Source of the DNA: Ruminococcus albus 7 = DSM 20455
GTDB lineage: Bacteria > Bacillota > Clostridia > Oscillospirales > Ruminococcaceae
Reading direction: 5' to 3'
DNA length: 32,000 bases
Assembly: GCF_000179635.2 (NCBI RefSeq)
Contig: NC_014825.1
Location: forward strand, 300,001-332,000
The notes below the pieces were generated by a model. It was not told the DNA's origin. It worked only from the letters and a program-made list of their open reading frames with translations, and searched no databases. The position numbers and the translations under genes are program-made. Below, piece by piece: positions 1 to 32,000 of this stretch. Within the stretch, counting starts at the first letter, position 1; each line of letters starts with the position of its first letter.

Positions 1-40
1 ACATATGTTTTTACATTTATTTTAGACATATTTCTGAAAC

Positions 41-67
41 AGTTGTACAAAAACGTACAACTTTTTG
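41..67 (+). terminator. intrinsic terminator-like hairpin, probably closing a + strand unit that starts outside the window
   Basis: AGTTGTAC (41-48) and GTACAACT (55-62) form a perfect 8-bp inverted repeat with a 6-nt loop, followed by a T-run. Confidence 0.45.
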
Positions 68-210
68 ACCCTTTTAGGGTGATAGTGAAAGGGTATGCAA
101 ACGCATACGTTCACATCAACATGGAAATATGCGGTATGAAAAAAATGCAGATAAAAACTGTCACGCTTTTCATGCAGCACATATCAGGACTATCAACAGG
201 AGGTATCATT

Positions 211-1059
211 ATGAACCAGATCAACAACACAAGCAAGAGTTTTATGATGTACAAGGAGTGGGAGGAGACCTTTCTCGCACTGGAAAGCGATGCCGAAAGA
301 GGCGAACTACTGAGAGCGCTGTTTGTTTTTGCACGCACAGGAGATATCCCCGAATTCAAGGGCGGGCTGAAGATAGCTTTTCTGCAGATGAGCAATCAGC
401 TTCGCCGCGATGCGGAAAAGTACGAGAAAAAATGCGAGCGCAATCGTGCGAATGCCAACAAGCGCTGGGGCAACAACAATAATGCGGTCGCATCCGAAAG
501 CATACCAAAGGATGCCGTTTATGCCGATAAAGATAAAGAAGAAGAAAAAGATAAAGAAAAAGATAAAGATAAATATAAAGATGAGGATGAGGATAAAGAT
601 AAAGATAAAGACGAAGAGCGTCCTGCTGTGCAGGGACCCGTTAATGATCTGACTTCGTCAGATCCCCCCGCCCCCATCAGAAATAAATACGGTGAATTTG
701 GTAATATCTTATTATCCAATGAAGAACGTGAGCAGCTGATAAAGCGCTTCGGTATGCATCTTACAGACGTATGCATCGAACGCATGGATTCCTACATGGA
801 GCAGACCGGCAAGTGCTACAACAACTGCTATGCCAAGCTGAAAAACTGGATATCCGAGGAACATGAAAAAGTCAGGCATAAGCGCACCAACGGCTCTGAA
901 AAGGAGCACACTTACTTCACCGACAAGGAGCTGGAAGATTATGAACACTATGCACGCACACAGGCTTCAGATGACTTTGCCAAAGAGCTCGAAGCCCTTG
1001 TCCGCGCCCAGGAAGCTCGTGAAAAAAATAATAAAAGTCTTTTATCAAATATATTATAA
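211..1059 (+). CDS. DUF6291-like phage/plasmid-associated protein with a Lys/Asp/Glu-rich linker
   Basis: ORF 43..1059 is trimmed to ATG 211, which follows AGGAGG (198-203). The N-terminal block FMMYKEWEETF..GELLRALFVFARTG..KIAF..DAEKYEKKCERNRANANKRWG resembles the DUF6291 module seen in prophage and plasmid genes (from memory, not searched). Confidence 0.55.
   Translation: MNQINNTSKSFMMYKEWEETFLALESDAERGELLRALFVFARTGDIPEFKGGLKIAFLQMSNQLRRDAEKYEKKCERNRANANKRWGNNNNAVASESIPKDAVYADKDKEEEKDKEKDKDKYKDEDEDKDKDKDEERPAVQGPVNDLTSSDPPAPIRNKYGEFGNILLSNEEREQLIKRFGMHLTDVCIERMDSYMEQTGKCYNNCYAKLKNWISEEHEKVRHKRTNGSEKEHTYFTDKELEDYEHYARTQASDDFAKELEALVRAQEAREKNNKSLLSNIL
526..618 (+). repeat. GATAAA/GAAGAA-rich coding microsatellite-like tract (KD/E low-complexity linker)
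   Basis: Runs of gataaagataaag.. encode KDKEEEKDKEKDKDKYKDEDEDKDKDKDEE. Confidence 0.7.
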
Positions 1060-1183
1060 GCTATTGATAATATTATAACATTCACAAAATACTTCGTCAA
1101 GATTGATGATGTGGGCTATACAAAATTCGACAGAATGCACAATTGAAAAAGTTTATCCCCCCACCCATTAACCTCAAAATGAC

Positions 1184-1412
1184 CCTAGCGCGGGTACGCA
1201 ACACGTTACTAACATAGTGTGTACGGGCAGTTTGTTTCTCGGTGTCCGTTGTATGCTATGTTGAAACAGTAGTTTTCTCGCGCGGGTACGCAACACGTAA
1301 CCAACACAGTGTATATGGGCAGTTCGTTTCTCGGTGTCCGTTGTAAGCTATTTTGGAACAACAGTCCCCTAGTGCGGGCACGCAACACGTCACATACAGC
1401 GTTAGTATGGTA
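1184..1412 (+). repeat. tandem array (about 2.5 units, 92-nt period) of the intergenic repeat family, locus A
   Basis: The core GCGGG(T/C)ACGCAACACGT starts at 1190, 1282 and 1374, exactly 92 nt apart. The second core GGGCAGTT(T/C)GTTTCTCGGTGTCCGTTGTA occurs in units 1 and 2, and units 1 and 3 start with CCTAG. Confidence 0.9.
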
Positions 1413-1444
1413 ATACAATCCCCTGCAGCCGATGCCCAAAAAGC

Positions 1445-1490
1445 AACGCGCGCTGCCGATAATGACAACGCGCGTTTCTTTGTTATTTTA
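1445..1490. terminator. bidirectional intrinsic terminator between the DUF6291-like gene/repeat array and the amt-PII gene
   Basis: AACGCGCG (1445-1452) pairs with CGCGCGTT (1469-1476). A T-rich run (TTCTTTGTTATTTT) follows it and an A-run (CCAAAAAGC) precedes it. Confidence 0.55.
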
Positions 1491-1521
1491 CAGTACAGAG
1501 GTCTGTATGGTATAAAGCGGT

Positions 1522-3327
1522 TTAATCTTCATCAAAGTTCTGCAGTGCATCGTAGCCCTGTTCGCCTGTACGCACCTTGATGACGTTCTCTATTGGATAG
1601 ATGAACAGCTTGCCGTCGCCGTAGTTGCCTGTATACAGGGCGCTTCTTGCTGCATCAATCACCTTGCTAACAGGTACTGCGCATACAACTATCTCAGCCT
1701 TTACCTTAGGCAGCAGGTTCATCTCGATAGAAGTACCTCTGTAGTAATGGCGCTGACCGTTCTGCATACCGCAGCCGATAACGTGGGTAACGGTAATACC
1801 TGTTACGTCGATAGCTTCCATAGCCTGTATAAGTGCCTGGAGCTTCTGCTCCTTGAATACGATGACAACCTTGGTCATCCTGGGGTGACCGTCAGAGGTG
1901 GGTGCTACATAGCTTTCTACCTCTACTGCCTTTTCTACGGGCACCTTCAGTGCAGGCACCTGACCTTCCACCTTCTTCACGCTCTTAGCGTCGTCCTTGG
2001 TGTAGCCGTATACGGATGCATCGTTCATGGAAGGAGCGAAGTCTGCATAGGAGGATACCAGACCATGCTCGGTGATATCCATACCGATGATCTCTTCCTG
2101 CTCGGAGGCTCTGAGACCCAGTGTTTTCTTGATGATGAGGAATGTGATAGATATAGCCACTGCTGCCCATGCTGCGACTGCTGCAAAGCCTATGAGCTGA
2201 AGTCCCAGCTGCTCGAAGCCGCCGCCGTAGAACAGACCCTCAGCCTTGATGCCGCCGCATTCAAGCTGGATAGCGTATCCGGGAGAAGTCTTTGTAGCGA
2301 ACAGACCTACAGCGATCGTGCCCCAGATACCGTTCATCATGTGAACTGCCACCGCACCAACGGGGTCATCAATGTGGAGCTTATAATCAAGGAACCATAC
2401 GCCGAAGCATACCAGGAAGCCTGATACGATGCCGACGAGGACAGCGCCTAAGCAGTCCATTACATCACAGCCTGCGGTGATGCCTACAAGACCTGCCAGT
2501 GAACCGTTGAGGCACATGGAAACATCGGGCTTGCCGTATTTCAGCCATGTGAATACCATACAGGTAACTGTTGCGATAGCGGGTGCTACTGTTGTGGTGA
2601 GGAATATGGAATCGAGCTGTCCGACTGTGGAAGCTGCTGCAGGGTTGAAGCCGTACCAGCCGAACCAGAGGATGAACACGCCCAGTGCGCCGATAGTAAG
2701 GTTATGACCGGGGATAGCGTTTACCTTGATATCTCCGTCCTTGGTCTTTACGAACTTGCCGATACGGGGACCGACGAACTTAGCGCCGATGAGGGCACAG
2801 ACACCGCCAACCATGTGAATTGCACATGAACCCGAAAGATCGTGGAATCCCATCTGAGCCAGCCAGCCACCGCCCCATATCCAGTGAGCTTCAACGGGGT
2901 ATATGAATGCGCTGATGATACCTGAGTATACACAGTACGAAAGGAACTTTGTACGCTCAGCCATAGCGCCTGAAACGATAGTCGCGGTAGTTGCGCAGAA
3001 CACAAGGTTGAAAACGAACTGATCCCACGCGAAATTTTCGTAGCTTGTGAAGATATCGAATCCGGGCTTGCCTATAAGACCTGCAGCGTCCTCACCGAGG
3101 AGAAGCCCGAAGCCTATGGCGATGAATGCCACTGTACCGATGCAGAAGTCCATAAGGTTCTTCATAATGATATTGCCCGCGTTCTTTGCCCTGGTGAAGC
3201 CTGTTTCCACCATAGCGAAGCCTGCCTGCATAAAGAATACCAGCGCAACAGCTATCATGAACCATACGCCGAATACAGTCTTATCGGAAGCCTGTGTGAC
3301 TTCCTGTACAATTTCCTGTACGTCCAT
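1522..3327 (-). CDS. amtB: ammonium transporter (Amt/MEP) fused in one ORF to a C-terminal P-II (GlnB/GlnK-like) signal-transduction domain
   Basis: The 601-aa ORF starts with FMQAGFAMVETGF and carries twin-His Amt motifs (SCAIHMVGG, VAVHMMNGIWG) in a multi-TM body. The last 118 aa (nt 1525-1878) read MTKVVIVFKEQKLQALIQAMEAIDVTGITVT..YRG..GDGKLFIYPIENVIKVRTGE, a typical P-II fold sequence. GGGAGG lies upstream of ATG 3327. Confidence 0.92.
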   Translation of the reverse strand: MDVQEIVQEVTQASDKTVFGVWFMIAVALVFFMQAGFAMVETGFTRAKNAGNIIMKNLMDFCIGTVAFIAIGFGLLLGEDAAGLIGKPGFDIFTSYENFAWDQFVFNLVFCATTATIVSGAMAERTKFLSYCVYSGIISAFIYPVEAHWIWGGGWLAQMGFHDLSGSCAIHMVGGVCALIGAKFVGPRIGKFVKTKDGDIKVNAIPGHNLTIGALGVFILWFGWYGFNPAAASTVGQLDSIFLTTTVAPAIATVTCMVFTWLKYGKPDVSMCLNGSLAGLVGITAGCDVMDCLGAVLVGIVSGFLVCFGVWFLDYKLHIDDPVGAVAVHMMNGIWGTIAVGLFATKTSPGYAIQLECGGIKAEGLFYGGGFEQLGLQLIGFAAVAAWAAVAISITFLIIKKTLGLRASEQEEIIGMDITEHGLVSSYADFAPSMNDASVYGYTKDDAKSVKKVEGQVPALKVPVEKAVEVESYVAPTSDGHPRMTKVVIVFKEQKLQALIQAMEAIDVTGITVTHVIGCGMQNGQRHYYRGTSIEMNLLPKVKAEIVVCAVPVSKVIDAARSALYTGNYGDGKLFIYPIENVIKVRTGEQGYDALQNFDED

Positions 3328-3342
3328 TAGTATTACCTCCCA

Positions 3343-3382
3343 AATGAAAAGGTGCGCAAGTCAGATAAAGACTCACGCACCT
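3343..3382 (-). promoter_or_regulatory. leader terminator-like hairpin 2, immediately upstream of the amt-PII RBS
   Basis: On the minus strand, AGGTGCG..AGTC-loop-GACT..CGCACCT (3350-3382) is followed by TTTTCATT and then GGGAGG-ATG. Confidence 0.5.
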
Positions 3383-3439
3383 CATTGTGCAAAATATTCT
3401 TTTCAAGCGCTTGTGTCAGCAACCCCATTGACGGTCTGC

Positions 3440-3477
3440 AAATACAAAAGGCTGCAAAGCTTTTACACCTTGCAGCC
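3440..3477 (-). promoter_or_regulatory. leader terminator-like hairpin 1 of the amt-PII leader
   Basis: GGCTGCAA (3450-3457) pairs with TTGCAGCC (3470-3477) as an 8-bp stem with a 12-nt loop. TTTTGTATTT follows on the minus strand. Confidence 0.5.
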
Positions 3478-3498
3478 CCGTTGCTGTTCATGTGTCAT

Positions 3499-3527
3499 AT
3501 CATACACCAAGTTCTGCCATTTGTCAA
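3499..3527 (-). promoter_or_regulatory. sigma-A-type promoter for amt-PII
   Basis: Minus strand reads TTGACA (3527-3522), a 17-nt spacer, then TATGAT (3504-3499). This predicts a leader of about 165 nt. Confidence 0.45.
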
Positions 3528-3618
3528 CCCCAATTTTACGACTTTGGCATATTTTGCCTATTGAAGTTTTCCTATGCGAATAATTTATGTTGAACTGCAA
3601 CAAGATTTTCACCAGACG

Positions 3619-3647
3619 TTGACTTTTGCCCCTGAAAGTGGTATCAT
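3619..3647 (+). promoter_or_regulatory. sigma-A-type promoter for purF
   Basis: TTGACT (3619-3624), a 17-nt spacer ending in TGG, then TATCAT (3642-3647). Confidence 0.4.
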
Positions 3648-3735
3648 TGTACTGTAATATGATATACAGGACGATGACGTTCACGACAGGCTATGGTCTG
3701 CTGTGGGCGTTTTATTTTTTTACGGAGGGATCATC

Positions 3736-5178
3736 ATGGGCGGTCTGCATGAGGAATGCGGCATAATAGGTATATTCGGGAAAGAACATCAGCCGTTGGC
3801 GGAAACGGTGTACTACGGGCTGTATGCCCTTCAGCACCGCGGTCAGGAGGGCTGCGGCATAGCTGTATGCGATGACGGTGTGATAACAGCCCACAAGGAC
3901 ACAGGTCTTGTGGGAGAGGTATTCGATCACAGGAGCCTTGCTGAACTCCCCTGCGGCACTATGGCGATAGGTCATGTAAGGTACTCCACCACAGGGGGCA
4001 ACGAGCGCAGGAACTGTCAGCCGATAGTAGTCAATCATCAGAAGGGGCGCATGGCGATAGCACACAACGGCAATCTTTCAAATGCGGCAGAACTGAGATC
4101 TGCACTGGAGCTTACAGGTGCCATATTCCACACCACATCGGACACTGAGACCATAGCTTACGAGATAACCAAGATGCGGCTTAAAAAGCCTTCCATAGAG
4201 GATGCTGTGCTGGGGACTATGGATATAATAGACGGTGCATACTCACTGGTGGTAATGTCACCTACCAAGCTGATAGCAGTGCGCGATCCCTACGGATACC
4301 GTCCCCTTTGCTACGGTACCATGCCTGACGGCGGTTATGCGGTGGCCTCCGAAAGCTGTGCGCTGACTGCCATCGGTGCTGAGTTTGTCAGGGATATAGA
4401 GCCGGGAGAGATGCTGATATTCTCAAATGACGGTATGCGTTCGGACAGATCGCACTGCGGCATCAAGCCAAAGCAGACCTGCATATTGGAGTACATATAC
4501 TTCGCAAGACCCGATTCGGAGATAGACGGTGTGAGCGTGCACAACGCAAGACTAAGGGCAGGGCGGATACTGGCTGAGGAAAGTCCTGCGGATGCGGATA
4601 TAGTTATAGGCGTGCCTGATTCGGGGCTTGATGCGGCACTGGGATTCTCACAGGCATCGGGCATACCCTACGGCATAGGGCTGATAAAGAACAAGTACAT
4701 AGGGCGAACCTTCATAGCGCCTACGCAGTCAACAAGGACGGACAAGGTGCGCATAAAGCTGGCAGCAGTCAGCGATACGGTCAAGGGCAAGCGTGTGGTA
4801 CTGGTGGATGACTCAATAGTTCGCGGCACCACGGGCGGACGAATAGTAGTGCTGCTGCGTGAGGCAGGGGCTAAGGAGATACATTTCCGTGTAAGTGCGC
4901 CTCCCTTCCTGCACCCTTGTTATTACGGCACTGATATAGACTCGGAGAAGGGTCTGATAGCAGATCATCACACACCCGAGGAGATAGCAGCCATGATGGG
5001 TGCAGACAGTCTGGGATATCTGCCTGTGGAAAGAGTAGACGAACTCAACTGCGGCGCAGGCTGCTGCAAGGCTTGCTTCAACGGAGAATACGGCACAGCC
5101 ATCCCCAAAGGCGCACACAAGGACAGGTATGAGATGAAGATATCCCTGACACGGGATGCCAATTCGCAGCTTACATAG
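3736..5178 (+). CDS. purF: amidophosphoribosyltransferase (glutamine PRPP amidotransferase)
   Basis: ORF 3703..5178 is trimmed to ATG 3736, which follows GGAGGG (3724-3729). The N-terminus MGGLHEECGIIGIFG carries the Ntn Cys. The PRTase motif VVLVDDSIVRGTT and the C-terminal Cys cluster (CYYGTD..CGAGCCKAC) are also present. Confidence 0.95.
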   Translation: MGGLHEECGIIGIFGKEHQPLAETVYYGLYALQHRGQEGCGIAVCDDGVITAHKDTGLVGEVFDHRSLAELPCGTMAIGHVRYSTTGGNERRNCQPIVVNHQKGRMAIAHNGNLSNAAELRSALELTGAIFHTTSDTETIAYEITKMRLKKPSIEDAVLGTMDIIDGAYSLVVMSPTKLIAVRDPYGYRPLCYGTMPDGGYAVASESCALTAIGAEFVRDIEPGEMLIFSNDGMRSDRSHCGIKPKQTCILEYIYFARPDSEIDGVSVHNARLRAGRILAEESPADADIVIGVPDSGLDAALGFSQASGIPYGIGLIKNKYIGRTFIAPTQSTRTDKVRIKLAAVSDTVKGKRVVLVDDSIVRGTTGGRIVVLLREAGAKEIHFRVSAPPFLHPCYYGTDIDSEKGLIADHHTPEEIAAMMGADSLGYLPVERVDELNCGAGCCKACFNGEYGTAIPKGAHKDRYEMKISLTRDANSQLT

Positions 5179-5276
5179 TGATGATGATATGTTTGCTTCT
5201 CGACAGCCTTTGTCAGCTATGACAAAAGATGCCGGCACTGGCGAAGTGACCTGTCAGCCAAAACAAAAGATACAGC

Positions 5277-5319
5277 AAAAACGCAGCTGCACCGGAATGT
5301 GCGGCTGCGTTTTATTTTC
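5277..5319. terminator. bidirectional intrinsic terminator shared by purF and the dnaJ end of the heat-shock operon
   Basis: ACGCAGC..GCTGCGT stem (5281-5310), flanked by AAAA upstream and TTTTATTTT downstream. Confidence 0.6.
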
Positions 5320-5380
5320 ATTATACATACAAGACCGGCTTATCTGACGATCGGTAGGTTCATTAATGTATGTCCTAATA

Positions 5381-5443
5381 CCCTCAAAGGCTGCCGAGAA
5401 ACAAACTGCCCGTCACATCAATAAACGTAACGTGCCGGACCTA
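5381..5443 (-). repeat. single partial unit of the ~92-nt repeat family, locus C, abutting the dnaJ stop codon
   Basis: Minus strand reads TAG-GTCCGGCACGTTACGTTTATTGATGTGACGGGCAGTTTGTTTCTCGGCAGCCTTTGAGGG. This matches the B-locus unit cores (..CGACACGTCAC..GACGGGCAGTTTGTTTCTCGGT.CC.TTT.A.G). Confidence 0.8.
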
Positions 5444-6592
5444 CTTGAAGATGTCCTTCAGCTTGTCCAGCTTCTCCTTGAAGATGTTCTTCTTGGCATA
5501 GTTCTTCTCATTGAGGGAACGCTCGAACTCGCGGAGTTTTTCCTTCTGCTCACGGGTAAGATTGCGTGGAACCTCAACATTGATACGCACATAATGATCG
5601 CCGTGATCGTTGCGGTTAAGCTTTTTGATACCCTTACCCTTCAGCCTGAATACAGTGTTGTTCTGTGTACCCTCGGGGACTGTGTACTTCACCTTGCCGC
5701 ATACCGTCGGTACGGTTATCTCATCGCCCAGTGTTGCCTGTGCGTAGGTTATGGGTATGTCTGTCCATACATCAAAGCCGTCACGCTCGAATATAGGATC
5801 GGGACGTACTGTGATATTGATATGCAGATCGCCGCTGGGTCCGCCGTTGGTACCGCGGTGTCCCTCACCTGCAACTCTCAGTGTCTGACCGTCGTCGATA
5901 CCTGCAGGTATGTCGATATCCCTCTCGACACTCTTCTTTACCATACCCTGACCGCCGCAGGTCTTGCAGGGGTTATCAACTACCCTGCCCTTGCCGCCGC
6001 ATCGCGAACAGGTGGTAGTCTGAGATATATTACCGAAAGGTGTTCTCTGGCTTATCCTTACACTACCGGTACCATGACAGTCGGGACAGGTCTTGGGTGA
6101 AGAACCTGCTGCCGCACCTGTGCCGTTACAGTCGGGACAGGTCTCGTTCCTTGCATACTTCATCTTCACTTTCTTGCCTGTGCAGGCTTCCATGAAGTCG
6201 ATAGTAAGGTTTGCACGGATATCAGCACCGCGTCTTGGTGCGTTGGGGTTGGCTGAACGTCCGCCGCCGCCGAAACCGAATCCTCCGAATATGGAATCGA
6301 AGATATCGCCCATATCGCTGAATCCGCCGAAGCCGCCTGCACCTGCACCGCCGCCGTAATTGGGGTCAACGCCTGCATGGCCGAACTGATCGTATCTCGA
6401 CCTCTTGTCAGGGTCGGAGAGGACTTCATAAGCCTCATTTATCTCCTTGAATTTCTCCTCTGCTTCCTTATCTCCCGGGTGAAGATCGGGGTGATACTGC
6501 TTGGCAAGCTTACGGAATGCTTTTTTCAGCTCGTCCTCCGAAGCACCTTTCTGCACACCGAGGACTTCATAGTAATCTCTTTTATCTGCCAT
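5441..6592 (-). CDS. dnaJ: molecular chaperone DnaJ
   Basis: ORF is trimmed to ATG 6592 ([13 protein letters not shown]), which follows AGGAG. It has a J-domain HPD motif, a G/F-rich region and four CxxCxGxG zinc-finger repeats. Confidence 0.96.
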
Positions 6593-6662
6593 ATATATCG
6601 CTCCTATATCGGTATAGCCCCCGTCCCGCATACGGAACGGAGGCTGCCGTTATCATATCGAA

Positions 6663-8528
6663 TTAGTCTGCGTCAGTGAACTCAGCGTCGATAACGTCAT
6701 CGCCGCCCTTGTCGCTGTTGTCAGCCGCACCTGCAGCTGCGCCGCCCATGTTCATATTGTTGGGGTCGAAGCCCTGTGCGCCGCCCTGTGCGCCTGCCTG
6801 CTGGTATACCTTGGTAGCTATACCCTCGAAGGTCTTCTGCAGTTCCTCGGTCTTAGCCTTGATATCAGCAGAATCTGTACCCTTCAGAGCTTCCTTCAGA
6901 GCAGCGATCTTAGCCTCGCAGTCGCTCTTGTCAGCAGCATCTACCTTATCACCGAAGTCGTTCAGAGCCTTTTCAGCCTGGAATGCGAGCTGGTCGCCGT
7001 TGTTTCTGATGTCAACTTCTTCCTTCTTCTTAGCGTCCTCAGCTGCGAAAGCTTCTGCTTCCTTAACAGCCTTGTCGATGTCTTCCTTGGACATATTTGT
7101 GGAAGAAGTGATCGTGATGTTCTGCTCCTTGCCTGTGCCAAGATCCTTAGCGGATACGTGAACGATACCGTTAGCATCGATATCGAATGTTACTTCGATC
7201 TGAGGTATACCTCTGGGAGCAGGAGCGATGCCGTCAAGACGGAACATACCCAGCTGCTTGTTATCTCTTGCGAACTCTCTCTCACCCTGGAGAACGTTGA
7301 TATCAACAGCGCTCTGGTTATCAGCAGCGGTGGAGAAGATCTGGCTCTTCTTGGTAGGTATAGTTGTATTTCTCTCGATGATCTTGGTGCAAACGCCGCC
7401 CATGGTCTCAAGACCGAGGGACAGAGGAGTTACGTCCAGCAGCAGCAGACCGTCCTTAACGTCGCCGCCGAGAACGCCGCCCTGATATGCAGCACCGAGA
7501 GCTACGCACTCATCGGGGTTGATGCCCTTGAAAGGCTCCTTGCCGATGAATCTCTTAACAGCTTCCTGAACTGCGGGGATTCTTGAAGAACCGCCGACCA
7601 TCAGTACCTTCTGAAGATCGCCTGCGGAGAGACCGGAGTCGGAGAGTGCCTGTCTTACAGGACCCATTGTGGACTCGACCAGATCAGCAGTCATCTCGTT
7701 GAACTTAGCCTGAGTAAGTGTCATTTCCAGGTGCTTGGGACCTGTGGAATCAGCAGTGATGAAAGGCAGAGAAATTGTGGAAGAAGGAGTAGAAGACAGC
7801 TCGATCTTAGCCTTCTCAGCAGCTTCCTTCAGTCTCTGCATAGCCAGCTTGTCAGCTGTGAGGTCAACGCCCTCAGCAGTCTTGAACTCAGCTACCATCC
7901 AGTCGATGATCCTCTGGTCGAAGTCATCGCCGCCCAGCTTGTTGTTACCTGCTGTTGCAAGAACTTCTGTAACGCCGTCGCCCATTTCGATGATAGATAC
8001 ATCGAAGGTACCGCCGCCCAGGTCGTATACCATTACCTTCTGATCCTCTTCCTTATCGATACCGTAAGAAAGTGCAGCAGCGGTAGGCTCGTTGATGATT
8101 CTCTTAACAGTCAGACCTGCGATCTGACCTGCATCCTTTGTTGCCTGTCTCTGAGCATCGGTGAAGTAAGCGGGGACTGTGATAACAGCCTCAGTTACCT
8201 TTTCACCCAGATAAGCCTCAGCGTCAGCCTTCAGCTTCTGGAGTATCATAGCGGAGATCTCCTGAGGAGTATACTCCTTGCCGCCCATGCTTGCCTTATA
8301 GTCAGAACCCATGTGTCTCTTGATAGAGATAACGGTGTTCTCATAGTTTGTTACTGCCTGTCTCTTAGCTACCTGACCTACAAGTCTGTCGCCTGTCTTG
8401 GAAAGACCTACAACGGAAGGAGTAGTTCTTGCACCCTCACTGTTGGGGATTACTACTGCTTCGCCGCCTTCCATAACTGCTACACATGAGTTTGTTGTAC
8501 CAAGGTCTATACCAATAATCTTTGCCAT
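6663..8528 (-). CDS. dnaK: molecular chaperone DnaK (Hsp70)
   Basis: [18 protein letters not shown].., [10 protein letters not shown] and full-length Hsp70 architecture. Confidence 0.98.
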
Positions 8529-8599
8529 AAAATATCATCCTTTCAGTTCATATGAAGTTCAAGTGATCTTAACTTGTTATTGACGTTTATAATATCCTG

Positions 8600-9160
8600 C
8601 TACGGATTAGCTACGACTACCATCGCATATCTGATGACCTTATCGCCTATCCTGTAGCCCTTCTGGAATACCTGAGCCACAACGTTCTCGCCAAGCTCGG
8701 GGTCTTCTATCTGGTTAACTGCATTTGCAATATTGGGGTCGAATACCTCGCCTACGGGGTCTATAGCTTCGATGCCAAGCTTTGCCATCGCATCGGTGAA
8801 CTGCTTGAATATCATCTCTATGCCCTGCTTGTAGGCTTCGTCCTGAGTTTCGGTACCCAGTGCTCTTTCAAAATTATCCAGCACAGGGAGTATGTCAGCC
8901 ACCGTATCAGCCTTTACCGAAGCTGATATATCCAGTCTTTCCTTAGCAGAACGCTTACGGAAGTTATCGTACTCAGCCATGAGCCTGAGGTACTTGTCCT
9001 TAGTATCGGCAAGTTCTGCTTTCAGCTTATCCTCCTCGCTCTGCTCAGTGCTTTCGTTATTCTCCTCATTCTCCGTTTCCTCAGGAGTATCAGCTGTATC
9101 CTCAGCCTCTTCCGTCAGTTCCTCTTCCAGCTCTTCCTTTATTTCTTCATCAAAAGCCAA
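8600..9160 (-). CDS. grpE: nucleotide exchange factor GrpE
   Basis: An acidic N-terminal tail is followed by KYLRLMAEYDNFRKR and a C-terminal beta domain. The only in-frame start near the 5' end is TTG at 9160, so the start codon is less certain than the gene call. Confidence 0.9.
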   Translation of the reverse strand: MAFDEEIKEELEEELTEEAEDTADTPEETENEENNESTEQSEEDKLKAELADTKDKYLRLMAEYDNFRKRSAKERLDISASVKADTVADILPVLDNFERALGTETQDEAYKQGIEMIFKQFTDAMAKLGIEAIDPVGEVFDPNIANAVNQIEDPELGENVVAQVFQKGYRIGDKVIRYAMVVVANP

Positions 9161-9178
9161 ATCCAGCGCCTGCCTTTC

Positions 9179-10192
9179 CTATTTGTCATCATTATCATCC
9201 TTCTCGGATATCAGGTCTGTTATCCTAGAAGTGAAGTACTCAAGATATGGTATGAATTTTGCGTAATCTATCCTCATGGGGCCTATAAGTCCCAGCGCAC
9301 CTGCCATTTGTCCGTCCTTTGAGAACGGTGCGGTTATCATCGAGGAATTGTGTATCACAAAGCCGTCCGTTTCAGGTGAGAACTTTACGTTCAGTCCTGA
9401 GAACGTGCCGTCAATGAAAGCCATGAGTTCCTTTTCATTATCAAGGAAAGATATTATCTCGCCCTGATCAAGATCCTTGCAGGTCAGCAGATTCTTCTGT
9501 CCTTTAAGGCTCACGCTCCTATCCAGCTCCTTTGTCATTTTAAGAAGCTCGGACACCAGCGGAGAAAGGGTCATCATGTAAGCGCCCATAGCCTCAGTGA
9601 GTTTTTCCATATTCGCATCGGATATCTCACTTATGGGAACACCGCTCAGGTTCTGCTTGACGAAGTTATCAAAGAACTCCAGCTGTTCATGTGTAAGGTC
9701 GAATTCCAGCCTGCACACCTTGTTCTTGATCTCGCCGTTCGAGGTTATCATAAGTATGACGTACATCCTCTTGCCTGTGGGTATTACCTCCACCTTGGAT
9801 ATCAGCGAGAACTTAGGTGTTGAGTTTGCCACAACCGTAGCACACTTTGTAAGCTCAGCCAGCGCAAGTGAAGCGCTCTCCACCAGATCCTTCTCCGTTA
9901 CGAAATCATCGGGCAGCATACTGTCGAGCTTTGTCTTTTCTTCCTCACTCAGAGGATCCTGTTCCATCAGCTTATCGACGTACAGCCTGTATCCCTTGTA
10001 GGTGGGCACACGTCCTGCCGATGTATGTGGCTGTTCAAGATAGCCCTGCTTTTCAAGCTCTGCCATCTCATTTCGTATGGTAGCGGAGGATGCCTTGACA
10101 TGAGCCATTATCGCCTTTGAGCCAACAGGCTCACCCGATACTATATATTCATCTACCACCGCAGATAATATTTTAAGTTTTCTGTCGTCCAT
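9179..10192 (-). CDS. hrcA: heat-inducible transcription repressor HrcA
   Basis: MDDRKLKILSAVVDEYIVSGEPVGSKAI.. is the winged-helix N-terminus. The gene is first in the hrcA-grpE-dnaK-dnaJ operon and has CIRCE upstream. Confidence 0.95.
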   Translation of the reverse strand: MDDRKLKILSAVVDEYIVSGEPVGSKAIMAHVKASSATIRNEMAELEKQGYLEQPHTSAGRVPTYKGYRLYVDKLMEQDPLSEEEKTKLDSMLPDDFVTEKDLVESASLALAELTKCATVVANSTPKFSLISKVEVIPTGKRMYVILMITSNGEIKNKVCRLEFDLTHEQLEFFDNFVKQNLSGVPISEISDANMEKLTEAMGAYMMTLSPLVSELLKMTKELDRSVSLKGQKNLLTCKDLDQGEIISFLDNEKELMAFIDGTFSGLNVKFSPETDGFVIHNSSMITAPFSKDGQMAGALGLIGPMRIDYAKFIPYLEYFTSRITDLISEKDDNDDK

Positions 10193-10226
10193 CAGCTCAC
10201 CGCCTTGCTTGCCCGTATCCGCGTGA

Positions 10227-10253
10227 TTAGCACTCGCGGCTTTCGGGTGTTAG
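10227..10253. promoter_or_regulatory. second, degenerate CIRCE-like element overlapping the perfect one
   Basis: TTAGCACTC (10227-10235), a 9-nt spacer, then GGGTGTTAG (10245-10253). The right arm matches 6 of 9 positions of GAGTGCTAA. Confidence 0.4.
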
Positions 10254-10276
10254 CACTCATTCTCTTTGAGTGCTAA
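10250..10276. promoter_or_regulatory. CIRCE operator (HrcA binding site), perfect consensus
   Basis: TTAGCACTC (10250-10258), a 9-nt spacer, then GAGTGCTAA (10268-10276). Confidence 0.95.
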
Positions 10277-10280
10277 GTAT

Positions 10281-10309
10281 AGTTTAAACCTTTTTCTCCA
10301 TTTTGTCAA
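10281..10309 (-). promoter_or_regulatory. sigma-A promoter of the hrcA operon
   Basis: Minus strand reads TTGACA (10309-10304), a 17-nt spacer, then TAAACT (10286-10281). CIRCE begins 4 nt downstream. Confidence 0.6.
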
Positions 10310-10403
10310 GACCTTTGGGAATTTATTTTCACCAAACTTGTAAAATGCTCAGGGAGCATATTGTACACATTAAACAATTCATCACACTATATATTATATC
10401 CCG

Positions 10404-10492
10404 ACAAAAAAAGACTGCCGAGATGATCGGCAGCCTCTCAAAGGGGTATGAGTTTTGAAAGCATGAACTATCCGGATCCAAAACTTTCAAAC
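10404..10492 (-). ncRNA. candidate small non-coding RNA (~88 nt) with its own promoter and terminator
   Basis: Minus strand reads TTGACA (10527-10522), a 17-nt spacer, then TATTAT (10504-10499). The predicted transcript has a 5' hairpin (UUUGAAAG..CUUUCAAA, with palindromic AUCCGGAU in the loop). It ends in the terminator GGCTGCCGA-TCATC-TCGGCAGTC followed by TTTTTTT (10436-10404). No plausible ORF is present. Confidence 0.45.
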
Positions 10493-10577
10493 AGTTATAT
10501 AATATACTATTTTACAGGTTTTGTCAAGCCATCAGGAATAATTTCCCCCCTTACCGCATACCACAGGAAAACCTGAA

Positions 10578-10609
10578 ATAAAAAGGGCTGCCGAAATTAA
10601 CGACAGCCT
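10578..10609 (-). terminator. intrinsic terminator of the membrane-protein gene
   Basis: Minus strand reads GGCTG-TCGTTAATTTCGG-CAGCC followed by CTTTTTATTT. Confidence 0.5.
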
Positions 10610-10625
10610 ATTTATCATATATTAT

Positions 10626-11099
10626 TCATTTTCTTCCCTCGGGTGGTCTGCCGGTGATGCCGTACTTTTTAAGTATCATCCGCATATAATTATCCCCAAC
10701 AAGGAAAACGATCAGGTAAGCCACGATAAAGCTTATCACCATAGACTTTCCCCACATTATTATATAAGGAGGTCTGTGTGCTATGGGGATCTTGAAGAAG
10801 TTTATGGTCACCATTGCTGTGGTTATAACAGGCGTATAGATAAGGTCTGATACAAAGCTGCCTACCGTTCTGCGACCCATAGGGCTTTTCACACCGACTT
10901 TTTCGCACGCACTGTCTTCCGCCTTCTTTATTGGTACGATACATCCTATAACAAGGCTTATCACCAGGCTTTCAAGAAAGCTTACAAGAAATGCCGCAGG
11001 TGTGAAGCTCCCCGAAGTGAAGGTGCCAACAAATGACAGGCAAAGGCTAAGGGTGACACCCATCATTATACTCATACTCATCTTTATCTTTTTTTCCAT
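10626..11099 (-). CDS. small integral membrane protein of unknown function (about 4 TM)
   Basis: ORF is trimmed to ATG 11099 (MEKKIKMSMSIMMGV..), which follows GGGGGA. It has four hydrophobic segments and I recognise no family with confidence. Confidence 0.6.
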   Translation of the reverse strand: MEKKIKMSMSIMMGVTLSLCLSFVGTFTSGSFTPAAFLVSFLESLVISLVIGCIVPIKKAEDSACEKVGVKSPMGRRTVGSFVSDLIYTPVITTAMVTINFFKIPIAHRPPYIIMWGKSMVISFIVAYLIVFLVGDNYMRMILKKYGITGRPPEGRK

Positions 11100-11244
11100 C
11101 GATCGTTCCCCCAATTTATCATACAGATAAAATACTATCTAATAATATTACATTTTTTTTACATAAAGTCAAGCGTATTTTTATTTTTCGTTTATTTTGA
11201 CAATTTTTGACCAATACTTCAATGCGTTTTGACCAAAAATTCGC

Positions 11245-11273
11245 TTGACTTTTTTGGTGATATATTGTATAAT
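11245..11273 (+). promoter_or_regulatory. sigma-A promoter for pyk
   Basis: TTGACT (11245-11250), a 17-nt spacer, then TATAAT (11268-11273). Confidence 0.55.
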
Positions 11274-11408
11274 GAATTTGATTTTTAAATTTTACCGATC
11301 ATGCAAATGCTGTTTCATAATATTGCATCGTTTCGGAAAAAGGCCAACAATACCGATCTCCGCAGCCATGCGGCAGTGTTTGTTTTTTATTGACAGGAGT
11401 CTGATAAT

Positions 11409-12827
11409 ATGCGTAAAACCAAGATAGTATGCACCATAGGTCCCGCTACGGATGACGAGAACATCCTCAGGGATATGATGAAGAACGGCATGGATGTTGC
11501 CCGTTTCAATTTTTCACATTCCGAGCATTCCATTCACCAGCAGAGATTTGAGACCATAACCCGTCTGCGCGACGAAATGGGACTTAATATAGCCACACTG
11601 ATGGACACAAAGGGTCCTGAGATAAGGCTCAGGGATTTCAAGGATCACAAGCCTGTGACGATCAATGACGGCGATATGTTCACCCTGACCACAAGAGATG
11701 TGGAAGGCGACAATACTATCTGTTCCATAACCTTCCCAAAACTGCCCCAGGATATCACCACAGGCACAAGGATACTCATAAACGACGGTGTGATCGAGCT
11801 GAAAGCCGTTAAGATAGATTCCACAGATATACAGTGCGAGGTCATACACGGCGGCGTGGTATCAGACCACAAGGGTATCAACGTACCGGGAGTTAAGCTT
11901 TCAATGCCCTATATATCCGATGCGGATATGGCTGACCTTGCCTTCGGTGCGAAGATGGGCTTTGATTTCATCGCGGCATCATTCGTAAGGACCGGTGCTG
12001 ACGTTACATATCTGAGAAAATTCACCCAGAGTCTCGGCTGGTTCAATCCGAGGATAATCGCAAAGATAGAGAACGCCGAGGGTGTTGAGAACATTGACGA
12101 GATACTTGAAGCCGCTGACGGCATAATGGTAGCAAGAGGCGACATGGGTGTTGAGATACCTTTCGAGAATATACCTGCAATACAGAAAGAGCTTATACAC
12201 AAGGCTTACAATGCAGGCAAGCAGGTCATCACTGCAACACAGATGCTGGAATCCATGATAAACAATCCCAGACCTACACGTGCGGAGATAACCGACGTAG
12301 CAAATGCTATATATGACGGAACTTCGGCAATAATGCTCTCGGGTGAGACAGCAGCAGGCAAATATCCTGTTGAGGTAGTAAAGACCATGAGCCTTATAGC
12401 TGAGACCACCGAGGGAGATATCGACTACGTGCGCCGTTTCCAGAAGCGTGATGATATCGACCACCCCAGTATAACAGACGCTATCTGCCACGCTACAGTC
12501 ACCACAGCCCACGACCTTAAAGCGGCTGCCATACTGACAGTTACCAAGAGTGGTGCTACAGCACGTATACTTTCAAAGTACAGACCCGATTGTCCCATAA
12601 TAGGACTGACCACTGACTCCGTTACCTGCCACCAGATGAATATGTCATGGGGCGTTCTTCCGGGTCTTGTTGATGAAATGGACAACACCGATGAGCTTAT
12701 CTCCCGCGCCATAAGAGTCGCACTGGAAAAGGGCTACATCAAGGAAGGTGACCTGGTAGTAATCACAGCAGGAGTACCCCTCGGTATAAGCGGCACAACC
12801 AACCTGATGAAAGTAGAACGCGCCTAG
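11409..12827 (+). CDS. pyk: pyruvate kinase
   Basis: MRKTKIVCTIGPA.., MVARGDMGVEIP and ESMI..PRPTRAE are present. At 472 aa it has no PEP-utilizer extension. AGGAG lies upstream of the ATG. Confidence 0.97.
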   Translation: MRKTKIVCTIGPATDDENILRDMMKNGMDVARFNFSHSEHSIHQQRFETITRLRDEMGLNIATLMDTKGPEIRLRDFKDHKPVTINDGDMFTLTTRDVEGDNTICSITFPKLPQDITTGTRILINDGVIELKAVKIDSTDIQCEVIHGGVVSDHKGINVPGVKLSMPYISDADMADLAFGAKMGFDFIAASFVRTGADVTYLRKFTQSLGWFNPRIIAKIENAEGVENIDEILEAADGIMVARGDMGVEIPFENIPAIQKELIHKAYNAGKQVITATQMLESMINNPRPTRAEITDVANAIYDGTSAIMLSGETAAGKYPVEVVKTMSLIAETTEGDIDYVRRFQKRDDIDHPSITDAICHATVTTAHDLKAAAILTVTKSGATARILSKYRPDCPIIGLTTDSVTCHQMNMSWGVLPGLVDEMDNTDELISRAIRVALEKGYIKEGDLVVITAGVPLGISGTTNLMKVERA

Positions 12828-13106
12828 CCCTCGCGCGGGCACGCAACACGTCACTTACAAAGCTAGTACGGTAAGTTTGTTTCTCGGTGCCCTTTGAAGC
12901 TTGCAAACAAACACAGCTGCCCTAGCCAGGGTCGCCGACACGTCACCAACATTGTTATGACGGGCAGTATGTTTCTCGGTGCCCTTTGAAGCTCGCAAAC
13001 AAACACAGCTGCCCTAGCCCGGGGCGCCGACACGTCACCAACATTGTTATGACGGGCAGTTTGTTTCTCGGTAGCCTTTTAAGCTTTGAGATCAATCGCA
13101 GCTGTC
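12823..13106 (+). repeat. tandem array (about 3 units, 92-nt period) of the intergenic repeat family, locus B
   Basis: ACACGTCAC occurs at 12846, 12938 and 13030. The core (G)GGCAGT(T/A)TGTTTCTCGGT(G/A)CC appears in each unit. CCTAG occurs at 12823, 12921 and 13013, and the first CCTAG contains the pyk TAG stop (12825-12827). Confidence 0.92.
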
Positions 13107-13148
13107 ATCGTGCGGACGTTCCCACAGCAGGAGTAAAAGAATACAAGT

Positions 13149-13208
13149 AAACTGCCAATGAAGCAGAGTGCGCTGTCGAGCCAAACCTTTAGCTTCATTG
13201 GCAGTTTT
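13149..13208 (+). terminator. intrinsic terminator downstream of pyk and the repeat array
   Basis: AAACTGCCAATGAAGC (13149-13164) pairs with GCTTCATTGGCAGTTT (13192-13207) as a 16-bp stem ending in a T-run. Confidence 0.65.
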
Positions 13209-13255
13209 GCATCTGTCTCATCCTGACAGCAGATATCCTGTTGCAGGATTCAGGG

Positions 13256-13284
13256 TTGACATTTCTGCTGTTTTGTTATATTAT
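13256..13284 (+). promoter_or_regulatory. sigma-A promoter for murT-gatD
   Basis: TTGACA (13256-13261), a 17-nt spacer, then TATTAT (13279-13284). Confidence 0.5.
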
Positions 13285-13290
13285 AGTATA

Positions 13291-13424
13291 GGTCTGCCGA
13301 TTCAGGAGTGTACAGCTTTGTTCCACAGGCAGACAAAGACGGCGTGATTACAGCTGTACACGGACGGCTGATACATTTATCCGTTCTTCACCGCCGTACT
13401 ATATTTATTATTGGAGTACGTATA
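13291..13424 (+). promoter_or_regulatory. structured 5' leader of murT-gatD (interleaved inverted repeats plus an RBS-pairing hairpin)
   Basis: GTCTGCC (13292-13298) pairs with GGCAGAC (13328-13334). This is interleaved with GTGTACAGCT (13308-13317) pairing with AGCTGTACAC (13352-13361). CGTACT (13395-13400) pairs with AGTACG (13415-13420), next to the GGAG of the RBS. Confidence 0.4.
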
Positions 13425-14771
13425 ATGAGTTTGAAAAATACGCTGACCATCTGGTTCGGCAAATTAATGGTCAAAACACTTCGCCTGCTTGGCAGGGATG
13501 CAGGCAACGCGCCGGGTCTTGTACTGTGGGAGCTGAATAAGGACTGCCTGAAAGCCTTCAAGGTTGACTGCCCCATAATCGCGGTAACAGGCACTAACGG
13601 CAAGACTTCGGTCACAAACTACCTGAACCACATCTTTGAAAGCACAGGCAAAAAAATAATCACAAATAAACAGGGTAATAATCTGGACACAGGCATAACT
13701 TCCCTGCTTTTGCAGAACTGTGATATGAAAGGCAGAGTAAAGGCAGATTATCTTGTGCTTGAAGTTGACGAGAGCCATGTGCCCGTCATATTCTCCAAGA
13801 TGAAGCTTGAGACCCTGGTACTGCTGAACTTCTTCCGTGACCAGCTGGACAGGAACGGTGAAGTGGAAACGCTTATACTCAAGGTTAAGAAATTCCTTGA
13901 AACTTACGAGGGCAACGTGGTACTCAATGCCGATGACCCAAACGTTTCCCGTCTTGGACTTGCAAACCCGAACAACAAGAATATCTACTATTTCAGTGTT
14001 GACCGCTATGCAGGTGCTACCGATAAGCCCTACGAAGTGGGTGAGGGTAAGTTCTGTCCTTCCTGCGGGACCGAGCTTGTGTATGACTACTATCAGTATT
14101 CACACGTCGGAAAGTTCCGCTGCCCCAAATGCGGATTCGGTGATGTAAAACCGTATATGACTGCAAAGAACGTTAAGCTGGACGTGCCCTCTGTTGAATT
14201 CGAGGGTGAGGAGTACAAGATCTCACACAACAGCATATACTACGTTTACAATCTCTCGGCTGTATACACAGCAGCCAGCCTTTACAACTTTGATAAAAAG
14301 GTGCTTCACGAAACCTTTGAGAAGTTTGAAGTAAACAACGGCAGACTTGAAAAGTTCAGCGTGGACGGCAGTGAGCTGCTGGTAAACCTTGCCAAGAATC
14401 CTGTTGGCGCCAATATGACACTGAGAGTTATGAACGAGCACAACGACGATAAGGAGCTGCTTTTTGTCCTCAACGATAACCTTGCCGACGGTCATGACGT
14501 ATCGTGGATATGGGATATAAATTTCTCGGTATTCAAGGATGTTTCGAGAGTTGTCACAAGCGGCACAAGGGCATACGATATCGCAATAAGGATAAAATGC
14601 TCGGGCTACGACCCCGATAAGATAGTTGTCAGACCCGATCTTGATGATGCTATGGACGAGTTCTTCAAAAACAAGGGCTGCAAGTATGCCATAGCAAATT
14701 ATACCGCCATACAGCCCACACGTGCGGCTATAAAGCGATACAAAGCAAAAGCGGAAGGAGGTCAGGGATAA
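13425..14771 (+). CDS. murT: lipid II isoglutaminyl synthase subunit MurT (Mur-ligase-like, DUF1727 C-terminus)
   Basis: ORF 13308..14771 is trimmed to ATG 13425 (MSLKNTLTIWFGK..), which follows GGAG. It has the P-loop VTGTNGKTS, the Cys4 ribbon CPSCG..CPKCG and the C-terminal DVSWIWD motif. Confidence 0.9.
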   Translation: MSLKNTLTIWFGKLMVKTLRLLGRDAGNAPGLVLWELNKDCLKAFKVDCPIIAVTGTNGKTSVTNYLNHIFESTGKKIITNKQGNNLDTGITSLLLQNCDMKGRVKADYLVLEVDESHVPVIFSKMKLETLVLLNFFRDQLDRNGEVETLILKVKKFLETYEGNVVLNADDPNVSRLGLANPNNKNIYYFSVDRYAGATDKPYEVGEGKFCPSCGTELVYDYYQYSHVGKFRCPKCGFGDVKPYMTAKNVKLDVPSVEFEGEEYKISHNSIYYVYNLSAVYTAASLYNFDKKVLHETFEKFEVNNGRLEKFSVDGSELLVNLAKNPVGANMTLRVMNEHNDDKELLFVLNDNLADGHDVSWIWDINFSVFKDVSRVVTSGTRAYDIAIRIKCSGYDPDKIVVRPDLDDAMDEFFKNKGCKYAIANYTAIQPTRAAIKRYKAKAEGGQG

Positions 14772-15511
14772 TGGAAAAGCTGAAGATACTGCATATGTAC
14801 CCTGCCATGCTGGACCTTTACGGTGACAGCGGAAATGTTGAGATACTTTCCTACCGATGCAGGATGCGCGGCATAGAAACAGAAGTGATAAAACACGATC
14901 TCGGTGACAGGGACACTGATTTTTCGGGCGTTGATATAGTATACCTGGGCGGCGGTGCCGACTTTGAACAGCAGCTGCTTGCTGATGATCTGCTGGGACT
15001 TAAAGATGAGATACGCAAAGCTTACGAAAGCGGAGTATACTTCCTGATGATATGCGGCGGCTACCAGCTTATGGGACAATACTACAAGGACTCCAACGGC
15101 AAGAAGATACCCGGTCTGGGACTATTCGATTATTATACTGCAGCATCCACCAACAAGCGCGAAAGATGCATAGGCAACATAGTGGTCGAAGCTGATCTCA
15201 GCGGCGAAAAATACAAGGTCATAGGCTTTGAGAACCACGGCGGACAGACAACTAATGTTACCTCGCCTTTCGGAAAAGTCCTGGCAGGCAACGGCAACGA
15301 ATTTTCCAGCACCACTGAGGGCTACACCGAGAAAAATGTGACCGCCACCTATCTTCACGGGCCTCTACTTTCCAAGAACCCGAAGCTGGCAGATCACATA
15401 ATATCCTACTGCATGACAAGAAAGACAGGTACAGACTATGTCCCTGCACCTATAAATGACAAGCTTGAGGAGGACTGCCGCAGTCAGCTGTTTGAAAGAC
15501 TGCTGAAATAG
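14771..15511 (+). CDS. gatD: lipid II isoglutaminyl synthase glutaminase subunit GatD (CobQ-type GATase)
   Basis: MEKLKILHMYPAMLDLYGDSGN.., catalytic Cys in MICGGYQLMG and YLHGP are present. The ATG overlaps the murT TAA by 1 nt, implying translational coupling. Confidence 0.9.
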   Translation: MEKLKILHMYPAMLDLYGDSGNVEILSYRCRMRGIETEVIKHDLGDRDTDFSGVDIVYLGGGADFEQQLLADDLLGLKDEIRKAYESGVYFLMICGGYQLMGQYYKDSNGKKIPGLGLFDYYTAASTNKRERCIGNIVVEADLSGEKYKVIGFENHGGQTTNVTSPFGKVLAGNGNEFSSTTEGYTEKNVTATYLHGPLLSKNPKLADHIISYCMTRKTGTDYVPAPINDKLEEDCRSQLFERLLK

Positions 15512-15524
15512 CAAGGAGTATGCT

Positions 15525-15695
15525 ATGTTCCATTTTTTCAGGAAAAGATCCGCAGATAATGAGCCTGCGCTGAAAAAGCGGATACAGGCTATGAAGTGCC
15601 GCAAGATCAATTTTGTGGATGATGATTTTGAGGGCTTGTGCAGAGATATGAAAACAGGCTGCAAGCCGCTTATGCGCCTGAAGCCTGTTAATTAG
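15525..15695 (+). pseudogene. 5' fragment (56 codons) of a small gene interrupted by the IS element
   Basis: AAGGAG lies 6 nt upstream of ATG 15525. The frame runs into a TAG created by the IS end (15693-15695). Confidence 0.7.
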
Positions 15696-17304
15696 TCTCT
15701 CCTCAACAAGCCTCTAAAATCCACGGCATACCGGCTGGCGATATGAGAAGCGAATATTTATCACTATTTTCCAGAAGCGTAAAAGCATCGCCGCCAGGCG
15801 GTCGATGTTCATTGCGATGACGCTGAGAACTATCGATGCTCTTGTTGTGTCTTCTCTTTTTGTGAGCAGCAGACCAAGACCGAATTTGCGCTTTGCAAGA
15901 CTGAACTTACGCTCCACTTCGATCCTGTCGGTATTATCTTTATATGCTGCCTTCTTTTCAGCCTTGCTGTCGGCGTCATTCTTCGGTCTTCCGAGTTTTT
16001 TGCCTGAAATACGTATGCCGTGACCGCTGCAAAACGAGATGTTTTCACGGTTGCGATATATCTGATCAACAAGAACTCGCTCCGGATAATGACCTGTGCG
16101 CTGCTTGTAGTTTTCAATTGCTGTTTTCAGAACTGCACTTTCGTTGTAAGCATTAAAGGATAGCTTCTCGATCCTGCACATCCCGGTCTCATCAACTGAC
16201 AGATCGAGCTTAGCTCCAAACTCAACAGGAGATTTTGCTTTACCTCTTACGATCGGTCGGATGTACGGCTGGCTGATGCTGACAATACGGTCTTCAACAG
16301 AATGAGTGTTGCTTTCAAACATATACCGCTGCTGATCGTAAACGGTCATGAGAATATCAAGAAGCTCCTTATCGGAAACGGACAGCACAACGCCGTTGTT
16401 TTCGATAAGATTATCGATATATCCAAGGTCACGGCGAATATATTGAAGCTGCTTTTTGATCGCTTTTCTGATCTTTTTCGCACCGCGCTTTCTGCATTTG
16501 GCAAGTGCAAGATAGTCTTTTCTTGCCTTTTGATGGTACATTCTCGGTCTGTAAAATCCGTATTTATCGGAGACTCTGCACAGCATATCTTCAAGCTTTT
16601 CACGAACTTCATTCAGCAGCTCAATGTCCTGAGGATACTTGATATTCTGCGGCGCACAGGTCGCATCAAGGATCAGTGTGCCAGAGTTTTCAGTTTTTTC
16701 TTCGGAATCATTTGCTGGATCTTGCTGATCGGGCTGACCTCCGTTTCCACTCACGTCATCAGAATCGTCATTGTCTTGCTGCGAGTTGTACTCGATGATC
16801 ATTTCATTGATCTCGTTGAGAACATCCTCCGATAGTCTTTTGCGGAATTCCACGAGAAGCGAAGGTACGAACGGAATCTTATCCTCATATCCGGGCAGCC
16901 CGATGAAATACTGGTAGTACGGGTTCTCTCTGATCTGTTCGACGAGTTCTTCGTCCGGATAATGATATTGCTTCTGTATCAACAGCGAACCGAGTGCCAT
17001 GCGGAGAGGCTTTGCGGGCATACCGGTATGGCTCGGGAACAGCCTGGCATATTCAGCTTCAATTGTTTCCCAAGGGATCATTTCTGCTTTCTTTACCCAG
17101 CGGTTATCCGGGTTCATTTGCAAACCAAGCGGTTGATTGAAATCTGTGAATGAAATCTGTTTTTCTTTCTTGAACTTATACATGGCATCCTCCGAAGTGC
17201 AAGCTTTTTTCTCGTTTTGATTACTTTTTCTTGCACTTCTATTATACCATATTGGGTTGGATTTGTCGATATTTCGTCGCTTTATTGCTGTGTGAGGAGA
17301 GACT
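15694..17304 (-). mobile_element. IS element, IS5/IS1182-type, 1611 bp, with an AATT target duplication
   Basis: The terminal inverted repeat AGTCTCTCCTCA (15694-15705) matches TGAGGAGAGACT (17293-17304), with partial matches further in. AATT lies on both sides (15690-15693 and 17305-17308). A single transposase ORF lies inside. Confidence 0.85.
15714..17183 (-). CDS. IS5/IS1182-family DDE transposase (DUF772 N-terminal domain)
   Basis: 489 aa with GGAGG upstream. It has ..PLRMALGSLLIQKQYHYPDEELVEQIRENPYYQYFIGL.. (DUF772-like), LILDATCAP, VLVDQIYRN, and ERKFSLAKRKFGLGLLLTK..SIVLSVIAMN at the C-terminus. Confidence 0.88.
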   Translation of the reverse strand: MYKFKKEKQISFTDFNQPLGLQMNPDNRWVKKAEMIPWETIEAEYARLFPSHTGMPAKPLRMALGSLLIQKQYHYPDEELVEQIRENPYYQYFIGLPGYEDKIPFVPSLLVEFRKRLSEDVLNEINEMIIEYNSQQDNDDSDDVSGNGGQPDQQDPANDSEEKTENSGTLILDATCAPQNIKYPQDIELLNEVREKLEDMLCRVSDKYGFYRPRMYHQKARKDYLALAKCRKRGAKKIRKAIKKQLQYIRRDLGYIDNLIENNGVVLSVSDKELLDILMTVYDQQRYMFESNTHSVEDRIVSISQPYIRPIVRGKAKSPVEFGAKLDLSVDETGMCRIEKLSFNAYNESAVLKTAIENYKQRTGHYPERVLVDQIYRNRENISFCSGHGIRISGKKLGRPKNDADSKAEKKAAYKDNTDRIEVERKFSLAKRKFGLGLLLTKREDTTRASIVLSVIAMNIDRLAAMLLRFWKIVINIRFSYRQPVCRGF

Positions 17305-17307
17305 AAT

Positions 17308-17505
17308 TATTATGCAATAAAGAACAGCTACATCATGGGTATGCTGTATTCTACCGAAGATTTTTCGGAGAACCATATAGAGCTTCTGCATTTTGAGAAC
17401 GAACGTCAGACTGGCAAAAGCGATATCTACCCTGTTGACACGGATACAGCAGTAAAGCTGCTGGCTAAAGTCGGCATAATGATAGACCTTAAAAAGTACG
17501 GATAA
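17308..17505 (+). pseudogene. 3' fragment (65 codons plus stop) of the IS-interrupted small gene
   Basis: An open frame runs from the duplicated AATT to TAA 17503-17505. It joins in frame with 15525-15693 once the IS and one AATT copy are removed. Confidence 0.7.
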
Positions 17506-17525
17506 TTGTACAGAAAGTGAGAGCC

Positions 17526-18248
17526 ATGAATTTTGAAAACTGTAAGGGTATGTCCGAAGAAGAGATGCAGGAAAAATTCCGCGCCTTTCAGGAAGAACTC
17601 AGCAGCAGGATATCCTGTGCGGACAGCTTCCACCTCAGTGATATAAAGACAGTTGCAGGCATCGACCTTGCTTACTGGCAGAATGAGAACGGTGATGAAC
17701 AGGCAGTATGCTGTATCGTAATAATTGACTTTACAACTCATGAAGTCATAGAAAGACAGCATTTCAGCGGAAAGATAAATGTTCCGTATATGCCGGGATT
17801 CCTGGCTTTCAGGGAACTGCCCCTTATACTCGAAACAGTGAAGCTGCTTGAAAATATCCCCGATATCTATATATTTGACGGCAACGGATATCTTCACCCC
17901 AGACACATGGGCATAGCTTCTCATGCGTCCTTTTATTTGGACAGACCTACTTTCGGTATAGCAAAGACATATTTCCGCGCTGACAAAAAGACCGACTACA
18001 CCGAGCCTTCCCCCGAAAGCGGAAGCTTCACCGATATCGTGATAGGCGGCGAGGTCTATGGCAGAGCCCTGAGGACACATACTGGTGTAAGACCTGTTTT
18101 CGTATCCGTCGGCAACAATATCTCCCTTGATACCGCCTGCAATATTGCACTGACCCTGACGGATAAGGAGAGCCATATACCCATACCCACAAGGCTTGCC
18201 GACCTTGATACCCATGTGATGCGCGAAAAGCTTAGATCACAAAACTGA
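17526..18248 (+). CDS. nfi: endonuclease V (deoxyinosine 3' endonuclease)
   Basis: VAGIDLAY, YMPGFLAFRELP, FDGNGYLHPRHMGIASH and GIAK motifs are present. The start is ATG 17526 or GTG 17517. Confidence 0.88.
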   Translation: MNFENCKGMSEEEMQEKFRAFQEELSSRISCADSFHLSDIKTVAGIDLAYWQNENGDEQAVCCIVIIDFTTHEVIERQHFSGKINVPYMPGFLAFRELPLILETVKLLENIPDIYIFDGNGYLHPRHMGIASHASFYLDRPTFGIAKTYFRADKKTDYTEPSPESGSFTDIVIGGEVYGRALRTHTGVRPVFVSVGNNISLDTACNIALTLTDKESHIPIPTRLADLDTHVMREKLRSQN

Positions 18249-18256
18249 ATAAGAGC

Positions 18257-18300
18257 AAAAAAAAGCTGAGGACGTTTATTGAAACGCGCTCAGCTTTTTA
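18257..18300. terminator. bidirectional terminator between nfi and the LacI-family gene
   Basis: AGCTGAG (18264-18270) pairs with CTCAGCT (18289-18295), flanked by an A-run and a T-run. Confidence 0.6.
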
Positions 18301-18328
18301 TTTCATTAGCTATATGATCCCGAAATGG

Positions 18329-19324
18329 TCAGTCCCCTGTGGAAGCCCTCAGTATCACCTTGTGATCCACAGTGTAATATTTATTGTCCTTATGTGAAGA
18401 ACGGATATTCTCTATCAGCTTGGCGATGACCATTTCACCCATTTTGAAGCAGGGCTGCTCAACAGTTGATACCGTAGGCAGCATCATCTCGCACATGGAG
18501 ATATTATCAAAGCCCATAACGGAAATATCCTTGCCTGCTGTGATGCCAAGCTCAGCCCCGCGGTGTATCACCGCTATAGCAAGCAGGTCGGAAACACAGA
18601 ACACAGCATCGGGACGTTTATCCAGCTTAGCGAAATAGTCCATAGCATCAAGTCCGCAGTTATACTCATAGCTGTCACGGTAAACAAGCTCCTCACGGTA
18701 GGGTATGCCTGCCTTTTCAAGTGCCATCTTATAGCCGTTCTCACGGGCGGTAGAAGATATCGCCTCAGAATTTGTACCTACAAAAGCTATATCCTTATGA
18801 CCCTTGCTGATAAGTGTGGTCACAGCATCAAAAGCCGCACTCTCATCATCAACGGCAACCGTCAGCACATCGGCACCCGGTACACCCTCACAGCACAGGG
18901 CGATATCGTAATTCTGCGCCAGATGATTCAGCGACTCGGCATCATACATCGTGCCCAGCAGCACTACACCATCGACAGTCCTGTTGAAAAGCATATTCAT
19001 CTGCCTTGCCTCAGCAGTGGCAGTATTATCAGATACAGCAGTGATAACATCATAGCCGAGCTTTGAAGCGTACCGCTGCATACCTGTAACTATCTTTGAA
19101 TACAGTGAATGCTCTGAGGTGGGCATTATACAAAGTATAACATTGGTCTCACATTTTCTCAGGTTCCTGCCAAGAAAATTAGGTGAATATTTCAGCTTGC
19201 GTATGGCATCGTTGACCTTTTCGGTTGAATCTTCGGAAACATTACAGCTCCCGTTGAGTACTCTTGATACAGTAGCTACCGATACTCCCGCTTCCCTTGC
19301 AACGTCCTTTATAGTAGCGCTCAT
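18329..19324 (-). CDS. LacI/GalR-family transcriptional regulator
   Basis: The N-terminus MSATIKDVAREAGVSVATVSRVLNG is a helix-turn-helix, followed by a periplasmic-binding-protein-like sugar-binding core. Confidence 0.9.
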   Translation of the reverse strand: MSATIKDVAREAGVSVATVSRVLNGSCNVSEDSTEKVNDAIRKLKYSPNFLGRNLRKCETNVILCIMPTSEHSLYSKIVTGMQRYASKLGYDVITAVSDNTATAEARQMNMLFNRTVDGVVLLGTMYDAESLNHLAQNYDIALCCEGVPGADVLTVAVDDESAAFDAVTTLISKGHKDIAFVGTNSEAISSTARENGYKMALEKAGIPYREELVYRDSYEYNCGLDAMDYFAKLDKRPDAVFCVSDLLAIAVIHRGAELGITAGKDISVMGFDNISMCEMMLPTVSTVEQPCFKMGEMVIAKLIENIRSSHKDNKYYTVDHKVILRASTGD

Positions 19325-19357
19325 ACCACACTCTCCTTTCGTGGTTATCTTTTTATT

Positions 19358-19386
19358 ATTATAGCATATTTTTCTTTGATTGTAAA
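19358..19386 (-). promoter_or_regulatory. sigma-A promoter for the LacI-family gene
   Basis: Minus strand reads TTTACA (19386-19381), a 17-nt spacer, then TATAAT (19363-19358). Confidence 0.45.
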
Positions 19387-19407
19387 GACATCGTGAAACA
19401 AAATTTG

Positions 19408-20094
19408 TTATATCTGCATAAATTCCGGTACAGGTTCAGGGTAATCCACAGCCTTTTCCACCACCATTTTAGTAAGGGCTTTTTCCGCGATGCTCTTGGG
19501 ATCACTGTCAGGGCGCACCCAGTCGCGGAGATCTTCCTTCCTGAAAATAAGGGGCATACGATCATGAATATCCCGCACAGGTGCACAAGCCTCTCTCGTC
19601 AGCACCGCAAAAACGGGTACCTTAACGCCCCTGTGCTCCTCAAATCGGTACAGCCCTGCCAGATAGGTTATCTCAGCACCCTCGGGCTGTATGGCATACT
19701 TCACCTTTTTTATGTTATTCTGCCCGGCGATGGGACGATAACCGTTTTCCATAGGTGGTATTCCCCATTCGTAGTACCATGAGGCAGGTATTATGCATCT
19801 GCGCCTGAACCAGGAATCCTTCCATACACTCTTCAGTTCTGCTGTTTCAACCCGACAGTTTATAAGCGGCTTGGGTGAGGAATCATGTGTGAATCCCCAT
19901 ATCATCGGGTACACAGCCATATCCCCGCGCTTGTTCGGTGCAAACACCGCCGCCATATCCGTGGGACGTATATTCCCGGACATCGCCAGAGGTCGTGCCA
20001 GATTGATCATTATGGTCTGCGCAAGCGGATTCTTCTGCGCCTTGGATATTATCGGTGAAAGCGCCGTCTTTTCAGCATAGAACCATGTGCACAT
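19408..20094 (-). CDS. SOS-response-associated peptidase (SRAP/DUF159, abasic-site processing protein)
   Basis: ORF is trimmed to ATG 20094, which follows GGGGGGA. The N-terminus MCTWF keeps Cys2. It has ..INCRVETAELKSVWKDSWFRRRCIIPASWYYEW.. and ..IHDRMPLIF.. Confidence 0.85.
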   Translation of the reverse strand: MCTWFYAEKTALSPIISKAQKNPLAQTIMINLARPLAMSGNIRPTDMAAVFAPNKRGDMAVYPMIWGFTHDSSPKPLINCRVETAELKSVWKDSWFRRRCIIPASWYYEWGIPPMENGYRPIAGQNNIKKVKYAIQPEGAEITYLAGLYRFEEHRGVKVPVFAVLTREACAPVRDIHDRMPLIFRKEDLRDWVRPDSDPKSIAEKALTKMVVEKAVDYPEPVPEFMQI

Positions 20095-20127
20095 GATATC
20101 CCCCCTGTCTGACTGATCGTTATATTT

Positions 20128-20156
20128 ATTATACCACATATATTAATATTTTTCAA
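20128..20156 (-). promoter_or_regulatory. sigma-A promoter (extended -10) for the SRAP gene
   Basis: Minus strand reads TTGAAA (20156-20151), a 17-nt spacer ending in TGG, then TATAAT (20133-20128). Confidence 0.45.
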
Positions 20157-20177
20157 TCGGCTTTACAAAAAAATATA

Positions 20178-20313
20178 TGGTTATCCCGCTGACACCCACA
20201 ATTGATCGGTGTTATATCGGAACTTGAAATATTTGGCGGGAGGGAAGGATACCTACGACACTATTTTCCCTTGTTATATAGCACTTTGTATTGGTGTGCT
20301 AAAGGGATAACCA
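20178..20313 (+). mobile_element. MITE-like element, copy A (136 bp), with imperfect terminal inverted repeats and TA flanks
   Basis: It starts TGGTTATCCCGCTGACACC (20178..) and ends ..GGTGTGCTAAAGGGATAACCA (..20313). TA lies on both flanks (20176-20177 and 20314-20315). There is no ORF, and a homologous copy lies at 27304-27460. Confidence 0.7.
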
Positions 20314-20437
20314 TAAAAATATGGTCTACCCGACAACATCATACCGTTCGGGTATCATCAATTATATAATTAAAACAAAAATTCCAAGTCTTATGTGACA
20401 GCATACCGCTATATAGTTGAAATTTATGAGACATCTA

Positions 20438-20466
20438 TTTACAAAACGTCAATATTATGGTAAAAT
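20438..20466 (+). promoter_or_regulatory. sigma-A promoter (extended -10) for the C11-LRR lipoprotein gene
   Basis: TTTACA (20438-20443), a 17-nt spacer ending in TGG, then TAAAAT (20461-20466). Confidence 0.45.
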
Positions 20467-20501
20467 ATCTGATGGTGAAGTTTATCAAATAATTTAAGAT
20501 T

Positions 20502-20533
20502 TTCGGACATCGCATATACAGAAAATGTCCGAA
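20502..20533 (+). promoter_or_regulatory. 5'-UTR stem-loop upstream of the C11-LRR gene RBS
   Basis: TTCGGACAT (20502-20510) pairs with ATGTCCGAA (20525-20533) as a perfect 9-bp stem with a 14-nt loop. No T-run follows. Confidence 0.5.
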
Positions 20534-20551
20534 TGAAACAACAGGAGGGTC

Positions 20552-23500
20552 ATGATGAAAAGCAAAAGAATAGTCAGTGCCATAACAGCACTGATGCTCA
20601 CAGCCTCACTTATGGCAGGCTGCAGCGACAGAGCTGCGGACGAAAGTTCACAGGCAGCAGATACAGCTTCGTCAGCTGCACCGTCGGGTAACAAGGACAC
20701 TGATAGTGATACCACAGGAGATGAAACAACGTCCGACAGTGAGACTACCGACAGCGAAACGACAGACGATGAAAACGGTTTGAATGTTATAGACCTATCA
20801 GGTGAAGGCACCATAGCTGACAACATAAGACTGACTTCCCTTTCCGCTGTTGAAAGAGGTGCATTCAGAGAAACACCTTCAACAAGGATAAACGTAGGTA
20901 CCTCAGCCAAGGCAAGAAAATGGTCCGATAAAAAGAAAGAGGAAAAGAAAAAGCTGACACTGATGGTATACATGGTCGGTTCTGACCTGGAAAGCAAACA
21001 GGCGCAGAAAGCCGCTACCATAGATATCGGTGAGATGATATACAGCGGTCTTGATGACAAGGATGTAAACCTTGTGATATACTGCGGCGGTGCACAGACA
21101 TGGTGGATACCCGGATATCCGGCAGGCAAGAATGCTTATATAGAGTACAAGTCCAAGGACTCCGATATACAGGGCGACAACGGTGCAGGTATAAATATCT
21201 ATGAGACAGATAAAAAGAATATGGGCAAGGCTGATACCTTCGGCGCATTCCTCAAAGATGTTCCCGAGAAATATCCTGCAGATGACTATGCACTGATATG
21301 CTGGGACCACGGCGGCGGACCGGTGCTTGGCTACGGCAGCGACGAACTGAACGTTGACAGCAAGACGAAACTTGGTGACAGCCTTACCATAGCTGAGATG
21401 AAGGACGCACTTGACAAATCCGATTTCAAGAAAAACAAGCTGAAATTCGTGGGCTTTGATGCCTGTGTAATGTCATCGATCGAGATAGCTGACCTCTGGC
21501 AGGACTATGCTGAATACCTTGTGGCTTCTGCAGATTCCGAACCTGGCTGCGGCTGGAACTATGAGTTCCTCAAGGATGTAAAGGGCGATACCGATACCAC
21601 CAAGATATGCAAGGGCATAATAAAGACCTACTTCGATTATCTTTCCAAGATCAGTTCAAGCTGCTATATCTCCGATGCCACCCTCGCAGCCTTTGACCTT
21701 TCAAAGACTGACAGCGTAAAGGAAGCTGTCGGCGGTGTATGCAAGGCAATGAACGATGACCTGAAGAACGGTGACAAGAAGTCATACGAGAAGTTCCTTG
21801 ACGGTGTACACAGCTACGCAAGCTTTGACCTGGCTGACCTGGGTACTATGGTAACTTCCCTTTCGGGCTCTTATGCTGATGAAACAAAGGAGCTGAAAAG
21901 TGCCATAAACGATATGGTGATAGACGGCACTACCACTATCAGCAACACCTGCGGAATGTCAGTATATTTCCCGCTTTCAAACAGCACCGCAGATCTGGAG
22001 ACCAGCCTTATAATACTGAAGATCCTGGGCGGCGGCGACTACATAAAGAACGATCCGCTCAACTCAGATTACCATGCACTGATGAGTACTCTGCTGAGCA
22101 ATACTGATGTAGATGTGGGAACACCTTCATCAAAGCCAGACAGCAGTTCCTCAAAGAAGGATGAAAAATCATCCTCAAAGGCTGAGTCAAGCTCCTCAAA
22201 GAAGGACGAAAAATCATCCTCAAAGGCTGAGTCAAGCTCCTCAAAGAAGGACGAAAAATCATCTTCAAAGGCTGAGTCAAGCTCCTCAAAGAAGGACGAA
22301 AAATCATCCTCAAAGGCTGAGTCAAGTTCCTCAAAGAAGGATGAAAAGTCGTCCTCAAAGGCTGAGTCAAGTTCCTCAAAGAAGGATGAAAGCTCATCAA
22401 AGCCCGATAACAACGGAAACTCATCTGCATCGGCATCCGCACTCGATAAGCTGGATCTGACAGTGGTTGAAAAGGGTGCAAAGTCCTCCGATAAGGAATT
22501 CAAGGACGACGGCTGTGCCTACTCAAAACTGCCCAAGGAAGAACTTGCCAATATCCGCGGCGTTTACTACACAGTACTCAAAAACGTGTCCATGGACGAA
22601 AAGAAAAAGAGCTGGGCACCTTATGTACTTTATATACCTGCCGAGGTGGATAACAAAGGCATAGCAAAAATGGATCTCGACCCGACCATCATCGGCGTTG
22701 TTACCGATAAGGATGCAGAGCCTAATATCTGTCTTACCAAGTATCTGGGTGACGGAAATTACCGTTCATCCGGTACACTCAGTTCTACCCGTGATCTTGC
22801 CGATGAGTATCTCAGAGTAAATATACAGTCTCACGTTGACGAAAAAGGCAATTCAGCTATCACAGGCGTTACCTCAAATCAGAACACAGACAGCGGCGTA
22901 CCTATAGCTTCCAAGGACGATATCGACCTTAACGAGTGGCTGTCATTCAGTTCACCTGTCACAGGCTATGCACCCGATCCCAAGAACCCCCGCAAGCATT
23001 TCAGCGAGGGTACTGCCGATACGCTCGGCGCTGCATTCAGCCTTCTTGGCGATAACTTCGATGTCAAAGCCTGCAAGCCCTCTGATATACCGGGCGAATA
23101 CGCAATACAGATGAGCGTGTTCACCATCGACGGCAAAGAGTACTGCAGCAACATCGGCAGCTGGAACATAAAGGACGGAAACACTGAAAAGCTGAAAGAA
23201 GCAAAGGTGGATAAGGGCGTACTTAAATTTGCCGTACACGATGACTACGCTGAACTTGTAAAGTTCGAGAAATCAGGAAAGGAGGAGCCCAAAAAGCTCA
23301 CCGTTCCCGACAAGTTTGAAGGCAAGAAGGTAACAACTGTCCGCGACGGTGCGTTCTCAGGCACAAGCCCCGAGGAGATAGTATTCCCCGACAGCGTTGA
23401 GTACATAGGCTATCTTTCTTCGGGTTCTTCCGCAACAAAGAAAGTAACTCTCCCCAAAAAGCTCAAGAGCATACCCGATGAGATGTTCAGCTATTATACT

Positions 23501-24178
23501 GAACTTGAAAGTATCGAGATACCGTCCACAGTAGAGAGCATCGGCGCTTTCGCTTTTGAAAACTCAGGTCTGAAGGAAATAACTATACCAAAGGGCGTAA
23601 CCTATATCGGTGACGGTGCATTCAAGGAGTGCGGTTCGCTCGACAAGATAACCATTGAAAGCGGCTCCAAGAACTACATCGCAGAGGATAATGTTCTCTA
23701 CACCGCAGGCAAGAAAAAGCTGCTGGCATTTACAGGACGTAAACACAAGGAATTCACTGTACCCGAGGGCGTCACCGAGATAAACAGATATGCCTTTGCA
23801 GGCAGCTTTGAACAGGGGCTGTCCTTCGGAAATGTCAGCGGAGATTCTGACGGTCTTACAAAGATCAGTTTCCCCAAGACCCTTGTAAAGATAGGTGACT
23901 TTGCTTTTGAAGGCTGCACAGGCTTCAGCGAGATCATTCTCCCCGACAGCCTTGAATACCTGGGTACAGGCGCATTCGGTCATGCTTTCATACAGTCATC
24001 GGAGACCGAACTGGCTGTGCTGAAACTTGGTCCCAATTTAAAGAGGATACGTTCTTTTGCAATCTCGGGCTACAAGATCAAAAAGTTAGAGGTAGACAAA
24101 AAGAACACCTGCTTCAGGACCGACGGCAAGAAACTTACAAGTATCGACGGATCGGTGGAAATAAAGCTCACCAAATAA
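20552..24178 (+). CDS. secreted lipoprotein: clostripain-family (C11) cysteine peptidase, Ser/Lys-rich tandem-repeat linker and C-terminal BspA-type leucine-rich repeats
   Basis: It has a signal peptide with the lipobox LMAGC (Cys24). C11-like blocks are LTLMVYMVGSDLE, ICWDHGGG (His codon 21308-21310) and FVGFDACVMSS (Cys codon 21464-21466). The unit (SSSKKDEKSSSKAES) repeats about 5 times. The C-terminal repeats are of the IP..V..IG..AF..C..L type. The start is ATG 20552 or 20555, after GGAGGG. Confidence 0.85.
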   Translation: MMKSKRIVSAITALMLTASLMAGCSDRAADESSQAADTASSAAPSGNKDTDSDTTGDETTSDSETTDSETTDDENGLNVIDLSGEGTIADNIRLTSLSAVERGAFRETPSTRINVGTSAKARKWSDKKKEEKKKLTLMVYMVGSDLESKQAQKAATIDIGEMIYSGLDDKDVNLVIYCGGAQTWWIPGYPAGKNAYIEYKSKDSDIQGDNGAGINIYETDKKNMGKADTFGAFLKDVPEKYPADDYALICWDHGGGPVLGYGSDELNVDSKTKLGDSLTIAEMKDALDKSDFKKNKLKFVGFDACVMSSIEIADLWQDYAEYLVASADSEPGCGWNYEFLKDVKGDTDTTKICKGIIKTYFDYLSKISSSCYISDATLAAFDLSKTDSVKEAVGGVCKAMNDDLKNGDKKSYEKFLDGVHSYASFDLADLGTMVTSLSGSYADETKELKSAINDMVIDGTTTISNTCGMSVYFPLSNSTADLETSLIILKILGGGDYIKNDPLNSDYHALMSTLLSNTDVDVGTPSSKPDSSSSKKDEKSSSKAESSSSKKDEKSSSKAESSSSKKDEKSSSKAESSSSKKDEKSSSKAESSSSKKDEKSSSKAESSSSKKDESSSKPDNNGNSSASASALDKLDLTVVEKGAKSSDKEFKDDGCAYSKLPKEELANIRGVYYTVLKNVSMDEKKKSWAPYVLYIPAEVDNKGIAKMDLDPTIIGVVTDKDAEPNICLTKYLGDGNYRSSGTLSSTRDLADEYLRVNIQSHVDEKGNSAITGVTSNQNTDSGVPIASKDDIDLNEWLSFSSPVTGYAPDPKNPRKHFSEGTADTLGAAFSLLGDNFDVKACKPSDIPGEYAIQMSVFTIDGKEYCSNIGSWNIKDGNTEKLKEAKVDKGVLKFAVHDDYAELVKFEKSGKEEPKKLTVPDKFEGKKVTTVRDGAFSGTSPEEIVFPDSVEYIGYLSSGSSATKKVTLPKKLKSIPDEMFSYYTELESIEIPSTVESIGAFAFENSGLKEITIPKGVTYIGDGAFKECGSLDKITIESGSKNYIAEDNVLYTAGKKKLLAFTGRKHKEFTVPEGVTEINRYAFAGSFEQGLSFGNVSGDSDGLTKISFPKTLVKIGDFAFEGCTGFSEIILPDSLEYLGTGAFGHAFIQSSETELAVLKLGPNLKRIRSFAISGYKIKKLEVDKKNTCFRTDGKKLTSIDGSVEIKLTK
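22145..22391 (+). repeat. 45-bp in-frame tandem repeat, about 5.5 near-identical copies
   Basis: Units start at 22145, 22190, 22235, 22280, 22325 and 22370. They differ only at a few synonymous positions. Confidence 0.95.
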
Positions 24179-24195
24179 CGATAAACAGCGTAACA

Positions 24196-24230
24196 GGGCT
24201 CATGCAGCAGCATGAGCCCCTCTGTTTTAT
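24196..24230 (+). terminator. intrinsic terminator of the C11-LRR gene
   Basis: GGGCTCATGC (24196-24205) pairs with GCATGAGCCC (24210-24219), followed by CTCTGTTTTA. Confidence 0.7.
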
Positions 24231-24243
24231 GTAGTTAAAAGTC

Positions 24244-24272
24244 TTGACAATATCGCTTTAGTGTGGTATAAT
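24244..24272 (+). promoter_or_regulatory. sigma-A promoter (extended -10) for the trpB2-like gene
   Basis: TTGACA (24244-24249), a 17-nt spacer ending in TGG, then TATAAT (24267-24272). Confidence 0.6.
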
Positions 24273-24318
24273 ATTAATACTTTATAGTTTTTTAGCAACG
24301 AAAGGAGTTTTTTGTATA

Positions 24319-25686
24319 ATGGCAACCAATATACCTTACAAAACTTATCTCGAAGAAAGTGAAATGCCAAAGCAGTGGTATAATGTCAGAGCTGATATGA
24401 AGAACAAGCCTGCTCCCCTGCTCAATCCCCAGACCCTCAAACCCATGACCGCAGAGGAACTGGGCGTAGTATTCTGTGATGAACTGGTACAGCAGGAACT
24501 GAACACCACTGATGCTTACATAGATATCCCCGAGGAGATACGCGAGTTCTATAAGATGTACAGACCCTCACCTCTGGTAAGGGCTTACTGCCTTGAAAAA
24601 GCTCTGGGTACTCCCGCAAAGATATACTACAAGTTCGAGGGCAACAACACCTCCGGCAGCCACAAGCTCAACAGTGCTATCGCTCAGGCTTACTATGCAA
24701 AGAAGCAGGGTCTGAAGGGCGTGACCACAGAAACAGGAGCAGGTCAGTGGGGTACTGCGCTTTCAATGGCTTGTTCATATTTTGACCTGGACTGCAAAGT
24801 GTTCATGGTAAAGGTAAGCTATGAGCAGAAGCCTTTCCGCCGTGAGGTAATGCGTACCTACGGTGCTTCCGTAACACCTTCACCCTCTGAGACCACCAAC
24901 GTAGGCAAGAAGATACTTGCTGAACACCCCGGCACTTCGGGAAGCCTTGGCTGCGCTATTTCCGAGGCAGTAGAAGTTGCTGTCGGCACTGAGGGCTACC
25001 GTTACGTACTGGGCTCCGTACTCAATCAGGTACTGCTGCACCAGTCGGTTATCGGTCTGGAGAGCAAGGCTGCTTTTGAGAAGCTGGGCGTTAAGCCTGA
25101 TATCATCATCGGCTGCGCAGGCGGCGGCTCCAATCTCGGCGGACTTATCGCGCCTTTCATGGGTCAGAAGCTCCGCGGCGAAGCTGACTACCGTTTCATA
25201 GCAGTTGAACCTGCATCCTGCCCCAGCCTTACACGCGGCAAGTACGCTTATGACTACTGCGATACAGGTATGGTTTGCCCCCTTGCTAAGATGTACACTC
25301 TGGGCAGCGGTTTCATACCCTCTGCAAACCACGCAGGCGGTCTGAGATATCACGGCATGAGCAGCACACTTTCTCAGCTGTATGATGACAAGCTGATGGA
25401 GGCTGTAAGCGTTGAGCAGACTAAGGTATTTGAGGCTGCACAGCAGTTTGCACGTGTTGAGGGAATACTCCCCGCACCCGAATCCAGCCACGCTATCCGC
25501 GTAGCTATCGACGAAGCACTCAAGTGCAAGGAAACCGGTGAGGAAAAGACCATCTTCTTCGGTCTTACAGGTACAGGCTACTTCGATATGGTGGCTTACC
25601 AGAAGTTCAATGACGGTCTGATGACCGACTATATACCCACCGATGATGATCTGGCAAAGGGCTTTGCAGGTCTGCCTAAGGTATAA
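24319..25686 (+). CDS. TrpB-like PLP-dependent enzyme (tryptophan synthase beta chain type 2)
   Basis: 455 aa with the long TrpB2-type N-terminus. It has YYKFEGNNTSGSHKLNSA (PLP Lys), GAGQWG and GCAGGGSN. No other trp genes lie in the window. Confidence 0.85.
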   Translation: MATNIPYKTYLEESEMPKQWYNVRADMKNKPAPLLNPQTLKPMTAEELGVVFCDELVQQELNTTDAYIDIPEEIREFYKMYRPSPLVRAYCLEKALGTPAKIYYKFEGNNTSGSHKLNSAIAQAYYAKKQGLKGVTTETGAGQWGTALSMACSYFDLDCKVFMVKVSYEQKPFRREVMRTYGASVTPSPSETTNVGKKILAEHPGTSGSLGCAISEAVEVAVGTEGYRYVLGSVLNQVLLHQSVIGLESKAAFEKLGVKPDIIIGCAGGGSNLGGLIAPFMGQKLRGEADYRFIAVEPASCPSLTRGKYAYDYCDTGMVCPLAKMYTLGSGFIPSANHAGGLRYHGMSSTLSQLYDDKLMEAVSVEQTKVFEAAQQFARVEGILPAPESSHAIRVAIDEALKCKETGEEKTIFFGLTGTGYFDMVAYQKFNDGLMTDYIPTDDDLAKGFAGLPKV

Positions 25687-25701
25687 TAAATAATAAACAT
25701 C

Positions 25702-25740
25702 GTGCGCTCACGGTCTTTCCGCGGGCGCACATTTTGTTTA
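25702..25740 (+). terminator. intrinsic terminator of the trpB2-like gene
   Basis: GTGCGCTCACGG (25702-25713) pairs with CCGCGGGCGCAC (25719-25730) with one mismatch, followed by ATTTTGTTT. Confidence 0.6.
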
Positions 25741-25749
25741 ATCAGCCGA

Positions 25750-25778
25750 TTGAAAATCATATAAAAATCGCGTATAAT
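25750..25778 (+). promoter_or_regulatory. sigma-A promoter for the half-MATE gene
   Basis: TTGAAA (25750-25755), a 17-nt spacer, then TATAAT (25773-25778). Confidence 0.5.
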
Positions 25779-25811
25779 GATAATTGTGATTTTTCAGAGA
25801 GCGGTGATATA

Positions 25812-26507
25812 ATGTCAAAGAGAACAATGACGGAGGGTACTCCGTGGAAACATATAGTCAGCTTTGCACTTCCTGTGCTGGCAGGATCTCTTCTTCAGCA
25901 GCTTTACAATACTGCAGATTCTGTCATAGTCGGCAGGAACGCTGGACAATCGGCGCTATCGGGCGTGGGAACTACGGGTACATTCACTTTCCTGTTCCTC
26001 GCCATAGCCATAGGCTTTTCATCGGGCAACAGCGTGGTGATAGCCCAGCACTACGGTGCAGGCAAACCCGAACGTGTCAGACAGGGCGCACGTCAGACTA
26101 CACTCATATCCGTTGGCATTACCATTTTGATAGCCGCTGCGATAATGCTCACAGCCCCGAAGATAATAGACCTTTTTGCCCTGAATCATGCCGCCGCAGA
26201 TTATTGCATACAACATCTGCGAACAATTGCGATGGTAAATTTGGTACTGTCGGTATACATACCGCTCTTCGGCGTATTCCAGGGCACAAACCACAGCACC
26301 GTTCCCACTATTGTGGCTACCTGCGCACTAACTGTACGAGTTATAGTCACCTACATTTTCAGATACAGTGACTTTTTCGGATACACCATAATATGGTGGA
26401 ACGGTCTTTTCGGCTTCGGAACAGGCTGCACCATAACATGGTCATACTACCTCAGCGGCAAGTGGCTTGATCACAAGTCTGCCTTCACTGAAAAAGACAG
26501 CATCTGA
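25812..26507 (+). CDS. MATE-family transporter, half length (231 aa, about 6 TM), probably an in-frame internal deletion
   Basis: ORF is trimmed to ATG 25812. The N-terminus TEGTPWKHIVSFALPVLAGSLLQQLYNTADSVIVG resembles MATE TM1. The C-terminus ..GYTIIWWNGLFGFG..WSYYLSGKW resembles the end of the MATE C-lobe. Typical MATE proteins are about 450 aa. Confidence 0.55.
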   Translation: MSKRTMTEGTPWKHIVSFALPVLAGSLLQQLYNTADSVIVGRNAGQSALSGVGTTGTFTFLFLAIAIGFSSGNSVVIAQHYGAGKPERVRQGARQTTLISVGITILIAAAIMLTAPKIIDLFALNHAAADYCIQHLRTIAMVNLVLSVYIPLFGVFQGTNHSTVPTIVATCALTVRVIVTYIFRYSDFFGYTIIWWNGLFGFGTGCTITWSYYLSGKWLDHKSAFTEKDSI

Positions 26508-26520
26508 TATAACGAACCGG

Positions 26521-26562
26521 CCCCCGTCACAGTTCATTAGCACGGGGGCTGAGTTTATTTAT
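26521..26562 (+). terminator. intrinsic terminator of the half-MATE gene
   Basis: GCCCCCGT (26521-26528) pairs with ACGGGGGC (26543-26550), followed by TGAGTTTATTT. Confidence 0.6.
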
Positions 26563-26685
26563 GAACCAAGCTGAAACTTTATATTGTATTTTATCGGCAG
26601 GTATGGTATAATGATACAAAGCTGTATCCCATGACCGATAAAGAACGTTGATACGGCAGATGATAATTAAAGCAGGTGAAAGTCC

Positions 26686-27234
26686 ATGAATATAAGACTT
26701 ATAAATATCAAACATGACACCACCGACATTGATAAGATCATGCGGCTGTATAATACCGCATTTCCGTCGGATGAACGCGCACCTTTCGGGATACTTGTAA
26801 AAGGTGCCGCAAAGCCAAACGTTAATTTTTTCAGCTGTCTTGACGGTGATACCTGGATAGGATTTATCTATACCGTCAACTACCGTGATCTCAGCTATGT
26901 GTTCTATTTTGCCGTGGATGATGCTGTGCGCGGCAAGGGGTACGGCACTGCCATACTGAAGGCGGCTCAGAAAAAGTACAGCGGCAGAAAGCTGTTCCTG
27001 GCAATAGAAGAAGTCGATAAAAAATACAAAAACTACAGTCAGCGCGTAAACAGACTTCGTTTTTACGAGCGTGCAGGATTTGTGCGTACAGGTCAGAAGA
27101 TGCAGGAAGCAAAGGTCATATACGACCTGATGAGTACAGGCGGCAGGATACAAAACGCTGAATACCGAAAACTCATGAGATCATTTGCAGGACTGCGTAT
27201 GCTGCTGTTCACTGTTAAAATACTGAATGACTGA
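26686..27234 (+). CDS. GNAT-family N-acetyltransferase
   Basis: The acetyl-CoA motif VDDAVRGKGYGTAILKAA and ..RLRFYERAGF.. are present. AGGTGA lies upstream. Confidence 0.85.
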   Translation: MNIRLINIKHDTTDIDKIMRLYNTAFPSDERAPFGILVKGAAKPNVNFFSCLDGDTWIGFIYTVNYRDLSYVFYFAVDDAVRGKGYGTAILKAAQKKYSGRKLFLAIEEVDKKYKNYSQRVNRLRFYERAGFVRTGQKMQEAKVIYDLMSTGGRIQNAEYRKLMRSFAGLRMLLFTVKILND

Positions 27235-27243
27235 TATAATAAC

Positions 27244-27283
27244 AAGACCTCCGCAGTAAGATGATACCGCAGGAGGTCTTTTA
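27244..27283 (+). terminator. intrinsic terminator of the GNAT gene
   Basis: AAGACCTCC (27244-27252) pairs with GGAGGTCTT (27272-27280), running into TTTT. Confidence 0.65.
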
Positions 27284-27303
27284 ATGACTATTAAATTCTT
27301 ACA

Positions 27304-27460
27304 TGGTTATCCCTTTAACACAACATTACAAAGTGCTATATAACACGGTAATATCGTGTCGTAGTTATCATTCCCCCGCCTGCGGCGGGTGAGGATAACC
27401 GCCAAGTGTTTCAAGTTCCGATATAATACTAATTAATGTGGTGTGTCATCGGGATAATCT
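27304..27460 (-). mobile_element. MITE-like element, copy B (157 bp, inverted relative to copy A, degenerate ends, internal GC-rich insertion)
   Basis: Its reverse complement aligns with copy A through the blocks TTATCCCG.TGACAC, TTATATCGGAACTTGAAA, TTGGCGG, CTACGACAC, GTTATATAGCACTTTGTA and TAAAGGGATAACCA. An extra segment holds the hairpin CCCGCC-TGC-GGCGGG (27375-27389) and a GGATAACC motif. Confidence 0.7.
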
Positions 27461-27486
27461 CGTATTAAGAGCAAGCCCGTATGCCT

Positions 27487-27882
27487 TTAGTATGTGTTAT
27501 CAAATAGAATACATTTCGTGTTTTGTTTGAACCATTCCATATATTCTTTTTTATGGCGAATAAGGAATATAAATTCATCAATTTCAAAAACCATCTCGAT
27601 TAATGAATTTTTTGCATATTCAGCCGCAACTGTATCTATGATATGAACTTCATTTTTATCGTTTGAAATTATATACTGATTTCCTTCTAAAAAAATACCT
27701 TTATAACCGCTATCGTTGCAGATCATATCAGAATATTCCTGTATTTTTGTTTCATCATTCGCCTTTATAAATCCAACAATGATATCAACATCATCAATAT
27801 CACCTACTTCAGAAAATAAATAATCCTCAAACATATTTATTGTCATACGATCATATTTTTTCATTATATTTTCAATCGTCAT
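27487..27882 (-). CDS. hypothetical acidic protein (131 aa) in a visibly AT-rich segment
   Basis: ORF 27487..27945 has its start placed at ATG 27882, after GGTGA; the start is uncertain. I recognise no motif. Its composition differs markedly from the neighbouring genes. Confidence 0.5.
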   Translation of the reverse strand: MTIENIMKKYDRMTINMFEDYLFSEVGDIDDVDIIVGFIKANDETKIQEYSDMICNDSGYKGIFLEGNQYIISNDKNEVHIIDTVAAEYAKNSLIEMVFEIDEFIFLIRHKKEYMEWFKQNTKCILFDNTY

Positions 27883-28047
27883 AATATCACCTATTTTATG
27901 GAATTTTGCACGGAAAGACAGTCCAGACTTGATCAAAGTCATCATAAATTAATCTAATATACGTTTCTCCTTTTACAAATTCAACCGTCGTAAGCTGGGA
28001 AACAGTGCGTATTTAAGGCTTTTGGCTGCTTTGGTGCAGTGATCTTA

Positions 28048-28073
28048 CTTGTGGTGTGTTAAGGGGATAACCA
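28048..28073 (+). repeat. solo terminus of the MITE-like family
   Basis: TTGTGGTGTGTTAAGGGGATAACCA is followed by TA. It matches the right end of copy A and, when inverted, the 27304 end of copy B. Confidence 0.6.
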
Positions 28074-28200
28074 TAAATTCTTATGATACTTTTATAACTG
28101 ACCCTCATGGAAGAATGAATGAAGAGCATCGTAGATGTAATGTCTTACATAGCCAAAACGTTGTGTCTTTCCCGATGAAACCGTGATCACCTTCGGGTTC

Positions 28201-29469
28201 TTACTTTTTCAGGTACTTGTCAAGTATGCCTGTATAATCAAATGTGCTGAAATAATCTGCAGGGGTCTCGGCACGTCTTATCATCTGTACATCGCCGTTC
28301 TCCTTCAGCAGAAGCTCAGCGGAGCGAAGTCTGCCGTTGTAGTTGTATCCCATGGAGAAGCCGTGTGCACCAGCATCGTGTATAACGAGGATATCGCCTA
28401 TCTCCAGCTCGGGGAGCATTCTGTCGATAGCGAACTTATCATTGTTCTCGCAAAGGCTGCCTGTAACATCGTACTTGTGATCACAAGGCTTGTCCTCCTT
28501 GCCGAGAACTGTGATATGGTGGTATGCACCGTACATAGCAGGACGCATCAGGTTGCAGGCACAAGCATCAACACCTGCATACTCCTTGTAGGTGTGCTTG
28601 AAGTGCTTTACAGTTGTTACCAGATGACCGTAGGGAGCAAGCATATATCTTCCGAGCTCGGTGAATATAGCAACATCGCCAAGACCTGCAGGAACAAGTA
28701 TCTCATCGAATGCCTTGTGAACGCCCTCACCGATAGCAAAGATATCGTTCTGAGGCTTGTCGGGCTCATAAGCAATACCAACACCGCCTGAGAGATTTAT
28801 GAACTTGAACTCGATGCCCACCTTCTCCTTGATCTCAACAGCCAGCTCAAAAAGTATACGCGCAAGCTTGGGATAATACTCATTGGTAACAGTATTAGAA
28901 GCCAGGAAAGCGTGTATACCGAAGTATTTTGCACCCTTCTCCTTAAGTATCCTGAAGCCCTCGATTATCTGCTCGTGTGTGAAACCGTACTTTGCGTCAC
29001 CGGGGTTGTCCATTATCTTAGTGGATATGGAGAAAGTTCCGCCGGGGTTGTAACGGCAGCAGATAGTTTCGGGTATGCCGCAGAGCTTATCAAGGAAATC
29101 AATGTGGGTGAAATCATCGAGATTGATGTAAGCGCCCATTTCCTTAGCCTTAACATACTCCTCAGCAGGAGTAACGTTTGACGAGAACATGATATCCTCG
29201 CCCTTGAAACCGCAGCACTCGCTGAGCATCAGTTCTGTAAGGGATGAACAGTCAACACCGCAGCCCTCCTCCTTCAGTATCTGAAGTATGTATGGATTAG
29301 GAGTAGCCTTTACAGCGAAGAACTCCTTATAGCCCTTGTTCCAGCTGAATGCCTTGTAAAGATTGCGTGCATTCTCGCGGATGCCTTTCTCGTCATAGAT
29401 ATGGAAGGGAGTGGGGTAAGACTTGATTATCTCCTCAGCCTTCTCCTTGGTTATAAAAGGTTTTTTCAT
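28201..29469 (-). CDS. fold-type III PLP-dependent decarboxylase, diaminopimelate decarboxylase-like
   Basis: 422 aa. It has ..YPTPFHIYDE.., FFAVKATPNP (PLP Lys), GCGVDCSS and ..GSLCENNDKF... Substrate cannot be assigned from sequence alone. Confidence 0.75.
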   Translation of the reverse strand: MKKPFITKEKAEEIIKSYPTPFHIYDEKGIRENARNLYKAFSWNKGYKEFFAVKATPNPYILQILKEEGCGVDCSSLTELMLSECCGFKGEDIMFSSNVTPAEEYVKAKEMGAYINLDDFTHIDFLDKLCGIPETICCRYNPGGTFSISTKIMDNPGDAKYGFTHEQIIEGFRILKEKGAKYFGIHAFLASNTVTNEYYPKLARILFELAVEIKEKVGIEFKFINLSGGVGIAYEPDKPQNDIFAIGEGVHKAFDEILVPAGLGDVAIFTELGRYMLAPYGHLVTTVKHFKHTYKEYAGVDACACNLMRPAMYGAYHHITVLGKEDKPCDHKYDVTGSLCENNDKFAIDRMLPELEIGDILVIHDAGAHGFSMGYNYNGRLRSAELLLKENGDVQMIRRAETPADYFSTFDYTGILDKYLKK

Positions 29470-29509
29470 ATTTCATCTTCCTTTACTGAAAAATTAAATG
29501 TACTTTTAT

Positions 29510-29538
29510 ATAATAACATTTTTTTCGGACTAAGTCAA
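29510..29538 (-). promoter_or_regulatory. sigma-A promoter for the decarboxylase gene
   Basis: Minus strand reads TTGACT (29538-29533), a 17-nt spacer, then TATTAT (29515-29510). The leader is short. Confidence 0.45.
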
Positions 29539-29666
29539 TAGGAAATAAATAAACAAATGGTCACAGCCGCCGAGATGTCTGAAAAATACCGTAATTATCA
29601 GACTCCTACAGAAACAGCAGATCACAGCCGCGATGAAGAACGGATGAAAATAGTTTTGTGTTTATA

Positions 29667-29695
29667 TTGACTTATTATTTAAACTATGATATAAT
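29667..29695 (+). promoter_or_regulatory. sigma-A promoter for the zinc-ribbon membrane protein gene
   Basis: TTGACT (29667-29672), a 17-nt spacer, then TATAAT (29690-29695). Confidence 0.5.
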
Positions 29696-29726
29696 TAATC
29701 AACATATTTAAATTGGAGGCGATATA

Positions 29727-30542
29727 ATGTTTTGTTCTAATTGCGGAAGCAATATCCCGGACGGCTCTGCACATTGTTCTCAGTGCGGTGCACCTACAGG
29801 TGCTGCACCAAAGCCTGTTATCGGAAATGAGCCTATAGGCAATACATTTTCAAATGTATATCAGGCGATGACAAACCCGGATCAGCCCATGGTGCCTGTA
29901 CAGGGCGGCGGTACTGCTGCTTTAGTTGATACCATGAGAGCAGTTCCTGCAAGACTGATAGCAAAGATAGCTTTTCTAGTGGCACTGGTATGCTTCGCAT
30001 TCCCGTTCATGTCGGTATCATGCGATGCATCTGCAATAAGAAGTCTTGCAAACCAGGAAGCCAGTGGGGATTACAGCTTTGAGATCGTATATAAAGGATA
30101 TAATCTCATATTCCCGTCCACTATCTCAGAGAAGAATGTGAAGACGGGTTCTGGATTCAACCAGAAAAAAACTACATCAACCACCAAGACAAAAAGCGGT
30201 GATGATTACGGTTCAGATGAAAAGTCCAATCCATGGCTCATCATAACTGTTATATGCTGTGTTGCAGGTGCTGTGGTACTGTTCATCAAAAAGGACAAGC
30301 TTTTCAGTGCGATCGCTTCATGTCTGGGTCTGATAGCGTTTATATGTCTGCTGGTGTTCAAGGGCACTTTTGTATCGCGATACTTCACCAGCGACAATGT
30401 AAATATGCAGGGAGCCGCCAACTATCTTCAGGTCAATACGAAATTCGGTTTTGTACTGTGCCTGATATCAATAATATTGGCTCTCATCGCCAGTGTGATC
30501 TCATGGATCACGGACAGACCTTCCTACCATCAACGATTTTAG
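29727..30542 (+). CDS. zinc-ribbon domain membrane protein of unknown function
   Basis: The N-terminus has CSNCG..CSQCG, followed by several hydrophobic helices. GGAGG lies upstream. Confidence 0.7.
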   Translation: MFCSNCGSNIPDGSAHCSQCGAPTGAAPKPVIGNEPIGNTFSNVYQAMTNPDQPMVPVQGGGTAALVDTMRAVPARLIAKIAFLVALVCFAFPFMSVSCDASAIRSLANQEASGDYSFEIVYKGYNLIFPSTISEKNVKTGSGFNQKKTTSTTKTKSGDDYGSDEKSNPWLIITVICCVAGAVVLFIKKDKLFSAIASCLGLIAFICLLVFKGTFVSRYFTSDNVNMQGAANYLQVNTKFGFVLCLISIILALIASVISWITDRPSYHQRF

Positions 30543-30552
30543 CTGAACATTC

Positions 30553-30584
30553 AAGACTGCTGCAAACGCGGCAGTCTTTTTTGT
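30553..30584 (+). terminator. intrinsic terminator
   Basis: AAGACTGC (30553-30560) pairs with GCAGTCTT (30571-30578), running into TTTTTTG. Confidence 0.7.
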
Positions 30585-30632
30585 TGGATATTCCACTCAA
30601 CGTTAAAAAAATCTTAATTTTGCGGCAGATGC

Positions 30633-30661
30633 TTGCAAAGAAGCTCAAACGGTGATATAAT
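30633..30661 (+). promoter_or_regulatory. sigma-A promoter for the DUF951/kinase-like/prfA unit
   Basis: TTGCAA (30633-30638), a 17-nt spacer, then TATAAT (30656-30661). Confidence 0.45.
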
Positions 30662-30708
30662 AATATAGTATGCTGAATGATCTATTAAATTGAAAGGACG
30701 GTGGAGCG

Positions 30709-30897
30709 ATGGATATCATCAAGGGCGACAGGCTTGTTATGAAGAAAAAACACCCCTGCGGCAGCAACGAGATGATTGTGCTGCGCTCGGGTATGGATTT
30801 CAAGCTTCGCTGTGCAGGCTGCGGGCGGGAGTTCATGATACCACGCAGCAAGGCTGAAAAAAATGTAAAAACCGTTATCCGTGAGGCTGAAACTTAG
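30709..30897 (+). CDS. DUF951-family small protein
   Basis: 62 aa with ..KKKHPCGSNEM..LRCAGCGREFMIPR.., a pattern typical of DUF951. Confidence 0.75.
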   Translation: MDIIKGDRLVMKKKHPCGSNEMIVLRSGMDFKLRCAGCGREFMIPRSKAEKNVKTVIREAET

Positions 30898-30931
30898 CTG
30901 CGCCAGATATATCTGATAACAGGGAGATAAT

Positions 30932-31465
30932 ATGATAATACTTATTTACGGTGCATCCCATACGGGCAAAACTGCCCTTGCACAGAAGCTTCTTGAAAAG
31001 TACAAGTACCCGTATCTTTCCATAGACCACCTTAAAATGGGGCTCATAAGGTCAGGACAGACCACTCTGACCCCTATGGATGATGAGGAGCTGACTCCAT
31101 ATCTCTGGAACATAGTGAAAGAGATGATAAAGACAGCAGTAGAAAACGGACAGCACCTGATAGTCGAGGGCTGCTACATACCCTTTGACTGGAGAGAAAG
31201 CTTCGATGAGAATTATCTGCGTGAGATACGTGCCTTCTGCCTTGTTATGACCGAAAGTTATATCGAACACAATTTTGACACTATAAAGCGTTTTGCGTGC
31301 GTTATCGAAAACAGGCTCGATGACAGCGGACTGAACCGCGAAGAGCTCACAAGCGAAAACAAGAGAAATTTTGATATGTGCAGAAAGCTTGGAGAGAGTT
31401 ATATACTCATAGATGAGCGCTACGACATAGATGACGCAGTCGAACGGATAATAAGGAGTAAATGA
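30932..31465 (+). CDS. P-loop NTPase / small-molecule kinase-like protein
   Basis: It has the Walker A motif GASHTGKT at the N-terminus. The ..YLSIDHLKMGLIRS.. block recalls 2-phosphoglycerate-kinase-like (COG2074) proteins, but this assignment is weak. Confidence 0.6.
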   Translation: MIILIYGASHTGKTALAQKLLEKYKYPYLSIDHLKMGLIRSGQTTLTPMDDEELTPYLWNIVKEMIKTAVENGQHLIVEGCYIPFDWRESFDENYLREIRAFCLVMTESYIEHNFDTIKRFACVIENRLDDSGLNREELTSENKRNFDMCRKLGESYILIDERYDIDDAVERIIRSK

Positions 31466-31466
31466 T

Positions 31467-32000
31467 ATGTTTGAAAAATTAAGAGCACTTGAAGATAAAT
31501 TCAACGAAATAAACGAAAGGCTCATGCAGCCCGAGGTGGTAAACGATTCAAAGCTGTACACCGAGCTTATGATAGAGTACAAAAATCTTGAACCGGTTGT
31601 TGAGGCGCTGCGCGAGTATGATAAAGCAAAGGCTGAATTCGATGAAGCAGTGGAAATGTCCTCAGACAGCAGCCTTGACGCTGATATGAAGGATATGGTA
31701 CAGGAGCAGTACGCTGAATCAAAAGCGGCTATGGCACGTCTTGAAGAAGAGCTGAAAATACTTCTTCTGCCCAAAGACCCCAACGATGACAGGAACGTTA
31801 TCATCGAGATAAGGGGCGGTGCAGGCGGCGAAGAAGCTGCACTGTTCGCGAATTCCCTTTATCGTATGTACTCCATGTACGCGGCACAGAAGAACTGGCA
31901 GATAGAAGTAATGAGCGCCAACGAGACCGAACTCGGCGGCTATAAGGAAATAACCTTCACCGTATCGGGACAGGGTGCATATTCACGCCTTAAATACGAA
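31467..32000 (+). CDS. prfA: peptide chain release factor 1, 5' partial (continues beyond the window)
   Basis: This frame is absent from the ORF track because it is open at the window edge. ATG 31467 follows AAGGAG. The translation reads MFEKLRALEDKFNEINERLMQPEVVND..LLLPKDPNDDRNVIIEIRGGAGGEEAALFA.. Confidence 0.9.
   Translation, partial: MFEKLRALEDKFNEINERLMQPEVVNDSKLYTELMIEYKNLEPVVEALREYDKAKAEFDEAVEMSSDSSLDADMKDMVQEQYAESKAAMARLEEELKILLLPKDPNDDRNVIIEIRGGAGGEEAALFANSLYRMYSMYAAQKNWQIEVMSANETELGGYKEITFTVSGQGAYSRLKYE

Follow-up and report, generated by a model that had tools for sequence, protein, structure and literature searches.

Tandem 92-nt repeats at gene 3' ends of Ruminococcus albus 7: a probable young, lineage-restricted minisatellite family

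MIRU are repeats of 40-100 bp that occupy 40-50 loci, are transcribed and have ends that overlap the adjacent genes (PMC3184786). STAR elements combine a conserved motif with spacers in arrays that expand and contract, carry a distinct final 'anchor' spacer and occur in 3' UTRs (PMC3532100, PMC7049690). A 32,000-nt stretch of Ruminococcus albus 7 (NC_014825.1), hereafter the window, whose positions supply all coordinates given below, contains a repeat that is a further case of this known class of bacterial minisatellites, and neither a new RNA nor a new system. We consider it probable that the repeat constitutes a young, lineage-restricted and interspersed minisatellite family at gene 3' ends, which is MIRU/STAR-like, behaves as a VNTR and is near-neutral.

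Like MIRU (PMC3184786), the R. albus unit falls with its 92 nt into the 40-100 bp class, forms direct tandem arrays and occurs at several non-coding loci. It is likewise oriented with the flanking genes, with which it is presumably co-transcribed, varies in copy number between strains and has empty sites in relatives. Unit ends overlap stop codons in both systems, the dnaJ stop lying here in the 5' end of a unit and the purF stop inside one, with the pyk stop 2 nt upstream. The likeness is nevertheless one of behaviour and not of homology, as the two show no sequence relation and belong to different phyla. MIRU lie between the cistrons of operons and contain small ORFs that couple translation, whereas the R. 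albus arrays stand ahead of terminators and not of a next cistron, and differ from such ORFs in a period of 92, which is not a multiple of 3, and in a stop in every frame. The imperfect inverted repeats and 4-nt direct repeats of MIRU were not seen in the R. albus unit either. With the STAR elements and SIRUs of Staphylococcus, the units share an invariant core, locus-specific variable spacers and a distinct terminal 'anchor', together with intergenic loci that include 3' UTRs, arrays that change length within lineages and a species- or lineage-specific distribution. STAR, however, has one 14-nt GC-rich core, spacers of ~40 nt and a period of ~55, compared with two cores per 92-nt unit in R. 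albus. The stop-flush position and sense orientation of the R. albus units are not reported for STAR, and there is no sequence similarity, the STAR consensus motif (TNTGTTGNGGCCC) being absent from the units. The tetranucleotide GGCC was nearly absent from the window (six sites).

The pyk array (12830-13106) comprises three 92-nt units, arranged head-to-tail, with the stop codon of pyk ahead of them and a strong terminator hairpin behind (Table 1). Tandem Repeats Finder (TRF) returned a period of 92 with 2.3 copies, 92% matches, no indels and a score of 377 at 12874-13086. A repeat search placed the units in register at 12830-12921, 12922-13013 and 13014-13105, and ACACGTCAC was found exactly at 12846, 12938 and 13030, which together bear out the three-unit array that a first-pass annotation of the sequence had described. 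That annotation had every unit start with CCTAG, which holds for units 2 and 3 (CCCTAG in register) but not for unit 1 (CCCTCG); the CCTAG at 12823 belongs to the pyk stop and lies 7 nt upstream of the register. The Pyk C-terminus (...VERA) and the position of its stop are common to related species without the repeat. The terminator expected downstream of the array was recovered as a hairpin with a folding energy of -32.7 kcal/mol (z = -5.6) and UUUUG directly after it. As the array lies between stop codon and terminator, it is most likely part of the pyk 3' UTR, its transcription being deduced solely from where the terminators are positioned.

Table 1. Coordinates of the repeat units and neighbouring features in the window.
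Feature	Position	Strand	Evidence and remarks
Array A, two full units	1185-1368	+	TRF period 92, score 297; nhmmer
Array A, third unit, first half only (core 1 + spacer)	1369-1413	+	nhmmer E = 1.7e-7
Bidirectional terminator hairpin	1445-1476	.	Between DUF6291 gene/array A (+) and converging amt (-)
Degenerate single unit at purF 3' end	5146-5233	+	nhmmer E = 2.7e-7; alignments; PurF C-termini
Bidirectional terminator	5278-5313	.	Between purF (+) and dnaJ (-); parts two opposed repeat copies
Single unit flush with dnaJ stop	5366-5443	-	nhmmer E = 2.8e-9
Pyruvate kinase (pyk) ORF	11409-12827	+	Pfam PK and PK_C
pyk stop TAG	12825-12827	+	2 nt upstream of unit 1
pyk unit 1	12830-12921	+	Starts CTCG; spacer variant CTTACAAAGCTAGTACGGTAAG; nhmmer E = 5e-26
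pyk unit 2	12922-13013	+	Internal type, ending ...GCAAACAAACACAGCTGCC
pyk terminal 'anchor' unit	13014-13106	+	93 nt, ending ...GAGATCAATCGCAGCTGTC
Intrinsic-terminator-like hairpin with U tract, end of pyk transcript	13147-13210	+	Fold
murT promoter-like site	13256-13284		Downstream of pyk terminator; promoter scan, 11/12 matches

Each unit carries two cores, (C)CTAG-CGCGGG-ACG-ACACGTCAC and GGGCAG-TTTGTTTCTCGG-TG-CC-TTTG, with more variable spacers between them, and the core of the 92-nt unit reads TTTGTTTCTCGGTGCCCTTTG. This two-core layout had been noted in the first-pass annotation and was upheld, the second core (GGGCAGTTTGTTTCTCGGTG) having six matches in the window at up to 3 mismatches versus 0.00 expected from shuffles. 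In an alignment of 20 distinct units, GTTTCTCGG was invariant, while columns 26-40 and 68-88 were variable. Between loci, a core of 9-20 nt formed by GTTTCTCGG and its flanks was near-invariant, the units being elsewhere 63-68% identical, and this near-invariance hints at constraint beyond a purely neutral reading. No unit contained an ATG ORF and each had stops in all three sense frames, in keeping with the earlier claim that the array carries no ORF.

Four loci, all inside a 13-kb stretch, harbour the family, and at every one of them the repeat lies to the sense side of the terminator that follows the upstream gene. All four copies are oriented in sense to the upstream gene, an outcome with a chance of about 1 in 16. 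No copy was found in ~42 kb of further source-genome sequence. Sampling via a multi-copy IS transposase contributed ~10 kb of new sequence, likewise without a unit. Two of the loci had previously been listed as related arrays in the same stop-repeat-terminator setting; both sites were confirmed (1185-1413, and 5366-5443 on the minus strand), but array A begins 125 nt downstream of the DUF6291 stop codon, in the orientation of that gene, and thus not directly behind it. The full units of array A are 84% identical to each other and 63-68% identical to the pyk units. In the MAG GCA_024689805.1, a 1.3-kb segment replaces array A beyond its first 13 nt.

The fourth copy (5146-5233), which overlaps the purF 3' end, had been missed in the first-pass annotation and was found with an nhmmer model built from five full units. 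From the first 32 nt of this copy come the PurF tail LTRDANSQLT and its stop, so that the last 10 PurF codons and the TAG at 5176-5178 lie in the unit; this TAG is the unit-internal ACATAGTG found in unit A1 too. PurF ends in ...KDRYEMKLS plus 2-6 residues in relatives, versus ...EMKIS-LTRDANSQLT and the stop in strain 7, and the coding of this lineage-specific tail starts precisely at the unit's 5' boundary. The C-termini were resolved with a 90%-cluster search, 50%-identity representatives being too coarse. The dnaJ stop, TAG (5441-5443), is provided by the 5' end of the unit itself. In R. albus 7 this unit lacks its 3' end, whereas in sister strains with another downstream neighbour it is complete (...ACATAGCTGTC), and the copy remains with dnaJ across this synteny break.

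Copy number at pyk varies and the units are mosaic. Assemblies encoding identical Pyk have 1, 2, 3, 4 or at least 5 units, and the array is therefore a VNTR. Between strains, the pyk units combine, in mosaic fashion, two variants of each segment and keep a constant terminal type, the last unit being of the 'anchor' type in all strains examined. Comparison of the pyk 3' regions of relatives, a check put forward in the first-pass annotation, confirmed presence and absence of the array, with a VNTR in the strain-7 lineage and empty sites in its sisters. Such empty sites were found in three sister lineages (R. albus AD2013, SY3 and the strain-8 type), whose hrcA-grpE-dnaK-dnaJ and pyk regions are syntenic and lack a unit up to 10 kb to either side; their pyk terminator begins 8-20 nt after the stop. 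The site was empty, too, in a lineage with 94%-identical Pyk, and no copies were found in Ruminococcus species whose Pyk is 86-90% identical. Lineages without the unit end dnaJ with TAA, strain 7 with TAG. Separately, TAAAAGAATACAAG ahead of the strain-7 terminator was seen to resemble TAAAATATCAAG after the SY3 stop, possibly a leftover of an ancestral 3' UTR; the likeness is too weak for a target duplication.

Exact core-pattern scans of 185,579 species genomes, JGI metagenomes and IMG/VR yielded one further pyk locus (L036) and otherwise chance-level single matches, whose similarity according to nhmmer was limited to the pattern itself. The array gave no blastn match in plasmid and phage collections, and a protein search with its antisense translation returned two ORFs only, both at the pyk locus. 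Throughout these collections the family was found only in the R. albus strain-7 lineage, rumen relatives included, to which it thus appears restricted.

As a minisatellite family, the repeat would have reached its loci by insertion, because the sister lineages show empty sites. Copies sit in sense at gene 3' ends, where they either overlap the stop codon or lie between it and the intrinsic terminator, and are presumed to be co-transcribed as 3' UTR. After arrival, array length may have changed through slippage during replication or through unequal homologous recombination among the units. The outcome would be a VNTR whose units are mosaic and whose terminal 'anchor' unit has diverged. Since every sense frame of the unit contains a stop, the price of a copy inserted within an ORF or at its terminus is no more than a short new C-terminal tail, as at purF. 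The effect is most likely neutral or mild, namely a longer and variable 3' UTR of pyk, dnaJ and purF.

What defines REP/BIME, ERIC and MITE elements is an imperfect palindrome or a set of terminal inverted repeats, to which MITEs add a target-site duplication. The R. albus units resemble them in being short and non-coding, in collecting between stops and terminators and in being able to fuse to ORF ends; however, palindrome, terminal inverted repeats and target-site duplication were each tested in the R. albus unit and all were absent. Membership in REP/BIME, BOX or ERIC was ruled out, there being no stable stem-loop per unit (z -1.3 to +1.4). An IS-derived MITE was also rejected, the ends of the IS at 15.6-17.3 kb having no similarity to the unit. 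CRISPR was excluded, as the 'spacers' comprise two or three variants, related to each other and common to units and strains, and no cas domains were detected in the window. With Rfam negative as well, the initial view that the array is neither CRISPR, REP/BIME nor a known RNA family was sustained. A Rho-utilisation-like C-rich tract was discarded on composition, which lacks a marked C-over-G excess. BOX of Streptococcus pneumoniae is comparable in its modular intergenic organisation, variable copy number of internal modules and transcription with neighbours (PMC3184786), but consists of A, B and C modules that fold into stable stem-loops, and its mobilisation is presumably MITE-like, whereas the R. 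albus units lack significant structure.

The first-pass annotation had suggested a mobile element that inserts at CTAG and reinserts into itself. In the corresponding reading, which we regard as rather unlikely, a non-autonomous element homes in sense to TAG/CTAG at stop codons and reinserts on the stop side, leaving the oldest unit last. Circumstantial support comes from the clean empty sites at pyk and dnaJ in sister lineages and from three of the four loci being flush with, or replacing, a stop. All three of these stops are TAG, that of dnaJ being TAA in every lineage without the unit, but TAG is common here (9 of 23 genes), so that three out of three corresponds to only p ~0.06. CTAG is depleted in the window (8 versus 30.7 expected), with 6 of the 8 sites within the arrays, and the terminal unit is the most diverged, as polar growth predicts. 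On the other hand, the unit ends are not complementary and thus form no terminal inverted repeats, and there is no CTAG, direct repeat or target duplication at any 3' boundary, where ...GCTGTC is followed by ATCG or CTTG as opposed to the CTAG at the 5' end. Furthermore, unit 1 of multi-unit pyk alleles starts with CTCG, the TGA upstream of array A ends no ORF, and no transposase is linked, the sole IS in the window sharing nothing with the unit. The mosaic units show active recombination within arrays, and slippage or unequal recombination explains the copy-number differences equally well.

In another reading, to which we assign a low probability, the arrays are cis-acting platforms, in which a protein or base-pairing RNA reads the core TTTGTTTCTCGG and copy number tunes the upstream gene. 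This would account for the near-invariance of TTTGTTTCTCGG between loci with units 63-68% identical elsewhere, and for its six matches in 32 kb versus 0.55 expected, all inside units; the lack of structure would suit recognition of a linear sequence. However, there is no known candidate for the factor, the same genes are expressed without the family in all other R. albus lineages, the purF copy has a degenerate core, and recent spread plus gene conversion can produce uneven conservation as well. Equally doubtful is a broader proposal that joins, or chooses between, a TAG-stop-homing sense element devoid of inverted repeats, hairpins and duplication but with stops in every frame, and a linear core that recruits a factor, the VNTR tuning housekeeping genes such as pyk, dnaJ and purF.

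A structured 3'-UTR RNA, acting as a REP-like exonuclease barrier or a 3'-UTR-derived sRNA, is disfavoured and in our estimate very improbable. The location between stop and terminator and local complementarities in some units (GGGCA/TGCCC and GTTTGTTT/AAACAAAC) suit such an RNA. Of the TGTTT/AAACA and GGGCAG/CTGCCC pairings reported earlier, those in pyk units 1 and 2 are present, but they are lost in the terminal unit and the dnaJ copy, and inconsistent in array A. The arrays fold no better than dinucleotide shuffles (z = -1.8, -1.2 and +0.5), as do single units in four phases and on both strands (z -1.3 to +1.4), and RNAalifold consensus energies are -1.6 and -2.8 kcal/mol. These values lend no support to the sRNA or RNase-barrier role that had been envisaged. 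Covariation was likewise absent from the proposed helices, which pair in 78.7% of cells versus 78.5% in shuffles, with 2 compensatory cells. Rfam gave 0 matches at the gathering threshold over 32 kb, and at the locus, with E up to 10, two chance miRNA matches only (E 4.5 and 9.4). Lastly, an assembly artefact or chance repeat has next to no probability: short-read (Logan) contigs do stop inside the pyk array, but the arrays recur, in coherent copy-number variants, across assemblies of isolates, MAGs and metagenomes that are independent of one another, and the expected count of a chance repeat is zero.

As a probable young minisatellite family, the repeat provides a clear case of very recent repeat gain, with one R. 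albus lineage set against syntenic empty sites in its sisters. The 3' ends of core genes were remodelled, the pyk 3' UTR being extended by 92 to >460 nt, the dnaJ stop changed and the last PurF residues rewritten. The arrays are ready VNTR markers to type R. albus 7-like strains in rumen metagenomes, and short-read assemblies break after pyk because of the repeat array there. If the stop-flush, sense-only placement were true genome-wide, it would point to an insertion or selection rule absent from the known palindromic repeat families, and a homing element, if real, would imply an undescribed insertion mechanism tied to stop codons or translation termination.

The pyk array consists of three head-to-tail units of 92 nt each, which were set in register by the repeat search and scored 377 by Tandem Repeats Finder (period 92, matches 92%, indels 0). 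ACACGTCAC recurs exactly at 12846, 12938 and 13030, and the second core, GGGCAGTTTGTTTCTCGGTG, has six matches in the window at ≤3 mismatches, compared with 0.00 expected from shuffles. The repeat is thus real, and the first-pass annotation had described it largely correctly. The upstream ORF, ending at 12827, encodes a pyruvate kinase 100% identical to ADU24371.1/WP_013483908.1 (Ruminococcus albus 7 = ATCC 27210 = DSM 20455); sheep-rumen metagenome scaffolds contain the same DNA, as does draft assembly GCA_000621285.1. Given this ORF end and the hairpin downstream, the array lies between the pyk stop and the likely terminator, as initially described.

Features of the 92-nt repeat loci and other elements in the window
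Feature	Position	Strand	Remarks
pyk array	12830-13106		three units
Hairpin, likely pyk terminator	13147-13210	+	-32.7 kcal/mol, z = -5.6, then UUUUG
murT promoter-like site	13256-13284		3' of pyk hairpin
First-half unit completing array A (1185-1413)	1369-1413	+	profile match
Single copy directly 3' of dnaJ	~5366-5443	-	profile match
Degenerate copy overlapping purF end	5146-5233	+	profile match; absent from first-pass list
Bidirectional terminator hairpin	1445-1476		array A side
Bidirectional terminator hairpin	5278-5313		purF/dnaJ copies
GATAAA hexamer array	526-611		14 copies
CIRCE inverted repeat	10250-10276		perfect; upstream of hrcA
IS	15600-17300		17-nt inverted repeat at ends
MITE-like element	20180-20317		~140 nt
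Partial copy of MITE-like element	28052-28077		
In-frame tandem repeat	22148-22398		45 nt (15 residues), 5.6 copies

A profile built from the five full units only recovered three further members in the window, and none across 13.1-32 kb. Every copy is in sense with the gene that stops upstream of it, and lies before the terminator as seen from that gene. In total, ~74 kb of strain-7-type sequence was examined: the window, stretches extending it, and the end of one further contig. The CIRCE element (TTAGCACTC-N9-GAGTGCTAA) was expected for a hrcA-grpE-dnaK-dnaJ operon.

At pyk, unit 1 begins 2 nt past the ancestral stop, and the C-terminus ...VERA* is common to species without the repeat. The dnaJ stop TAG is the unit's own 5' TAG; it is TAA in all lineages without the unit, including the sister lineages AD2013, SY3 and the strain-8 type. 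PurF relatives have 470-475 residues and end in ...KDRYEMKLS plus 2-6 residues, whereas strain-7 PurF has 480 and ends in ...KDRYEMKIS-LTRDANSQLT*. This new tail starts exactly where the unit alignment starts (5146/5147), and its stop is the unit-internal ACATAGTG, also present, there without function, in the first unit of array A; the unit thus replaced the last codons and stop of purF. Stops occur in all three sense frames of every unit, so that insertions at ORF ends cost just a short tail. The exception is array A, which begins 125 nt past the stop of the DUF6291 gene and adjoins no ORF end; within that gene, the GATAAA array encodes an Asp/Lys-rich stretch. As TAG terminates 9 of the 23 genes in the window, three TAG stops out of three are weak evidence on their own. 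CTAG is depleted (8 observed vs 30.7 expected), with six of the eight inside arrays. GGCC is almost absent from the window (6 vs 89.5) and CCGG is depleted (46 vs 120), a composition that suggests restriction-site avoidance.

Among assemblies with identical Pyk, 1, 2, 3, 4 or at least 5 units follow pyk. The terminal unit always ends in ...GAGATCAATCGCAGCTGTC and internal ones in ...GCAAACAAACACAGCTGCC, and each unit segment has two variants (e.g., spacers CCAACATTGTTATGACGGGCAG and CTTACAAAGCTAGTACGGTAAG) that are shuffled among units and strains into mosaics. The pyk array therefore looks like a VNTR, its length probably changing by slippage and unequal recombination. The dnaJ copy was present in all strain-7-like assemblies, including those with a different gene downstream of dnaJ, in which its 3' end is complete; this end also coincides with rearrangement breakpoints. 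In MAG GCA_024689805.1, array A is cut 13 nt into its first unit (CCCTAGCGCGGGTA), and a 1.3-kb AT-rich segment (within L102, 7990-9440) carrying a 343-aa gene of unknown function takes its place. Copy number may vary too in the 45-nt repeat of the Peptidase_C11/LRR_5 surface-protein gene, whose product has 1208 residues here and 1192 in the draft assembly.

AD2013, SY3 and the strain-8 type share the hrcA-grpE-dnaK-dnaJ and pyk neighbourhood of strain 7, with no unit within 10 kb either side of the syntenic loci; there, a terminator comes within 8-20 nt of the pyk stop codon (TAG, TAA or TGA), on its 3' side. The pyk site is likewise empty in a lineage with 94%-identical Pyk, and no unit was found in Ruminococcus species with 86-90% identical Pyk. 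Exact core-pattern scans of 185,579 species (one genome each), JGI metagenomes and IMG/VR returned chance hits and one further pyk locus, and plasmid and phage collections held no copy. The family was therefore acquired recently, in the strain-7 lineage. The region syntenic to pyk/dnaJ sits on a 3.8-Mb contig in AD2013, and the largest sequence carrying the exact Pyk measures 352,646 bp, with none >1 Mb. This length presumably matches pRUMAL02, a megaplasmid of R. albus 7, in which case dnaK, pyk and purF would sit on a secondary replicon.

The evidence best supports an interspersed minisatellite resembling MIRU or STAR elements. On this reading, a short non-coding unit has entered several gene 3' ends within one lineage and is carried in the 3' UTR, with transcription probably running through the arrays, which expand and contract locally, probably by slippage or recombination; the repeat is presumably near-neutral. 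The constant terminal unit of the pyk array matches the 'anchor' behaviour described in staphylococcal STAR arrays (PMC3532100). From locus to locus the core TTTGTTTCTCGG hardly varies, the units otherwise being 63-68% identical; this keeps alive two minority readings: a TAG-homing mobile element and a candidate platform for a sequence-specific factor. For a mobile element, proposed at first pass as inserting at CTAG, support is only circumstantial; no inverted repeats were found at unit ends and no direct repeat at the flanks of any array, and the unit bears no relation to the sole IS in the window. That IS, with a 489-aa transposase (DUF772 + DDE_Tnp_1_2), interrupts a small ORF between the GATase_3 and endonuclease V genes, which is intact (121 aa) in sister strains without it; a 56-aa ORF is called at both flanks, and draft-assembly contigs break at this element. 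A structured RNA found no support, as no Rfam family matched, folding was no better than in dinucleotide shuffles (pyk array, z = -1.8 and -1.2 on the two strands; array A, +0.5; single units in four phases on both strands, -1.3 to +1.4), RNAalifold on 17 distinct units gave -1.6 (plus strand) and -2.8 kcal/mol (minus strand), and the helices suggested earlier paired in 78.7% of cells vs 78.5% when shuffled, with two compensatory cells. The same Rfam result bears out the earlier remark that the array resembles no RNA family; neither a credible ORF nor cas genes were found, in line with its being non-coding and not CRISPR.

The MITE-like family is unrelated to the 92-nt unit and has terminal inverted repeats of ~22 nt (GTTATCCCGCTGACACCCACAA ... 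TTGGTGTGCTAAAGGGATAAC); where Pyk is 94% identical, that lineage has a related element, bounded by long inverted repeats, 3' of pyk (L100, 2040-2322). Related Ruminococcus species carry other intergenic repeats 3' of pyk (L082, 11420-11900; L084, 11420-11700), different from the 92-nt unit; one of these, a CTCTTACCTCTTACTTCT-type motif, is common to two species, and a TACGCTGCGCGAACCTTG... segment is duplicated in L082. Gene 3' regions in Ruminococcus seem to gather lineage-specific repeats. The 92-nt family itself is new and narrowly distributed; the kind of bacterial repeat that it represents is already known.
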